Assembly (NCBI GenBank): GCA_963422205.2
Contig: CAXMWX010000003.1
Span: forward strand, 257,565 to 321,564
DNA: 64,000 nt
Reading direction: 5' to 3'
Source: Gammaproteobacteria bacterium
GTDB lineage: Bacteria; Pseudomonadota; Gammaproteobacteria; Eutrophobiales; Eutrophobiaceae
This document shows positions 1 to 64,000 of this stretch, piece after piece (within the stretch, counting starts at the first letter, position 1; each line of letters opens with the position of its first letter). The notes under the pieces are model-generated. The model ran no database searches. It saw nothing but the letters and a program-made list of their open reading frames with translations, and was not told where the DNA came from. Both the position numbers and the translations under genes were made by a program.

Positions 1-2
1 AA

Positions 3-1502
3 ACCGAGCTGAATGAAGAGGAATTACTCGCCATCATGCCTGGCTATCATGCCGTGATTGTCAGAAGCGCAACGAACATGACCGCCCGGATCATCGAGGC
101 GGCGCCTGACCTGAAGGTGATCGGGCGGGCGGGCATCGGCGTTGATAACATTGATGTCAAGGCGGCCACCATCAGGGGCATTGCCGTGCTCAATACGCCC
201 GATGCCAACGCCACCACCACGGCCGAGTTGACCGTGGCTCACATGCTTTCTTTAAGCCGTAATCTGCCGCAGGCCGATCGTTCCGTGAAGGCGGGCGCCT
301 GGCAGCGCTCGCAGTTTATGGGCGCTGAACTGGCCGGCAAGCTCTTAGGCATTATCGGCTATGGCGCCATAGGCCGGATCGTTGCCAGCCGTGCGCTCGC
401 CCTTGATATGCAGGTCAAGGTCTATGATCCGTTCGTGACCGAGGAGCGGCTGCAAGCCGATGGCGTTGCCGCTCTGGTGCTGGATGCACTGGTGGCCGAG
501 GCCGATTACCTGACGCTGCACTGCCCGGTCACCGCCGCTACCCGCAACATCCTCAGCGCAGAACGGCTGGCCAGCATGAAGCCAGGCGCGCGCCTGATCA
601 ACTGCGCCCGTGGCGGTCTGGTTGATGAGACGGCCCTGTATGCGTTGTTGAAATCCGGCCATCTCGCTGGTGCGGCGCTGGATGTGTTTGCTGATGAGCC
701 GCCCGGGGACTCGCCGCTGCTGGCGCTGGATAATATTGTCTTAACGCCGCATCTGGGCGCCTCCACCCATGAGGCGCAAAATGCCGCCGGTGCTGATATC
801 GCCAGACAGGTTGCCGTGTATTTGCAGACCGGCGAGCCGATTAATGCGATCAACCTGCCGGCGGTATCGGCGGAGGAATCGCGCCGCTTGCAACCTTATC
901 TGCTGCTGGCCGGTAACCTGGGGCGATTGCTTGAGCCGATGATACGGGGGGCGATTGACAAGCTGGAGGTCTCGCTGTGTGGTGATGCGGCGCTGCGTGA
1001 TAGCCAATCCATCGCCACCGCCGGGCTGGTCGGTTGGTTGAGTGTGCACATGTCCGCCCCGGTGAACCGCATCAATGCCCGGCTGATCGCCGAACAGCAT
1101 GGCGTGCAGTTAGTGGAATCGCGCTGCGGGGAGCATCCCGATTATCATACGACAGTGAGTTTAACCGCCCATCATGGTGCCAAGACCACCACCGTGACCG
1201 GCGCCCTGTTTGATAAAAAACACCCGCGCCTGGTGCGTATTAACCGCTATGAGATCGAGGCGTTTCTCGAAGGCCATCTGCTGTTTACCCGGCATGTGGA
1301 TAAGCCCGGCGTGATGGCCGCTATCACTGGTCTTCTGGCCGATAATCATGTCAATATCGCCCGTATGCAGTTAGGGATCGTGGCCGGCAGCGATAAGGCA
1401 GTGGCCGTGATGGAGGTATCGGATACGTTGTCAGCGACCATCATGGAACAACTGGCAAAGCTGCCTGCCATCACCAAGGTCATGCAGGTTTCCATGACAT
1501 AA
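3..1502 (+). CDS. serA: D-3-phosphoglycerate dehydrogenase, long (ASB+ACT) form; 5' end lies outside the window
   Basis: GRAGIGVDNID, GIIGYGAIG, LINCARGGLVDE, TPHLGAST motifs and C-terminal ACT (DKPGV). The frame is open from position 3, upstream of the ATG at 36. Confidence 0.95.
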   Translation, partial: TELNEEELLAIMPGYHAVIVRSATNMTARIIEAAPDLKVIGRAGIGVDNIDVKAATIRGIAVLNTPDANATTTAELTVAHMLSLSRNLPQADRSVKAGAWQRSQFMGAELAGKLLGIIGYGAIGRIVASRALALDMQVKVYDPFVTEERLQADGVAALVLDALVAEADYLTLHCPVTAATRNILSAERLASMKPGARLINCARGGLVDETALYALLKSGHLAGAALDVFADEPPGDSPLLALDNIVLTPHLGASTHEAQNAAGADIARQVAVYLQTGEPINAINLPAVSAEESRRLQPYLLLAGNLGRLLEPMIRGAIDKLEVSLCGDAALRDSQSIATAGLVGWLSVHMSAPVNRINARLIAEQHGVQLVESRCGEHPDYHTTVSLTAHHGAKTTTVTGALFDKKHPRLVRINRYEIEAFLEGHLLFTRHVDKPGVMAAITGLLADNHVNIARMQLGIVAGSDKAVAVMEVSDTLSATIMEQLAKLPAITKVMQVSMT

Positions 1503-1518
1503 GCACCGGCCCCTTCAG

Positions 1519-2766
1519 ATGAACATCAAGCCATTTTGCGGCCTGCGCCCAAAGCCACAGTATGCAGAGCAGGTGGCCAGCCGTCCTTATGATGTGCTGG
1601 ATACTGCTGAGGCCAGGGCCGAGGCGGCGGGTAATCCGTATTCCTTCCTCAATGTGGTGAAACCTGAAATCACCTTGCCGGCGGCGACTGATCCCCACTC
1701 AACCCAGGTCTATCAGGCGGGGCGGAAAAACTTTCAGCAGTTGCTGGATGATGGCGTGTTTATGCAGGATGAGATACCGTGTTTATACTTATATGAGCTT
1801 ACCCTGGACGGACACAGCCAGGATGGGATTGTCGCCTGTGTGGCCGTGGCAGACTACCTGCAGGAGCGAGTCAAAAAACACGAGCTGACCCGGCCGGACA
1901 AGGAGGAGGACAGGAAAAACCATGTTCGGGCGACTCGACTCCATGCCGAGCCGGTGCTGTTCGCTTACCCGGCCAACCCGCTGATCGAGGTGCAGGTTGC
2001 CAGGGTAAAGCAGCAGCAGGCAACGTATGATTTTATCGCCGCTGATGCGGTGCGGCATCGGCTGTGGCGGGTGGATGATGCGGCTGTTATCGATGCCATC
2101 GTCCAGGGCTTTGCCGCTATGGAGGCGAGTTATATCGCCGATGGTCATCACCGTACCGCCGCCGCTGCGCTGGTTGGTGCTGAACTGGCGGCGGAAAACC
2201 CGGAGCATAGCGGTACGGAAGCATACAATTATTTTCTCGCCGTACACTTCCCGGATACGCAGCTTAAAATCATTGATTACAACCGGGTTGTCACCGACTT
2301 GAATGGCTTGACCAGGGAGGAGTTCATCGCCCGGCTGGCTACCACCGGTTTTACTGTGGAGAAGACAGGCGCCAGCCCCTGCAAGCCACAGCGTATCCAT
2401 GAGATAGGCATGTATCTTGAAGGTGACTGGTATCGGCTGACCGCCAGCACCGCCAGCGATGATGAGGCCGATCCTGTCGCCGTGCTGGATGTCACCATCC
2501 TGTCAACGCAGATTCTAAAACCCGTCTTGGGCATTGTCGATCTCCGCCGTGATCAACGCATCGATTTCGTTGGCGGTATCCGTGGTCTTGAGGAGCTTGA
2601 GCGACGGGTGGATACGGGCGAGATGAAGGTGGCCTTTGCCATGTATCCGGTGTCCATGCCGCAGTTGATGGACATCGCCGATAAGGGCTTGATCATGCCG
2701 CCCAAGGTCACCTGGTTTGAACCCAAGTTACGCAGCGGCCTGATAGTGCATTCCCTGCTGGATTAA
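1519..2766 (+). CDS. DUF1015 family protein
   Basis: PYDV, KKHELTRPDKEEDR, YIADGHHR, MPPKVTWFEPKLRSGL signature; directly follows serA. Confidence 0.9.
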   Translation: MNIKPFCGLRPKPQYAEQVASRPYDVLDTAEARAEAAGNPYSFLNVVKPEITLPAATDPHSTQVYQAGRKNFQQLLDDGVFMQDEIPCLYLYELTLDGHSQDGIVACVAVADYLQERVKKHELTRPDKEEDRKNHVRATRLHAEPVLFAYPANPLIEVQVARVKQQQATYDFIAADAVRHRLWRVDDAAVIDAIVQGFAAMEASYIADGHHRTAAAALVGAELAAENPEHSGTEAYNYFLAVHFPDTQLKIIDYNRVVTDLNGLTREEFIARLATTGFTVEKTGASPCKPQRIHEIGMYLEGDWYRLTASTASDDEADPVAVLDVTILSTQILKPVLGIVDLRRDQRIDFVGGIRGLEELERRVDTGEMKVAFAMYPVSMPQLMDIADKGLIMPPKVTWFEPKLRSGLIVHSLLD

Positions 2767-2926
2767 GTCGCAACGGCGCAAGCGATGCGGCGTATGCGCT
2801 GATGACGGGTGCATCAACCGCTTATCCTCATCCGCCTTATCCTGCAAGCCATGACATAGCCCAACTTGCCGCCGGCCTTTACGCATGAGCAAGGCTCAAC
2901 TTGAGTTGTCAGCATCGGCGCCGCCG

Positions 2927-3295
2927 TTAGCGGTTTCCCAAAGCAAACACCGCCGCATACTGTTTTTCGCTGAAGCCGATATGGATGTTTTTGCCCTGTT
3001 GCAGCACAGGGCGTTTAATCAAGGTCGGATTGTCCAGTATCAGCGTGTATGCCGAGCTGTTATCCACCTGTGCTTTTTGCTGTGCTGACAGCTTGCGCCA
3101 GGTGCTGCTGCGCTTATTAACGAGTTGCTCTGCCCCAGCCTGTGAAAGCCAGCTTCGCAGCCGTCTCTCATCCAGACCATCAGCGCGAAAGTCATAAAAT
3201 AAATAGTCTATCTGGTTTATGTCCAGCCATTGCCGCGCTTTTTTCACGGTGTCGCAGTTTTTTATGCCAAACAATGTTACTGCCATGTCATTCAT
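2927..3295 (-). CDS. yffB: ArsC/Spx-family reductase (YffB-like)
   Basis: [21 protein letters not shown] and PTLIKRPV motifs; coupled to dapD. Confidence 0.85.
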
Positions 3296-4109
3296 CCCGA
3301 AGGAGTTCGTTCAGGCTGACCTTGCTTCGGGTTTTCTCATCCACCTGTTTCACGATCACAGCGCAATACAGCGAGTGGCTGCCGTCTTTTGCCGGCAGGT
3401 TGCCTGACACCACCACCGAGCCGGGCGGGATCGCACCATAGCTGATCTCGCCGCTGGCACGATGGTAAATTTTGGTACTCTGGCCGATGTAAACGCCCAT
3501 GGAAATGACCGATCCCTCGCCGATGATAACGCCTTCCACGATCTCCGAGCGGGCGCCGATGAAGCAGTTATCCTCAATGATGGTGGGGCTCGCCTGTAGC
3601 GGCTCCAGCACGCCGCCGATCCCGACACCACCGGATAAATGCACGTTTTTACCGATCTGTGCACACGAGCCGACCGTTGCCCAGGTATCGACCATGCTGC
3701 CTGAATCGACATAAGCACCGATGTTGATGTAACTCGGCATCACCACCACACCGGGGGCGATAAAACTGCCGAAGCGCGCCACGGCGGGCGGCACGACCCT
3801 CACCCCGGCAGCGATAAAATCAGCTTCCTGGAGAGCGGCGAACTTGCTGGCGACCTTATCGTAATAATTGGTAAAGCCGCCGGTGATGAGCGCATTGTCG
3901 TTGAGCATGAATGACAACAACACGGCTTTTTTCGCCCATTCATTCACTACCCAGCGGCCATCGGCCTTCTCGGCAACACGCAACTCGCCGCTGTCCAGCG
4001 CCGCCAGGGTCGCCTGAACCGCCGCCTTGACCTCGCTGTCGGGATGCTGGCTATCCCTGTCCGCCCGGTTGGCAAACGCCTCATTAATGACTGCCTCAAG
4101 CTCTCTCAT
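3288..4109 (-). CDS. dapD: Tetrahydrodipicolinate N-succinyltransferase
   Basis: [41 protein letters not shown] motifs. Confidence 0.97.
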
Positions 4110-4363
4110 CTGGTGTTACTCCTTAAAAAAATTTAGCAGGATCGTCTGTCAGCGCTGATACGATGGGTGGCCTTCGCACAGATCAACATCGTATACTAAC
4201 ATCCGCGCTTTTTTCCACGATAACACGTTGGCGTGATATGGCGCCCGATTATGGCGTGCGATGTGACAGGTTGTGCAAAAGCCAAAGACATGCGTAAGAT
4301 TCAAACAGGGTCTTGTGTTATGCTTTGCTGCCTCCTCTTAAAAGTTTCAAGTAACGTATTATC

Positions 4364-5458
4364 GTGAGTACATTGTTAATCCTGCCCGGCGATGGGATAG
4401 GCCCTGAGATAATCGCCCAGGCCGAGAAAGTGTTGGCCCGATTGATAAGTGAATACGGCCTTGAGTTGCACATTGAGCAGGGTTTGCTGGGCGGGGCGGC
4501 GATTGATGCCACCGGTCAGCCGCTGCCAGAGAAGACCCTTGAGCAGGCGAGGGCTGCTGATGCCATCCTGCTGGGGGCTATCGGCGGGCCGAAGTGGGAG
4601 GGTATTGAGCGCCGTCTTCGGCCAGAGAGAGGCCTGTTAGGTATTCGTTCGGCGCTGGGGTTGTTTGCCAATCTCAGGCCTGCGCGCAGCTATCCGCAAC
4701 TGGTATCGGCCTCCAGCCTGAAGCCAGAGTTGGTCAGCGGTCTGGATATTCTGTTTGTCAGGGAATTGACGAGCGGCATCTATTTCGGCGAGCCCAGAGG
4801 CATTGCGATCGAGAATGGCGAGCGTTGTGGTGTGAATACCATGCGCTATACCGAGGCTGAAATTGAACGTATCGCACACAGCGCCTTCACCATAGCACAA
4901 AAACGAACTCGCCGTCTCTGCTCGGTGGACAAGGCCAATGTACTGGAAGTCTCCGAGCTTTGGCGTGAGGTGATGCAGACAGTCTCGACCGAGTACCCGG
5001 CGGTCACGCTGGAGCATCTGTATGTCGATAATGCCGCTATGCAACTGGTCAGGGCGCCAAAACAGTTTGATGTGATCGTCACGTCCAACTTGTTTGGCGA
5101 TGTGCTGTCTGATCTGGCGGCCATGTTGACCGGCTCGATCGGTATGCTGCCCTCGGCCTCGCTTAATCACCAGGCCAAAGGCTTGTATGAGCCTATACAT
5201 GGATCAGCACCGGATATTGCCGGGCAGGGGGTTGCCAATCCGCTGGCCACGGTGTTGTCGCTGTCCATGTTGTTGCGCTACAGCCTGGATCAGCCGGACT
5301 TTGCCGACCGGGTGGAGGCGGCCGTGGTGCGGGTGTTGGCGGCCGGGCTGCGGACGGCTGACATCCATACGAAGGGCAGGCAGAAAGTCAGTACGGATGA
5401 GATGGGCGATGCGGTGGTGGCGGCATTGTCAAGCGAACAGCCAGGGATTAACGCTTGA
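4364..5458 (+). CDS. leuB: 3-isopropylmalate dehydrogenase
   Basis: [49 protein letters not shown]; GTG start. Confidence 0.97.
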
Positions 5459-6480
5459 TGGGCAAGAAGTTTAATGTTGCCGTTGTGGGGGCGACGGGTG
5501 CAGTCGGCGAAGTCATGCTGTCAATCCTGGCGGCGCGCCAGTTTCCGGTGGCGGAGGTGTTTGCCCTGGCCAGTGCGCGCTCTGTCGGCAAAAAGGTCGC
5601 CTTCGGTGATCGCAAGCTGCGGGTGAGTGAGCTGGAGGGGTTTGATTTTAGTCGGGCACAGCTTGGTTTGTTTTCCGCGGGTGCTGCGATCTCCGATACC
5701 TACGCACCGCTGGCCGCCGAGGCGGGTTGTATCGTCATCGACAATACCTCGCGCTTTCGCTACCAAGAGGGCATCCCGTTGGTCGTCCCGGAGGTGAATG
5801 CCGAGAAGATCGCAGAGTATACCCGCACAGGCATCATCGCCAATCCGAATTGCTCCACTATTCAGCTGGTGGTTGCCTTAAAGCCGATCCACGATGCGGT
5901 GGGGATCATTCGAATCAATGTCTGTACCTATCAGGCAGTTTCCGGCACCGGTATGCAGGCGATCGAGGAGTTACACAGACAGGCGGCAGATATCCTTAAC
6001 GCCAGCCCGGTTACGCTGAAGGTCTACCCCAGGCAAATCGCCTTTAATGTGTTGCCGCACATTGATGTATTTCAGGACAACGGCTACACCAAAGAAGAGA
6101 TGAAGATGGTGTGGGAGACCCGCAAGATCATGGGCGATGACCGTATTCTGGTGAACCCGACTGCGGTACGGGTGCCGGTTTTTGTTGGTCATTCCGAGGC
6201 CGTGCATATAGAAACGCACGAGAAGATAAGCGCTGCCAGGGCGCGCGAGTTGCTGGCGGGTAGCCCCGGTGTGGTCGTTGTTGATACGCATCAGGATGGC
6301 GGTTATCCGACTGCCGTGACTGAGGCAGCGGGCAAGGATTCGGTGTATGTCGGGCGGATTCGTGAGGATATTTCTCATCCAAACGGCCTGAATTTATGGG
6401 TAGTGGCGGATAATGTGCGTAAAGGGGCGGCATTAAACAGTGTTCAAATCGCTGAAATTCTGGTAAAACACTATTTATAA
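5458..6480 (+). CDS. asd: Aspartate-semialdehyde dehydrogenase
   Basis: VVGATGAVG, IIANPNCSTIQ, YQAVSGTG, DNVRKGAALN; ATG overlaps the leuB stop. Confidence 0.97.
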   Translation: MGKKFNVAVVGATGAVGEVMLSILAARQFPVAEVFALASARSVGKKVAFGDRKLRVSELEGFDFSRAQLGLFSAGAAISDTYAPLAAEAGCIVIDNTSRFRYQEGIPLVVPEVNAEKIAEYTRTGIIANPNCSTIQLVVALKPIHDAVGIIRINVCTYQAVSGTGMQAIEELHRQAADILNASPVTLKVYPRQIAFNVLPHIDVFQDNGYTKEEMKMVWETRKIMGDDRILVNPTAVRVPVFVGHSEAVHIETHEKISAARARELLAGSPGVVVVDTHQDGGYPTAVTEAAGKDSVYVGRIREDISHPNGLNLWVVADNVRKGAALNSVQIAEILVKHYL

Positions 6481-6533
6481 GGTATAGTTAAGGGGTAATC
6501 GTAAAGTACATTCGTAAGTTTTGCGGACGGATT

Positions 6534-6562
6534 TTGTGCATACTGTTGCCTTTAAGTATAAT
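6534..6562 (+). promoter_or_regulatory. Putative sigma70 promoter for the fimV region
   Basis: TTGTGC-N17-TATAAT in the AT-rich gap after asd. Confidence 0.5.
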
Positions 6563-6627
6563 AAAATACTGTACGTTATGCCGATAACTCACTGAAAAAC
6601 ATGTTTATAAGCCTGGGAAGTCCCTTA

Positions 6628-7017
6628 ATGATCACACGAAAAACCTGCTTGCCCGCTTTGTTTTTCCTGCCTGGCCTTTTTTTCTGTACCGCTTCAGTGG
6701 CCGTGGCGCTGGCGGATATTGAGCTATTATCCAGTCTAAATCAACCACTTAGGGCTAAAGTCCCACTTTTGGAAGTGACTCAGGACGAGTTGGATAGCAT
6801 GGCGGTGTCGCTGAAGGTGGCTGATGCGGCTGCACTGATCAGCACGGTGCGGGGCTTGCAGTATGAGATCAAGCAGGATGAGGCGGGGCATTACATCGAA
6901 ATCACGAGTGAGAACGTCATTCGTGAGCCTGTCGTGAATATCAGCCTGGCGCTGGACTAGAATCACGGTCAGCTACGGCGTGAATATGCCTTGTTGATCG
7001 ATCCGGTGTCACGTTAG
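6628..7017 (+). pseudogene. Stand-alone FimV N-terminal-domain paralogue interrupted by an in-frame TAG (6958-6960)
   Basis: Signal peptide followed by LADIELLSSLNQPLRAKVPL, matching FimV LGEIELKSALNQPFEARIEL. After the TAG the frame continues NHGQLRREYALLIDP, matching FimV WSTGRLFREYTVLLDP. Confidence 0.75.
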
Positions 7018-7041
7018 CAAGCCACGGGATAGGGAGGAATC

Positions 7042-10000
7042 ATGAAGCGGACAGTTATCAGAAGTGTATTGATCTTGTTCCTGTTACCGGGCGTGGCATG
7101 GTCTTTGGGCCTGGGTGAGATTGAACTCAAATCCGCGCTGAACCAACCCTTTGAAGCCAGGATAGAATTGCTGGCGGCTACCGCCGATGAGCTGGATGCC
7201 CTAAAAGTCAACCTCGCCGATGTTGATGCCTTTAAGCGTGCCGGGATCGACCGGCTGTTCCTGCTGAGTCGGCTGCGGTTTCAGGTCGTCCGCGAGGAAG
7301 CCGGCGCCGATTATATTCGTATCTCAACCACCGAACCCATGCGCGAGCCCTTCCTGAATTTCCTAGTGGAAGCCAGTTGGTCTACCGGTCGTTTGTTTCG
7401 GGAGTACACCGTATTACTTGACCCGCCGCTGTACGATCCCAATGTCCGCCGTCGTGTTCTGTCAACACCGCCGCCGGTCCTTGATGATGCCGATACCGGC
7501 GAAGCCTATGTCAGCCCGGCCGATGCCGGCCCGGTTGCCGGCACCTTCTCAGGCAGCGAGTACGGCCCGATCGTGGCGGGTGATACCCTGTGGTCAATCG
7601 CCTCACAGATCCGCCCTGACAGTTCGGTATCCGTGCAGCAGATGATGCTGGCGCTGTTGCACACCAACCCCGAAGCCTTTATCAACAACAACATCAACGG
7701 GCTCAAGCGCGGGCGAATTCTGTCTGTGCCAACGTATGATGAGATCACAGCAACGTCAGCGTCTGATGCCTTTGCCGAGGCAAGATTGCAGAATCAGGAC
7801 TGGCAGGAGGTGCTGGGCATACTTGCTGAGGATACCCCCGACAGAGTGGATACGGTAGCGCTGGATGACTCGGCAGGTGATGCTGCCCCGGCCGCCTCAC
7901 CCTACGAAGCGCTGGAAGACGGGGCGACTGATACCGAGGTGAGCGCATCTGAGCAGGCCGATCCTGCGCTGCGGCTGGTGGCGGCGAATACCGATGAGAC
8001 GGATGCAGTGAATGGTCAGCAGGCCAGTGCCTCCGATGACGTGAGCGCAGAAGATCTGGCGATTGCCAACGAAAAACTCCTGAGCCTGACTGCTGAGAAT
8101 ACCGAATTAAAAGATCAACTCTCTGAAGCGGAAGATATTATCCAGAATTTGGAACGTCTGCTTGAGTTAAAAGACGATGATCTGGCGAGGATGCAGAGTG
8201 ATCTTAGCGGTGCTGGCGAGGAAGCCGACGAGGAGGTCGCCCCGGCTGCTGAGATCGAGGGCGAACTCGTTGGTGATGCGTTGGCGGAAGAGGAGACACA
8301 GGACTTTGTTGATGAGGCTGGCGATGAGGTTGTCGACAGTGCGTTGGATGCCGCCGAAGAAGCCGTTGATGAGATCATCACCGAGGAAGCGGCGGCCCCG
8401 CCAGCGGCAGAGCAGCCGCCCGCCCCGGCACCGGCGGAGAAGTCCATGCTCGCAAAGATCATGGATACCCTCATGGATTACCTGCTGTTTATCGTTGGCG
8501 GCATTGGCGGAGTGATTGCGTTGGTTGCTGCTGGTCTTTTTATCAAGAAAAAGCGGGCTGAGGCAGAAGAGCAGGATTTTCAGTTCGATTTTTCCGATTA
8601 CGAGGCGGCAGCGGCTCCCACGACCGATGAACTGGACGATGCCACGGCTATCGCCCCCTCATCTGCTGAGGATGTTGAGACGGACACTGAGGCGATTACG
8701 GATGTTCCGGATCTCGAGATAGCAGATGAGGACGCCGCTGCTAAAACCGAAGCACCGGCAGAGGACCCGCTGGCTGAAGTGAATGTATTTTTAGCCTATG
8801 AGTATTTTGATCAGGCCGAGGAATTTGTGCGTGATGCGATTGCCAATGATCCTGACAACCTTGACTTCCATGCCAAGCTATTGGAGGTCTTCTATGCCGC
8901 CGGCGATAAAAAATCCTATGAAGAGGCAGCCAAGGTCCTGCATGATAAAGTCAGCGGTGCAGGCTCTCATTGGGATATGGCTGTGGCGATGTGGCAGGAA
9001 CTATCACCTAATCGTGCCTTGTTTGCTGAACCGCTGGACGGCGAAGATGATGCCGGACAGGCGGATAAAGGCACGAGTGGCGGCGTGGTTGATCTGACCT
9101 CGGAAGACGGGGCTGAGGCCCCGGTTGATATGCCGATGGATTTTGATATCGGCGGTGACAGTGTGCCATCGGCCGAAGAAGAAGCGGCGGATGATTCGCT
9201 TGACATGACGGCACAACCAGAGTCTGCTGCCAGCGATGATGATGATGTGCTGGATTTTACTGCCGCTGCCGATCTGGGAGATGATGATGCATCGGAAGAA
9301 CTGACGCCTGTCCCTGACGATGATGTGTTGGACCTCACGGCCAGTGCGGATGCCGATGATGCCCTGGATCTCTCGATTGATGAGGATGCCGGTGATACGC
9401 TGGACATGCCGACAGATGAGGCCGAGGAGGATCTTCTGGATGCGACTGCACAATCCAGCATTGATGAGTTGAATCTGGAAGAGGATTTGCTTGATGTGAC
9501 CGCTGCTGGCAGTGTTGAGAGCTACGAGCAGCAGCAAGAGACGGCATCGGAGACTGCCGAAGCAGATGATGACAGCCTGGACTTTGACATCGGCGGTTTG
9601 TCTGAGGATGCGCCCGAGGCGGCGGAGGAAGAGGCCGTTGATACCGCGGCGCTGGAAGTAGAGGAGGCAGATGCTGGCGATGATGACAGTCTGGATTTTG
9701 ACATCGGCGGTTTGTCTGAGGATGCGCCCGAGGCGGCGGAGGAAGAGGCCGTTGATACCGCCGCGCTGGAGGTGGCACAGATAGATGTTGATGATGGTCT
9801 GGATTTTGATTTCTCTCAGGCAGAAGAGGGGGCAGAGGCCGATGCTTCGCTCGGTCTGGAACTTGATATGGATGCGGATGGGGATGCGGCGGGCGAGATA
9901 GATATGGCCGAGATAGATATGGATGGCACCGTGCAGATGTCTGCCTCTGATTTTTCTTTGGATGATGAGGATGAGGACATGCCGCCCACCGTGTTTGTGT

Positions 10001-10182
10001 CAAGTTCAGCCAACGGCGAGGAGCAAACGGAGGAGGAGGAGATAACCACCAAACTTGATCTTGCCAAGGCGTATGTCGAGTTGGGTGATGAGGACAGTGC
10101 GAGATCAATACTGGATGAAGTGCTTGCCGATGGTAATGCAGAGCAGCAACAACAGGCCAGGGATCTGCTCAATCAGCTGTAG
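7042..10182 (+). CDS. fimV: FimV/HubP polar landmark protein
   Basis: Signal peptide, FimV N-domain, LysM (GDTLWSIA), NPEAF..NINGL, coiled coil, TM helix, acidic region, C-terminal TKLDLAKAYVELGD; lies between asd and truA. Confidence 0.95.
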   Translation: MKRTVIRSVLILFLLPGVAWSLGLGEIELKSALNQPFEARIELLAATADELDALKVNLADVDAFKRAGIDRLFLLSRLRFQVVREEAGADYIRISTTEPMREPFLNFLVEASWSTGRLFREYTVLLDPPLYDPNVRRRVLSTPPPVLDDADTGEAYVSPADAGPVAGTFSGSEYGPIVAGDTLWSIASQIRPDSSVSVQQMMLALLHTNPEAFINNNINGLKRGRILSVPTYDEITATSASDAFAEARLQNQDWQEVLGILAEDTPDRVDTVALDDSAGDAAPAASPYEALEDGATDTEVSASEQADPALRLVAANTDETDAVNGQQASASDDVSAEDLAIANEKLLSLTAENTELKDQLSEAEDIIQNLERLLELKDDDLARMQSDLSGAGEEADEEVAPAAEIEGELVGDALAEEETQDFVDEAGDEVVDSALDAAEEAVDEIITEEAAAPPAAEQPPAPAPAEKSMLAKIMDTLMDYLLFIVGGIGGVIALVAAGLFIKKKRAEAEEQDFQFDFSDYEAAAAPTTDELDDATAIAPSSAEDVETDTEAITDVPDLEIADEDAAAKTEAPAEDPLAEVNVFLAYEYFDQAEEFVRDAIANDPDNLDFHAKLLEVFYAAGDKKSYEEAAKVLHDKVSGAGSHWDMAVAMWQELSPNRALFAEPLDGEDDAGQADKGTSGGVVDLTSEDGAEAPVDMPMDFDIGGDSVPSAEEEAADDSLDMTAQPESAASDDDDVLDFTAAADLGDDDASEELTPVPDDDVLDLTASADADDALDLSIDEDAGDTLDMPTDEAEEDLLDATAQSSIDELNLEEDLLDVTAAGSVESYEQQQETASETAEADDDSLDFDIGGLSEDAPEAAEEEAVDTAALEVEEADAGDDDSLDFDIGGLSEDAPEAAEEEAVDTAALEVAQIDVDDGLDFDFSQAEEGAEADASLGLELDMDADGDAAGEIDMAEIDMDGTVQMSASDFSLDDEDEDMPPTVFVSSSANGEEQTEEEEITTKLDLAKAYVELGDEDSARSILDEVLADGNAEQQQQARDLLNQL
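9565..9775 (+). repeat. Internal near-identical duplication in fimV (period 114 bp)
   Basis: DDDSLDFDIGGLSEDAPEAAEEEAVDTAALEV is encoded twice, starting at 9565 and 9679. Confidence 0.9.
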
Positions 10183-10203
10183 TTCGTCTGCTGTCCGCAT
10201 GGC

Positions 10204-10992
10204 ATGAGGTATGCAGCAGGCGTTGAGTATTGTGGTACAAAATATTCAGGCTGGCAGAAGCAGAATCATGTCGAGTCGATTCAGGCACACATTGAAGCGG
10301 CACTTTCCCGGGTTGCCAATGAAGCCATAGAAGTCACCTGTGCAGGCCGCACCGATGCTGGCGTACATGCAAGCAATCAGGTCATACATTTTGATACTGA
10401 TGCCGTGCGTGAGAGCAATTCCTGGTTATTCGGCTGTAACAGTCATCTGCCGGGGGATATCAGCCTGTCCTGGCTTCAGCCGGTAGCCGGTGATTTCCAT
10501 GCACGTTTCTCAGCCTCAAGAAGAGTGTATCGCTACCTGATATTTAATCGCCCGGCCAGGCCGGGGATCATGCCGCAGTATCTAAGCTGGGAATGCCGTC
10601 CGCTTGATATGGAAAAGATGTCTGCTGCCGCCGCGTATCTGCTTGGTGAGCATGATTTTACTTCATTTCGTGCCGCTGCCTGCCAGGCCCGGTCCCCCGT
10701 GCGGCGTATCCATAGCCTGACACTGAACAGGGCGGGTGCGTTGATTGACGTGACGATTGAGGCCAATGCGTTTTTGCAGCACATGGTGAGGAATATTGTG
10801 GGTGTCTTGCTGGCGGTGGGCATGGGTAAACAGCCGGTTGCCTGGGTAGAGCAGGTGCTGCAAGCTAAGGACCGGGGACATGCCGGCATAACCGCATCGG
10901 CCTCTGGTCTGTCGCTGATCGCCGTACATTACCCGCCAGAATATGCGCTCCCCAAGCCCGATAAAAGCCTTTTGAGCCTGTCGTACAGATGA
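10204..10992 (+). CDS. truA: tRNA pseudouridine(38-40) synthase
   Basis: CAGRTDAGVHA, FHARFSA, GEHDFTSFRA, NAFLQHMVRNIVG. Confidence 0.97.
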   Translation: MRYAAGVEYCGTKYSGWQKQNHVESIQAHIEAALSRVANEAIEVTCAGRTDAGVHASNQVIHFDTDAVRESNSWLFGCNSHLPGDISLSWLQPVAGDFHARFSASRRVYRYLIFNRPARPGIMPQYLSWECRPLDMEKMSAAAAYLLGEHDFTSFRAAACQARSPVRRIHSLTLNRAGALIDVTIEANAFLQHMVRNIVGVLLAVGMGKQPVAWVEQVLQAKDRGHAGITASASGLSLIAVHYPPEYALPKPDKSLLSLSYR

Positions 10993-11693
10993 GTTTGCTG
11001 GCGGGGAAAAGCGGGGCACAGACCCGGGTCAAGATCTGCGGCATCACCAATCGGGAAGATGCACTGGCGGCATGTGTTGCCGGTGCGGATGCCATTGGGC
11101 TGGTATTTTATCCACACAGCCGCCGCTGTATTGAGCAGGCGGCGGCGCAGGATATTTGTCGTCAACTCCCCGCAAATGTCAGCAAGGTCGGGCTTTTTGT
11201 CAATGCGAAAGCCGATAGCATTCGGCAAACCCTGGCGCTGGTCGAGTTGGATGTGTTGCAGTTTCATGGGGCGGAGTCGGCCGGTTTTTGCAAAGCCTTT
11301 GGCCTGCCCTGGCTGAAAGCTGTTAGAATGAAAGCCGGTATTGATCTGTACAAGGTCTGTGCTGATTACGCTGCCTGTGAGGCGCTTTTGCTGGATAGCT
11401 ATGTGCCGGGCAGGCCGGGTGGCACTGGCATGAGTTTTCGCTGGGAGGCTGTTCCGGCTGATTTGCCCAAGCCGGTGATCCTTGCAGGCGGCTTACGGCC
11501 TGATAACGTAAAACGTGCTATCCGAACAGCCAGGCCCTATGCGGTGGATGTCAGCGGTGGTGTTGAACAGCGGACAGGGCGTAAAGATCATGACAAAATG
11601 CGGCAATTCATTGAAGAGGTCAGACATGCCCTGGAGAGCATTGACAGCGGATCCGAGCCTCGGTCGGCAGGACGCATTCGTCCTGCCGGATGA
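10989..11693 (+). CDS. trpF: Phosphoribosylanthranilate isomerase
   Basis: [35 protein letters not shown]. Confidence 0.95.
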
Positions 11694-12867
11694 TGAGGGT
11701 CACTTTGGAATCTATGGGGGCAGATTTGTTGCCGAGACCCTCATTGAACCCTTGCGGGAGTTGACCGAAAAATACCAATATTATTTTGATGATGCAGATT
11801 ATCTTGCCGAGTTGGATGATGATCTGAAGCATTTTGTCGGCAGGCCATCACCGCTTTATCATGCCAGGCGCTGGAGCGAGCAACTGGGCGGCGCACAGAT
11901 TTATCTCAAACGGGAAGACTTAAATCATACCGGCGCACATAAAATCAACAGCGCTGTTGGCCAGGCATTACTGGCAAAGCGAATGGGCAAGACCCGCATT
12001 ATCGCCGAGACGGGCGCCGGCCAGCATGGGGTGGCCACGGCCACGGTGGCCGCCCGCCTGGGGCTGGAATGCGTTATCTACATGGGTACGGAGGATATAC
12101 AAAGACAGGCCATCAATGTGTTTCGCATGAAGCTGCTGGGTGCAGAAGTCATCGGGGTTGAGTCCGGTGCAAAGACGCTCAAAGATGCGATGAATGAAGC
12201 CCTGCGTGACTGGGTGAGCCATGTTGATGATACGTTTTATATCATAGGTACGGTCGCCGGCCCGCACCCTTATCCGGTGATGGTAAGGAAACTCCAGGCG
12301 GTGATTGGCCGGGAGGTGCGAGAACAATGTCTGCAATTAACCGCTCGCCTGCCTGATACGATCATCGCCTGTGTTGGTGGCGGCTCCAATGCCATCGGCC
12401 TGTTTCATCCTTTTCTGGCAGATGAGTCTGTTGAGATCATCGGGGTTGAGGCCGCAGGTGCTGGTATGCACACAGGCCAGCACGCCGCCCCGTTAAGTGC
12501 TGGCAGGCCCGGGGTGTTGCATGGGAACAGGACGTATTTGATGACCGATGAGCAGGGCCAGATTATGGAGACACATTCCATCTCTGCCGGCCTTGATTAT
12601 CCGGGTGTCGGGCCGGAACATGCCTGGCTGAAAGATAACGCCAGAGTGCGCTATGTCACGGCCACGGATGAGGAGTCTTTACAGGCGTTTCACTCCCTGA
12701 CCCGTATTGAGGGGATTATGCCGGCGCTGGAATCAAGCCATGCTCTGGCGCAGGTGATGAGGATGGCCCCGGCGATGGACCGAGAGGCCATTATCGTGGT
12801 GAATTTATCCGGCCGTGGTGATAAAGATATCCATACCGTGGCGGCACTTGAGGGGATTACGTTATAG
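11626..12867 (+). CDS. trpB: Tryptophan synthase beta subunit
   Basis: [44 protein letters not shown]. Start moved to the ATG at 11626, which has a GAGGT RBS. Confidence 0.97.
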
Positions 12868-12880
12868 TGAGGGTACAGTG

Positions 12881-13102
12881 ATGAATAATCGGGAGAAGCT
12901 GATTGAACTGATTGGCCGCCATGGACTGGACAGGGGCGATGTTGCTGACATGCTGAAGGTCAAACGTGAGCAGGTAGACCGTTGGCTGCTGTCCAGCGAA
13001 TCCAAGAATCATGAGGAAGTCCCTGAGATGGCGGTTGAGCTATTGATGTTAAAGTTAAAATACCCGAATGCGCCGGATGCCGGTGAATACCCTGCCAGAT
13101 AG
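12881..13102 (+). CDS. Small (73 aa) putative helix-turn-helix protein
   Basis: GAGGG RBS just after the trpB stop; LDRGDVADMLKVKREQVDRWL has an XRE/HTH-like pattern. Confidence 0.65.
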   Translation: MNNREKLIELIGRHGLDRGDVADMLKVKREQVDRWLLSSESKNHEEVPEMAVELLMLKLKYPNAPDAGEYPAR

Positions 13103-13115
13103 CCGTCAGCCGAGT

Positions 13116-13142
13116 GGAGGCGGGCAAATTCGCCCTGTCTCC
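13116..13142 (+). terminator. GC-rich hairpin after the HTH gene (no clear U-tract)
   Basis: GGAGGCGGGC-AAATTC-GCCCTGTCTCC stem-loop; a perfect TATAAT follows at 13158-13163. Confidence 0.35.
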
Positions 13143-13238
13143 GCCGTCTGTATGGCATATAATCCAGGCCGCAAGGCAAGCTGACCTATTTTTATTGGTA
13201 ACAACGATATAAGCCGCGTGGTAAACCGTGTTGGTCTG

Positions 13239-14048
13239 ATGAGCAGAATGACGACAATATTTGAGGGGCTGGGTCATGCCGGAAGAAAGGCCATGATCCC
13301 CTTCATCACCGTTGGCGACCCGGATGCCGACAGTACCCTCGATATTATGCGGGGACTGGTCGCTAACGGGGCGGATGCTATCGAACTGGGCGTGCCGTTC
13401 TCTGATCCGGCGGCGGATGGGCCCATCATCCAGCGTGCCAGCGAACGGGCCCTGGCACAGGGTATTTCTCTCGCCGATGTCTTGCGGCTGGTGCAGGCAT
13501 TTCGGCAGCAGAACGAGACGACCCCGGTGATCTTGATGGGCTATCTAAACCCGGTTGAGATGATGGGGTATGAGCGTTTTGCTGAACAGGCGAAACAGCA
13601 CGGTGTGGATGGCGTTTTGCTGGTGGATATGCCAGCAGAAGAGGCGGCGGAGTTGAACGGCATCCTGGCCAGGCACGGATTACATCAGATATTTCTTATA
13701 TCCCCTACCACGACTGACAGCCGCTTTGAGTTGATATTAAAATATGCCTCGGGGTTTGTTTACTATGTCGCTGTCAAAGGCGTCACGGGTAAACATAACA
13801 TCGATATTCGCGAGATTAAAAACAAGATTGTCCGGCTGAAGCAATACACCACGCTGCCCATCGGTGTGGGTTTCGGGATCAGCGATGCCAGCGCTGCCGC
13901 TGCCGTAGCAGACTTCAGTGATGCCGTGATTATTGGCAGTGCATTGATCGAACACATCAACCATGCCGTTGAGCATGAGCAGGATATCCGGGCAGGCATT
14001 ACCGCCTTTCTCACCCCCATACGCACAGCACTGGATGAAGTGGCTTGA
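13239..14048 (+). CDS. trpA: Tryptophan synthase alpha subunit
   Basis: PFITVGDP, IELGVPFSDPAADGPIIQRA, LMGYLNP, VGFGIS. Confidence 0.97.
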   Translation: MSRMTTIFEGLGHAGRKAMIPFITVGDPDADSTLDIMRGLVANGADAIELGVPFSDPAADGPIIQRASERALAQGISLADVLRLVQAFRQQNETTPVILMGYLNPVEMMGYERFAEQAKQHGVDGVLLVDMPAEEAAELNGILARHGLHQIFLISPTTTDSRFELILKYASGFVYYVAVKGVTGKHNIDIREIKNKIVRLKQYTTLPIGVGFGISDASAAAAVADFSDAVIIGSALIEHINHAVEHEQDIRAGITAFLTPIRTALDEVA

Positions 14049-14069
14049 ATACATACCCTCAGTTGGCCC

Positions 14070-14933
14070 ATGAGTTGGCTGAATAAACTGCTGCCGTCAC
14101 GTATTAAAACGCATGGTGCGAGCCGCCGCACCGTGCCCGAAGGCGTCTGGACTAAATGTGCGGCCTGTAATGCGGTGTTATATCGTGCGGAGTTGACACG
14201 TAACCTGGAGGTATGCCCTAAGTGTGCACACCACATGCACATTACTGCCCGGGTGCGTTTGCAGGCATTGCTGGATGAGCAGGACCGGGAAGAGTTGGCC
14301 GCTGATATCAAACCGCACGATAAATACAAATTCAAAGACAGCAAAAAATACCGCGACCGACTCTCGCAGGCGAGCAAAGCGACTGGTGAGACCGATGCCC
14401 TGGTTGTCTATAAAGGCCGCATCAAATCCATTCCCGCGGTCACATGCGCTTTTGAGTTTGACTTTATGGGCGGTTCAATGGGTTCAGTGGTGGGAGAGCG
14501 GTTTGCCGTGGCGGTCGATCATTGCCTTGAGGATGGTTTGCCGCTCGTTTGTTTTTCCGCCAGTGGTGGTGCCAGGATGCAAGAGGCGCTGATATCTCTG
14601 TTTCAAATGGCCAAGACCAGCGCCATGCTGGCCGAGCTTGACAGTCGCCGCTTACCGTATATTTCCGTGTTGACCGATCCGACCATGGGCGGTGTCTCGG
14701 CCAGTTTTGCCAGCCTGGGCGATATCAATATTGCCGAGCCCAATGCCTTGATTGGTTTTGCCGGGCCGCGTGTGATTGAACAAACCGTGCGGGAATCCCT
14801 GCCCGCGGGTTTTCAAAAAAGCGAGTTCTTACTTGCACACGGTAACATTGATATGATTGTCGATAGAAGGGAGATGCGTGACAGCATTGCCTCATTGCTT
14901 GCCATCCTGTCCGGCAAATCTGTCGTGTATTAG
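14070..14933 (+). CDS. accD: Acetyl-CoA carboxylase carboxyltransferase beta subunit
   Basis: Zn ribbon [43 protein letters not shown]. Confidence 0.97.
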
Positions 14934-15007
14934 GCGAGATATGGCGGTGATAATTTTTTTAACACGTTGCGTGATCAGAGATCGCTGAGGTATATATTGA
15001 TCATCTT

Positions 15008-16306
15008 ATGAGTACCACAGCCAATACCATTATCCGCCCTGATATGCGTTTTACGTGCTTGCAGGACTGGTTGTGCTGGCAGGAAAGTCTGCATAATACA
15101 GCGATTAAGCTGGGGCTGGATCGTTGCCGGACGGTTGCCGAGCGCATGGGTTTGCTAAAGCCCGATTTTAAGATCATCAGTATATCGGGAACGAATGGCA
15201 AAGGCTCCAGTGCTGCCATGCTGGATAAGAGCCTGCGGCAGATGGGGTTTAAGGTGGGTACCTATACCTCGCCGCATTTATTAACCTACAATGAACGCAT
15301 CAGTATCGATGACATTCATATTGATGATGACAGTCTGTGCCATACGTTTGAGCGCATAGACAGGCACCGTGGTGACATTTCCCTGACGTATTTTGAATTT
15401 GGCACCCTGGCGGCATTGGATATTTTCCACGCCGCCAGCATTGATATAGCGGTGATGGAGGTCGGCCTTGGCGGTCGCCTGGATGCGGTTAATATTCTGG
15501 ATGCAGATATTGCTCTGGTGACGACTGTGGATTTCGATCATGAGGTTTGGTTAGGTCATGACAGGGAGTCTATCGGGCGTGAGAAGGCCGGCATTTTTCG
15601 TCCTGGCCGTCTTGCTGTGTGTGCGGATCGAGACCCGCCATGCTCTATCGCTGAACACGCCAGGGATATCGGGGCAGAATTATACCGTGCTGGCATTGAT
15701 TTTGATTTTTCAGTCAACCCGACGGATTGGTCGTGGCGAGGCCATGGCAAAGAATATACGCATCTGCCGCTGCCGGGCATAAACAGGCGACAGGTACAAA
15801 ACGCCGCCGGGGTGTTGATGGTATTGACGCTGCTGTTGGAGAAATCCCCATTTAACAGCAGGGCAATATACACTGTCCTGCGGGATTTCAGGTTGGCTGG
15901 CCGCTTGCAAAGCATCCCCGGGGAGACCCCCTGCCTTCTTGATGTGGCGCATAATCCCCAGGCCGTGGCCGCACTGGTGGATCATGTTCAGGAAATTTCC
16001 GGCGCCGGCGCCAATCACCTGATTATCGGTATGTTGAAGGATAAAAATCATGCGGCGGTATTTACGCTGTTACAGCCGATAGCCGATCGCTGGTATGTGG
16101 CCGACATCAACAGCGACCGGGCGGCACCGGCAACCGAGCTGGCACAGGCACTTGCAGAATATGTGGAGACAGATAACATCAGCCTGTATCCGAATGTTGC
16201 CCTCGCCATCGCCCGGGCCCAGGCCAATGCCCGGCCCGGGGATAGAATTATCATCACCGGTTCGTTCGTGACAGTGGGTGCGGCGATTGAATATCTGGAC
16301 AGTTGA
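15008..16306 (+). CDS. folC: Dihydrofolate/folylpolyglutamate synthase
   Basis: GTNGKGS, YTSPHL, TYFEFGT, EVGLGGRLDAVN, DVAHNP. Confidence 0.96.
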   Translation: MSTTANTIIRPDMRFTCLQDWLCWQESLHNTAIKLGLDRCRTVAERMGLLKPDFKIISISGTNGKGSSAAMLDKSLRQMGFKVGTYTSPHLLTYNERISIDDIHIDDDSLCHTFERIDRHRGDISLTYFEFGTLAALDIFHAASIDIAVMEVGLGGRLDAVNILDADIALVTTVDFDHEVWLGHDRESIGREKAGIFRPGRLAVCADRDPPCSIAEHARDIGAELYRAGIDFDFSVNPTDWSWRGHGKEYTHLPLPGINRRQVQNAAGVLMVLTLLLEKSPFNSRAIYTVLRDFRLAGRLQSIPGETPCLLDVAHNPQAVAALVDHVQEISGAGANHLIIGMLKDKNHAAVFTLLQPIADRWYVADINSDRAAPATELAQALAEYVETDNISLYPNVALAIARAQANARPGDRIIITGSFVTVGAAIEYLDS

Positions 16307-16314
16307 TTGGCCTT

Positions 16315-16965
16315 ATGTTGGACAGAAGATTAAAAGAAAGATTAGTCGGTGCGATAGTATTGGTGCTGTTGGCCGTCATCTTTATCCCGATGTTTTTGCA
16401 GGGTGAGCATGACGGGGAGGGGGGGATTACCGAGACCAACATCCCTGCCAGATCCGAAGCAGAATTCAATTCCACACTGGTGCCTATCCCGGAGTTCACT
16501 GAACCGGTTGAAGTGCCGAAGAGAGAGGAGCCCGTATCGGAATCCGTGCTCGCACTGCCGCCCCCGGAGGCGGTTGATGCTGCGAAGGTCGTTGATACCA
16601 CGCCTGTTGAGAAGCCGGCCGCCGTTGTTGAGCCCGCGGTAGCACCGGTAGAACAACCCAAAAAGTCAACGCCAGGGCAGCCGGCTGAAAACCCCGCGCG
16701 CAATCTGCCTCAGGTAGACAAAGGCGTAACCGCCTGGGTGATCCAGGTGGGCAGTTTTGCCAACCGGGAGAATGCGGAGAAGCTGAATAAAAAATTACGT
16801 GACAGTGACTATCGCTCATTTGTGCAACCGGTTGAGAATGAGGACGGGGCCAAGGTGTACAAGGTGCGTGTCGGGCCGGAGATTTTGCGCTCCAGTGCCA
16901 GAAAATTAAAAGCCAGTCTGGCAGAGAAGATGTCCCTGCCCGGCATCATCATGAGTTATCCTTGA
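16315..16965 (+). CDS. dedD: SPOR-domain cell division protein DedD
   Basis: KERLVGAIVLV TM anchor, Pro/Glu linker, WVIQVGSF..KVRVGP SPOR domain; folC-dedD-cvpA-purF synteny. Confidence 0.88.
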   Translation: MLDRRLKERLVGAIVLVLLAVIFIPMFLQGEHDGEGGITETNIPARSEAEFNSTLVPIPEFTEPVEVPKREEPVSESVLALPPPEAVDAAKVVDTTPVEKPAAVVEPAVAPVEQPKKSTPGQPAENPARNLPQVDKGVTAWVIQVGSFANRENAEKLNKKLRDSDYRSFVQPVENEDGAKVYKVRVGPEILRSSARKLKASLAEKMSLPGIIMSYP

Positions 16966-17008
16966 TGCTTTCTCTCTCTTCTGCGGGCAATGCCGGACAG
17001 CACACAGA

Positions 17009-17506
17009 ATGAATGGTCTGGATATTGGTATACTTGTATGTTTGTTTCTGTCGGCGCTGACCGGGGTTATTTACGGGTTTTTAAATATCGTGTTCTCCAT
17101 CATTGCCTGGGCCTGTGCTCTCGGTGTTGCCGTGAAGGCCAGTGTCTATATCGCCCCGCTGCTGGAGAATCATGTCGAGTCCCTCTTGCTGCGTGACATG
17201 CTGGCCTTTGTCGGTTTATTCATTGTCAGCTTGATGTTGCTGACGGCGATCGGTTATTGCATTGCGAGGTTGTTTGGCCGGGGCGAACTCACGGTGACAG
17301 ACAGAATCCTCGGCTTTGGCCTGGGTCTTGGTCTTGGTGGCACCATTGTCGTTGTGCTCGTCTTTCTCGCCGGCTTTACTGCCATATCAAGCACAGCCTG
17401 GTGGCAGCGGTCTTTACTGGTTGAACCGTTTCAGCATATAGCGGTCTGGGGCAGTCAGTTTTTGCCAGCCGATGTTGCAGCCTATCATCGCTATGGCTCG
17501 GAATAA
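17009..17506 (+). CDS. cvpA: CvpA family membrane protein
   Basis: MNGLDI..., DRILGFGLG, WWQRSLL; directly upstream of purF. Confidence 0.88.
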   Translation: MNGLDIGILVCLFLSALTGVIYGFLNIVFSIIAWACALGVAVKASVYIAPLLENHVESLLLRDMLAFVGLFIVSLMLLTAIGYCIARLFGRGELTVTDRILGFGLGLGLGGTIVVVLVFLAGFTAISSTAWWQRSLLVEPFQHIAVWGSQFLPADVAAYHRYGSE

Positions 17507-17528
17507 CTGACACAGGTGTGTCCCTACC

Positions 17529-19046
17529 GTGTGCGGCATCGTCGGCATCGTCGCTGAACATCAGGTAAACCAGGCGATTTTTGATGGCTTGACCCTCTTG
17601 CAGCATCGAGGCCAGGATGCCGCCGGCATGGTTACCTGTGATGGTTTGCGACTTTATTTGCGTAAGAATAACGGCCTGGTCAGGGATGTGTTCCATACCA
17701 GGCACATGTTAAATCTTAAAGGGTCGATGGGCATTGGTCATGTCCGTTACCCCACGGCCGGTACGGCATCCTCTGCCGAAGCGCAGCCTTTTTATGTCAA
17801 TTCGCCTTACGGGATTACGCTGGCGCATAATGGCAATCTTATCAATGGCGAGCAGTTGAAAGATGATCTGGGCCAGAAGGATTTACGCCATATCAATACG
17901 GAATCCGATTCTGAGGTGTTGTTGAATATTTTTGCTTATGAGTTACAGCGTCTGGGCAAGAGGCGTAATGAGCTGATAGCAAATGATATTTTCCGTGCCA
18001 TAGAACGGCTGCACAAACGCTGCGAGGGGGGGTATGCCGCCGTTGCCATGATTACCGGTGTCGGCATCGTTGGCTTTCGCGATCCTCATGGCATCCGGCC
18101 GGTTGCCTTTGGTGAACGGGTAGCAGCGATGGGTAAAGACTATATCATCGCCTCGGAAAGTGTCGCCATAGATGCGCTGGGTTTTACCTTCCTCGGCGAC
18201 ATCAGGCCGGGTGAGGCGGTGTTCATCAGCGTGGCAGGTGAATTACAAAGACAACAATGTGCCGCTGATCCTGTTTGCTCGCCGTGTCTGTTTGAGCATG
18301 TCTATCTTGCTCGCCCGGATTCTGTGATTGATAAAATTTCAGTTTACAAAACCCGCTTGCGTATGGGTGAGGCACTGGCCAGGAAAATCCTGCGGCTAAA
18401 GCCTAAGCACGATATTGATGTGGTCATTCCCATCCCCGATACCGGCAGGACTTCCGCGCTGCCTTTGTCTTATGAGTTGGGCGTGAAATATCGGGAAGGC
18501 TTTATCAAAAACCGTTATATTCCCCGGACATTTATTATGCCGGGGCAGAGCATACGGGCAAAATCTGTCAGGCAAAAACTCAATGCCATTGGCTTGGAAT
18601 TTAAAGGCAAGAACGTGTTGCTGGTTGATGATTCTATTGTTCGTGGTACGACCTCGCAGGAGATCATTCAAATGGCACGTGAGGCCGGTGCGAGCAAGGT
18701 CTATTTTGCCTCGGCGGCCCCGCCGGTTTTGTATCCGAACGTATACGGCATTGATATTCCCTCGCCGAATGAGCTGATCGCTCATGGTCAGAGCGAAGAT
18801 AAGATTTGTCGGGCCATCGGGGCCGACTGGCTGGTGTATCAGGATGTGGCTGATCTGGTGGCTGCCGCCCGTGCAGGCAATCCGGAAATTCCGTGTTTTG
18901 ATGTTTCCTGTTTTACCGGCGAGTATGTCACAGGGAATGTCAGCGAGGAGTATCTTGATTATATCTCTGGCTTGCGCTGCGATTCGACCAGAGAGCGAGA
19001 TGAAACAGCGGCGGAATCCCTGGTCGATCTGGCGAATGCCGAATAG
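17529..19046 (+). CDS. purF: Amidophosphoribosyltransferase
   Basis: N-terminal [39 protein letters not shown]. Confidence 0.98.
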
Positions 19047-19071
19047 CATGACCTGATAGCGGGGCAATTTC

Positions 19072-19548
19072 CTATTTATCTTCCGAGTCTTTATCCTTGG
19101 AAGAGAATCCAGCCGCCTTAAAAAAATTATTCTGCATCTGCTGCCACATCTTCAGGTTCTGCTCGGTTAATTCCGACATCTTCTCCAGGGGATTACTCTT
19201 CATGGCATCCTGGAAGTTTTGCTGCAATGTCCGTTGTTGATCGGCAAAAAAGTTCATGCTTTTTTCCAGGTAATCGCTCAAGGCTGATTGATAGGAATGG
19301 CCGTAATAACGTATGAGCTGTGCGAGCATGGCTGTCTTGAATATCGGCTGTCCATCATGCTCCTGCTCGGCGATGATCTGTAACAGGATGCTGCGGGTCA
19401 AGTCTTCTTCTGTTTTGACATCTTTCACGCAAAACTCAACACCATCCAGCACCAGTTTTTTCACATCATCCAGCGTGATGTATTTGCTTATTTGCGTATC
19501 GTATAACCGGCGGTTCGGATATTTTTTGATGATACGTTTAGCGGACAT
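19072..19548 (-). CDS. phaR: Polyhydroxyalkanoate synthesis repressor
   Basis: RIIKKYPNRRLYDT, EDLTRSILLQII signature. Confidence 0.93.
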   Translation of the reverse strand: MSAKRIIKKYPNRRLYDTQISKYITLDDVKKLVLDGVEFCVKDVKTEEDLTRSILLQIIAEQEHDGQPIFKTAMLAQLIRYYGHSYQSALSDYLEKSMNFFADQQRTLQQNFQDAMKSNPLEKMSELTEQNLKMWQQMQNNFFKAAGFSSKDKDSEDK

Positions 19549-19566
19549 GCGTGTGCGCCCCCGGCG

Positions 19567-20745
19567 TCATCTTTCCACCGCCAGGGCAACACCCTGACCG
19601 CCGCCTATACATAAGGTGGCCAGGCCCTTATGTGCATCACGGCGCTGCATGGCATGTAACAGCGTGACCAACACCCGGCACCCGGAGGCACCGATGGGGT
19701 GGCCGAGGGCAATCGCCCCTCCATGCACATTGACCTTATCGGTATCCAGGCCCAGCTCGCGATTAACGGCGATGGCCTGTGCAGCGAAGGCTTCATTGGC
19801 CTCGATCAGATCCAGCTCATCTACCTGCCAGCCCGCCTTGTCCAGGCATTTCTGCGTTGCCGGGATGGGGCCGGTGCCCATGATCTGCGGATCAACGCCA
19901 GCGCTGGCGCAGGCTTTTATCCTCGCCAGGACCGGCAGGTTCAAGGCCTTGGCCTTGGCCTCGGACATCACGATAACCGCCGCCGCGCCGTCATTCAGAC
20001 CGGAGGCATTCGCCGCCGTCACACTGCCCTGCCGGTCAAAGGCCGGCCGCAATTTGGCGATGCTGTCCTTGGTGACGCCTTGTTTGGGGTACTCATCCCG
20101 ATCAAAAATAACCGGCTCGCCTTTTCTCTGGGCAATAGAAACCGGGATAATTTCTGCATTAAACACCCCACTGTCCTGTGCGCTCTCGGCTTTTTGCTGT
20201 GAGGCGGCGGCAAATCCATCCTGCTCTTCGCGAGCAATGGAGAATTTACTGGCGATATTCTCGGCGGTGATCCCCATGTGGTAGTCATTGAAGGCATCCC
20301 AGAGACCATCGATGATCATGGTATCCTGCAAGGCCCAGTCGCCCATTTTGACACCCGCACGTGATTTGGGTAACACATGTGGGGCCGCGCTCATATTCTC
20401 CTGGCCGCCAGCGATCACAATATCGGCATCACCGCACTTGATGGCCTGGGCGGCAAGCTGTACGGCTTTTAAGCCACTGCCGCACACCTTGTTAATGGTC
20501 ATGCTCGGCACAGCATGGGGCAGCCCGGCGGCTATGGCGGCCTGACGTGCCGGGTTCTGGCCGCTGCCGGCGGTCAGCACCTGCCCCATGATCACCTCAT
20601 CAACATGGTCAGGCGCAATAGCGGTTTTATCCAGCAGCCCTTGTATCACGGTTGCCCCCAGGGTGTGCGCCGGGATAGCGGCAAGCGAGCCGCCAAAAGC
20701 ACCGATCGCCGTTCTGCCAGCGGCAACTATTACCGGATTTGACAT
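19567..20745 (-). CDS. phaA: Acetyl-CoA C-acetyltransferase (beta-ketothiolase)
   Basis: [29 protein letters not shown]; adjacent to phaR. Confidence 0.92.
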
Positions 20746-20822
20746 AGATAGCTCCTTGAAAAATAAGTGTTTTTAACGCTCTGTTGTACCTCGGCGAGAA
20801 AGCCAGATGCCGTACAAAGGTA

Positions 20823-20839
20823 TTGTTGCAGTGTAACAA
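20823..20839. promoter_or_regulatory. Imperfect palindrome upstream of phaA, candidate PhaR operator
   Basis: TTGTTGCA-G-TGTAACAA; resembles the TGC-containing PhaR sites described in other proteobacteria. Confidence 0.45.
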
Positions 20840-21020
20840 AATCTGCACGGAGAGGCCAGTTTTATCACGTTTTCAAGCATGCCAATCCATACTGACACGC
20901 TGCATTAACAGTGATTTAAGGTGAGAAATTAAGCCGAACTGTTGCATCTGATTGGGACATATTTACCCAACATATTATTGATCCCACTTATTATCAAAGA
21001 CCCTTAACCAAATAAAGCGT

Positions 21021-21046
21021 TACGTATAGTCTGTAGATATATAGTA
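21021..21046 (+). promoter_or_regulatory. C-box double operator of the RM controller
   Basis: TACGTATAGTC-TGTA-GATATATAGTA, ending 17 bp before the C-gene ATG; same layout as the PvuII-type GACTnnnAGTC-tgta-GACTnnnAGTC. Confidence 0.75.
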
Positions 21047-21063
21047 TTCAAATAAATACGATC

Positions 21064-21288
21064 ATGCCCATGAACATAACTCATTCATTCGGGGCAAGGC
21101 TCCAGAAAATTAGAAAAGAAAAAGGGCTTTCGCAAGAAAAACTTGCGGAACTTTCAGGTCTTCATAGAACTTATATCAGTTCTTTAGAGCGAGGCTCAAG
21201 AAATCCCACGCTTACTACTATGCACACAATTGCTCATGCCTTGAATATTAAAATTTCATTTTTGGTTACTGACACTGCAAATGAGTAA
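21064..21288 (+). CDS. RM controller (C) protein, XRE HTH
   Basis: FGARLQKIRKEKGLSQEKLAELSGLHRTYISSLERGSRNPTL is typical of C proteins; overlaps the start of the downstream nuclease gene. Confidence 0.9.
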   Translation: MPMNITHSFGARLQKIRKEKGLSQEKLAELSGLHRTYISSLERGSRNPTLTTMHTIAHALNIKISFLVTDTANE

Positions 21289-22018
21289 TATTTTTTCTAA
21301 CAAGAAGCAGCTTTCAAACATATCAAATATTTTAATTGGCTATCTAAAATTACCATTTTCTGGTGACACGATTCCAGGTTCTTTGATGGAATCGGTTATT
21401 GCGTCAGTAAGAGGTGGCGAGGTATTAAATACGTATGACTTTGTTGATGTAGTTAATCGAAGTCAGAAAGTTGGATGGCAAGTAAAGTCCACAAAAGATT
21501 CAACGCCGGTAACGTGGAAAAGAGCAAAAATTCCGAATTCACTTCAGTTGATAGAAGGTTCGAGGAAAAGTGAGAAAGGATTACAGAATCTTGGGGATTC
21601 GATCATTAAATTTTGCAATGACCATGCGATTGAGAGCTTTGATACGTATGGACTGAATGAAATTGGTTTTTCCAGGTTGATTGTTCACAAAAATGGAACC
21701 TTAACTTATTTTGAAAAAATCCTTTGCACCAAAGAATCTCCTAAAATATTCAACGAAGAAGACTTTGAATGGAAATGGTCAGTACCGAAAAAAACCAGAA
21801 AGAAAGAACAGCTACCTGCACTGCATGGTATTCACAAAAAGAGTCAAAAAAAGTGGTTTGCATGGCATGGGCTAGGAGAAAATCAACTGCATTTTAGTGG
21901 TGAAAAAGAGTGGTGGCCTAGCGATTCAAAAAACAAAATTGAATTTGCTTTTCCAAGCAAACGATTAAGTCAGACTGAATTGATGAAGCTTTTGAGTCAA
22001 ATTTCTTCAATCACTTAA
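21281..22018 (+). CDS. Putative type II restriction endonuclease
   Basis: Lies between the C gene and a convergent C5 methyltransferase; FVD..WQVK is compatible with a PD-(D/E)xK-type site; AT-rich codon usage. Specificity not identifiable by eye. Confidence 0.72.
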   Translation: MSNIFSNKKQLSNISNILIGYLKLPFSGDTIPGSLMESVIASVRGGEVLNTYDFVDVVNRSQKVGWQVKSTKDSTPVTWKRAKIPNSLQLIEGSRKSEKGLQNLGDSIIKFCNDHAIESFDTYGLNEIGFSRLIVHKNGTLTYFEKILCTKESPKIFNEEDFEWKWSVPKKTRKKEQLPALHGIHKKSQKKWFAWHGLGENQLHFSGEKEWWPSDSKNKIEFAFPSKRLSQTELMKLLSQISSIT

Positions 22019-23131
22019 AAAAACTTCACCCATAATTTTACCCAGCAATGGCGGGACAGAATTCCCCAGCTGCCCTGCTTGCTGGGTATAACTGCCAACA
22101 AACTTAAAACAATCCTTAAAACTATGCAGCCTGGCTGCTTCTCTAATAGTTATCAGTCTTAAATCTAAAGGGTGTCCCCATCTTCCAGAACCTGCATGAA
22201 AGACCCATCTGGTGATGGTTGGCATAACCATCTCTTTGGTTAATCGACCGTATGCACCGCTATATCCGCCTTTGGGTCTTAAATGATCAGGCAGGTCTTT
22301 AATTCCTTGTCCTGGCTGTAACGAAGAAATTCTCTCATATTGAGCAGGTTTTAGCGTTTTTGCCACATGGTTGTAAGTTTGTGTACAGCCATTTCTGATG
22401 AATTCTTGGTATTCATTTTGTGGGTCGGTGTAATAGCAATCAGGGCTTGTGCCTTCTCCATGTTTTAAAGGTCTCAGGTCACTAATTGCATCCCACACAG
22501 TGATATGATATTTTTTCAAGCTGAACAAATCATTCGAAGCCTCTTTAGCATGTGTTTCGCTAGGCTTTCTGGGGGCAACTCCATCTCTACGTGCCATAAA
22601 AAATGCACGATGCCTTCTTTGTGGTACCCCATAATCAGCAGCATTATGAACACCGTGAATGACTTGATAGCCAGCATTAGTGAGTCGCTCAACAATTTTA
22701 TCCGTATAATGCTGCCCGAATCCATTTCTCATTTCTGCTACATTTTCCATCAGCACCCACTTGGGTAATATCGTCTCGCAATGTTCCAGAAATGTTTTTA
22801 CCAATGTATTGTTTTCACTATCTAATTGCCTTTGTGAGCGTGGCACATTCTTTGAAAACCCTTGGCAAGGCGACCCGCCGGCCAACAAATCAAGTTCGCC
22901 AACTTTTAATTTAAATTTCGATAGAAGTTCCAAAGAGTCTACTTTTGAGACATCGGCACAAAATGGAAGAGCGCCCGGAAAATTTTCAGTAAATGTTTGT
23001 ATGTAATTTGGTTCAATATCTATGCCTGCCAATACGTCAAATCCGGCATCTCTAAGTCCAGCGGACAGCCCGCCACAACCGCAAAATAAGTCAATAGCTT
23101 TCAAAACAAAATCCAAGGTTGAGTTAAGCAA
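22007..23131 (-). CDS. DNA cytosine-5 methyltransferase
   Basis: Motifs I DLFCGCGG, IV GGSPCQGFS, VI MENV, VIII GVPQRRHR, IX IREAARLHSF, X QLGNSVPP. Start uncertain (TTG at 23131 or 23104). Confidence 0.95.
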   Translation of the reverse strand: MLNSTLDFVLKAIDLFCGCGGLSAGLRDAGFDVLAGIDIEPNYIQTFTENFPGALPFCADVSKVDSLELLSKFKLKVGELDLLAGGSPCQGFSKNVPRSQRQLDSENNTLVKTFLEHCETILPKWVLMENVAEMRNGFGQHYTDKIVERLTNAGYQVIHGVHNAADYGVPQRRHRAFFMARRDGVAPRKPSETHAKEASNDLFSLKKYHITVWDAISDLRPLKHGEGTSPDCYYTDPQNEYQEFIRNGCTQTYNHVAKTLKPAQYERISSLQPGQGIKDLPDHLRPKGGYSGAYGRLTKEMVMPTITRWVFHAGSGRWGHPLDLRLITIREAARLHSFKDCFKFVGSYTQQAGQLGNSVPPLLGKIMGEVFLSD

Positions 23132-23135
23132 TAAT

Positions 23136-23152
23136 GTTACATATAGTATTCA
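23136..23152. promoter_or_regulatory. Single C-box-like site upstream of the methyltransferase gene
   Basis: GTTACATATAGTATTCA shares ATATAGTATTCA exactly with 21039-21050 and matches GTTACGTATAGTC (21019-21031) at 11 of 13 positions. Confidence 0.55.
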
Positions 23153-23271
23153 TTTTATTGGATGTGTCAAGCCTTAAACCAGTATATGCTGTCTGGCTGT
23201 TTTTCCACTGTGCCCCAAACCAGCCGTGCAGGCGTTACATGTAAAAGGAAGGGTCCCAGGAAGGTATCCGA

Positions 23272-23377
23272 AAAGAGACCGGGGTTTCGCTTTAATCATT
23301 GCCGTGATAACCTACATCAGATTATTTTGACAATGTTTCGTGAGAAGCCAATTTAATCACTTAAGTTCCTAAGGGCC
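23272..23377 (+). mobile_element. Right-end remnant of an IS1595-family (IS1016-like) element
   Basis: Encodes FRFNHCRDNLHQIILTMFREKPI*, paralogous to 25992-26114, followed by the IR-like CACTTAAGTTCCTAAGGGCC (compare 26108-26127). Confidence 0.8.
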
Positions 23378-23405
23378 TTGAAAATATAAAATCGGGAGAC
23401 AAACA

Positions 23406-24788
23406 ATGAAAAACGACTTTAAACGCGTTTTCAAATGCCCTCCATGGGAGCCAGACAATCTAGATGAGGATGCTGTCAAAGACTTTACGAATAATGGAAT
23501 GATTGATCCGAATGCTGGTCCCCCAACGCCTGCAACTGCAAATCAGGGATCAATACCCGCTGGCTATACCTATTTCGGGCAATTTGTTGATCATGACCTG
23601 ACCTTTGACCAGACCGCCCTTGAAAATGCAGGGCAGGAGACCAGGCACGGCAGTATCCGAAATCACAGAACGCCTGTCCTTGATCTTGATAGTGTCTACG
23701 CCGGGGTAATTACAGATCACCTGTTTGTTTTTGAAGAAGGAGATTTTTCTGATTTGCCGAGGAGACAAGACGAGACAGCAATAATCGGTGATCCTAGAAA
23801 TGATGAAAATGCCATTATTGCACAGCTTCATCTGGCCTTTATGCGGGCTCATAACACCCTCATGTCCCGTCTTGCAGGTGATCGCGGCATTGCCTTTGCC
23901 AAGTCACGACGCATTCTGACATGGCTGTATCAGTGGATTGTGGTCAATGACTTCCTGCCCAGAATTATTCACGACGATGTATATGACTTGGCTTTCGTGT
24001 CAAGCGGCAAAACAGGCGGAAATATCAAATTCAATGTGACGAAATCAGAAATTCCCTTTGAGTTTGCCTTCGCAGCCTATCGCTTTGGGCATTCAATGGT
24101 ACGCGACAGCTATCAGACCAACAATTTCTCTGGATTTAATGCAGGGTTTAATACATTCATCAGGATATTTGATGCTGCATCGCAGGATGATTTACGGGGT
24201 GGCAGAGTTCTGACCAAACGTCGCATTATTCAATGGGACTGGTTTCTTGAAATGGGAAATACAGGCCCTTTCCCGCAGAAAGCCATGCCGATTGACACAA
24301 AACTGGTCAGGGCCTTAAGTGAATTGCAGGAACACCCTATTCCCGGTCAAATTGATAATATCCTGGCAACACGCAATATTCTGCGTGGTATACGCGTTGG
24401 TGTCCCCGATGCAGGGTGCGTTGTGACAGAAGTAGGAAAATTCTTGCACGTAACTGGCGTTGCAGTACCTGCTTTTGCGACTATTTCCGCCGGAACTACA
24501 GGCATTACTAGGGAAATGCATCATTCCCTATGGTACTACATCCTCAAAGAAGCAGAAGTACAGGGTAATGGTAAACTGGGGGTTGTTGGCTCGACAATTC
24601 TTGCCTTTACTTTTCTCTGGGTACTAAGGAACACAGAAAATTCCTACTTCAATCTTGAGCCCGGCTGGAAACCAGACAATGATCTTCAAAAAAACGGCGG
24701 ACCTTTAATTGCAGATGATGATAACCGGGATGATCCAAACTGGTCACTCGCCAGCATCATCAGGCTTTCCGGCTTACGAGTTACTTGA
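23406..24788 (+). CDS. Animal haem peroxidase (peroxidase-cyclooxygenase superfamily) protein
   Basis: GYTYFGQFVDHDLT (distal Q/DH), LDLDSVY, GDPRNDEN (distal R), AYRFGHSMVR (proximal H), RNILRG, LWYYILKEAE; GGGAG RBS; no signal peptide evident. Confidence 0.9.
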   Translation: MKNDFKRVFKCPPWEPDNLDEDAVKDFTNNGMIDPNAGPPTPATANQGSIPAGYTYFGQFVDHDLTFDQTALENAGQETRHGSIRNHRTPVLDLDSVYAGVITDHLFVFEEGDFSDLPRRQDETAIIGDPRNDENAIIAQLHLAFMRAHNTLMSRLAGDRGIAFAKSRRILTWLYQWIVVNDFLPRIIHDDVYDLAFVSSGKTGGNIKFNVTKSEIPFEFAFAAYRFGHSMVRDSYQTNNFSGFNAGFNTFIRIFDAASQDDLRGGRVLTKRRIIQWDWFLEMGNTGPFPQKAMPIDTKLVRALSELQEHPIPGQIDNILATRNILRGIRVGVPDAGCVVTEVGKFLHVTGVAVPAFATISAGTTGITREMHHSLWYYILKEAEVQGNGKLGVVGSTILAFTFLWVLRNTENSYFNLEPGWKPDNDLQKNGGPLIADDDNRDDPNWSLASIIRLSGLRVT

Positions 24789-24808
24789 ACCTCCATCTCC
24801 GTTCAGAG

Positions 24809-24844
24809 AAAAGCCTGCAGGAGGTATTTATCCTGCGGACTTTT
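24809..24844 (+). terminator. Intrinsic terminator after the peroxidase gene
   Basis: AAAAGCCTGCAGGA-GGTATTTA-TCCTGCGGACTTTT hairpin about 20 bp after the stop. Confidence 0.65.
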
Positions 24845-25339
24845 GGGGAATAGGGTTCTGTCTCTTTGTTAGAGAGAAAATAGCAGGAAGCGAATCATCA
24901 AATCGTCACGATATCCTTGTCGCTTTATACAATATCCCCATGAGGCATCGAATCGATGAACGATGTTACGATGTCGTTTTCTCAAAGCTCAAAGAAGTAT
25001 CGGGAAGCCCTCAGCAAATAAACCCATTGCGCCGCATAACACGATCTACGTTACCATCGAGATCATCCACAAGAAGTGAGTCGCCGGGCTGAAGAATTCG
25101 GTCAATGATCGGGTCGGGCTACACACAATCGGTCCAGCCGATGTTTGATGGTGTGACTAACTTGATCGTGCATTATTGGATCAATGTGCGGCGTACCCTT
25201 GGCCGCGAATTGCGGCACTTTGCTGCAACGAAGTCGGCTACCAAGGGTTCTAGTCTGTCTGGATCATCACTGCAGCAAAACAGACCAAAAACAGCAAGAG
25301 TCTTGGAAGTTAAGCGCCAGTGAACAGGTGCTACGCTTC

Positions 25340-25369
25340 CCTGTCTGCGTGCTGACACGCACAGGTAGG
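25340..25369 (+). repeat. 30-bp hairpin mini-element, copy 1
   Basis: CCTGTCTGCGTGCTGACACGCACAGGTAGG. Confidence 0.85.
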
Positions 25370-25711
25370 TGAAATGACTAGGGAAAACAGGCATTCCATC
25401 CGTTCCTTAAATCACCGAGCAGAATGTTCGGAAACTGATCCGCTGTTTTGCCCTGGAGTTGACCGCCTCCGACAGTGCCCGATTGACCGGCATTCGCCTG
25501 AGCTCGGTACACCCGATTTCCCTCAAACTGCGCCAGCGCATCGCGGATTTTTGTGAACAACAATCGCCCTTTGTCGGCGCGGTCGAAGTGAATGAATCCT
25601 GCTTTGACCCGCAGCGCGGTCGCGGTGCCAAGCAGAAAACCCTCGTCTTTGGTCTACTCCAGCGCCACGGGCAGCGGTTCACGGAGATCCTGCCCGATGC
25701 CCGCAACGCCA

Positions 25712-25738
25712 CCTGTCTGCGTGCATCGCACAGGCAGG
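25712..25738 (+). repeat. 27-bp hairpin mini-element, copy 2 (in-frame insertion in the transposase)
   Basis: CCTGTCTGCGTGCATCGCACAGGCAGG; removing it restores GCC ACA CTG (..NATLPAVIRG). Confidence 0.85.
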
Positions 25739-26059
25739 CACTGCCAGCGGTGATCCGGGGAAAAGTCGCGCCCGAGAGCATGATCCACTCCGATGGTTGG
25801 CGGGGTGATCATGGCCTAGTCGATATGGGCTACGTCAGGCACTTTCGGGTTGCACACGGGGCCAATGCGTTTGCCAACCAGCCCAGTCACATCCATGGCA
25901 TGGAGTCGTTCTGGGCCTCATACCATATTGAGCCAAACGGCGGCTGAGTGCCAGCAAAGGCATTTGTAGAGAGAGGTTTTATGATCATCTCAAAGAGACC
26001 GAATTTCGATTTAATCATCGCCGTGATACCCTCTATCAGGTTATCTTGAAACTGCTTCG

Positions 26060-26089
26060 CCTGCCTGTGCGTGTCCGCACGCAGACAGG
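26060..26089 (-). repeat. 30-bp hairpin mini-element, copy 3 (inverted, in frame)
   Basis: Reverse complement CCTGTCTGCGTGCGGACACGCACAGGCAGG; the paralogous empty site TTCG|TGAGAAGCCAAT is at 23337-23352. Confidence 0.9.
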
Positions 26090-26230
26090 TGAGAAGCCAA
26101 TGCAGACCGCTTAACTTCCTAAGAGTCAAAATTTATATCAATGCGACAGGACTCCAGGGCTGAGTTGCAGCAAGACAGCGCATCATCTAAAATGGCTATC
26201 GTTGTCAGATGTCCTGATGGAGTAGCCGGA

Positions 26231-27655
26231 TTAAAAATGCAGGGTGCGGTTATCCACGGCCAGGGCGGCCTCGTGCAGGGCCTCGGCCAGGGTCGGGTGG
26301 GCATGGATGGTGCGGGCTATGTCCTCGGCACTGCCGTCAAACTCCATCGCCAGCACGGCCTCGGCAATCAACTCTGATGCCGTTGGGCCGAGTATGTGAA
26401 CGCCCAGGATACGATCGGTTTTTGCATCGCTGAGTATCTTCACCCTGCCGCTGGTATCGCCCATCGCCCGCGCCCGACCGCTGGCCATGAAGGGAAACTC
26501 ACCCGCCCTGTATGCCGTCCCTGCACGCTTTAACTCTTGCTCGTTCTGGCCGGCCCAGGCGATCTCCGGCCAGGTGTAAATCACCCAGGGGATGGCATCA
26601 TAGTTGATATGGCTTGCCTTGCCAGCGATGCGCTCGGCAACGGCGATGCCCTCCTCGGATGCCTTGTGTGCGAGCATGGGGCCTCTTACCACATCGCCGA
26701 TGGCATACACATCGGGCAGGTTAGTCTTGCAATGATCATCGACCACAATGAAGCCGCGCTCGCTGATCGCAAGCCCGGCCTGTTCAGCTCCCAGACCGCT
26801 GGTATTCGGTTTTCTGCCAACGGCAACGATCAGCTTGTCTACCACCAGCTGTTGTTTACCTTCTTTATCCTCATAGGTGATGGTGACTTCCCGGTTATTG
26901 GAGCCGGTGCCGGTGACCTTGGCACCGAGGCGGACATCCAGCCCCTGTTTGCACAGGACTTTTTCGGCTTCTGTGGCGATCTGTCTGTCAACGGGGCTGA
27001 GAAACTCATCCATGGCTTCAAGGATAATGACCGTTGCGCCCAGCCGGTTCCAGACGCTGCCCAACTCCAGCCCAATCACGCCGGCACCGATAACGCCCAG
27101 CCGTCTGGGTACCTCCGTCATCGCCAGAGCACCGGTTGAGTCGAGAATTAATTCCTGATCGACAGGGGCAGGGGGGATCTGCATGGGCACGGAGCCGGTA
27201 GCCAGGATGATATGCCGGCCCTTGACGATATAAGGATCGGCCGCCTCGGCGGTATTGGGGCTGATCTCAATCTGCCCATCGCCAAGCAGCCTGCCGTGTC
27301 CCTGCAACCAGGCCACCTTGTGCTTTTTAAACAAGCCAGAGATGCCCTGTGTCAGTGTTTTCACCAGGGTGTTTTTGCGCTCCAGCATTTTGTGTATATC
27401 ACATGTTGCTCCATGGGCATTGATGCCATGATGACTGGCTTCGTGTTTCAAAAACGCATAATGATGAGAGGTATCGAGCAGGGCTTTTGAGGGAATGCAA
27501 CCGACATTCAGGCAGGTGCCGCCAAGCACAGGTTGATCTCTATCATTCAACCAGCCTTCAACACAGGCGGTGTTCAGGCCCAACTGGGCCGAGCGGATGG
27601 CGGCAACATACCCGCCGGGGCCGCCGCCGATAACAACCACGTCAAAATTTCTCAT
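26231..27655 (-). CDS. lpdA: Dihydrolipoamide dehydrogenase
   Basis: GGGPGGY, GGTCLNVGCIPSK, GAGVIGLE, HAHPTLAE; start trimmed to MRNFDVV (27655). Confidence 0.97.
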   Translation of the reverse strand: MRNFDVVVIGGGPGGYVAAIRSAQLGLNTACVEGWLNDRDQPVLGGTCLNVGCIPSKALLDTSHHYAFLKHEASHHGINAHGATCDIHKMLERKNTLVKTLTQGISGLFKKHKVAWLQGHGRLLGDGQIEISPNTAEAADPYIVKGRHIILATGSVPMQIPPAPVDQELILDSTGALAMTEVPRRLGVIGAGVIGLELGSVWNRLGATVIILEAMDEFLSPVDRQIATEAEKVLCKQGLDVRLGAKVTGTGSNNREVTITYEDKEGKQQLVVDKLIVAVGRKPNTSGLGAEQAGLAISERGFIVVDDHCKTNLPDVYAIGDVVRGPMLAHKASEEGIAVAERIAGKASHINYDAIPWVIYTWPEIAWAGQNEQELKRAGTAYRAGEFPFMASGRARAMGDTSGRVKILSDAKTDRILGVHILGPTASELIAEAVLAMEFDGSAEDIARTIHAHPTLAEALHEAALAVDNRTLHF

Positions 27656-27671
27656 CTCATCACCTTCGCCT

Positions 27672-29036
27672 TTAGATTTGCAGCAGCAGCCTGGCGGGGT
27701 CTTCCAGTTGCTGTTTGATTGTGACCAGAAAGGAGACGGCCTCGCGCCCATCAATGATGCGATGATCGTATGAGAGTGCCAGATACATCACCGGCCGGAT
27801 AACCACCTGGCCATGTTCAGCGACCGGCCGCTCCTGAATCTTGTGCATCCCCAAGATCGCACTTTGCGGCGGGTTGATGATAGGCGTGGAGAGCAGCGAG
27901 CCGAAGATGCCGCCGTTGGTAATGGTAAATGTGCCGCCAGTGAGATCATCAATCGTGAGTTTGCTGTCGCGTGCTTTTGCGCCGTAATCTCTGATCTGTG
28001 CTTCAATTTCAGCGAAGCTCAAGGTATCGGCATCGCGCACAACCGGCACCACCAGCCCCCTGGGCGCACTGACCGCAATACCAATATCAAAATAGCCGTG
28101 ATAGATGATATCGTTACCCGCTATGGAGGCATTGATGAGCGGGAATTTTTTCAGTGCCTCCACCGTGGCCTTGGTAAAAAATGACATAAAGCCCAGCTTC
28201 ACGCCATGATTTTTTTCAAAGTCATCTTTGTAACGTTGACGCAGTTCCATCACTGGCTGCATATTCACGTCGTTAAACGTGGTCAGGATGGCGTTTTCCT
28301 GTTGTGCTGCTAACAGGCGCTCGGCCGTGCGCCGCCGCAGGCGGGTCATGGGCACCTGCTCTTCCAGTCGCCCGGCCTCTTTTGTTTCGGTGTTATCAAT
28401 GGCTTCAGCCGCAGGTTGCAGGACAGGTGTATGGGCCGGTGCGGCGATGGGTGTTGGCGCTGGCGGGGGGGCAGCCTCACGCGGCTGCTGTTCGGGCGCC
28501 TCGCTCGCTTGCCGGGTGATGGGTGTGGTCGCTTCACTGACAGCAGGTGGCTTTGCCTGAAGCTGGTCAATGTGTGCCAGCACGTCTTCCCTGGTGATTC
28601 GATCATCGCTGTGACGGATATCAGCCGCATTCAGCCGATGTTCCTCCAACAGGTGGCGCACAGCGGGGCTTAGCTTGGCAGTCGCCAGACTGCCATCGTC
28701 CACTGGCAGTGATTGCTGTGTCGGTATGGCCGCTGGTGCGGGCGCTGCCGCCCTGGCAGCAGGTGCGGGTTTCACAGCGGCCTTGTCCGCAGCCCCAGCA
28801 TCGGTGTTGATCCTGGCAATCACCTCATCGCTTGCCACATCTTCGCCATCGTTTTTGATGATCTCAACCAACACGCCATCATTCGGTGCCGCCACTTCCA
28901 GCGTGACCTTATCCGTTTCTATGTCGATCAGGGAATCGCCACGCAAGACCTTGTCTCCGGTTTTTTTATGCCAGTTCATTAGTGTTGCCTCGGCAACGGA
29001 TTCTGCAAGAATCGGGACTTTGACTTCGACAAGCAC
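27672..29036 (-). CDS. sucB: 2-oxoglutarate dehydrogenase E2 (dihydrolipoamide succinyltransferase)
   Basis: Lipoyl [32 protein letters not shown]. Confidence 0.97.
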
Positions 29037-29066
29037 GGGTTATCTCCTCACTAGGTTAGTCGATGA

Positions 29067-31943
29067 TTATCGGATCATGTTGCCCAAATGCGCTGTAGCT
29101 GCCTGGGTAACTTCAAGTTTATCTAATTGCAGGGCATCTTCCACCAGTTGATTTTGTTGTAGCTGGTGCAGGCGCATATAACCTGCTGCCGGGGAGGCGG
29201 AATAAAAGCGCCCGGCATAACCGAATTTATGCTGCTCGTTAAGGCAGCCGATCATCGTCCCGCGCGATTGCATATAATACCAACTGCCCTGGTTTTTCGG
29301 CTCTTCCTGCACCCAGACAACTTCGCTTGCGTTTTTGTAGGACTGGATGATCGCTTTCAACTCCTCGCCAGGGAAGGGAAACAGCTGCTCCAAGCGTATG
29401 ATAGCGATATTTTTTATCCCGTTTTCGCGTCTTGCCAGCAGCAGATCGAAATACACCTTGCCGCTACAGATCAACAGGCGGGTGATGTCGCCCTTGGGCA
29501 GCGCATCCGTCTCATCAATAACACACTGGAACCTGCCGTTGATCAGTTGCTCGCATGTGGAGGTGGACAGCTTGTTGCGTAGCAGGCTCTTCGGACTCAT
29601 GACAATCAGGGGCTTGCGGTACGGACGGATGACCTGGCGCCTGAGCAGATGGAACATCTGTGCCGGGGTGCTGGGGAAACAGACCTGCATGTTATCGCGC
29701 GCGCATAATTGCAGGAAACGCTCCAGGCGTGCCGAGGAGTGCTCCGGCCCCTGGCCATCGTAGCCATGCGGCAGCAGCACGGTCAGGCCGCAATAGCGTC
29801 CCCATTTGGCCTCACAGGAGCTGATAAACTGATCGAAGACCACCTGTGCGCCATTGGCAAAATCACCAAACTGTGCCTCCCAGATGACCAGGGCATTGGG
29901 CTCAGAGGAACTGTAGCCGTACTCAAATGCCAGCACGGCCTCCTCAGACAGCGTGGAATTGATCACCAGGAAAGACGGCTGGCCATCTTTGATATGTTGC
30001 AGCGGTAGAAATTTATCGCCATCGGCCTGGTTATGAATGACGGCATGGCGATGAAAAAACGTCCCCCGGCCGCTGTCCTGGCCGGAGATGCGTATCGGGA
30101 AGCCTTCCCCCAGCAGGGCGGCATACGCCAAGTTCTCGGCGAAACCCCAGTCCATATCCAACTCACCGGCGCCCATTTTTGCCCGGTTTTTCAAGATGCG
30201 GGCAACAGTCGGGTGCAGGTCAAAATGTTCAGGGACGGTGGTCAGGATGGCGGTTAATTCGGCGATGGCCGCCGCTGTGATCGCCGTATCCACCGGCGCA
30301 TCCCATGAAGTGTCTCTGAAAGGATCGAAGTTGATCAAATACCGGGTATCGGCATGCGTTGCTTTGGTGCCGGCAACGCTCTGGTTGGACTCCAGTGAAT
30401 CAATGTACGTTGCTGCCATCCGGGTTGCCTCATCGGCATCCACAATGCCTTCCTGGATTAGCTTCTCAGTATAGATGTCGCGCACGTTTTTGTGCTGGCG
30501 TATGGCTTTGTACATGAGCGGCTGGGTGGCCGCCGGTTCATCGGACTCGCTGTGGCCGTGCTTGCGATAACACACCATATCAATGACGACATCTTTTTTG
30601 TATCGGTTGCGAAAATCCAGGGCGATTTTGGCGACATGCACAACGGCCTCTGGATCATCGCCATTGACATGGAAGATCGGCGCCTGCACCATCTTGGCGA
30701 CATCCGTGCAGTACAGGGTGGAACGTGAGTCCAGCGGATCGCTGGTGGTGAAACCGATCTGATTATTGACGATGATATGCACGGTGCCACCCGTGCTGTA
30801 ACCACGGGTCTGCGATAAGTTAAACGTCTCCATCACCACGCCCTGGCCGGCGAAAGCCGCATCGCCGTGGATGATGATGGGCAGGACCTGATTACGGGCC
30901 TTGTCATCACGGCGGTCCTGTCTTGCCCGCACCGAGCCTTCAACCACCGGATCGATGATCTCCAGGTGCGAGGGATTGAACGACAGGGTCAGATGCACCA
31001 CGCCGCCGGCGGTCTGGATGTCTGAAGAATAGCCTAAGTGGTATTTCACATCGCCGGAAGCGGAGTTTTCGATCTCCCCATCAACATGCTTGCCTTCAAA
31101 CTCGCCGAATAACTCATGCGGCAGCTTGCCGATGATGTTGACCAGCACATTTAACCGGCCCCGGTGCGCCATGCCAATCACCGCCTCGCGGACGCCGGCC
31201 TGACCGGCCCCCTGCACGATCTCATCTAACAGGGGGATCAGGGATTCACCACCTTCCAGGGAGAAACGCTTCTGGCCGACGTACTTGGTGTGCAGGTATT
31301 CTTCCAGCGCATTGGCGGCGATGATCCGATCAAGGCAGCGCTTCTTTTTGGCATCATCGAACAACGGCAGGCCCCGGGTCTCTTCCAAGTGCTGTTGTAT
31401 CCAGCGCTTTTGCTCGGTCTCATTGATGTGCATGTACTCAGCGCCAATCCTCTGGCAGTAGGTGGCCTTGACGATGTGGATGATGTCTTTCAGCGGCAGT
31501 TGATCCGGCGCAAACAACGAGCCAGTGTTAAATGCCTGCTCCCTGTCCGCCTCAGTAAAATGGTAATACGCCGGGTCCAGCTCAGGGATTTTTTGTCTGG
31601 CATACTGCTGTAAGGGGTCCAGCTCGGCCTGTTGATGGCCACGAAAACGGTGGGCGTTGATTAACTGTAGCACGGCGGCCTGTTTTTTGTTATCGATGGC
31701 CTGCGGGGCGCCTGGCCGCGGCATGGCGATTTGTGGTTTGTTCTTGCTCGCGGCGTTAAGAAAAAATGCCTGCACCCTGGAATGGGCGACATCGGTTCCA
31801 TTGGGCTCGGCCTCGGTCATGCGGCGAAAATAATCCTGCCATTGTTGGGCGAGTGCGGCGGGATTCTCCAGATATTGCTCATACAGGGCTTCGATAAAGG
31901 CCGCATTGCCGCTGTACAAACAGGACGGACCGGGGTTGCTCAT
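29067..31943 (-). CDS. sucA: 2-oxoglutarate dehydrogenase E1
   Basis: KRFSLEG, GMAHRGRLN, HGDAAFAGQG, WEAQFGDF, GPEHSSARLER. Confidence 0.98.
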   Translation of the reverse strand: MSNPGPSCLYSGNAAFIEALYEQYLENPAALAQQWQDYFRRMTEAEPNGTDVAHSRVQAFFLNAASKNKPQIAMPRPGAPQAIDNKKQAAVLQLINAHRFRGHQQAELDPLQQYARQKIPELDPAYYHFTEADREQAFNTGSLFAPDQLPLKDIIHIVKATYCQRIGAEYMHINETEQKRWIQQHLEETRGLPLFDDAKKKRCLDRIIAANALEEYLHTKYVGQKRFSLEGGESLIPLLDEIVQGAGQAGVREAVIGMAHRGRLNVLVNIIGKLPHELFGEFEGKHVDGEIENSASGDVKYHLGYSSDIQTAGGVVHLTLSFNPSHLEIIDPVVEGSVRARQDRRDDKARNQVLPIIIHGDAAFAGQGVVMETFNLSQTRGYSTGGTVHIIVNNQIGFTTSDPLDSRSTLYCTDVAKMVQAPIFHVNGDDPEAVVHVAKIALDFRNRYKKDVVIDMVCYRKHGHSESDEPAATQPLMYKAIRQHKNVRDIYTEKLIQEGIVDADEATRMAATYIDSLESNQSVAGTKATHADTRYLINFDPFRDTSWDAPVDTAITAAAIAELTAILTTVPEHFDLHPTVARILKNRAKMGAGELDMDWGFAENLAYAALLGEGFPIRISGQDSGRGTFFHRHAVIHNQADGDKFLPLQHIKDGQPSFLVINSTLSEEAVLAFEYGYSSSEPNALVIWEAQFGDFANGAQVVFDQFISSCEAKWGRYCGLTVLLPHGYDGQGPEHSSARLERFLQLCARDNMQVCFPSTPAQMFHLLRRQVIRPYRKPLIVMSPKSLLRNKLSTSTCEQLINGRFQCVIDETDALPKGDITRLLICSGKVYFDLLLARRENGIKNIAIIRLEQLFPFPGEELKAIIQSYKNASEVVWVQEEPKNQGSWYYMQSRGTMIGCLNEQHKFGYAGRFYSASPAAGYMRLHQLQQNQLVEDALQLDKLEVTQAATAHLGNMIR

Positions 31944-32248
31944 CGTTCTTCTCCGCTATGTTGGGTCATGGGTACACGGGGTGTATCGGCTGAAATTTCT
32001 GCAATTTATGCGTTGTTTTCGTTATCTCAAGCACCAGGCGATGGGTATTTTAGCCGCTGCCGGCAAAACTTTAAGGCCCCCAAGTGTAAACTATACGCCT
32101 GTTTTATCCTATTATCTCCTGCCAGCATTGCCTGGAAATTTGCCTTATGACTTGCGATGACTTCTGTCTGGCCTGTATGCTGTCAGTCTTGCATAATAAT
32201 AACACTGGGGTCAGGACTCCAGATGAGAAGCCGCCAAGGGAGGTAGAG

Positions 32249-33538
32249 ATGTCCAGAACAGTCACCATTACTGATAATGAGACCGGCAAGCAGATTGAAT
32301 GCCCGGTCGCCGTGGGTACTTACGGTGCGCCGGTCATCAATACCAAAAAGCTGTACAGCGAGCTGGGTATGTTTACCTACGATCCCGGCTATGCGACCAC
32401 CGCCAGTTGCCAAAGCGCCATTACCTATCTTGATGGCGAGCAAGGCATTCTCATGCACCGGGGCTACTCCATTGAAGATCTGGCCGAGCACAGTCATTTT
32501 CTTGAAGTCGCTTATTTGCTTATTCATGGGGAATTACCCACCGCCAAGGAAATGCAGGAGTGGGATCATGCGATCAAAATGCACACCATGACCCACGAAC
32601 ACCTGTCGCGCTTCTATAATGGCTACCGCTATGATGCCCATCCCATGTCCATCATGGCCGGGGTGACCAGTGCTGTGGCCTCTTATTATCATGATGCGAC
32701 CGATATTCATGATCCGGCAAGTCGGCTGGTCACCGCCAGGCGCATTATTGCCAAGATGCCTAATATTGCTTCGAAGTGCTATCGCTATGCCTCTGGCCTG
32801 CCATTCGTCTACCCGGATAATAATCGCGGTTATGTGGAAAATTTCATGTACATGACGTTTTCCTGGCCCTCGGAAGAGTATGTGCCCTCGCCCGTGGCCG
32901 TGCGGGCGCTGGAATTGCTGTTTATCCTGCATGCCGATCATGAGCAGAATGCCAGTACCTCCACTGTGCGTCTGGCCGGCAGTTCCGAGAGTAATCCCTA
33001 TGCCTGTATCGCCGCTGGCATTGTCACCTTGTGGGGCCGGGCGCACGGCGGGGCCAATGAGGCAGTGATACGGATGTTGGAAGAGATAGCAGAGCTTAAA
33101 CACATTCCGGCGTTTATTGCACGTGCCAAAGACAAAGATGATCCGTTCAGGCTGATGGGGTTTGGTCATCGTGTGTACAAGAATTATGATCCCAGGGCGA
33201 AGATCATCCACACGGCCTGTCATGATCTGTTGCAGGAGATGAGCCTTAACCAGCCATTGTTTGAAATTGCCATGGAGTTGGAAAGAATTGCCCTGGAGGA
33301 TGAATATTTTATCGAACGCAAACTGTATCCCAATGTTGATTTTTATTCCGGGTTGATATATCAGGCATTGCGGATTCCAACCTCCATGTTCACGGTCATG
33401 TTTGCCCTGGCGCGCAGTGCCGGCTGGATAGCCCAATGGATGGAGTTCCTGGGGGATGAGGAATTTCGCATTGGCCGGCCGCGGCAGCTCTACACTGGTG
33501 CAGAGGCACGTGCGTATGTGCCGGTTGATAAACGGTAA
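32249..33538 (+). CDS. gltA: Citrate synthase (type II)
   Basis: [48 protein letters not shown]; start at ATG 32249 after GGGAGG. Confidence 0.98.
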
Positions 33539-33591
33539 TTAAGATAACACCCCCCCGACCAGATCATCTATTAACCAGGAGTTATACAGCC

Positions 33592-34572
33592 ATGAAGACC
33601 CCCGTTCGTGTTGCGGTGACCGGTGCCGCCGGGCAAATCGGTTACGCGTTATTATTCAGAATTGCCGCCGGTGCATTCCTGGGTAAAGATCAGCCTGTCA
33701 TTTTACAACTGCTTGAGGTCACGCCGGCCCTGAAGGCCTTGCAGGGCGTGGTGATGGAGCTCTATGACTGTGCTTTTCCCTGTCTGCACGAGATAACGAG
33801 CAGCGATGATCCGAATGTTGCGCTTAAGGATACAGATTATGCCTTTCTTGTTGGCGCCAAGCCGCGCGGCCCGGGGATGGAAAGGGCGGATTTACTGATC
33901 GGTAATGCCGCTATTTTTGCAGCACAGGGCAAGGCGTTGAACGATCACGCCAGCCGTGATGTGCGGGTGATCGTGGTGGGTAATCCGGCGAACACGAATG
34001 CCTTGATTACGATGCACAATGCACCTGCTATTAATCCGGCACAGATCACGGCGATGATGCGCCTGGATCACAATCGTGCCCTGGCGCAGTTGGCGGCGAA
34101 GACGGGCCGGCCGGTTGCCATGATTAAACACATCACTGTCTGGGGTAACCATTCAACCACGCAGTATCCAGACCTGCATCATGCCGTGGTCGATGGAACA
34201 CCAGCGATGGAACTGGTTGAGCAGCACTGGTATGAGTCAGAGTACATTCCACGAGTTGCCAGGCGCGGTGCTGAAATTATTGATGCACGCGGTGCTTCCA
34301 GTGCGGCATCGGCGGCCAGTGCGGCCATAGATCACATGCGTGACTGGGCTTATGGCACGGCAGATGACGACTGCACCAGCATGGCCGTGCCAAGTGATGG
34401 CTCTTATGGTATCGCCGAGGGCATTGTGTATTCTTTCCCGGTGCGTTGTCGCCATGGTGCGTATGAGATTGTGCAGGGGCGTGATATCAATCCATTCTCT
34501 CATGCCAGGATGCGTACAACTGAACAGGAACTGCACCAGGAGAGAGAAGCCATAAAACATCTGCTGGCTTAA
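33592..34572 (+). CDS. mdh: Malate dehydrogenase (MDH type 2)
   Basis: [51 protein letters not shown]. Confidence 0.96.
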
Positions 34573-34595
34573 CGCGCCCACGCCCGAACACAGCG

Positions 34596-35090
34596 ATGAA
34601 GGACAAACAAGCCAATATTGATGCACAGGGATACCGGGCAAATGTCGCCATCGCTATCTGTAACCAACAGGGGCAATTATTCTGGGGCAAGCGCCTGGGT
34701 ATGGATGCCTGGCAGTTTCCACAGGGCGGCGTCAAGCGGCATGAGTCCACGGAAGCGGCGATGTATCGTGAGTTGCACGAGGAGACCGGCCTGCGGCCTG
34801 AGCATGTTCAGGTGTTGGGGGCAACGCAGGGCTGGCTTCGCTACCGGTTGCCGAGGCGGTATATTCGTAAAAATTCTTCTCCGCGCTGCATTGGGCAAAA
34901 GCAGATCTGGTATCTGCTAAGACTCATCGGCCATGAGAGTGCGGTTGATCTGGCTTCATGCGGGCAACCTGAGTTTGATGGCTGGCGCTGGATAGATTTC
35001 TGGCAGCCGGTTGATGAGGTGGTCGCCTTTAAGCGAGGTGTCTACAAGCGCGCGCTGACGGAATTAAACCATTTGCTCCAGCGTACATGA
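34596..35090 (+). CDS. rppH: RNA pyrophosphohydrolase
   Basis: GYRANV, WQFPQGG..E..AMYRELHEETGL Nudix box, IGQKQIW, FKRGVY. Confidence 0.95.
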   Translation: MKDKQANIDAQGYRANVAIAICNQQGQLFWGKRLGMDAWQFPQGGVKRHESTEAAMYRELHEETGLRPEHVQVLGATQGWLRYRLPRRYIRKNSSPRCIGQKQIWYLLRLIGHESAVDLASCGQPEFDGWRWIDFWQPVDEVVAFKRGVYKRALTELNHLLQRT

Positions 35091-35162
35091 TGACTGCCGG
35101 TTGCCTGCGATCCCAGGATCGTTCCAGGGGGTGGCGGGGATGATGGTATGGCATGATAAGGA

Positions 35163-35579
35163 TCAGCTGGCCGGTGGCGGTGCCGTCCGGTTGGATTTCT
35201 CCATCATTAACAAGGGCAGCAAGCGGCGGATGGATCGCCCTTTGATTTGCTCAAGCATGCCTTTATAGAAGTCCGGGTGAATCTTTTTCTCTGCCAGTTG
35301 CTCATCCAGCCGCTGTAGCACAGGTGTGCATTTGTCCACGGCCAAACCGGCGATCTTGCGAACATCGTCATGGCTGTCGAGAAGTTCCAGTGACGATTGC
35401 TGGATGCAGACAGTAAAGCGGCTGTTGGCCTCGGTGACAAGCTGTACATCCTCTGCGGTCAAGCTGCGCCGCCCCATATCAGCAGCCACAGCAGTCAAGG
35501 CAATGCACAATAAGGCGGCCCCGGAACAGCAGGCGTACAGATACTGCTGCCGTTTTTTCGGGCAGGCCGGCGTTATCAT
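35163..35579 (-). CDS. Hypothetical exported protein
   Basis: Signal-peptide-like N-terminus (..ALTAVAA|D); ATGA overlap with the dps stop. Confidence 0.6.
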   Translation of the reverse strand: MITPACPKKRQQYLYACCSGAALLCIALTAVAADMGRRSLTAEDVQLVTEANSRFTVCIQQSSLELLDSHDDVRKIAGLAVDKCTPVLQRLDEQLAEKKIHPDFYKGMLEQIKGRSIRRLLPLLMMEKSNRTAPPPAS

Positions 35580-36046
35580 TCCAGCAGGCTTCTCAGCATC
35601 CAGGCATTTTTCTCGTGGATCTGCATTCTCTGGGTCAGCAGGTCGGCGGTCGGCTCATCATTGGCCGCCTCGACCACCGGAAAAATACGCCGTGCTGTCT
35701 TGACCACGGCTTCCTGACCGCTGACCAGTTGCCTGATCATCGCCGTTGCATCCAGCTTGTCGGTGGCCTCTGCTATGCTTGACAGTTCAGCGAATTGTTT
35801 ATACGAACCGGGGGCGATACACCCTAAGGCCCGGATGCGCTCGGCAATCTCATCAACCGCCGTGGCCAATTCGGTATAATGCTGCTCAAACAGTGTGTGT
35901 AATGTGGAGAACATCGGCCCGGTGACATTCCAGTGAAAATTATGCGTCTTCAAATACAAGGTGTAACTATCGGCCAGCAAGTGTGATAAACCCGCAGCAA
36001 TCTGTTCTCTTTCTGCGGCGGGTATCCCAATATCTATGTCCATCAT
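35576..36046 (-). CDS. dps: Dps DNA starvation/stationary-phase protection protein
   Basis: LYLKTHNFHWNVTGP, LHTLFE, DEIAERIRALG, HEKNAWML; AGGAGG RBS before 36046. Confidence 0.96.
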   Translation of the reverse strand: MMDIDIGIPAAEREQIAAGLSHLLADSYTLYLKTHNFHWNVTGPMFSTLHTLFEQHYTELATAVDEIAERIRALGCIAPGSYKQFAELSSIAEATDKLDATAMIRQLVSGQEAVVKTARRIFPVVEAANDEPTADLLTQRMQIHEKNAWMLRSLLE

Positions 36047-36166
36047 GATTTTCCTCCTGACGGGGTTTGCGATTATTGTAACGTATAACAACGCTCAAGT
36101 GCGGCTTATCTACCCGTTCAAATGAGCGCAGGATTAAAATACCGCAATATACGGTACACTAGCCCT

Positions 36167-36697
36167 ATGATTAACGGCCTCAAAGTGCTTGCCCTGGTGT
36201 TTTTACAGATCTGCCTGTTGCGAAGAGCACCGCAGGATATCCCGGCCTCATCGCTGCTGCTGGCGATGACCTTGCTGCTGCATTTTTTATTCACCGTGCT
36301 GGCGGCGATGCTCGATCCAAACCCGCAGCAGGTGATGCTGATAGCCGTGATTGAGTGTCTGTGCCTGCTGGCGTTTGTTTATGTGGTGTTGCTGTTACGC
36401 TCCCGCACGAACAGGTGGCAGCAAACCGTGACCGCTTTGGTTGGCACCGGGATAATCATCAAGCTCATTTTTTTTCCTGTGCTGATGTTGCTGCCTGGGG
36501 GCGGTGGTTTGCATGAGACGCCCACGTCAGTGATGTGGGCAGTGTGGTTGCTGTCTTTGTGGGGTTTGCTGGTGCTGGCGCATATTTTCCGGCATGCCTT
36601 GTCTGTACCGTTTATCCTCGGTGCGGCGGTAGCCATTGCTTACTGTGCTGTCAATGTGACGGCGATTTCCCAAGCGCTTAACTGGACAGCGACATGA
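36167..36697 (+). CDS. Conserved hypothetical membrane protein
   Basis: About five hydrophobic helices, PQDIPAS, RW.QT.TAL.G, HIFRHAL; ATGA overlap with mpl. Confidence 0.75.
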   Translation: MINGLKVLALVFLQICLLRRAPQDIPASSLLLAMTLLLHFLFTVLAAMLDPNPQQVMLIAVIECLCLLAFVYVVLLLRSRTNRWQQTVTALVGTGIIIKLIFFPVLMLLPGGGGLHETPTSVMWAVWLLSLWGLLVLAHIFRHALSVPFILGAAVAIAYCAVNVTAISQALNWTAT

Positions 36698-38043
36698 GGC
36701 TGCATATCCTGGGTATTTGCGGTACGTTTATGGGCGGGCTGGCCAGGCTGGCCAAGGCTTCAGGCCATCAGGTAACAGGCAGCGATGCCGATGTGTATCC
36801 GCCGATGAGTGAGCAGTTGCACACCGCCGGGATCACGATTCATCCTGGCTATCAACCTGAAGCTATTCCGAAAGACGTTGATCAGGTGATTATTGGCAAC
36901 GCCTTGTCACGTGCCAATCCGGCGGTTGAGTATGTTCTTGATAACGACATACCCTATATCTCCGGCCCGCAGTGGCTGGCTGAAAATATTTTACGCAACC
37001 GCCATGTCCTGGCGGTCAGCGGCACCCACGGCAAGACCACGACCGCCAGTATATTGGCCTGGCTATTGGAGGCAAATGGCAAAAAGCCAGGGTTTTTGAT
37101 CGGCGGTGTGGCTGAGAATTTCGGTGTCTCTGCACGCCTGGGAGAGTCGGGTTTATTCGTAATCGAGGCGGATGAATATGACAGCGCTTTTTTCGACAAG
37201 CGTTCCAAGTTCATCCATTACAAACCGAAGACACTGATCATCACGAATATTGACTTTGATCATGCGGATATTTTTCGTGATCTGGACAGCATCCTTGATC
37301 AGTTTCATCATCTGGTTCGGATTGTGCCGGCAAACGGTCAGATTATCATCAACACGGATATGCGCCCCTGCCTGAGGCTACTGGAGAGGGGCAGTTGGAG
37401 TCGGCTGATTAGCTTCGGTGAGTCTGCTGATGAATGGTGCCTGGCTGAAGCCAATGCCGAGTATTCGGCATTTACAGTACAGCATCAGTTGCGATCAGTC
37501 GCTGAGGTAAGCTGGCCACTGCTTGGCAGCCACAATGCCTTAAATGCGCTGGCGGCGATGATTGCCGCCCGGCAGGTGGGTGTGACGCCGGCCTCCGCCG
37601 CCGTTGCGCTGGCAGGATTTAAGGGCGTTAAAAGACGGTTGCAGAAGCTGGCAGTGATCAAAGGCGTGCATCTGTACGATGATTTTGCCCATCACCCGAC
37701 GGCAATCCGGCTGACATTGCAGGCCTTGCGTGCACATATCAGCGGCGGCAGAATAATTGCGGTGCTGGAGCCTCGTTCCAACACCATGAAGATGGGAAGA
37801 CACAGGCACACGTTAGCGGCGGCGCTTGAGGGTGCAGACTGCATCTGTGTATATCAACCGGCCAACCTGGGCTGGGACTTGTCCGAAGCGATGAATGGCA
37901 TCCAGCACAAGTGCAGCATCCATGCCGATGTGCAGGAGATCATTGATGCCCTGCAACTGACGCTGAGGACCAACGATCATGTCATCATCATGAGTAACGG
38001 CAGCTTTGATAATCTGCATCAGCGCCTGTTGGAGAGCTTGTGA
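36694..38043 (+). CDS. mpl: Murein peptide ligase
   Basis: LHILGICGTFMGG, SGTHGKTTT, EADEYDSAFFDKRSKF, DDFAHHPTAI, EPRSNTM. Confidence 0.97.
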   Translation: MRLHILGICGTFMGGLARLAKASGHQVTGSDADVYPPMSEQLHTAGITIHPGYQPEAIPKDVDQVIIGNALSRANPAVEYVLDNDIPYISGPQWLAENILRNRHVLAVSGTHGKTTTASILAWLLEANGKKPGFLIGGVAENFGVSARLGESGLFVIEADEYDSAFFDKRSKFIHYKPKTLIITNIDFDHADIFRDLDSILDQFHHLVRIVPANGQIIINTDMRPCLRLLERGSWSRLISFGESADEWCLAEANAEYSAFTVQHQLRSVAEVSWPLLGSHNALNALAAMIAARQVGVTPASAAVALAGFKGVKRRLQKLAVIKGVHLYDDFAHHPTAIRLTLQALRAHISGGRIIAVLEPRSNTMKMGRHRHTLAAALEGADCICVYQPANLGWDLSEAMNGIQHKCSIHADVQEIIDALQLTLRTNDHVIIMSNGSFDNLHQRLLESL

Positions 38044-38645
38044 AGCGCCTGCCGGTCTTTCCGCTCTCTACCGTGCTTTATCCTCACGCCTTGCTGCCGT
38101 TGCGGATATTTGAAACACGTTATGTGGATATGGTCAGCGACTGCCTGAAGAACGGATCAGGTTTTGGCGTTTGTCTGATAAAGCAGGGTCAGGAGACAGG
38201 CGCGGCGGCGCACTGCTTTGCTCTCGGCACCTGTGCTGAGATCATCGACTGGACGCAATGTGACGATGGGCTGTTGGGTATTATGGTAACAGGCACGCGG
38301 CGGTTTCGGGTGCTGGATAAAACAGTCAGAAAAGATAAGCTGATTGTGGGAGAGGTTGAATGGCTGGATGAGGCGCACGAGGGGGTGGAATTGCCGGGTT
38401 TGGAGATCATCAAGCAGGTGTATACGGATATTCTGGACAACTATGATACGCCTTACAGTCAGGATAAGGCAGATGCGTCCGCAGCGGTGGCATGTTATCG
38501 GCTGGCGGATTTGCTGCCCATTGATATGATGATAAAACAGCATATCCTTGAAGCCCCTGATCTGCAAACACGCATAGAGATATTGCTCGCTGTGCTGAAG
38601 AATGCCGTGCTTGCCAGGGCTAATCAGCGTTCCCGGCTGATGTGA
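38040..38645 (+). CDS. LON peptidase substrate-binding (N-terminal) domain protein
   Basis: LPVFPL..VLYP..LPLRIFETRY.DMV..C; no ATPase or protease domain. Confidence 0.88.
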   Translation: MKRLPVFPLSTVLYPHALLPLRIFETRYVDMVSDCLKNGSGFGVCLIKQGQETGAAAHCFALGTCAEIIDWTQCDDGLLGIMVTGTRRFRVLDKTVRKDKLIVGEVEWLDEAHEGVELPGLEIIKQVYTDILDNYDTPYSQDKADASAAVACYRLADLLPIDMMIKQHILEAPDLQTRIEILLAVLKNAVLARANQRSRLM

Positions 38646-38661
38646 AATAAGGGATCACGCT

Positions 38662-39246
38662 ATGCAATACGACAGGGGAACGATTAACCCGCCGTATATT
38701 TACGGCCTGATCCCGTTTATCTATATCGCCGAATCCTTGCAGCTTGTGTTGTATATCAGTGCCATGCTGGTGGTGTTATTCTTGCTCTGTATGCTCACTG
38801 TCCATCTATGCCGTGATGTTATTCTCTATAACAATAAATATCTTTTTTTTGCGCTGATCAGCACCGCCTGGGTGAGTATATTTTCCCTGCTGCTTGAAGC
38901 CTGGTTTTATCCGTTCAAGCAAAGCCTGGCCGTATACCTGTTTATTCTGCCGATGAATACGACCCTGGTGTGTTGTCTGGATGATTGCCTGCACAGGCAG
39001 CATCGCCGCCTGTGCAAGCCAGCCATTATTTGTGCAGCCGGTGCGCTGTTATTTGCGCTGCTGCGCGAACTCTTATCAACCGGAGCGGTGCAGTTACGCC
39101 TGCCTTTCGCCCGGCCAGACAGCGCTGTGCTGTGTGTGCTTGGCTGTGATGTGCAGGCAGGGATTTCACTCTTCGCCTACAGTGCCGGCGGCCTGCTGCT
39201 GGCGGGCGTGCTGTTAGCCATCTTTAATAAACTCACCGCCGAGTAA
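38662..39246 (+). CDS. Divergent RnfE/RsxE-like membrane protein
   Basis: Hydrophobic pattern and motifs QSLAVYL, LRELLSTG, AGGLLLAG align with RsxE (QSLGIFI, LREIIGNG, PGAFIGLG); directly upstream of nth, as in rsxE-nth synteny. Confidence 0.65.
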   Translation: MQYDRGTINPPYIYGLIPFIYIAESLQLVLYISAMLVVLFLLCMLTVHLCRDVILYNNKYLFFALISTAWVSIFSLLLEAWFYPFKQSLAVYLFILPMNTTLVCCLDDCLHRQHRRLCKPAIICAAGALLFALLRELLSTGAVQLRLPFARPDSAVLCVLGCDVQAGISLFAYSAGGLLLAGVLLAIFNKLTAE

Positions 39247-39332
39247 GCGTAATTCGGTGGTGCTGTGCCGCCGCTGTTTGCCCGGCGGTATTGTCACAGA
39301 CAAGCCAGGAGAGAGAGCCAGGGGGGAGAGTA

Positions 39333-39971
39333 GTGAACAAAAAGCAGCGAGTGCATATTTTTACCCGGCTATCTGCCCAACACCCGGAGCCCACAACTGA
39401 GCTGGATTATCAAAATACGTTTCAGTTGTTAATCGCCGTCATCTTATCTGCCCAGGCCACCGATGTCAGTGTCAACCGGGCAACGAGCACGCTGTTTGCG
39501 CTTGCAGGCACGCCTGAGGAGATGCTGGCGCTGGGTCTTAAAGGCTTGAAAAAATATATCAAAACCATTGGCCTGTATAACACCAAGGCGGCGAATATCA
39601 TCAACACATGTCAGCACCTGATCGATGAGCATAACAGCGAAGTTCCCGGGGACCGGGAGTCGCTGGAGAGATTACCTGGCGTTGGTAGAAAAACCGCCAA
39701 TGTCATTTTAAACACAGCATTTGGCCTGCCGGTGATTGCTGTTGATACCCATATTTTTCGCCTTGCCAACCGCACGGGACTTGCCCCGGGCAAAAATGTC
39801 AGGGAGGTTGAAGAGCGGCTGATGCAGTCTGTGCCGGATGAGTTCAAGCAGCATGCACATCACTGGCTGATATTACATGGGCGCTACACCTGTCTGGCAC
39901 GCAAGCCCAAATGCGGGGCATGTTGTATCTATCAATACTGTGAATGGCCGGATAAAAAAGACTCTCGCTGA
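39333..39971 (+). CDS. nth: Endonuclease III
   Basis: LLIAVILSAQATD, LPGVGRKTANV HhH, AVDTHIFR, C-X6-C-X2-C-X5-C cluster; probable GTG start. Confidence 0.97.
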   Translation: MNKKQRVHIFTRLSAQHPEPTTELDYQNTFQLLIAVILSAQATDVSVNRATSTLFALAGTPEEMLALGLKGLKKYIKTIGLYNTKAANIINTCQHLIDEHNSEVPGDRESLERLPGVGRKTANVILNTAFGLPVIAVDTHIFRLANRTGLAPGKNVREVEERLMQSVPDEFKQHAHHWLILHGRYTCLARKPKCGACCIYQYCEWPDKKDSR

Positions 39972-40156
39972 TGCAGGCGACAGACCCGTGACAGTCTGGG
40001 TTAGACCAGCCGGTTAGACAAAGAAAATACGATGTCAGCGACAGGGATTGGGGCCGGGAAGGCCCTTGGCTTGATGGCCGCCCATGAACGGTAGCGGGCG
40101 ATTAGACCATGGGCAGTCAAGCAGCACAGGTGTTTGCCTTTTTGCCCGGCAGAGCG

Positions 40157-40867
40157 CTATGCGGTGGAGAACTCCATCTTGATACTCGCCAACTCGATCA
40201 GGTCGCCATCTTTTATCTTGTAGGCCTTGGGGCCGATGGGCTCGCCGTTCACAGTCGGGTAGCGCTTGCCATCGCCATCACTTTCAATATGGGTGAGGAA
40301 ATAGCCTTGTGGGCGGCGTGAGATAACCGCCACCTGGGTGCCGGGCTTGCCCAGAGTGATCAGCGCCTTTGTCAATTCCAGCTCTTTGCCGGCAATCGGC
40401 CCGTTCAAGACGGTGAGGTGTCCGAGCGGCATACCACCACCAGCAGCCGCCTGGGCGGCGCCCGCTGCCGGGGCGGCGGCGCCTGCTTTTTCAGCCGCCT
40501 GGGCGGCGGCCACGGCCGCACTGGCTGATCCTGGCTTGATGATCATGGTTTTTTCGAACTCATCATCATCTGCCGTGGCATGTTCGTTGACGTATTTAAG
40601 TTCGTGCTTACCAATGGCGACGACATCGCCGTCTTTAAGTGCATGTTTTTTAACGAGCTTGCCGTTGACATAGGTGCCATTGGTGCTGCCCAGGTCCTCC
40701 AGAAAGGAGTCATCCAGGATAGTGATCACCAGCGCATGTTTGCCACTGACGGCAAGATTGTCTATCGGTATGTCATTTTCAGCTTTTCGCCCGATGGTAA
40801 GACGCTCTTTACCGAGTTCGTATTCACCTTGAACGACGCCATTTAAGCTCAGAACTAACTTGGCCAT
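40157..40867 (-). CDS. FHA-domain protein (canonical FHA plus degenerate second FHA)
   Basis: TIGR..ND..VS..HA..DLGSTNGTYVNG, Ala-rich linker, second domain ITLGK..VNG..DGDLI. Confidence 0.9.
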   Translation of the reverse strand: MAKLVLSLNGVVQGEYELGKERLTIGRKAENDIPIDNLAVSGKHALVITILDDSFLEDLGSTNGTYVNGKLVKKHALKDGDVVAIGKHELKYVNEHATADDDEFEKTMIIKPGSASAAVAAAQAAEKAGAAAPAAGAAQAAAGGGMPLGHLTVLNGPIAGKELELTKALITLGKPGTQVAVISRRPQGYFLTHIESDGDGKRYPTVNGEPIGPKAYKIKDGDLIELASIKMEFSTA

Positions 40868-40879
40868 GGTTGTTTTGCC

Positions 40880-41719
40880 CTATTTTCCCCAGACTTCAAA
40901 AAAACGGTGGATTAGCTGCCTGAAAAAGCCCCCAGAGGAGGAGAATTCCCCTAATATTCTGATGAGTATTATGGAAATGTTGTCTTTGCCTCCTTTTTCG
41001 TTGGCTTTTTTTACCAATTCATTGGCAGCTTGTACAAGATTAACACTATATTTACTTAGGATTAAGTCAATTTCCTCATCATCTACCATATCATTTAATC
41101 CGTCAGAACACAGCAGATAAATATCATCAATGCTGACTTGCTCCTCCATCACATCGATGTCCACGCTCGCTTCAATACCCAATGCACGGGTCACCAGATT
41201 CCTTGGCGTTTTCTCCATCGCCTCCTCTGGCGTGTACAGACCACGGTCTATAACTTCTTGAATTAACGAGTGATCTTTAGTGATCTGTCCAAAATTTCGG
41301 CCACGTTTTCGGTAGAGCCTTGAATCACCGACATGGGCTACCGTGACCATATCATCATGAAATATACAACTGACGATAGTCGTACCCATGCCACGGCATT
41401 CTGCATCTTGCTGCCCTATGTTGTAAATATTTGAATTTGCTGAGGTTAATGCCTGTTGCAGGACTTTTGAGACAGCCGTCATACCTGATTTTGGCTCTAC
41501 CTGACTGGTTTTAATACGGTGGATATTTTGCAGAATTTCATGGTGGGTGGCGGTCACGGCTATAGCACTGGCGACTTCACCGGCCTTGTATCCCCCCATG
41601 CCATCCGCCAGGAGGGCAACCCCCTTGTTCAGATGCGTTAAGGTGCTGTCTTCATTGTGTGGGCGAATTTTACCCACATCCGAGACATTGATGATTTCAA
41701 TTTTATCTGCCAGCGCCAT
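40880..41719 (-). CDS. PP2C-type Ser/Thr phosphatase (Stp1/IreP-like)
   Basis: SDVGKIRPHNED, ADGMGG, GMGTT, HVGDSR, LLCSDGL, GGKDNIS. Confidence 0.95.
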   Translation of the reverse strand: MALADKIEIINVSDVGKIRPHNEDSTLTHLNKGVALLADGMGGYKAGEVASAIAVTATHHEILQNIHRIKTSQVEPKSGMTAVSKVLQQALTSANSNIYNIGQQDAECRGMGTTIVSCIFHDDMVTVAHVGDSRLYRKRGRNFGQITKDHSLIQEVIDRGLYTPEEAMEKTPRNLVTRALGIEASVDIDVMEEQVSIDDIYLLCSDGLNDMVDDEEIDLILSKYSVNLVQAANELVKKANEKGGKDNISIILIRILGEFSSSGGFFRQLIHRFFEVWGK

Positions 41720-41950
41720 TATTTTCGGTAAATCAATCAGTTAGCATTATCTCTATGTGATAAAAACCTGCCATCCCAACATGCCAACTTCTCATTAAGC
41801 TAGCAAATACAATAATTTGCAGGTCTTTATTATAGTAAAAAATAATCAAAGTGCATCATACATGACTCTGGAGCATTGGCATAGTACCCGAAGAAATCCT
41901 TATTTAGGCTTATAATTCATGCAGTTATATGATAATGCACGTATTTACTA

Positions 41951-42508
41951 TCAGCCGCACCACCTGTTCACTGCCTCCTGTGCCGCTGTTTCTGCCTTCA
42001 GGCGCTCTGCCTCGGAATAGATGCGTGGATTTCTGGGGTTGTCCGTTTTCTCATAGATAAACCTGGCGGTTGTCATGCCCTTCAGCCTTGTGCGGGCTTG
42101 GATGCAGTTTTCCTTTTTCCGTTTTTCAGCTGCTGCCGCTGTTGCCCGTTTTGCCGCTCTTTCCTGTCGATCTTCGGCGTAAATATCCAGCAGGCGCTGA
42201 CGCCGCTCCCGCCTGTGTTCACGTGTTGGGTCTGAAGGCGAATGCGTATGAGAGGGGATATCGACTGGCTCGGCCTGTTCACTTTCGGCTTTATCGGCGA
42301 AGTGTACCCGGCCCTGCTCGTCCTGCCAGGTGTAGATATCAGCCGCATCAGCCGGAGACAGCAATAACAGGCAGAGAACGCCTGTCGCTGCCGTCAGATA
42401 TGACCGGGGGAGACAGGGACAGGGATAGGGACAGGCCAGCCGCCGCCGGACAGGCTCAGCGCTCAAGATGGTGTTTTTTATCCACAACATCTTTCCAGTC
42501 ATCGGCAT
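41951..42508 (-). CDS. DUF4124-domain exported protein (start uncertain)
   Basis: Signal peptide then [16 protein letters not shown]; C-terminal helix with two Cys. Confidence 0.8.
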
Positions 42509-42779
42509 CAGCGGGGGCGTCCTTCATTTCGTTAATGACCGGCCATTCTTTTGACAATTCAGCATTCAGGCCGATGAACTCCTGCATCGCCTGCGGGACA
42601 TCCTCCTCGGCCATAATCGCTTCAATCGGGCATTCAGGCTCACACAGTGTGCAGTCTATACATTCGTCCGGGTCAATGACCAGCATGTTCGGGCCTTCGT
42701 GAAAACAGTCTACCGGACAGACTTCAACACAGTCTGTGTATTTGCATTTAATGCAATTCTCTGTAACGACAAATGCCAT
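42456..42779 (-). CDS. fdxA: 7Fe ferredoxin FdxA
   Basis: [38 protein letters not shown]. Confidence 0.97.
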
Positions 42780-42896
42780 CGTAAACCCCGCCAGTTAATC
42801 GTTCTTGGGATGTGCATGATACTCTGTTCCCGTACCTTAACAAAAGCCTTTTTAAGATCAGCCCGGCGCCCGGCCATTGCCCTGCCGATGACTGAT

Positions 42897-43811
42897 TTAC
42901 AGGCCCAGGACCTCTGCTGTGATCGGATTACCCTGGTGCATGCTGAGTATACCAACCCCGTGTTTAATGATGCACTGCTGAATTGAAAGCGGTAGCTGAT
43001 CGTTATCGGATTCATGATAGTCACAGGCGATTTTTGCCGGATTTTGCCCATCACGGCGTACCCCGATGACGCCGCCAAGTGATGTAATCTCGTTGATAAT
43101 CGCCTCTGACAAGGCGGGTGCGGTGGTGAAATGCAGTACCGCATTCATCTGGCGTAATTCAGCGATCGTTGTGTTGGTGATGAGCCTGCCCGCCTCAAGC
43201 ACAAGCACACGGTGACACAGATCCTCAATTTCATACAGATTATGCGAGCTGATAATGATACTGCCCGCCTCGGCATTGTGACGGATGAACTGGCGTATCT
43301 CATCGGCGATGACCGGATCAAGGCCAGCGGTCGGCTCATCCAGAATGATCAACGCCGGGCTGCCGAGGAAGGCCTGTGCTATCCCCAGCCGTTTGCGCTG
43401 ACCATAGCTCATGGCCTCAGGCCGCTTGTGCGCCTCATTTGCACCACCGATCTGTACCAGCAGGCGGCTGACTGCCTGTTCGGCCGCTTGCTTGCTGTTG
43501 CCTTGCAGGCGGGCGAATTGCACCAGCTGCTTGCTGACCGCCACCCCCGGTTTGAAGTGGGCTTCCTGTAACAGGCTGCCAATCCTGCCGGACAGCATCG
43601 TGCAGGCAGGGGATTGTCCCAGTACCCGAATAAGGCCACCATCCGGTTTCAGGGCGCCAGCGATCAGTGCCAGCAGCGTGGTCTTGCCCGCACCATTTTT
43701 CCCGACCAGCCCGGTAATCCCGCCGGGCGGTAAAGACAAGGTGATATCATCGAGCGCCCGCACCCGCCCATAATGCTGGCAAAGTTGATGCGTCTCGAGC
43801 AGCGCGGGCAT
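42897..43811 (-). CDS. ABC transporter ATP-binding protein
   Basis: GKNGAGKTT, MSYGQRKR, IILDEPTAGLDP, SSH; TGATG coupling to the permease. Confidence 0.93.
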   Translation of the reverse strand: MPALLETHQLCQHYGRVRALDDITLSLPPGGITGLVGKNGAGKTTLLALIAGALKPDGGLIRVLGQSPACTMLSGRIGSLLQEAHFKPGVAVSKQLVQFARLQGNSKQAAEQAVSRLLVQIGGANEAHKRPEAMSYGQRKRLGIAQAFLGSPALIILDEPTAGLDPVIADEIRQFIRHNAEAGSIIISSHNLYEIEDLCHRVLVLEAGRLITNTTIAELRQMNAVLHFTTAPALSEAIINEITSLGGVIGVRRDGQNPAKIACDYHESDNDQLPLSIQQCIIKHGVGILSMHQGNPITAEVLGL

Positions 43812-44620
43812 CAGAAAAGACGCCGCCGAAATACCCACCAGGCCAGGGCGCCGTACACCATCGTATAGACTGACATGGCCGCCATGCCCCTGATCGCCTC
43901 TGACCAGTCGGTATGCAGTAGCGATGCCTTAAAAAAATTAGGCAACAGGTAATTGAGCAGCGTGATGCTGTTATCTGTCCAGGTGTTGATAAAGATGATC
44001 ACCAGCAAAGCCATATAGCAAAGGCCGCCCAGGAACAAGGCAGCCAGAGCTGAGCGTGCGATCACCGAGATCACGGCCATAAAAGCAACCAGGCTGGCGG
44101 CATAGAGCAGGATTTTTATTTCTATGGCCAGCAGATAGGCCAGGATATCGATGACCGGCTGTTCAACATGACCACTGCACAGGATGGCGATGATGAGGCC
44201 CATGCCCCCCAGGCCGAGCAATAACACGCAAAGTGCGCTCAGGTAACGGGCAAAAAATATCTCCAGCCGGCTGCAACGGTTGCCCAGCAGACGAAAATAG
44301 CCGCTGCCCAGATCGGAGGAGAACTGATCGCAGGCAGCAAGTGCGGCATACAGCGGCATGGCGTTCATATTGAAGATAAAGTAAAAAGATAACAAAGGGG
44401 CATTATCAACGAATAGCCTGGTTGCGGCGGCATGGTCGATCAATGCCGTGATAAACACAATCCCCAGCTGCTGTATCCACCGGGAAGCCGACTGATCAAA
44501 CTGATAGCTGATGACCGCCCAGAAGATAACAAACGGCAGCAGGAAGACCAGGCCCTTAGGTCGGCTGAGGGCGTATTGCAGGTCAAACAGGATCAGCAAA
44601 CCCAGATGGTGCAAGCGCAT
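43811..44620 (-). CDS. ABC-2-type exporter permease
   Basis: About six TM helices; D..SG.FR....SR..I..RY motif; coupled to the ATPase. Confidence 0.85.
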   Translation of the reverse strand: MRLHHLGLLILFDLQYALSRPKGLVFLLPFVIFWAVISYQFDQSASRWIQQLGIVFITALIDHAAATRLFVDNAPLLSFYFIFNMNAMPLYAALAACDQFSSDLGSGYFRLLGNRCSRLEIFFARYLSALCVLLLGLGGMGLIIAILCSGHVEQPVIDILAYLLAIEIKILLYAASLVAFMAVISVIARSALAALFLGGLCYMALLVIIFINTWTDNSITLLNYLLPNFFKASLLHTDWSEAIRGMAAMSVYTMVYGALAWWVFRRRLF

Positions 44621-44638
44621 GACAGGTTGAGGTTAGGG

Positions 44639-47206
44639 TCAGGAAGACAGCGTGTGCAGGCGGTACAGCAATTCCAGCGCCTGTTTCGGTGTCAACTCAT
44701 CCGGGTTACTATCAGCCAGTGCCTGCAATGCGGGATGCAGCACGGGCAGTGCGTTGTTGAATAAATCGGCTTGTACTGCCGTGCCCGGTGCTGTGCTGCC
44801 GCTCTCCAGTTGTTGCAGATAGGCATTTGCATGGGCAATGACGGCAGATGGAATCCCGGCCAGTTGCGCCACCTGCAAGCCATAGCTTTGATTGACCGCC
44901 CCCGGTTTGACGCTGTGCAGAAAGATGATCGCCTCATTATGCTTAACCGCATCCAGATGCACGTTTCTGGCCTGCGGCAGTTGGTCTGGCAAGATGGTCA
45001 ATTCGAAATAATGGGTGGCAAACAGCGTAAACGCCCCGGTTTTTTCCGCCAGGTAATGGGCGCTCGCCCAGGCTAGAGACAGGCCATCATAGGTGCTGGT
45101 GCCACGGCCAATCTCATCCATCAATACCAGGCTGTTGGCGGTGGCATTGTTAAGAATATTGGCCGTTTCGGTCATCTCCACCATGAACGTGGATTTGCCT
45201 TCGGTGAGATCATCAGCAGCGCCAATGCGGGTAAATATCTTGTCTATTGGCCCGATGTCCGCTCGCTCTGCCGGCACGAAGCAGCCAATATGCGCCAGGA
45301 TGACGATGATGGCGGCTTGCCGCATATAGGTGGACTTGCCCCCCATGTTAGGGCCGGTGATGATCAGCATACGAGTCTCCTCATCCAGCCGGGTGTCGTT
45401 GGCGATGAATGTCCTGGACTGTAACTGCTCAACGACAATATGGCGGCCGGCGATGATCTCCAGCCCCGGCGGCTGGCGAAATGTCGGCTGCGCCAGGTTT
45501 AGGACATCCGCACGCTCAGCGAATGCCGCCAGAATATCCAGCTCGGCAATCGCCCCGGCCGTCTGTTGTAATGCCGTCAGGCAGGCATGACAGCTATCCA
45601 GCAAGCCGGTGAATAATTCCTTCTCCCGGGCCAGGGCTTTTTCTCTGGCGCTCAAGGCCTCATTTTCGAATGCTTTAAGTTCCGGCGTGATGAAGCGTTC
45701 AGCGGCCTTTAAGGTTTGCCGGCGCTGGTAGTTGGCCGGCACCTTATTGCTATGCAGCCGGCTGACTTCAATATAATACCCATGCACGCGGTTAAAGCCG
45801 GTCTTCAAGGAATGGATGCCGGTGCGGTTTTTCTCTTTCTGTTCGAGTGCGGACAGAAAATGACTGCTGCCCTGATGTAATGCACGCAACTCATCCAGCA
45901 GCTTATCATAGCCATCGGCGATCACATTGCCATCACGTATCAATGCGGCGGCGTTCTCGGCCAGGCTGCGGTTAAGCTCATCGCTGAGATCGCTGAAATC
46001 GGCAATGCCATCGGCCAAGGCGGCTATCCTGGGGCTGTCGTACTGTGTCAACGCCTGCTTGAGTGCGGGCAGCGCATTCAGGGTGTTTTGCAGTTGCAGC
46101 AGGTCTCGGGGCTGGGCGGAGTACAGGGCGATGCGGCTGAGGATACGTTGCAGATCAGCGATGCTGCACAAACCGGAGCGCAACTCGACATAACGTTTGC
46201 TGTAGAGCAGGGTGGCAACCGCATCATGCCGATGTTTCAGCCTCTGCTGATCGCGTATTGGCCGCCTTAACCAGCGCCGCAACTCACGGCTGCCCATCGC
46301 CGTACAGCAGCTGTCAATGACCCGCAGCAGGCTGTGCTCTTTGGCCCCCGACTGGCTGGCTTCCAACTCCAGGTTACGCGCACAGACCGGGTCAAGCGTG
46401 ATGCTCTCATCGAGGGTTTGAATCCGTGGCGGTTCTATGTGCGGCAGCTCGTGGCGGATGGTCTCGTTGGCATAATGCAGCAAGGCCGCCAGCGCCGTGA
46501 CGGTATCCGGCAGCCCGGCCAGGCCAAGGCCATCCAGATGCTGAATGCGGTATTGTTGTTTTACTATCCGCACCGCACCCTGCGGCTCGAATTGCCAGGC
46601 GGGCAGGGCGGTCACACACTCATGCTGGCTGGCAAGCTCGGCCTGTAGCGAATCGCCCTCGGCCAGCAGGATCTCGGCGGGCGCCAGTCGATGCAACTCG
46701 CCCAGCAGGTGCTCACGATTGTCAAGCTGCTGGACGACTGTCCGGCCGGTGGATATCTCAAGGCAGGCGATGGCAATGCCGCTGCTGCCCGGGTGGACGG
46801 CGAGCAGCAGGTTTTCTGTCTTGTCATCGAGCAGCGCCTCTTCGGTCAGGGTGCCGGGGGTAATGATGCGGCTAATCTCACGCTTTACCGGGCCCTTAGC
46901 CAGTGCAGGGTCGCCAATCTGCTCGCAGATAACCACGGACTCGCCCAGCTTGACCAAGCGCGATAAGTAGCTGTCCACGGTATGATACGGCACGCCCGCC
47001 ATCGGGATGGCCTCGCCGTCCGCCCGGCCCCGGTGGGATAAGGCAATGTCAAGCAAACGCGCCGCCCTGCGGGCATCATCAAAGAACAGTTCGTAGAAGT
47101 CGCCCATCCTGAAAAACAGCAGCATCTGTGGATAATCAGCCTTGATCCCCAGATACTGCTGCATGACCGGGGTGTGTTTTGCAGAAGCGGTGCGGCGGGC
47201 AGTCAT
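44639..47206 (-). CDS. mutS: DNA mismatch repair protein MutS
   Basis: [56 protein letters not shown]. Confidence 0.99.
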
Positions 47207-47352
47207 GCGTGATTATTGTAGAGAATGCACCGGCCTCTGCCAAGGGCAAGCGCCGGGAATACGGATAGCGCTTAAGTGCCGCCTCGCCTCTGTACACCGG
47301 ATGGTGCGCCGCTCTCATCGGCTACCTTCAGGCGTGTTTGAACAGGCGCTGT

Positions 47353-47469
47353 TTATACCGGGATCTCCCTGACCAGCACATAATCAAATTCGATCATGCC
47401 CAGCGTATTTTTATCGTCTGATACGGGAAAAATACCGGCGATGGTCAACCCCGCCTCGGCCAGGTGTTT
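47353..47469 (-). pseudogene. Orphan 3' gene fragment resembling an FkbM-family methyltransferase C-terminus
   Basis: KHLAEAGLTIAGIFPVSDDKNTLGMIEFDYVLVREIPV*, with no start codon and a TAA immediately upstream; family call is from memory only. Confidence 0.45.
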
Positions 47470-47773
47470 TTATATCGTGAGCGCAACAAGCCGCTACCTT
47501 TATTATGCCGTGTGATTTTCATGCGTTGTCATGTTGCCGGGGTTTGTCAGGCGTGCAGATTATCATGATGCACAAGACAAGCGGCGGCAGCAGCATGTTG
47601 CATGGCTGACAGGCCCAAAAACAGGCTCATGCCCGCCATCAGTAATACCGACTGTTTGCATTGACTTAATCTTGCCGCTCCGCTTACATGTTTTCGGAGC
47701 ACGTGTAAACTGTCTGCCACATCACAGGGCCACATCACGGGGCGGGTTGGTTGCCGAAAATCTCTGAACACGC

Positions 47774-47804
47774 CTTGAAAATGGCTGCCGCCAGTCATAC
47801 ATAA
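47774..47804 (+). promoter_or_regulatory. Possible sigma32 promoter of htpG
   Basis: CTTGAAA -35 box upstream of a heat-shock gene; the -10 (CCCCAT) match is poor. Confidence 0.3.
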
Positions 47805-47843
47805 AGCGGTTTACTCTACCAGTAATCATGGAGCAAAGGGGCG

Positions 47844-49760
47844 ATGACAGTCAAAGCAAAGAAAGAGTCACTGGGGTTTGAAACCGAGGTGCAGCAACTG
47901 CTGGATCTGATGATCCATTCCTTATACAGCAACAAGGAGATATTTCTGCGGGAGCTCATCTCCAATGCCTCGGATGCGGCGGATAAACTGCGCTTTGAGG
48001 GCTTGCAGGATGACAGCCTGTTTGAAGCTGATCCGACGCTGCAAATCCGTGTGGAATATAACAAGGAGCAGCAGACCATCAGCATTATTGATAATGGCAT
48101 CGGCATGTCGCGGGAGGAGGTCATTGACAATTTAGGCACCATCGCCAAGTCCGGTACGCAACAGTTTTTTGCCGCCCTGACCGGTGATCAAAGCAAGGAT
48201 TCACAGCTGGTTGGTCAGTTCGGCGTGGGGTTTTACTCGGCGTTTATTGTCGCCAGAGATGTTGAGGTTCTCACCCGCCGGGCCGGCCTTGGCCGAAGCG
48301 AGGGTGTGCGCTGGATCTCCGATGGCAAGCGTGAATACACCGTTGAGACGATTGACCGACCAAGGCGGGGCACCAGGGTCACGTTGCATCTGCATGATGA
48401 GCATACTGAGTTTGCCGATGGCTTTCGGCTTCGCAGCATCATAAAAAAATATTCCGATCATATCTCCCTGCCGATTCTCATGCCCAAAGAAGGCAAGGAT
48501 GAGACTGGCGATGATACCGTTAATTCGGCCACGGCCTTGTGGAGGCGCAATAAAAAAGACCTCAGCGATGAGGAATACGAGACGTTCTACAAGCACCTCT
48601 CGCATGATTTTGAAGCACCTCTGGCACGGATACACAATCGGGTTGAAGGTAACAACGAATACACCAGTCTGTTATATATCCCCGCCCGGGCGCCGTTTGA
48701 TCTATGGGATAGGGAACAACGGCACGGCGTGAAGTTATACGTGAAGCGGATATTTATCATGGATGATGCCGAACAGCTCATGCCGACCTATCTGCGGTTT
48801 GTTAAAGGCGTTGTTGATTCTGATAATCTGCCATTGAATATCTCGCGCGAGCTGCTTCAGCAAAACAAGACCATCGATTCCATCCGTGCCGGTTGCACCA
48901 AAAAAGTGCTTGATCTGCTGCAAAAAATGGCCGACAGGGAAGCCGATAAATACCAGACATTCTGGCGGGCCTTTGGCCGTGTATTGAAGGAAGGCATCAT
49001 TGATGCACCGGATAAAAAAGAGACCCTGATCGAATTATTCCGTTTTCGCTCCACCGCCCAGGATGCCAAAGAGGACGGCGAAACAGTCTCTCTGGCACAC
49101 TACAAGGCACGGATGCAGGCCGATCAAAAGGCCATCTATTATGTCACGGCGGAGAACCATACAACCGCCAGACACAGTCCTCACCTGGAGATATTCAAAC
49201 AGAAGGGGATTGAGGTGTTATTGCTGACCGATCCCATTGATGAATGGTTGACATCTCACCTGACAGAATACCAGACCATCCCGCTGCAAGCCGTCAACAA
49301 GGGCGAGCTTGATCTGGGCGCTGCTGCCAAGGCAGAAGCAGATGAGCAAAGCAAAGACAGCGGACAGTTTTCCGAGTTGACCGAGCGCATCAATGAGGTG
49401 TTGAAAGACAAGGTAAAAGCCGTCCGCATCACGCACCGGCTGACAGAATCACCGGCCTGTCTGGTCGCCGATACCGATGATATGGGGCGACATCTGCAAC
49501 AGATTCTGACCGCCGCCGGCCAGGAGGTGCCGGCCAGCAAGCCGATACTGGAGATCAACCCCGAACACCCGCTGGTGGCGAAATTAGCCCAAGAGCAGAT
49601 AGCCAAGAAACAGATGGCCGGAGAACAGACGCCTTTTGCTGACTGGTCAGAAGTGTTGTTCGATCAGGCGCTGTTAAGCGAAGGCGGGCAGCTCGCTGAC
49701 CCGGCGGCCTTTGTCCATCGCCTGAACAGTCTGTTCCTGAAGCTGTCAACGCCGGATTAA
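47844..49760 (+). CDS. htpG: Chaperone HtpG (Hsp90)
   Basis: YSNKEIFLRELISNASDA, DNGIGM, GQFGVGFYSAF, LPLNISRE. Confidence 0.99.
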   Translation: MTVKAKKESLGFETEVQQLLDLMIHSLYSNKEIFLRELISNASDAADKLRFEGLQDDSLFEADPTLQIRVEYNKEQQTISIIDNGIGMSREEVIDNLGTIAKSGTQQFFAALTGDQSKDSQLVGQFGVGFYSAFIVARDVEVLTRRAGLGRSEGVRWISDGKREYTVETIDRPRRGTRVTLHLHDEHTEFADGFRLRSIIKKYSDHISLPILMPKEGKDETGDDTVNSATALWRRNKKDLSDEEYETFYKHLSHDFEAPLARIHNRVEGNNEYTSLLYIPARAPFDLWDREQRHGVKLYVKRIFIMDDAEQLMPTYLRFVKGVVDSDNLPLNISRELLQQNKTIDSIRAGCTKKVLDLLQKMADREADKYQTFWRAFGRVLKEGIIDAPDKKETLIELFRFRSTAQDAKEDGETVSLAHYKARMQADQKAIYYVTAENHTTARHSPHLEIFKQKGIEVLLLTDPIDEWLTSHLTEYQTIPLQAVNKGELDLGAAAKAEADEQSKDSGQFSELTERINEVLKDKVKAVRITHRLTESPACLVADTDDMGRHLQQILTAAGQEVPASKPILEINPEHPLVAKLAQEQIAKKQMAGEQTPFADWSEVLFDQALLSEGGQLADPAAFVHRLNSLFLKLSTPD

Positions 49761-49904
49761 GGACTGACGCCAATCCGGCGGGCGGGGGACCGCCGTGCCG
49801 ATTGTGTTGCAGTCGCCCGGCCTGATCTCCGCCCGTCTCAGTTGCGAATTATGTTACACTTTTGCCGTGCAACGTAGCCTCCCACCCAATGATCAACCAC
49901 CGCC

Positions 49905-51521
49905 ATGCGTAGTGATAAAGGCTGTATTTCAAACCTGCTGAAAGAACTCACTGACATCGGGGTCGCCCTGTCAGCGGAGAAAGATCATACCCGTTTGCTG
50001 GAGTTGATCCTGATCAAGGCCAAGGCGTTTACCCATGCCGATGGCGGCACGCTTTACACACGCACGGATAACGACCATCTCAGGTTTGAGATCATGATCA
50101 CGCGATCACTTAATATGCACATGGGCGGCACCAGCGGCCAGGACATTCCTTTCCCCCCTCTACGCCTGTATGACGAAGAGGGTGCGCCGAATAAACACAT
50201 GGTGGCGGCCTGGGCGGCGCTCAGCGGCGAGACGATTAATATCGAAGATGCCTACAGCAACCGGGAGTTTGATTTCTCCGGTACCCGCAAATTCGATCAC
50301 AAGACCGGCTATCATTCCCAGTCGTTTCTGACGGTGCCCATGACCAATCATGAAAACGAGATTATCGGTGTCTTGCAGCTCATCAATGCGACCTCCGGGC
50401 AAGACGGCGGGGTGATCCCGTTCTCATCGCTGGATCAACAACTGGTGGAATCGCTCGCCTCACAGGCCGCTGTCACCATCACCAACCGGCAGTTGATCAA
50501 TGCACAAAAGGCGTTGTTTGATGCGCTGATTCAGCTGATTGCAGCGGCGATTGATGAGAAGTCACCGTACACGGCCGGCCATTGTCGGCGGGTGCCGGTG
50601 TTGACCAATATGCTGGCGGATGCCACCTGCCGGGTAGACTGGGGGCCGTTGAAAAATTTCCACATGACCGAGACGGAAAAATACGAATTGGAAGTGGCGG
50701 CCTGGCTGCATGATTGCGGCAAGATCACCACCCCCGAATATGTGGTGGATAAAAGCACCAAGCTGGAGACCATATACGATCGTATTCATGATGTGGATGT
50801 GCGTTTTGAAGTGGTAAAACGTGATGCCATCATTCGCCTATTGCGCGCCCGTCTGGCTGGCAGTGAACATGAGGATACAGAACAGGCCATCGCCGCCGAA
50901 CTGGCACGGCTGGATGAGCAACGCGAATTTATTCGCCAGTGCAATATTGGCGGTGAGTTTCTGCCGGATGAGGATCAACAGAAGATCGCCGCCATTGCCA
51001 CCCAGCAGTGGCGCTCGCCCGAGGGCAAAACAGCCCCGTTATTATCTGCCGATGAGGTGCAGAACCTGCAAATCAGCCGGGGAACTTTGTCAGTCCGGGA
51101 AAGGGAGATCATCAACAACCACGTTGCGGTGACGATCAAGATGCTGGAATCACTGCCTTATCCGAAGCACCTTAAACGGGTACCTGAATATGCCGGCGGG
51201 CATCATGAAAGAATGGATGGCAAGGGCTACCCGAACGGGCTGAAGCGAGAGGATATGTCCATCCCGGCCCGCATGGTGGCGATTGCCGATGTCTTTGAAG
51301 CCCTGACCGCCAAAGACCGCCCGTATAAAAAGGCGATGTCCTTATCTCAGTCACTACGCATCCTGGGCGATATGAAACTCGAACACCATGTTGATCCGGA
51401 TCTGTTTGATATCTTCATCCATGAAAAAGTCTATGCCTGTTATGCCGAAAAATACCTAAACCCCGAACAGATCGACCCGGTGGATGTGACCGACATTCCC
51501 GGTTACAAGCCACGCCCGTAA
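49905..51521 (+). CDS. GAF plus HD-GYP domain phosphodiesterase (cyclic dinucleotide signalling)
   Basis: GAF (NIEDAY..F..FD..TGY..S.LTVP..GVLQLIN), YTAGHC, WLHDCGK, HHERMDGKGYP, IADVFEAL..RPYK. Confidence 0.9.
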   Translation: MRSDKGCISNLLKELTDIGVALSAEKDHTRLLELILIKAKAFTHADGGTLYTRTDNDHLRFEIMITRSLNMHMGGTSGQDIPFPPLRLYDEEGAPNKHMVAAWAALSGETINIEDAYSNREFDFSGTRKFDHKTGYHSQSFLTVPMTNHENEIIGVLQLINATSGQDGGVIPFSSLDQQLVESLASQAAVTITNRQLINAQKALFDALIQLIAAAIDEKSPYTAGHCRRVPVLTNMLADATCRVDWGPLKNFHMTETEKYELEVAAWLHDCGKITTPEYVVDKSTKLETIYDRIHDVDVRFEVVKRDAIIRLLRARLAGSEHEDTEQAIAAELARLDEQREFIRQCNIGGEFLPDEDQQKIAAIATQQWRSPEGKTAPLLSADEVQNLQISRGTLSVREREIINNHVAVTIKMLESLPYPKHLKRVPEYAGGHHERMDGKGYPNGLKREDMSIPARMVAIADVFEALTAKDRPYKKAMSLSQSLRILGDMKLEHHVDPDLFDIFIHEKVYACYAEKYLNPEQIDPVDVTDIPGYKPRP

Positions 51522-51722
51522 CCCCCGCCAGAGCGAAACACCCCCGGCTATTTATGGCTATTTATCTTGTGTATTGACCTATGCTGACTTTGCCGGTGCG
51601 GCAGGTTGTTCACGGCTGATCCTGATCATCTGACCCGATCATCTGGCCGCTCTTTCGCTGGAACTTCCCGGCAGCATCAGCAGTCAGCTACAAAATACAT
51701 CCATGGCAATAGTGATGACACG

Positions 51723-53060
51723 TTGAACAAGCATCTTGCTGATCAAACGGGCAAACAGCAACACGTTGCCGCTAACGGTTTGCTTGATCGCCGGACCTTT
51801 TTGACCTCCGGGGCATCCCTGTTGACCGCTACCGCTATGAGTGACGGGGCCGCAGCCAGGCAAGCAACGGCTGACCGGCCAGTCTGGATGCGGCGCCCGG
51901 GGGCCGCCTTCACCGCCTATGGCAACCCGTCTTACTATGAGGATCGGGTGGTTCGTTTCGCCGCCCCCAATCGTCAGCTGCGTAATAACGGGGCGGCCTG
52001 GACGCCGCTGCATTTATTGCAAGGCACGATCACACCGAATGGCCTGCATTATGAGCGTCATCATAATGGCGTACCCGATATCGACCCGGCAAGACATGAA
52101 TTGCTGCTGCACGGGCTGGTGAAAACCCCGTCTTTTTTCAGCATGGATGCCCTGTTGGCTTACCCCATGCGTTCGCAAATCTGCTTTGTTGAGTGCGGCG
52201 GTAACAGCAATGCGGGCTGGAATACCTCGCCCGCCCGTTCCGAGGCCGGCTATTTTCATGGCCTGGTCTCGTGCAGCGAATGGACGGGGATCCCACTGTC
52301 TATCCTGCTTGATGAGGTGGGGGTTGATCCGGCGGCTGACTGGCTGATTGCCGATGGTGCCGATGCCTTTGCGATGAATATCAGCGTGCCGATGGCAAAG
52401 GCCAGGGACGATGCCATGCTGGGGCTGTACCAGAATGGCGAGCGCCTGCGCCCGGAAAACGGCTACCCGCTGCGGTTGATCCTGCCCGGCTGGGAGGGCG
52501 TGTTAAACGTCAAATGGCTGCGCTCGTTAAAGGCCAGCAAGACCCCGATCATGGCCCGCAATGAAACGGCGCGCTACACCGAATTACTGCCCTCAGGCAA
52601 GGCGCGCATGTTCAGTTTTATCATGCAGACAAAATCCCTCATTACCTCGCCATCGGCTGATATGCACCTGGCGCACGGGCCGGGCATCTATGAGATTACC
52701 GGCCTTGCCTGGAGTGGCAACGGCAGGATCACCCGGGTGGATGTATCGGTTGATGGCGGGCAGAGCTGGGCAGCGGCAGAATTGCAGCCGCCGGTGTTGG
52801 CCAGGGCGTTTACCCGTTTTCGTATTCCCTGGCAATGGAATGGCAAACCGGCCATCATCATGAGCCGGGCGGTGGATGAGACGGGCGCCGTGCAGCCAGC
52901 CAGGGCCGAGTTGCTAAAGCAACGGGGGCGGCACGGCTTTTACCATTACAATGCGATCGTGCGCTGGGCAGTGGATGAGACGGGCGCTGTCAGCCATACC
53001 TATGAGGGGGATAATGCACAAGCGATTGATGATTTTGGCCTTGATTCTGCTTGGGACTAG
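51723..53060 (+). CDS. soxC: Sulfite-oxidase-family molybdoprotein, SoxC/SorA-like
   Basis: Tat motif DRRTFL, TPL..GTITPNGLHYERHH, ECGGN (Mo-ligand Cys), ENGYPLRL, VKWL; start uncertain (TTG 51723 chosen). Confidence 0.88.
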   Translation: MNKHLADQTGKQQHVAANGLLDRRTFLTSGASLLTATAMSDGAAARQATADRPVWMRRPGAAFTAYGNPSYYEDRVVRFAAPNRQLRNNGAAWTPLHLLQGTITPNGLHYERHHNGVPDIDPARHELLLHGLVKTPSFFSMDALLAYPMRSQICFVECGGNSNAGWNTSPARSEAGYFHGLVSCSEWTGIPLSILLDEVGVDPAADWLIADGADAFAMNISVPMAKARDDAMLGLYQNGERLRPENGYPLRLILPGWEGVLNVKWLRSLKASKTPIMARNETARYTELLPSGKARMFSFIMQTKSLITSPSADMHLAHGPGIYEITGLAWSGNGRITRVDVSVDGGQSWAAAELQPPVLARAFTRFRIPWQWNGKPAIIMSRAVDETGAVQPARAELLKQRGRHGFYHYNAIVRWAVDETGAVSHTYEGDNAQAIDDFGLDSAWD

Positions 53061-53547
53061 GCCGCTCAACGCAGCCCAATGGCAGGGCCCGCCTGCTACG
53101 CCGGGGCTGGGGCGGCCAGCGAGCGCTGCGGAGATCGCCAAGCTGGACTGGGGCGTGATGCCCGATGGCAGCGGTCTGCCCGCCGGCGCCGGCAGTGTCG
53201 CCCAGGGAGAGCGCATTTATGCCATGCATTGCATCAGCTGTCATGGACAGGGCGGCCTTGGCGATGGTGGCGATCAGCTTGCCGGGGCGGTGATGCAGTT
53301 GACCGATGAATGGCCGGAGAAGACTGTCGGCACGTACTGGCCCTATGCTACCACCTTGTTTGACTTTATCCGCCGTTCCATGCCGATGACCCGTCCGGGG
53401 GTGTTGTCAGACAGCGAAGTCTATGCCGTCACCGCCTATATTCTGCACCTGAACGGCATCCTGGCCGCCGATGCGGTGCTTAACGCCAGCACGCTGAAAG
53501 ACATCACCCTGCCGAATCATGAGGGTTTTATTCCCATGCCGCACTAG
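53014..53547 (+). CDS. soxD: Monohaem cytochrome c, SoxD/SorB-like
   Basis: Signal peptide, PDGSGLPAG.GS, CISCH, TVGTYWPYATTLFDFIRRSMP; overlaps the soxC 3' end. Confidence 0.82.
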   Translation: MHKRLMILALILLGTRPLNAAQWQGPPATPGLGRPASAAEIAKLDWGVMPDGSGLPAGAGSVAQGERIYAMHCISCHGQGGLGDGGDQLAGAVMQLTDEWPEKTVGTYWPYATTLFDFIRRSMPMTRPGVLSDSEVYAVTAYILHLNGILAADAVLNASTLKDITLPNHEGFIPMPH

Positions 53548-53711
53548 CCCCCGTGTGAGGGCGAGGTGTCGGCCTATCGCTGTTTATCCCGGCCAGCAAA
53601 CCGACGGCTGTCCCCGATGCCGCCCTTGGAGTCGGCCTGGCAGCAGGGCAGCATTCATTCGCCATAAACCCGAGCGGCAGGCGGGCGGATAAACCGGTAC
53701 AATGTCTGTCC

Positions 53712-54773
53712 ATGTCCGGCAATACGACAGGCAAACTCTTTACCGTCACCAGCGCCGGTGAAAGCCACGGCGAGGCGTATATCGGCGTGGTGGATGGCTG
53801 CCCGGCAGGCATGGCGCTGGCGGCGGCAGACCTGCAAGGCGACCTTGACCGGCGCAAGCCCGGCAAGTCCCGGCATGTGACGCAGCGGCGGGAAGCCGAT
53901 CAGGTCAGGATCATCTCTGGCGTGTTTGAAGGCATCACCACCGGCACGCCGATTGCGCTGCTGATTGCCAATGAGGATCAGCGCAGCAAGGACTATACCG
54001 CCATACAGCACAGCTTCCGCCCCGGCCATGCCGATTACAGCTACCAGAGGAAATATGGCCGCCGGGATTACCGTGGCGGTGGCCGGGCCTCGGCACGGGA
54101 GACCTGTATGCGGGTGGCCGCCGGCGCCATCGCCAAAAAATACCTGGCCGAGCAGTGCGGCTGCCGGATTCGGGCTTATCTCTCACAGCTGGGCGAGCAT
54201 GTCCTGGCCTTGAAAGACTGGCAGGCGGTGGAGCGCAATCCGTTTTTCTGCGCCGACCCGGACCAGCTTGCCAGCCTGGAGGCGTACATGGATGCTGTAC
54301 GCAAATCGGGCGACTCGATCGGCGCACGGGTCAATATTCTTGCCGAGAATATGCCGGTCGGGCTGGGAGAGCCGATTTTTGACCGGCTGGATGCCGATAT
54401 TGCCAAGGCCATGATGAGCATCAATGCCGTCAAAGGCGTGGAGATCGGTGATGGTTTTGCCGTGGTGGCACAAACCGGCACACAGCATCGAGATGAGATG
54501 GATCGCACCGGTTTTCTGTCCAATCATGCCGGCGGTACCCTCGGCGGCATCTCAACCGGGCAGGATATACGCATCAGCATCGCCTTGAAACCCACCTCCA
54601 GCATCCGTATCCCGGGGCGGACGCTGGATGTCGATGGGCGTGAGACTGAAGTCGTCACCACCGGCCGGCACGACCCGTGCGTTGGCATCCGGGCGGTGCC
54701 GATCGCCGAGGCGATGCTGGCCATCGTCCTGATGGATCATCTGCTGCGTCATCGGGGCCAGCAGGGCGGCTGA
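53712..54773 (+). CDS. aroC: Chorismate synthase
   Basis: [29 protein letters not shown]. Confidence 0.98.
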
Positions 54774-54952
54774 GCCGATTCCCCGCACCGCTTTCCTTCG
54801 GGAATCAGCTCCGCACGGCGGCAAAACCGGCTTGCCGCTGCGAAGTTCAGGCCGGCTATCACGCCGAAGCCCAGCCGCCCCCCGCCTGCCTTGTTGATGC
54901 GGACGATCAGGTGGCCCCTGCCTGTTCGCATGGGCAGGCGGTGTGTTGTTTT

Positions 54953-56779
54953 CTAGGGCCGGGCAATCGCCAGCGCCCGGAGGCGGTGCTGCAATGTGGC
55001 TGTCTCAGCCTGCATGGGCAGCGGCTCGCCAAAGGCAATGACAATCTCGCCTTTTGCGCGAATACGGCGACCCATGCCAGGCGGCTCGTGTGAGCGGACG
55101 GGTTGGCCCTGCCACTGGCTACGGATATGAAACGGCAGGATCACCCCCGCCTCACCCACATCCGTCAACCCGGCCAGCGGTGCTGCCCGGTCGATCGTAC
55201 CCGCCGAGAACAAACACACCGCCTCGCCCGCATTCAATGCCTGGCCGATGGTCTTCAGCGTATCTGCCTTGAGGGGCGCCTCCCTGGCATCAATGACCAC
55301 GGGCGCCACCGCCAGCCGAGCCAGCCACCGCCGCCAGCCGGACTCGCCAGTGGGTTTCTCCATCACAAAACGCACTGGCCGGGGGATGACCATTTGCATC
55401 ATTGCCCAGTCGATCTCGCTGGTACGATTGCCCAGCAGCAGCACGCCACCGGCTTCGGGGATATGGTTAAAGCCGCTCACCTCCAGCCGGTAACGCTGGC
55501 CGATGACCAACGCCACCAGCACCCGCAGCAGGGATTGGGGTAATGCACAGAGTGTGTATAGCGCCATGCCGATTGCCATCAGCGTCAACAGGCCGAACAG
55601 GTGCTGGCTGATATGCAGCTGAGAGAAGATGACCGTGACGATCAAAAAGCCGAACATACAGGTGTTCTGGATGAGATTATTGCCCGCCAGCACCCGCCCC
55701 AGCATCTGCCCGCCGGCATGGAACTGGATCAGGGCATTCAGTGGGACAATCAACAACCCGCCCAGGATCCCTAAGAAGAGAATATTCAGGCTATGTACCA
55801 GCACACTGCCGAGTGAGGGCAGGATGAACAGGCAGCCGGCCAGGCCCAGCGCACCGAGGGGGATGAGTCCCGTCTCGATATGATTTTTTGACACCCGGCC
55901 AGCGAGCAGCGAGCCCAGCATGATGCCGACCCCGGCCGAGGCCAGCATCCCCTGCACCACCGCCACGTCGGTCAGCCCCAGCGACTGTTTGGCAAAGGCC
56001 GGAAATGCCGCCAGCAACACCTGACCGATCGCCCAGAACACCGACAGACCAAGGATGGAGGCAAGGATCACCCCATGCGCCTTGATCGCTGCCAGATTAT
56101 CCCGCAGGTAAGCACCTCGGCGATAGCGTTGCCAGTTAAACCGCATCCCCGTATCTGGCCGGCGAGTTTGTGGCAGCCGCCAGGCCAGCAGCAGTTCAAT
56201 ACCGGCCCCTGCCATAAGCAACCAGCCCAGCGGTGCAATGGCCAGCAACACCTCCCGTTCCGTCTGGAAGACCGCCGCCTTTAGATACAGCTCAAACAGC
56301 ACCGAGAAGACAAACGTCCCGGCTAAAATGGCGATCATGGTGGTTGCCTGTACCAGCCCGTTGGCCCGTGCCAGCCTGTCCTTGCCGGCGATTTCCTTGA
56401 TATAGCCGTACTTGGCGGGTGAGTAAAACGCACTTTGCACCGCCAGTAAAAACGTCATCGCAAAGCCCGCCCAGAACCAGCCGGCGTGATAACACAGGGT
56501 AATCAATGCCGTGAGGATAACGGCGCTGGCGGCGCTGATACGCATCACCTGATGTTTGGGATACTTGTCTGCCAGAAAGCCAGAGGGGGTAGGCAGCAGG
56601 ATGAACGGCAGCAGAATCAGCGCATTGACAATCGCCGTCAGCATCACCAGTTGATCGCCCTCACAGGTCTTGAAGATCGTGTTCTGAATGGTGATCTTAT
56701 GCCCCAGATCAACAAACGCATTCAAAAACACCACCGTGATATACGCCGGAAAGCCCTTAATTTTCAAAAAGCTGCCCAT
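54953..56779 (-). CDS. MFS (LplT-like) plus degenerate acyltransferase fusion; Aas-like, lacking the AMP-binding domain
   Basis: NAFVDLGHKI, QSAFYSPAKYG MFS signature, then GGVLLLGNRTSEID..RFVM..CLFSAG (HX4D and FPEG motifs degenerate). Confidence 0.8.
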   Translation of the reverse strand: MGSFLKIKGFPAYITVVFLNAFVDLGHKITIQNTIFKTCEGDQLVMLTAIVNALILLPFILLPTPSGFLADKYPKHQVMRISAASAVILTALITLCYHAGWFWAGFAMTFLLAVQSAFYSPAKYGYIKEIAGKDRLARANGLVQATTMIAILAGTFVFSVLFELYLKAAVFQTEREVLLAIAPLGWLLMAGAGIELLLAWRLPQTRRPDTGMRFNWQRYRRGAYLRDNLAAIKAHGVILASILGLSVFWAIGQVLLAAFPAFAKQSLGLTDVAVVQGMLASAGVGIMLGSLLAGRVSKNHIETGLIPLGALGLAGCLFILPSLGSVLVHSLNILFLGILGGLLIVPLNALIQFHAGGQMLGRVLAGNNLIQNTCMFGFLIVTVIFSQLHISQHLFGLLTLMAIGMALYTLCALPQSLLRVLVALVIGQRYRLEVSGFNHIPEAGGVLLLGNRTSEIDWAMMQMVIPRPVRFVMEKPTGESGWRRWLARLAVAPVVIDAREAPLKADTLKTIGQALNAGEAVCLFSAGTIDRAAPLAGLTDVGEAGVILPFHIRSQWQGQPVRSHEPPGMGRRIRAKGEIVIAFGEPLPMQAETATLQHRLRALAIARP

Positions 56780-57150
56780 TGTTATCCTCAATTATTCTCA
56801 ACTATCCTCCCCGGCCCGCCTCATAAGGCATACCCTTGCAACTGACCGATGATAGCAAAGCGGCACTGCCCGTGCAGGGGAACAGCCGCCGCACCACACC
56901 GGCCTTATACTCAAACAGCAGTTAAAGATAATAACGGCATAAAAGCGCTTTACAGCCCTGTCATTATGCTAAATAATCTCAATGAAATAAAACAGTTAGC
57001 AGAGCTTTATTAAATTTTGCTTTGACTTTGACCGTTATTGGCAACCCGATCAGGTGTCCCGCATCAGGTGTCCTTGACTTTATGGGTCATGCCGCTGGCG
57101 GGGCATCTTACAAGGTCAGTCGGTAAAAATTGAGGTAGAATAGCGGCGGC

Positions 57151-60100
57151 ATGACGCTGACATTGCCCATCAGGTGGATAGAGTTGAAGAGATCGCGCAA
57201 GACAAGCCAGTCCCCGGCGGGGAAATCAGGCGCACACAGGCTGTCCCTGCCCGCCAGCCCGTTAAGGCCGGTGGTGCGCTCGGTGCGCCGTGTGCTGTTC
57301 CCCACCAGCCTGTTACTCATCGGCGGGGTGGGCAGCGGGGCGGTGCTGGCCGGCCCTGCTGGCGAGCAGGTCACAGCCGGCCAGGGCCGGATCACCCGGC
57401 CGGATGCCACCACCACCACCATCAATCAGCAGTCCCATCGGCTGGCAATCGACTGGCAGTCGTTCAACATCAACCACAACGAGCGGGTTGAGTTCCGCCA
57501 GCCATCGCCACGGGCCACGGCGCTGAACCGCATCGCCGATCAAAATCCCTCACAGATCCACGGTGCGCTCCGGGCCAACGGCGAGGTCATCCTGCTGAAT
57601 CCGAACGGCGTTTTCTTCGGCAAGACGGCACGGGTGAATGTCGGCGCCCTGATCGCCTCCGGCCTTGATATGAGCAACGAGGATTTCCTGTCCGGCCAGT
57701 ACCGCTTTACCGCCCCGGCGGGCGATTCTGGCGGGGCGATCATCAATCAGGGATTGTTGCAGGCGGCCACCGGCGGGTCGATCACCTTGCTCGGTGGCGG
57801 GGTGCAGAATGCCGGCATGATTCTGGCCACCGCTGGCCAGGTCAATCTGCTGGCAGGCCGTCGGGTAACGATGGATTTCGATGGCGATGGTCTGATCCAG
57901 TTCAGCATCGATCAGGGCCTGCTCAAAGATGCCCATGATCTGGATGATGCGATCAGCAACACCGGCGAGATCAGCGCTGACGGCGGGGCGGTGTTGTTAC
58001 AAGGCAAGGCAGCGAGATCGGTGTTCAACCAGGTGATCAACAACGAGGGCATCATCCGCGCACAGCGGATAGAGCGCCGTGGCGGGGTGGTGCGGCTGGT
58101 GGCCGAAGGCCCCTCGGCAGGGCTGGTCAACACCGGCCACATTGATGCTTCAAATAATGACGGGGGCGATGCCTCAATCGATAACAAGGGCGGCCACATA
58201 CATCTCTACGCCGAAGGCCGCACCCGGCTGGCCGCCGAGGGCCGCCTTAATGCCGCCTCGGCCCGCGGCCAGGGCGGCACGGTCGATATCCTCGGCATTG
58301 AACGGGTGGAGATGCTGGGACGGGCGGCGGTGGATGCCTTCGGGGCAGCTGGCGGCGGGGTGGTGCGCCTCGGCGGCGATTACCAGGGCAGCAACCCGGA
58401 CATCACCAATGCCGAACATACCTATGTGGGGCCGAAGGCGGCCATCCGTGCCGATGCCACCGCCTCAGGCGATGGCGGCCGGGTCATCGTCTGGGCGGAT
58501 GATACCGCCGAGATGTACGGCCAGATCAGCGCCCGGGGCGGCCCCCAGGCAGGCGATGGCGGTTTTGTCGAGGTCTCCGGCAAGAAAAACTTCGCTATCG
58601 GCAGCCTGTTCCGACAGATTGATGTCTCCTCACCCACCGCCAGGGGCGGCACCCTGCTGCTGGATCCGATCAATATCGACATTGTCGGTGGCGGGACAAG
58701 TACCACCAACCCCATCACCGGCTCATCGGTCAGCATGAATAGCCTCAAAGCTGCCGACATTTCCGCCTATCTTCAAAACGCCGGCAGCCTGGTGATAACC
58801 ACCGCCGGGTCTAGCACCGCCGGGTCTAGCACCGCCGATGGCAATATTACCGTGGAGAATAGCGCTAATATTTCCTGGAGCGGTGGTAATAACCTGACCT
58901 TAACGGCTGATAACGACATTTCATTAGCAAGTTCCAGCCGGATTAATGCCACTGGCAACGGCAGTATTACCTTAATGGCTAATCGCGACATTTCATTAGC
59001 AAGTTCCAGCCGGATTAATGCCACTGGCAACGGCAGTATTACCTTAACGGCTACTCGTGGCATTTCATTACTCGGTTCCAGCCAGATTACTGCCACTGGT
59101 GGCAGTGATATCACCTTAACAACGGGTGGGACTGCGGCCGGTGTAGGTATTACACTTGCTGGTGATATCAGCACGGCTGGCGGTAATATCACCCTCACGG
59201 GCGCCACCACCTTGACCGGCGCTGTGGCATTGGACACCGGGTCGGGGGCGGGCAACATCACGTTCAGCAACACCGTTGAAGGCACCACGGCCGGCGCTGA
59301 CGCCCTGACCTTAACCGCCGGTACAGGCAACATCAGATTCACCGGGGCAGTGGGCGGCAGCACCGCCCTGGGCGCTATCAGGATCACCAGTGCCAGCAAT
59401 GTCACCCTGGCAGCGGTCACAGCCGCCAGCCTGACCCAGGAGGGGACTTCTGCTGGCACGGCGGGCGGTACCGGCACCACCACCCTGGGCGGTAATCTGA
59501 CCATCGGCGGTAACGTCAACCTCAACACCAACACCATCACCACCACCAGTGGCAGCAGCACGATAACCACCACCAGTGGTGGCACCCTCACCCTGACGGC
59601 AGCCGATACCCTGACCCTGGCCGATGCCACCAGTACGAGCGATACAGCAACGGCGGACATCATGGCAGACGGGGCAGTCGACCTGACCGGTACGGGCGGC
59701 ATCAGCATCTCTGGCGACATCACCACCACCAACGATAACATCACTTTCAACTCCGCCACCACCTTGACCGGCGCTGTGGCATTGAACACCGGGTCGGGGG
59801 CGGGCAACATCACGTTCAGCAGCACCGTTGAAGGCACCACGGCCGGCGCTGACGCCCTGACCTTAACCGCCGGTACAGGCAACATCAGATTCACCGGGGC
59901 AGTGGGCGGCAGCACCCCCCTCACCCCCCTGGGCGCTATCAGGATCACCAGTGCCAGCAATGTCACCCTGGCAGCGGTCACAGCCGCCAGCCTGACCCAG
60001 GAGGGGACTTCTGCTGGCACGGCGGGCGGTACCGGCACCACCACCCTGGGCGGTAATCTGACCATCGGCGGTAACGTCAACCTCAACACCAACACCATCA

Positions 60101-63100
60101 CCACCACCAGTGGCAGCAGCACGATAACCACCACCAGTGGTGGCACCCTCACCCTGACGGCAGCCGATACCCTGACCCTGGCCGATGCCACCAGTACGAG
60201 CGATACAGCAACGGCGGACATCATGGCAGACGGGGCAGTCGACCTGACCGGTACGGGCGGCATCAGCATCTCTGGCGACATCACCACCACCAACGATAAC
60301 ATCACTTTCAACTCCGCCACCACCTTGACCGGCGCTGTGGCATTGAACACCGGGTCGGGGGCAGGCGACATCAGCTTCAGCAGCACGGTGAATGGCGCTG
60401 ACGCCCTGACCTTAACCGCCGGTACAGGCAACATCAGATTCACCGGGGCAGTGGGCGGCAGCACCGCCCTGGGCGCTGTCACCATCCGCAGTGCCAGAGA
60501 TGTCACCCTGGCAGCGGTCACAGCCGCCAGCCTGACCCAGGAGGGGACTTCTGCTGGCACGGCGGGCGGCACCGGCACCACCACCCTGGGCGGTAATCTG
60601 ACCATCGGCGGTAACGTCAACCTCAACACCAACACCATCACCACCACCAGTGGCAGCAGCACGATAACCACCACCAGTGGTGGCACCCTCACCCTGACGG
60701 CAGCCGATACCCTGACCCTGGCCGATGCCACCAGTACGAGCGATACAGCAACGGCGGACATCATGGCAGACGGGGCAGTCGACCTGACCGGTACGGGCGG
60801 CATCCGTATTTCCGGCGACATCACCACCAACGATAACATCACTTTCAACTCCGCCACCACCTTGACCGGCGCTGTGGCATTGAACACCGGGTCGGGGGCG
60901 GGCAACATCACGTTCAGCAGCACCGTTGAAGGCACCACGGCCGGCGCTGACGCCCTGACCTTAACCGCCGGTATGGGCGACATTACGATGACCGGGGTGG
61001 TGGGCGGCAGCACCGCCCTGGGCGCTGTCACCATCCGCAGTGCCAGAGATGTCACCCTGGCAGCGGTCACAGCCGCCAGCCTGACCCAGGAGGGGACTTC
61101 TGCTGGCACGGCGGGCGGCACCGGCACCACCACCCTGGGCGGCAATCTGACCACCAGCACGGCCACAGGCGTGAACATCATCACCAGTGCCATCGCTGTC
61201 AACAACACCATCACCACCACCACGGGCAATGGGACAGTCACGCTCAATGCCAGTGGCAGCACCAGCCCAGCCCTGACCCTGGCCGATGCCACCAGTACGA
61301 GCGATACAGCAACGGCGGACATCATGGCGGGCGGGGCAGTCGACCTGACCGGTACGGGCGGCATCAGCATCTCTGGCGACATCACCACCACCAACGATAA
61401 CATCACTTTCAACTCCGCCACCACCTTGACCGGCGCTGTGGCATTGAACACCGGTACGGGGGCAGGCGACATCAGCTTCAGCAGCACGGTGAATGGCGCT
61501 CACGCCCTGACCTTAACCGCCGGTATGGGCGACATTACGATGACCGGGGTGGTGGGCGGCAGCACCGCCCTGGGCGCTGTCACCATCCGCAGTGCCAGAG
61601 ATGTCACCCTGGCAGCGGTCACAGCCGCCAGCCTGACCCAGGAGGGGACTTCTGCTGGCACGGCGGGCGGCACCGGCACCACCACCCTGGGCGGCAATCT
61701 GACCACCAGCACGGCCACAGGCGTGAACATCATCACCAGTGCCATCGCTGTCAACAACACCATCACCACCACCACGGGCAATGGGACAGTCACGCTCAAT
61801 GCCAGTGGCAGCACCAGCCCAGCCCTGACCCTGGCCGATGCCACCAGTACGAGCGATACAGCAACGGCGGACATCATGGCGGGCGGGGCAGTCGACCTGA
61901 CCGGTACGGGCGGCATCAGCATCTCTGGCGACATCACCACCACCAACGATAACATCACTTTCAACTCCGCCACCACCTTGACCGGCGCTGTGGCATTGAA
62001 CACCGGTACGGGGGCAGGCAACATCAGCTTCAGCAGCACCGTTGAAGGCACCACGGCCGACGCTGACGCCCTGACCTTAACCGCCGGTATGGGCGACATT
62101 ACGATGACCGGGGTGGTGGGCGGCAGCACCGCCCTGGGCGCTGTCACCATCCGCAGTGCCAGAGATGTCACCCTGGCAGCGGTCACAGCCGCCAGCCTGA
62201 CCCAGGAGGGGACTTCTGCTGGCACGGCGGGCGGCACCGGCACCACCACCCTGGGCGGCAATCTGACCACCAGCACGGCCACAGGCGTGAACATCATCAC
62301 CAGTGCCATCGCTGTCAACAACACCATCACCACCACCACGGGCAATGGGACAGTCACGCTCAATGCCAGTGGCAGCACCAGCCCAGCCCTGACCCTGGCC
62401 GATGCCACCAGTACGAGCGATACAGCAACGGCGGACATCATGGCGGGCGGGGCAGTCGACCTGACCGGTACGGGCGGCATCAGCATCTCTGGCGACATCA
62501 CCACCACCAACGATAACATCACTTTCAACTCCGCCACCACCTTGACCGGCGCTGTGGCATTGAACACCGGTACGGGGGCGGGCAACATCAGCTTCAGCAG
62601 CACCGTTGAAGGCACCACGGCCGACGCTGACGCCCTGACCTTAACCGCCGGTATGGGCGACATTACGATGACCGGGGTGGTGGGCGGCAGCACCGCCCTG
62701 GGCGCTGTCACCATCCGCAGTGCCAGAGATGTCACCCTGGCAGCGGTCACAGCCGCCAGCCTGACCCAGGAGGGGACTTCTGCTGGCACGGCGGGCGGCA
62801 CCGGCACCACCACCCTGGGCGGCAATCTGACCACCAGCACGGCCACAGGCGTGAACATCATCACCAGTGCCATCGCTGTCAACAACACCATCACCACCAC
62901 CACGGGCAATGGGACAGTCACGCTCAATGCCAGTGGCAGCACCAGCCCAGCCCTGACCTTGGCCGATGCCACCAGTACGAGCGATACAGCAACGGCGGAC
63001 ATCATGGCGGGCGGGGCAGTCGACCTGACCGGTACGGGCGGCATCAGCATCTCTGGCGACATCACCACCACCAACGATAACATCACTTTCAACTCCGCCA

Positions 63101-64000
63101 CCACCTTGACCGGCGCTGTGGCATTGAACACCGGTACGGGGGCAGGCGACATCAGCTTCAGCAGCACGGTGAATGGCGCTCACGCCCTGACCTTAACCGC
63201 CGGTATGGGCGACATTACGATGACCGGGGTGGTGGGCGGCAGCACCGCCCACATTGGCAATTTGACGGTTAGCGGCAACGACATTGAGTTTGATGACAAT
63301 GTGGAGGCACAGGCCATCATGGTCACGACCACAAACGCAGGCAGTATTGATGTCCGCGGCGTGACGCTCGATGCCAATGACAGCAACCTGACCTTCCGCA
63401 CGGCCAGCTTCATGGTGGATGGGTCGACGGAACTGCGCTCAACCGGCACGGCTGTTGATACCATGGTCACCTTTGCGGGCGAGAGCAATGCTGACCGTAT
63501 CCGCATAGGCGATGCCACCACGGGGACGATGGGTCTGCATCTGACCGCACAGGCACTGCAAGCCGTGCGTTCAACCATTGAGAGCATCGTCATTGGCCGG
63601 TCGGGTCAGTCAGGGGCGATTACGGTCAATCAGATGGGCGGTTTCACGTTAAGCAACAGCAGCCTGCACCTGCGTTCAACCGGCTGGGTTGCTGTGGGCA
63701 GCGATGTGACCCTCAGCAGGACGGACAGCCCCTTGAGGGTGGACGGCCCGCTTACCCTGACCGGCAACCTGACCACCAATGCGGGCAATATCATGATCAC
63801 GGGCGCCACCACCTTGACCGGCGCTGTGGCATTGAACACCGGTACGGGGGCGGGCAACATCAGCTTCAGCAGCACCGTTGAAGGCACCACGGCCGACGCT
63901 GACGCCCTGACCTTAACCGCCGGTATGGGCGACATTACGATGACCGGGGTGGTGGGCGGCAGCACCGCCCTGGGCGCTGTCACCATCCGCAGTGCCAGAG
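57151..64000 (+). CDS. Giant filamentous haemagglutinin/TpsA-like repetitive exoprotein; runs off the window end
   Basis: Frame open from ATG 57151 with no stop seen. Long signal peptide, TPS domain (IDWQSFNI, LNRI, LLNPNGVFFG), GGDYQG, GGFVEVSG, TLLLDP, then Thr/Gly-rich repeats. Absent from the ORF track because it has no stop. Confidence 0.92.
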   Translation, partial: MTLTLPIRWIELKRSRKTSQSPAGKSGAHRLSLPASPLRPVVRSVRRVLFPTSLLLIGGVGSGAVLAGPAGEQVTAGQGRITRPDATTTTINQQSHRLAIDWQSFNINHNERVEFRQPSPRATALNRIADQNPSQIHGALRANGEVILLNPNGVFFGKTARVNVGALIASGLDMSNEDFLSGQYRFTAPAGDSGGAIINQGLLQAATGGSITLLGGGVQNAGMILATAGQVNLLAGRRVTMDFDGDGLIQFSIDQGLLKDAHDLDDAISNTGEISADGGAVLLQGKAARSVFNQVINNEGIIRAQRIERRGGVVRLVAEGPSAGLVNTGHIDASNNDGGDASIDNKGGHIHLYAEGRTRLAAEGRLNAASARGQGGTVDILGIERVEMLGRAAVDAFGAAGGGVVRLGGDYQGSNPDITNAEHTYVGPKAAIRADATASGDGGRVIVWADDTAEMYGQISARGGPQAGDGGFVEVSGKKNFAIGSLFRQIDVSSPTARGGTLLLDPINIDIVGGGTSTTNPITGSSVSMNSLKAADISAYLQNAGSLVITTAGSSTAGSSTADGNITVENSANISWSGGNNLTLTADNDISLASSSRINATGNGSITLMANRDISLASSSRINATGNGSITLTATRGISLLGSSQITATGGSDITLTTGGTAAGVGITLAGDISTAGGNITLTGATTLTGAVALDTGSGAGNITFSNTVEGTTAGADALTLTAGTGNIRFTGAVGGSTALGAIRITSASNVTLAAVTAASLTQEGTSAGTAGGTGTTTLGGNLTIGGNVNLNTNTITTTSGSSTITTTSGGTLTLTAADTLTLADATSTSDTATADIMADGAVDLTGTGGISISGDITTTNDNITFNSATTLTGAVALNTGSGAGNITFSSTVEGTTAGADALTLTAGTGNIRFTGAVGGSTPLTPLGAIRITSASNVTLAAVTAASLTQEGTSAGTAGGTGTTTLGGNLTIGGNVNLNTNTITTTSGSSTITTTSGGTLTLTAADTLTLADATSTSDTATADIMADGAVDLTGTGGISISGDITTTNDNITFNSATTLTGAVALNTGSGAGDISFSSTVNGADALTLTAGTGNIRFTGAVGGSTALGAVTIRSARDVTLAAVTAASLTQEGTSAGTAGGTGTTTLGGNLTIGGNVNLNTNTITTTSGSSTITTTSGGTLTLTAADTLTLADATSTSDTATADIMADGAVDLTGTGGIRISGDITTNDNITFNSATTLTGAVALNTGSGAGNITFSSTVEGTTAGADALTLTAGMGDITMTGVVGGSTALGAVTIRSARDVTLAAVTAASLTQEGTSAGTAGGTGTTTLGGNLTTSTATGVNIITSAIAVNNTITTTTGNGTVTLNASGSTSPALTLADATSTSDTATADIMAGGAVDLTGTGGISISGDITTTNDNITFNSATTLTGAVALNTGTGAGDISFSSTVNGAHALTLTAGMGDITMTGVVGGSTALGAVTIRSARDVTLAAVTAASLTQEGTSAGTAGGTGTTTLGGNLTTSTATGVNIITSAIAVNNTITTTTGNGTVTLNASGSTSPALTLADATSTSDTATADIMAGGAVDLTGTGGISISGDITTTNDNITFNSATTLTGAVALNTGTGAGNISFSSTVEGTTADADALTLTAGMGDITMTGVVGGSTALGAVTIRSARDVTLAAVTAASLTQEGTSAGTAGGTGTTTLGGNLTTSTATGVNIITSAIAVNNTITTTTGNGTVTLNASGSTSPALTLADATSTSDTATADIMAGGAVDLTGTGGISISGDITTTNDNITFNSATTLTGAVALNTGTGAGNISFSSTVEGTTADADALTLTAGMGDITMTGVVGGSTALGAVTIRSARDVTLAAVTAASLTQEGTSAGTAGGTGTTTLGGNLTTSTATGVNIITSAIAVNNTITTTTGNGTVTLNASGSTSPALTLADATSTSDTATADIMAGGAVDLTGTGGISISGDITTTNDNITFNSATTLTGAVALNTGTGAGDISFSSTVNGAHALTLTAGMGDITMTGVVGGSTAHIGNLTVSGNDIEFDDNVEAQAIMVTTTNAGSIDVRGVTLDANDSNLTFRTASFMVDGSTELRSTGTAVDTMVTFAGESNADRIRIGDATTGTMGLHLTAQALQAVRSTIESIVIGRSGQSGAITVNQMGGFTLSNSSLHLRSTGWVAVGSDVTLSRTDSPLRVDGPLTLTGNLTTNAGNIMITGATTLTGAVALNTGTGAGNISFSSTVEGTTADADALTLTAGMGDITMTGVVGGSTALGAVTIRSAR
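58801..58837 (+). repeat. 15-bp in-frame tandem repeat (TAGSS)
   Basis: ACCGCCGGGTCTAGC twice, plus ACCGCCG. Confidence 0.85.
58897..59120 (+). repeat. 72-bp (24 aa) tandem repeat, about 3 copies
   Basis: TL.A..DISLASSSRINATGNGSI units; AT-richer codons than the rest of the gene. Confidence 0.88.
59203..63250 (+). repeat. Seven full near-identical 537-564 bp tandem units plus a partial unit; the array resumes at 63805
   Basis: GCCACCACCTTGACCGGCGCTGTGGCATTG recurs at 59203, 59755, 60316, 60853, 61417, 61969, 62533, 63097 and 63805. Confidence 0.95.

Follow-up and report, generated by a model that had tools for sequence, protein, structure and literature searches.

Hairpins of mostly 27 or 30 nt form a family whose members insert precisely and without target duplication, multiply within genomes, nest in one another, and recur with nearly unchanged sequence in many phyla. 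Three of them lie within one insertion sequence (IS) of the window, by which we mean the whole 64-kb stretch of DNA analyzed here. On balance, we favor the reading that this is a gene-less hairpin insertion element which, in the source genome, is a passenger of ISs, and which elsewhere owes its mobility to a trans-acting enzyme that works on single strands.

Hairpin copies in the window

The window copies share the form CCTGTCTGCG-loop-CGCACAGG(C/T)AGG (n = 3). Copy 1 (25340-25369, forward strand) is 30 nt long, with loop CTGACA and the right arm CGCACAGGTAGG, in which T stands for C; copy 2 (25712-25738, forward strand) is 27 nt long with loop CAT; and copy 3 (26060-26089, reverse strand) is 30 nt long with loop CGGACA on the element strand. 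The preliminary description placed three copies here and none elsewhere in the window, and our pattern scan agrees: a degenerate two-arm pattern matches in the 64-kb window at copies 1–3 only (five match rows for three places, as two copies match on both strands), against a chance expectation of 0.00 from 100 dinucleotide-preserving shuffles. The exact 12-mer left arm is likewise confined to these copies in the window, and left-arm matches with two mismatches are at chance level (9, compared to 6.41 expected). Folded as DNA (−7.1 to −10.2 kcal/mol), the three copies form hairpins of 10–12 bp that are interrupted by a 2-nt bulge; the palindromes are imperfect. An Rfam search with the hairpin returned no match at E values up to 1.

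The host is a degenerate IS1595-family (ISXO2-like) IS at 25305-26119 on the forward strand (Pfam DDE_Tnp_IS1595, E = 3.7e-9), bounded by the terminal inverted repeats GGAAGTTAAGCG (25305-25316) and CGCTTAACTTCC (26108-26119); one homologue, P0019, is named “IS1595 family transposase” in its source record. The transposase gene of this IS is disrupted by stop codons as well as by a frameshift and a short deletion. Copy 1 lies outside that gene: it is found in the 5′ untranslated stretch of the IS, 24 nt inward of the left inverted repeat, and the ATG at 25374 follows it 4 nt downstream; copy 2 is translated as CLRASHRQA in the transposase frame and copy 3 as LPVRVRTQTG near the transposase C-terminus.

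Empty sites for the window copies

The copies in the window are precise insertions without target duplication. An aligned 3′ fragment at about 23230-23369 (forward strand), a paralogue derived from a related IS1595-family element, has the empty site for copy 3: it reads ...atgtttc|gtgagaagcc..., the 30 nt of copy 3 and nothing else being missing, with the junction at 23339/23340 or 23340/23341 (a one-base ambiguity), and comparison with it reveals no target duplication at the copy 3 site. In protein alignment, both CLRASHRQA and LPVRVRTQTG are absent as clean gaps from all eight intact IS1595-family homologues (51–60% identity). The earlier claims that copies 2 and 3 are insertions, that they add these peptides, and that no flanking bases are duplicated therefore stand; “frame-preserving” describes the 27- and 30-nt forms but not a related 26-nt copy, which lies in a second IS and is discussed below.

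Two further ideas were dropped. About 11–13 unrelated, frame-shifting bases at 25919-25931 (forward strand) occupy the site of a fourth hairpin in a paralogue (C3:306530-306559); as a hairpin footprint they are unconvincing, the similarity to a remnant being weak at ∼8/16 bases. A tyrosine-recombinase core site (12+6+12) was set aside because the arms are non-equivalent and empty sites exist.

Copies in the source genome

The source genome has 15 exact and 25 near-exact hairpin copies. All 25 lie in two IS families, the IS1595 family and an rve-type (IS481-like) family, and none of the 25 lies outside an IS. They occupy seven sites, six of them within transposase genes, and the sites are common to diverged paralogues: copies 1 and 2 recur at the same sites in a paralogue that is ∼88% identical, the copy 3 site is also filled in C9:104707, C11:257995, and C3:59288, and the hairpins of ∼88% identical paralogues carry matching point changes. 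Hairpins held in common by IS paralogues indicate insertions older than the IS divergence and inherited with the ISs, and the same seven sites in diverged paralogues indicate that the copies arrived and multiplied as IS passengers. The copies of this genome are therefore most likely old passengers of ISs and not local insertions, and the proposal of three insertions into one IS copy must be given up, because the same sites are filled in the paralogues. An activity that targets ISs would equally place every copy in ISs, and passenger status is what we infer.

There is no sign of current hairpin activity in the source genome, which has no match to Y1_Tnp, no Y1/HUH gene, and no hairpin copy outside ISs. 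The preliminary description suggested that the element might favor foreign DNA; the location of all 25 copies in ISs agrees with this, but in other genomes the hairpins lie mostly outside ISs, so that the apparent preference is more simply read as hitch-hiking. For the window alone the result is accordingly modest, namely three old passengers of a dead IS and no local system.

One hairpin copy of 26 nt shifts the frame of the rve-type transposase, and the frame-shifted IS is still present at no fewer than seven copies of 97–99.8% identity. Several rearrangements in this genome have their end points precisely at the edges of hairpins: at C3:301608, a deletion has removed two hairpins entirely, its ends being the first base of one and the last base of the other; at C3:59288, the two IS families are joined with one shared hairpin; and a deletion between two neighboring hairpins has left one (C9:98392, C12:7955). 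The host IS was also found in two sequencing runs of one study, possibly of the source sample, on short-read contigs that are broken at the hairpins; empty-site contigs were not seen in those two runs, though contigs cannot reveal rare alleles.

Distribution across phyla, viruses, and a plasmid

Scanning other metagenome-assembled genomes (MAGs) for further copies, as had been proposed, uncovered at least 113 stretches in one-genome-per-species contigs, from ∼97 assemblies (counted by accession prefix) under more than 20 phylum-level names. A further 36 stretches lie in viral contigs, and one canonical copy lies on plasmid pSTJ1 of a cultured strain, Sulfuricystis multivorans J5B; the plasmid search gave three weak matches, of which the one inspected is this true copy and the other two were judged chance by their E values. 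The element is thus not peculiar to one IS or lineage. Within the 60 relatives of the source genome that were searched it is found in three; cultured phage records gave no match, and no cyanobacterium is named in the record titles of the 113 loci listed.

Lengths among the 113 loci listed are 27 nt (58 loci), 30 (37), 29 (8), 26 (7), 28 (2), and 31 (1), and overall the element spans ∼24–31 nt. The consensus is (G)CCTGTCTGCG-loop-CGCA[CA]GGCAGG(C), also given as (G)CCTGTCTGCG...CGCACAGGCAGG(C), with a conserved foot, a 2-nt bulge in the right arm, and a variable loop, while the flanks differ at nearly all of the 113 loci listed. Records outside the source genome are nearly all MAGs, such that single assignments (e.g. 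one archaeal contig) may be binning errors; yet the presence of copies in long complete chromosomes, the in-frame copies in essential genes, and the differing flanks argue against contamination or a shared vector, and for a real cross-phylum family. ISs, phages, and plasmids would be its vehicles between phyla.

Copy number and target sites

Bursts of copies are found in other genomes, five of which hold 59, 61, 45, 22, and 10 exact copies (59 in G061, 61 in G062, and 22 in the complete chromosome G064); the complete 5.4-Mb chromosome G066 has 49. One loop variant is dominant in each genome, making up 34 of the 59 copies in G061 and 27 of 36 among the matches listed in G062. At nine loci (L036, L050, L056, L080, L082, L086, L101, L110, and L126), one copy is nested within another, in its loop or in the upper part of its stem; inverted pairs stand ∼100 bp apart in some cases, and many copies lie at contig ends.

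The element is mostly inserted directly before C(A/G): of the 112 loci listed, 93 have C as the 3′ flank and 90 have a purine immediately 5′ of the element. The flanks form a stem of at least 5 bp at 10 of the 113 loci listed, compared to 7 of 422 control positions. Along the complete chromosomes G066 and G064, no replichore pattern in the strands of the copies was obvious by eye.

Copies within genes

Pfam matches place hairpins within dnaN (two copies), a RecJ-like gene, IS91-family transposases, and capsid, terminase, and portal ORFs of phages; transposase ORFs with a hairpin in other genomes are of the IS91-family, ISLre2-like (UPF0236), IS5-like (DUF772), and IS256 types. In coding regions the hairpin is tolerated as 9–10 extra residues. 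Outside the source genome, a Pfam domain is found in 12 of the 105 longest hairpin-spanning ORFs, with the hairpin upstream of the domain in about half; because so few spanning ORFs have a domain, most copies outside the source genome are probably non-coding. An estimate that placed hairpins in long ORFs at the same rate as control positions was rejected as inflated by spurious GC-rich ORFs, which the Pfam analysis corrects.

A capsid gene of a phage supplies an independent empty site. The hairpin is present in only 2 of 80 homologous viral loci (the query contig and a 100%-identical twin), and its nine residues are absent from all 13 correctly extracted close homologues. At the DNA level, seven loci have the empty site ...TT|CGG..., with no duplication; the pattern missed the site in six further loci. 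Insertion is therefore established in three ways, by the paralogue in the window, by the eight of eight IS1595 homologues, and by the phage capsid gene.

Comparison with known repeats

The closest known kind comprises small dispersed hairpin repeats or untagged REP-like ones. The SDR families attributed to Elhai et al. 2008 are reportedly dispersed predicted hairpins of 21–27 nt, found inside genes and nested in repeats; their insertion is said to be supported by filled and empty sites, and the families to be confined to a few cyanobacteria. We know of no transposase for SDR. Compared by description, our hairpin resembles them in size class (24–30 nt, against 21–27 nt for SDR), hairpin form, dispersal, filled and empty sites, nesting in repeats, and intragenic copies, and differs in being near-identical across its range, which takes in a plasmid and viral contigs besides more than 20 phyla. 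The SDR repeats of heterocyst-forming cyanobacteria are cited in passages of PMC3116915, PMC2884548, and PMC3733652.

REP superfamilies are tagged GTAG or CGTC, according to passages of Di Nocera et al. 2013 (PMC3733652) and Bertels and Rainey 2011 (PMC3116915). Like REPs and REPINs, our hairpin is an oriented, short, imperfect palindrome of REP size and dispersal (25 copies in the source genome and 10–61 exact copies in others), with occasional inverted pairs or clusters, some intragenic copies, and presumed single-strand recognition. It differs in that neither tag occurs in its consensus or in the flank profile of the 112 loci listed, as had been noted for the window copies; no RAYT gene is flanked by it; it is not species-specific; and many copies are single units, the empty sites showing inserts of a single 27/30-nt unit. 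A MITE has the terminal inverted repeats of a parent IS, a target duplication, and a length of 70–300 bp, whereas the hairpin has 24–31 nt and its empty sites, of three kinds, are all free of duplication.

Rickettsia palindromic elements (RPEs) are ∼100–150 bp long, are not known outside Rickettsia, and lie in-frame in protein-coding genes as an extra peptide; to our knowledge, no transposase is assigned to them. The hairpin is similarly inserted in-frame into genes and read as peptide, but it spans phyla, and at 24–30 nt it is far shorter than RPEs, as the preliminary description stated. RPEs are mentioned in a passage of PMC3733652.

The NTS/SRM hairpins of 20–50 nt, paired with Ssn GIY-YIG single-strand nucleases, are described in passages of Chenal et al. 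2025 (PMC11893778). They, too, are hairpin repeats found over many phyla and oriented by non-palindromic parts, and they occur in the same genomes as our hairpin: canonical SRM copies stand beside it at L154 and around it at L026, where it lies in the loop of a canonical SRM hairpin, as perhaps also at L029. Our hairpin has a different sequence, however, from which the SRM flank CGTCATTCC...GGAATC is absent; the Ssn-like gene that we examined has canonical SRM flanks, and the hairpin-rich genomes G062, G064, and G066 lack small GIY-YIG genes.

The proposal of an undescribed system must consequently be qualified. The kind is known, from very small dispersed hairpin repeats and intragenic REPs, but for this family and its cross-phylum spread no published account was found in the literature searched, where two 12-mers searched as text retrieved unrelated primers only.

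Search for a partner enzyme

The suggestion of an enzyme encoded elsewhere agrees with the element being gene-less, so that any enzyme must act in trans, yet no partner enzyme was found. Genes consistently flanked by the element (HUH/Y1, GIY-YIG) did not turn up in the genomes searched. Four of the five rich genomes searched have Y1_Tnp genes, and in none of nine genomes searched is such a gene flanked by the hairpin, which lies within 1.5 kb of 2 of 12 Y1 loci, at no fixed place; G066 has an intact Y1 gene without a flanking hairpin, and G064 only a 44-residue Y1 fragment. GIY-YIG matches in G062, G064, and G066 are of UvrC size only, and the Ssn-like gene of G061 (at L154) has the canonical NTS/SRM hairpin on its flanks in place of ours. 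When ORFs within 300–600 bp of the 113 loci listed were clustered, no family recurred at more than two loci; recurrence of neighbors in the 36 viral stretches is attributable to related phages; and paired hairpins in 18 regions of the rich genomes enclose ordinary genes, IS transposases, and hairpin clusters, with no small nuclease among them.

Possible mechanisms

Under our favored reading, the element would not have transposed in the source genome, its multiplication there being due to ISs that carry hairpins. Elsewhere, a trans-acting enzyme would recognize the folded single strand, which is the weakest step of the explanation; it would cut at both hairpin feet and join the hairpin into single-stranded targets, such as the loops of extruded hairpins, and might belong to a class resembling HUH/Y1 or Ssn-type hairpin nucleases. 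The rearrangement end points exactly on hairpin edges in the source genome count for cutting and joining at the feet, and the fruitless partner search counts against a trans enzyme; a replication-coupled single-strand mechanism would predict a replichore pattern, and none was obvious by eye in the strands of the copies.

Two alternatives concern the ISs. An activity in the source genome or its recent ancestors could insert the hairpin preferentially into ISs or foreign DNA, possibly as a defence-like inactivation of transposases, as the 25 copies at seven different sites of two unrelated IS families, the frameshift caused by the 26-nt copy, and the IS91-family, ISLre2-like, IS5-like, and IS256-type ORFs that carry the hairpin elsewhere would suggest. 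We consider this unlikely: the copies are old, being common to ∼88% identical paralogues along with their point changes; the frame-shifted IS nonetheless multiplied; the source genome shows no candidate enzyme; and the other genomes also have copies in phage structural genes, in dnaN and a RecJ-like gene, and at many sites that look non-coding, with transposase families in only 2 of the 105 longest spanning ORFs from the loci listed, or ∼5 of the 113 loci listed when other frames are counted. Alternatively, the hairpins, far from being insertions, could be native functional parts of the IS (a regulatory RNA hairpin or a 12+6+12-type recombination site), in keeping with the same places being occupied in several IS copies and with rearrangement junctions located at hairpins. 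This is highly improbable given the paralogous empty site, the phage capsid empty sites, the eight of eight intact homologues without the peptides, the identical sequence in more than 100 unrelated contexts, the 2-nt bulge that makes the arms non-equivalent, and the negative Rfam search.

Other readings accept mobility and differ from ours in the agent. Mobilization by a RAYT, a Y1 HUH transposase of the IS200 group, with the hairpin as a REP/REPIN family, would account for a REP-size imperfect palindrome with a bulge, for tens of dispersed copies, and for the inverted pairs, and intragenic REPs are known (in a passage of Di Nocera et al. 2013, PMC3733652); it becomes rather improbable in view of the missing GTAG/CGTC tag, the lack of any hairpin-flanked Y1_Tnp gene in the nine genomes searched and of any Y1_Tnp at all in the source genome, the mere Y1 fragment in a complete chromosome with 22 copies, and a near-identity across phyla that is unlike species-specific REP/RAYT pairs. 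The hairpin could instead be a divergent “Ssn-related motif”, serving as partner repeat to a small GIY-YIG single-strand nuclease of the Ssn type, since such nucleases of varied specificity pair with hairpin repeats of 20–50 nt (in a passage of PMC11893778) and canonical SRM hairpins co-occur with ours and even enclose it; with no oriented flank of the CGTCATTCC type, canonical SRM copies flanking the one Ssn-like gene examined, and GIY-YIG genes of UvrC size only in the complete chromosomes with 49 and 22 copies and in G062 with its 61, this seems quite improbable. Finally, there might be no dedicated enzyme, the copies arising where replication or repair is halted by a hairpin and the nascent strand switches template to another hairpin, or by short-patch gene conversion, in line with the lack of an enzyme in complete genomes, the enrichment of copies at the apex of inverted repeats, and the one base (C) common to the element start and the target. 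Yet one base of microhomology is very little, the boundaries are identical to the base at unrelated sites, and the genome-specific single-variant bursts and end points exactly at the feet fit an enzyme better, so that we hold such an origin to be improbable as well.

Implications

Going beyond our favored reading, we offer as a tentative possibility that the hairpin is among the smallest mobile DNAs, multiplies in bacteria of more than 20 phyla, perhaps in archaea, and in their viruses, travels between them in ISs, phages, and plasmids, and depends on an enzyme class new to repeats or a conserved host function; this would explain both the same sequence in distant hosts and the lack of a RAYT or Ssn partner. 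If truly mobile across phyla, the element sets a lower bound on the size of a transposable unit, points to an enzyme or a pathway of the host that acts on folded single strands of DNA, and could mark gene flow between distant microbes. The hairpins also lengthen phage capsid proteins and essential proteins such as that of dnaN by extra peptides, break assemblies, as the many copies at contig ends indicate, and create end points for deletions and for fusions between unrelated ISs.

Hairpin copies in the window

The three hairpin copies of the preliminary description were recovered where it had placed them, all in a degenerate, 815-bp IS1595-family element (25305–26119) with terminal repeats GGAAGTTAAGCG and CGCTTAACTTCC. 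Copy 1 (25340–25369, 30 nt) lies 4 nt 5′ of the transposase start codon, copy 2 (25712–25738, 27 nt) is translated as CLRASHRQA, and copy 3 (26060–26089, 30 nt, opposite orientation) is translated as LPVRVRTQTG. No other copy was found in the window by pattern: the degenerate two-arm pattern has just three matches across the 64 kb, against 0.00 expected on 100 shuffled sequences, and the exact left arm does not occur beyond these copies. Folded as single-stranded DNA, each copy is predicted to form a 10–12 bp stem (−7.1 to −10.2 kcal/mol) with a T·G pair and a 2-nt bulge in the right arm, so that the hairpin is oriented and not a perfect palindrome. The host element matches the Pfam family DDE_Tnp_IS1595, with one homologue annotated by a source as IS1595 family transposase; the transposase gene of the window element is broken.

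The copies had also been described as insertions without target duplication, and two comparisons bear this out. Both peptides are clean gaps in 8/8 intact homologues (protein alignment, 51–60% identity), and a paralogous 3′ fragment at about 23230–23369 is an exact empty site for copy 3, from which exactly 30 nt are missing, with flanking bases unduplicated and a 1-base ambiguity. The broader interpretation, of a minimal mobile or templated-insertion system served by an enzyme encoded elsewhere, is supported in part: our verdict is that the three window copies were carried along long ago by an IS that is now dead, and that they are members of a widespread, apparently undescribed family of tiny hairpin insertion elements. 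Adjoining the IS fragment is a 460-residue ORF (23406–24788, + strand) with the stretch YFGQFVDHDLTFD, read by eye, which presumably marks a resemblance to haem peroxidases of animal type.

Copies in the rest of the source genome

In the source genome (14 contigs, 2.99 Mb), the exact hairpin pattern gives 15 matches as compared to 0 for a reversed control, and allowing up to two mismatches per arm yields 25 copies, a cut-off that more diverged copies escape. All 25 lie within sequence of two IS families. The IS1595-family element has four hairpin sites, named a1–a4, of which a1 is filled in 3/3 and a2 in 2/2 of the copies retaining the site, a3 in 4/5 (the sole empty one is the window's fragment), and a4 in a single copy. 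An rve-type, IS481-like element, whose rve match of 28.1 bits falls under the Pfam cut-off, has three sites, b1–b3, with b3 a 26-nt variant. Because the IS1595-family paralogues are about 88% identical, with point changes of their own in the hairpins, the insertions predate divergence of the IS copies. The rve-type IS is present in at least seven copies at 97–99.8% identity, all with b3 (contig C7:403861–403886, L010:2102–2127, and this site in at least seven others), which shifts the transposase frame; when b3 is removed in silico, ...STIGR and LIADTP... fall in one frame. This IS multiplied despite the frame-shifting hairpin; its transposase may be expressed in split form, may rely on frameshifting at the hairpin, or may be helped in trans. 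We infer that the hairpins of this genome are passengers inherited with the ISs and see no sign of activity; no match to Y1_Tnp was found in the genome. An IS-targeting activity is kept as a rival origin for these copies, as it would yield the same picture, with every copy in an IS.

Several junctions in this genome coincide exactly with hairpin edges, with REARRANGEMENTS at the feet. At C3:301608 (C3:301560–301660), one copy of the rve-type IS has a deletion from the first base of b1 through the last base of b3, 629 bp away, and retains neither hairpin; two junction bases differ from expectation. Two diverged copies (C9:98392 and C12:7955) have a single hairpin with the flank of b1 on its left and that of b2 on its right, and at C3:59288 an IS1595-type element end leads through one hairpin into the interior of an rve-type element. 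At C7:345042, rve-type IS homology begins at the right edge of b3, and an IS1595 copy of a relative (locus L016) has a similar deletion ending at a hairpin. The junctions that retain one hairpin could have arisen by recombination between 30-bp repeats; the one that retains none could not.

Another mini-repeat, GGTTCGRCARGCTCACC, occurs 33 times when up to 2 mismatches are allowed, on contigs C3, C7, C8, C9, and C12 (e.g. L010:1409–1425, C7:403168–403184); judged by their flanks, all are in rve-type IS copies or fragments, with 3–4 sites per copy. One, by our reading of the sequence, breaks into the transposase frame, and a short form of the IS has lost 206 bp, two hairpins included, by deletion between two copies of this repeat. 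Also frequent in the genome are a ∼36-nt repeat containing ...CTTCAATGAGGCCGAAGCGTAATGCTTCGGAATAC (about 163 occurrences by k-mer count), probably a large CRISPR array, the heptamer tandem repeat AGACCGC, and long C runs.

Distribution among genomes

The preliminary description had proposed a scan of other MAGs, which showed the family to extend far beyond the source genome. Three of 60 relatives carry the hairpin, with 2–3 copies apiece, and a cross-species scan (185 579 species, each represented by a single genome, pattern CTGTCTGCG-N3-10-CGCACAGRCAGG) retrieved at least 113 hairpin stretches from at least ∼97 assemblies, counted by accession prefix. Record titles of the matches listed name more than 20 phylum-level groups, although single taxon assignments may be wrong because nearly all records are MAGs: Desulfobacterota in the wide sense, Planctomycetota including anammox bacteria, Methylomirabilota, Verrucomicrobiota, Kiritimatiellae, Lentisphaerae, Latescibacterota, Nitrospirota, Nitrospinota, Chloroflexota, Firmicutes, Spirochaetota, Zeta-, Alpha-, Beta-, and Gammaproteobacteria, WOR-3, Bipolaricaulota, Patescibacteria, Actinomycetota, Bacteroidales, and one Methanosarcinales contig. 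Three complete chromosomes (3.5–5.8 Mb) among these matches carry 22, 49, and 13 copies. Exact copies in five genomes picked from the matches number 59, 61, 45, 22, and 10, which are undercounts because many copies lie within 200 nt of contig ends. A single loop variant dominates per genome (34/59 in G061, 27/36 among rows listed in G062, and 10/22 in the complete chromosome G064), which fits multiplication within each genome.

Insertion specificity and candidate mechanism

Lengths were tabulated modulo three, as had been suggested, and are multiples of three in 95/113 matches listed: with the preceding C counted, 58 are 27 nt, 37 are 30 nt, 8 are 29 nt, 7 are 26 nt, 2 are 28 nt, and 1 is 31 nt. 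Loops vary among them, with TGCAA in 19, TGCGA in 12, TGCGGACA in 11, and many others, and the flanks differ at nearly all loci. For 112 of these matches, the first base on the 3′ side is C in 93 and the second is A/G in 79; on the 5′ side a purine adjoins in 90 and the base before it is non-A in 107. It is clear from the empty sites that the target includes at least the flanking C. Nine loci among the matches listed have a copy in another's loop or upper stem, in either orientation, at sites including TTG|CAC and GCA|CGC, and flank stems of at least 5 bp occur at 10/113 loci versus 7/422 control positions. A Latescibacterota chromosome has sister hairpins that keep the foot CTG(Y)CTGC...GCAGGCAG and differ in their inner stems, so the foot is the conserved part.

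Two side cases concern such subfamilies. In the complete chromosome G066, at least nine hairpins, some belonging to this family and others to sister subfamilies with a common foot and differing inner stems, lie within 1.75 kb (about 2180–3930 of L207, C1:4020000–4025200), like mosaic clusters of REPs. At one site shared by two copies of a repeat (L017 and L020, genome G019, contig C156), the hairpins belong to different subfamilies, with identical foot and non-identical inner stem; either insertion was repeated at one target or the inner part was replaced.

A single 27/30-nt unit inserts precisely and without duplication at a weak target, purine|C purine, with a liking for loops; it multiplies in within-genome bursts, and rearrangement end points fall at its feet. 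An enzyme acting in trans might recognise the folded strand, and this putative enzyme would cut at both feet and paste into single-stranded DNA.

Genes consistently flanked by the element, the search for which had been proposed, were not found among Y1_Tnp genes, GIY-YIG genes, or recurrent neighbours. Y1_Tnp matches (RAYT or IS200-type) number one each in G061, G062, and G064, the last a 44-residue fragment only, and 19 in G065; the hairpin is within 1.5 kb at only 2/12 Y1_Tnp loci, in no fixed place, and the intact Y1 gene of G066 is flanked by other hairpins. An Ssn-like GIY-YIG gene of G061 is flanked not by this hairpin but by canonical NTS/SRM copies, as described for ssn-type genes by Chenal et al. 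2025 (PMC11893778), and GIY-YIG matches in G062, G064, and G066 are all of UvrC size. No small nuclease gene lies between paired hairpins in the regions examined, no protein recurs near more than two of the loci among the matches listed, and the strands of the copies along two chromosomes, judged by eye, follow no obvious replichore pattern.

Comparison with known elements

Among described kinds, cyanobacterial small dispersed repeats, reportedly the subject of work by Elhai et al. in 2008, appear to be the nearest. Next nearest are ‘untagged’ REP-like stem-loops, mentioned by Di Nocera et al. 2013 (PMC3733652). The element does not fit REP/RAYT (no tag and, in the genomes examined, no RAYT flanked by the hairpin), Ssn/SRM (a different sequence and, in the genomes examined, no ssn gene flanked by the hairpin), MITEs (the hairpin is too short and makes no duplication), and RPEs (again too short). 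Rfam 15 gave no match, and neither a text search on both arms nor word searches found the family in the literature covered, beyond which subscription journals or supplements may describe it.

Placement relative to genes and vehicles

A first ORF-based estimate of coding copies was too high, inflated by spurious GC-rich frames, and was discarded. Since only 12 of the 105 longest hairpin-spanning ORFs among the matches listed have a Pfam domain (E ≤1e-4), with the hairpin 5′ of the domain in about half of the 12, most copies are probably non-coding, in many cases a short way 5′ of a gene. Genes that clearly have the hairpin inside are dnaN of a Firmicutes MAG (two copies, one of them in an inter-domain linker), a RecJ-like gene, and ISLre2-like and IS5-like transposases. 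IS91-family transposases also contain the hairpin, one being disrupted by a 29-nt copy, and by position only there are hairpins within a Cas4–Cas1 fusion ORF and a molybdopterin-oxidoreductase-like ORF.

Viral contigs hold 36 hairpin stretches, and none was found in cultured phage records. The hairpin falls in phage ORFs whose domains are those of capsid, terminase, and portal proteins. Of 80 viral loci homologous to the capsid ORF, two have the hairpin, one being the contig of the query itself and the other its twin, 100% identical; the 9-residue peptide LSACNAQAG is absent from 13/13 correctly extracted close homologues (a 14th row, in the wrong frame, was left out). In DNA, seven loci show the empty site ...TT|CGG... 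with no duplication, and the pattern gave no site in six others. The element could plausibly be carried from host to host by ISs, phages, and plasmids. The one true copy in plasmid records is on pSTJ1 of the cultured strain Sulfuricystis multivorans J5B, which could serve for experiments; canonical and 27 nt long (L305:1502–1528, NZ_AP018719.1 about 62204–62231), it occupies the apex of a 13–14-bp inverted repeat immediately 5′ of an HTH-domain gene.
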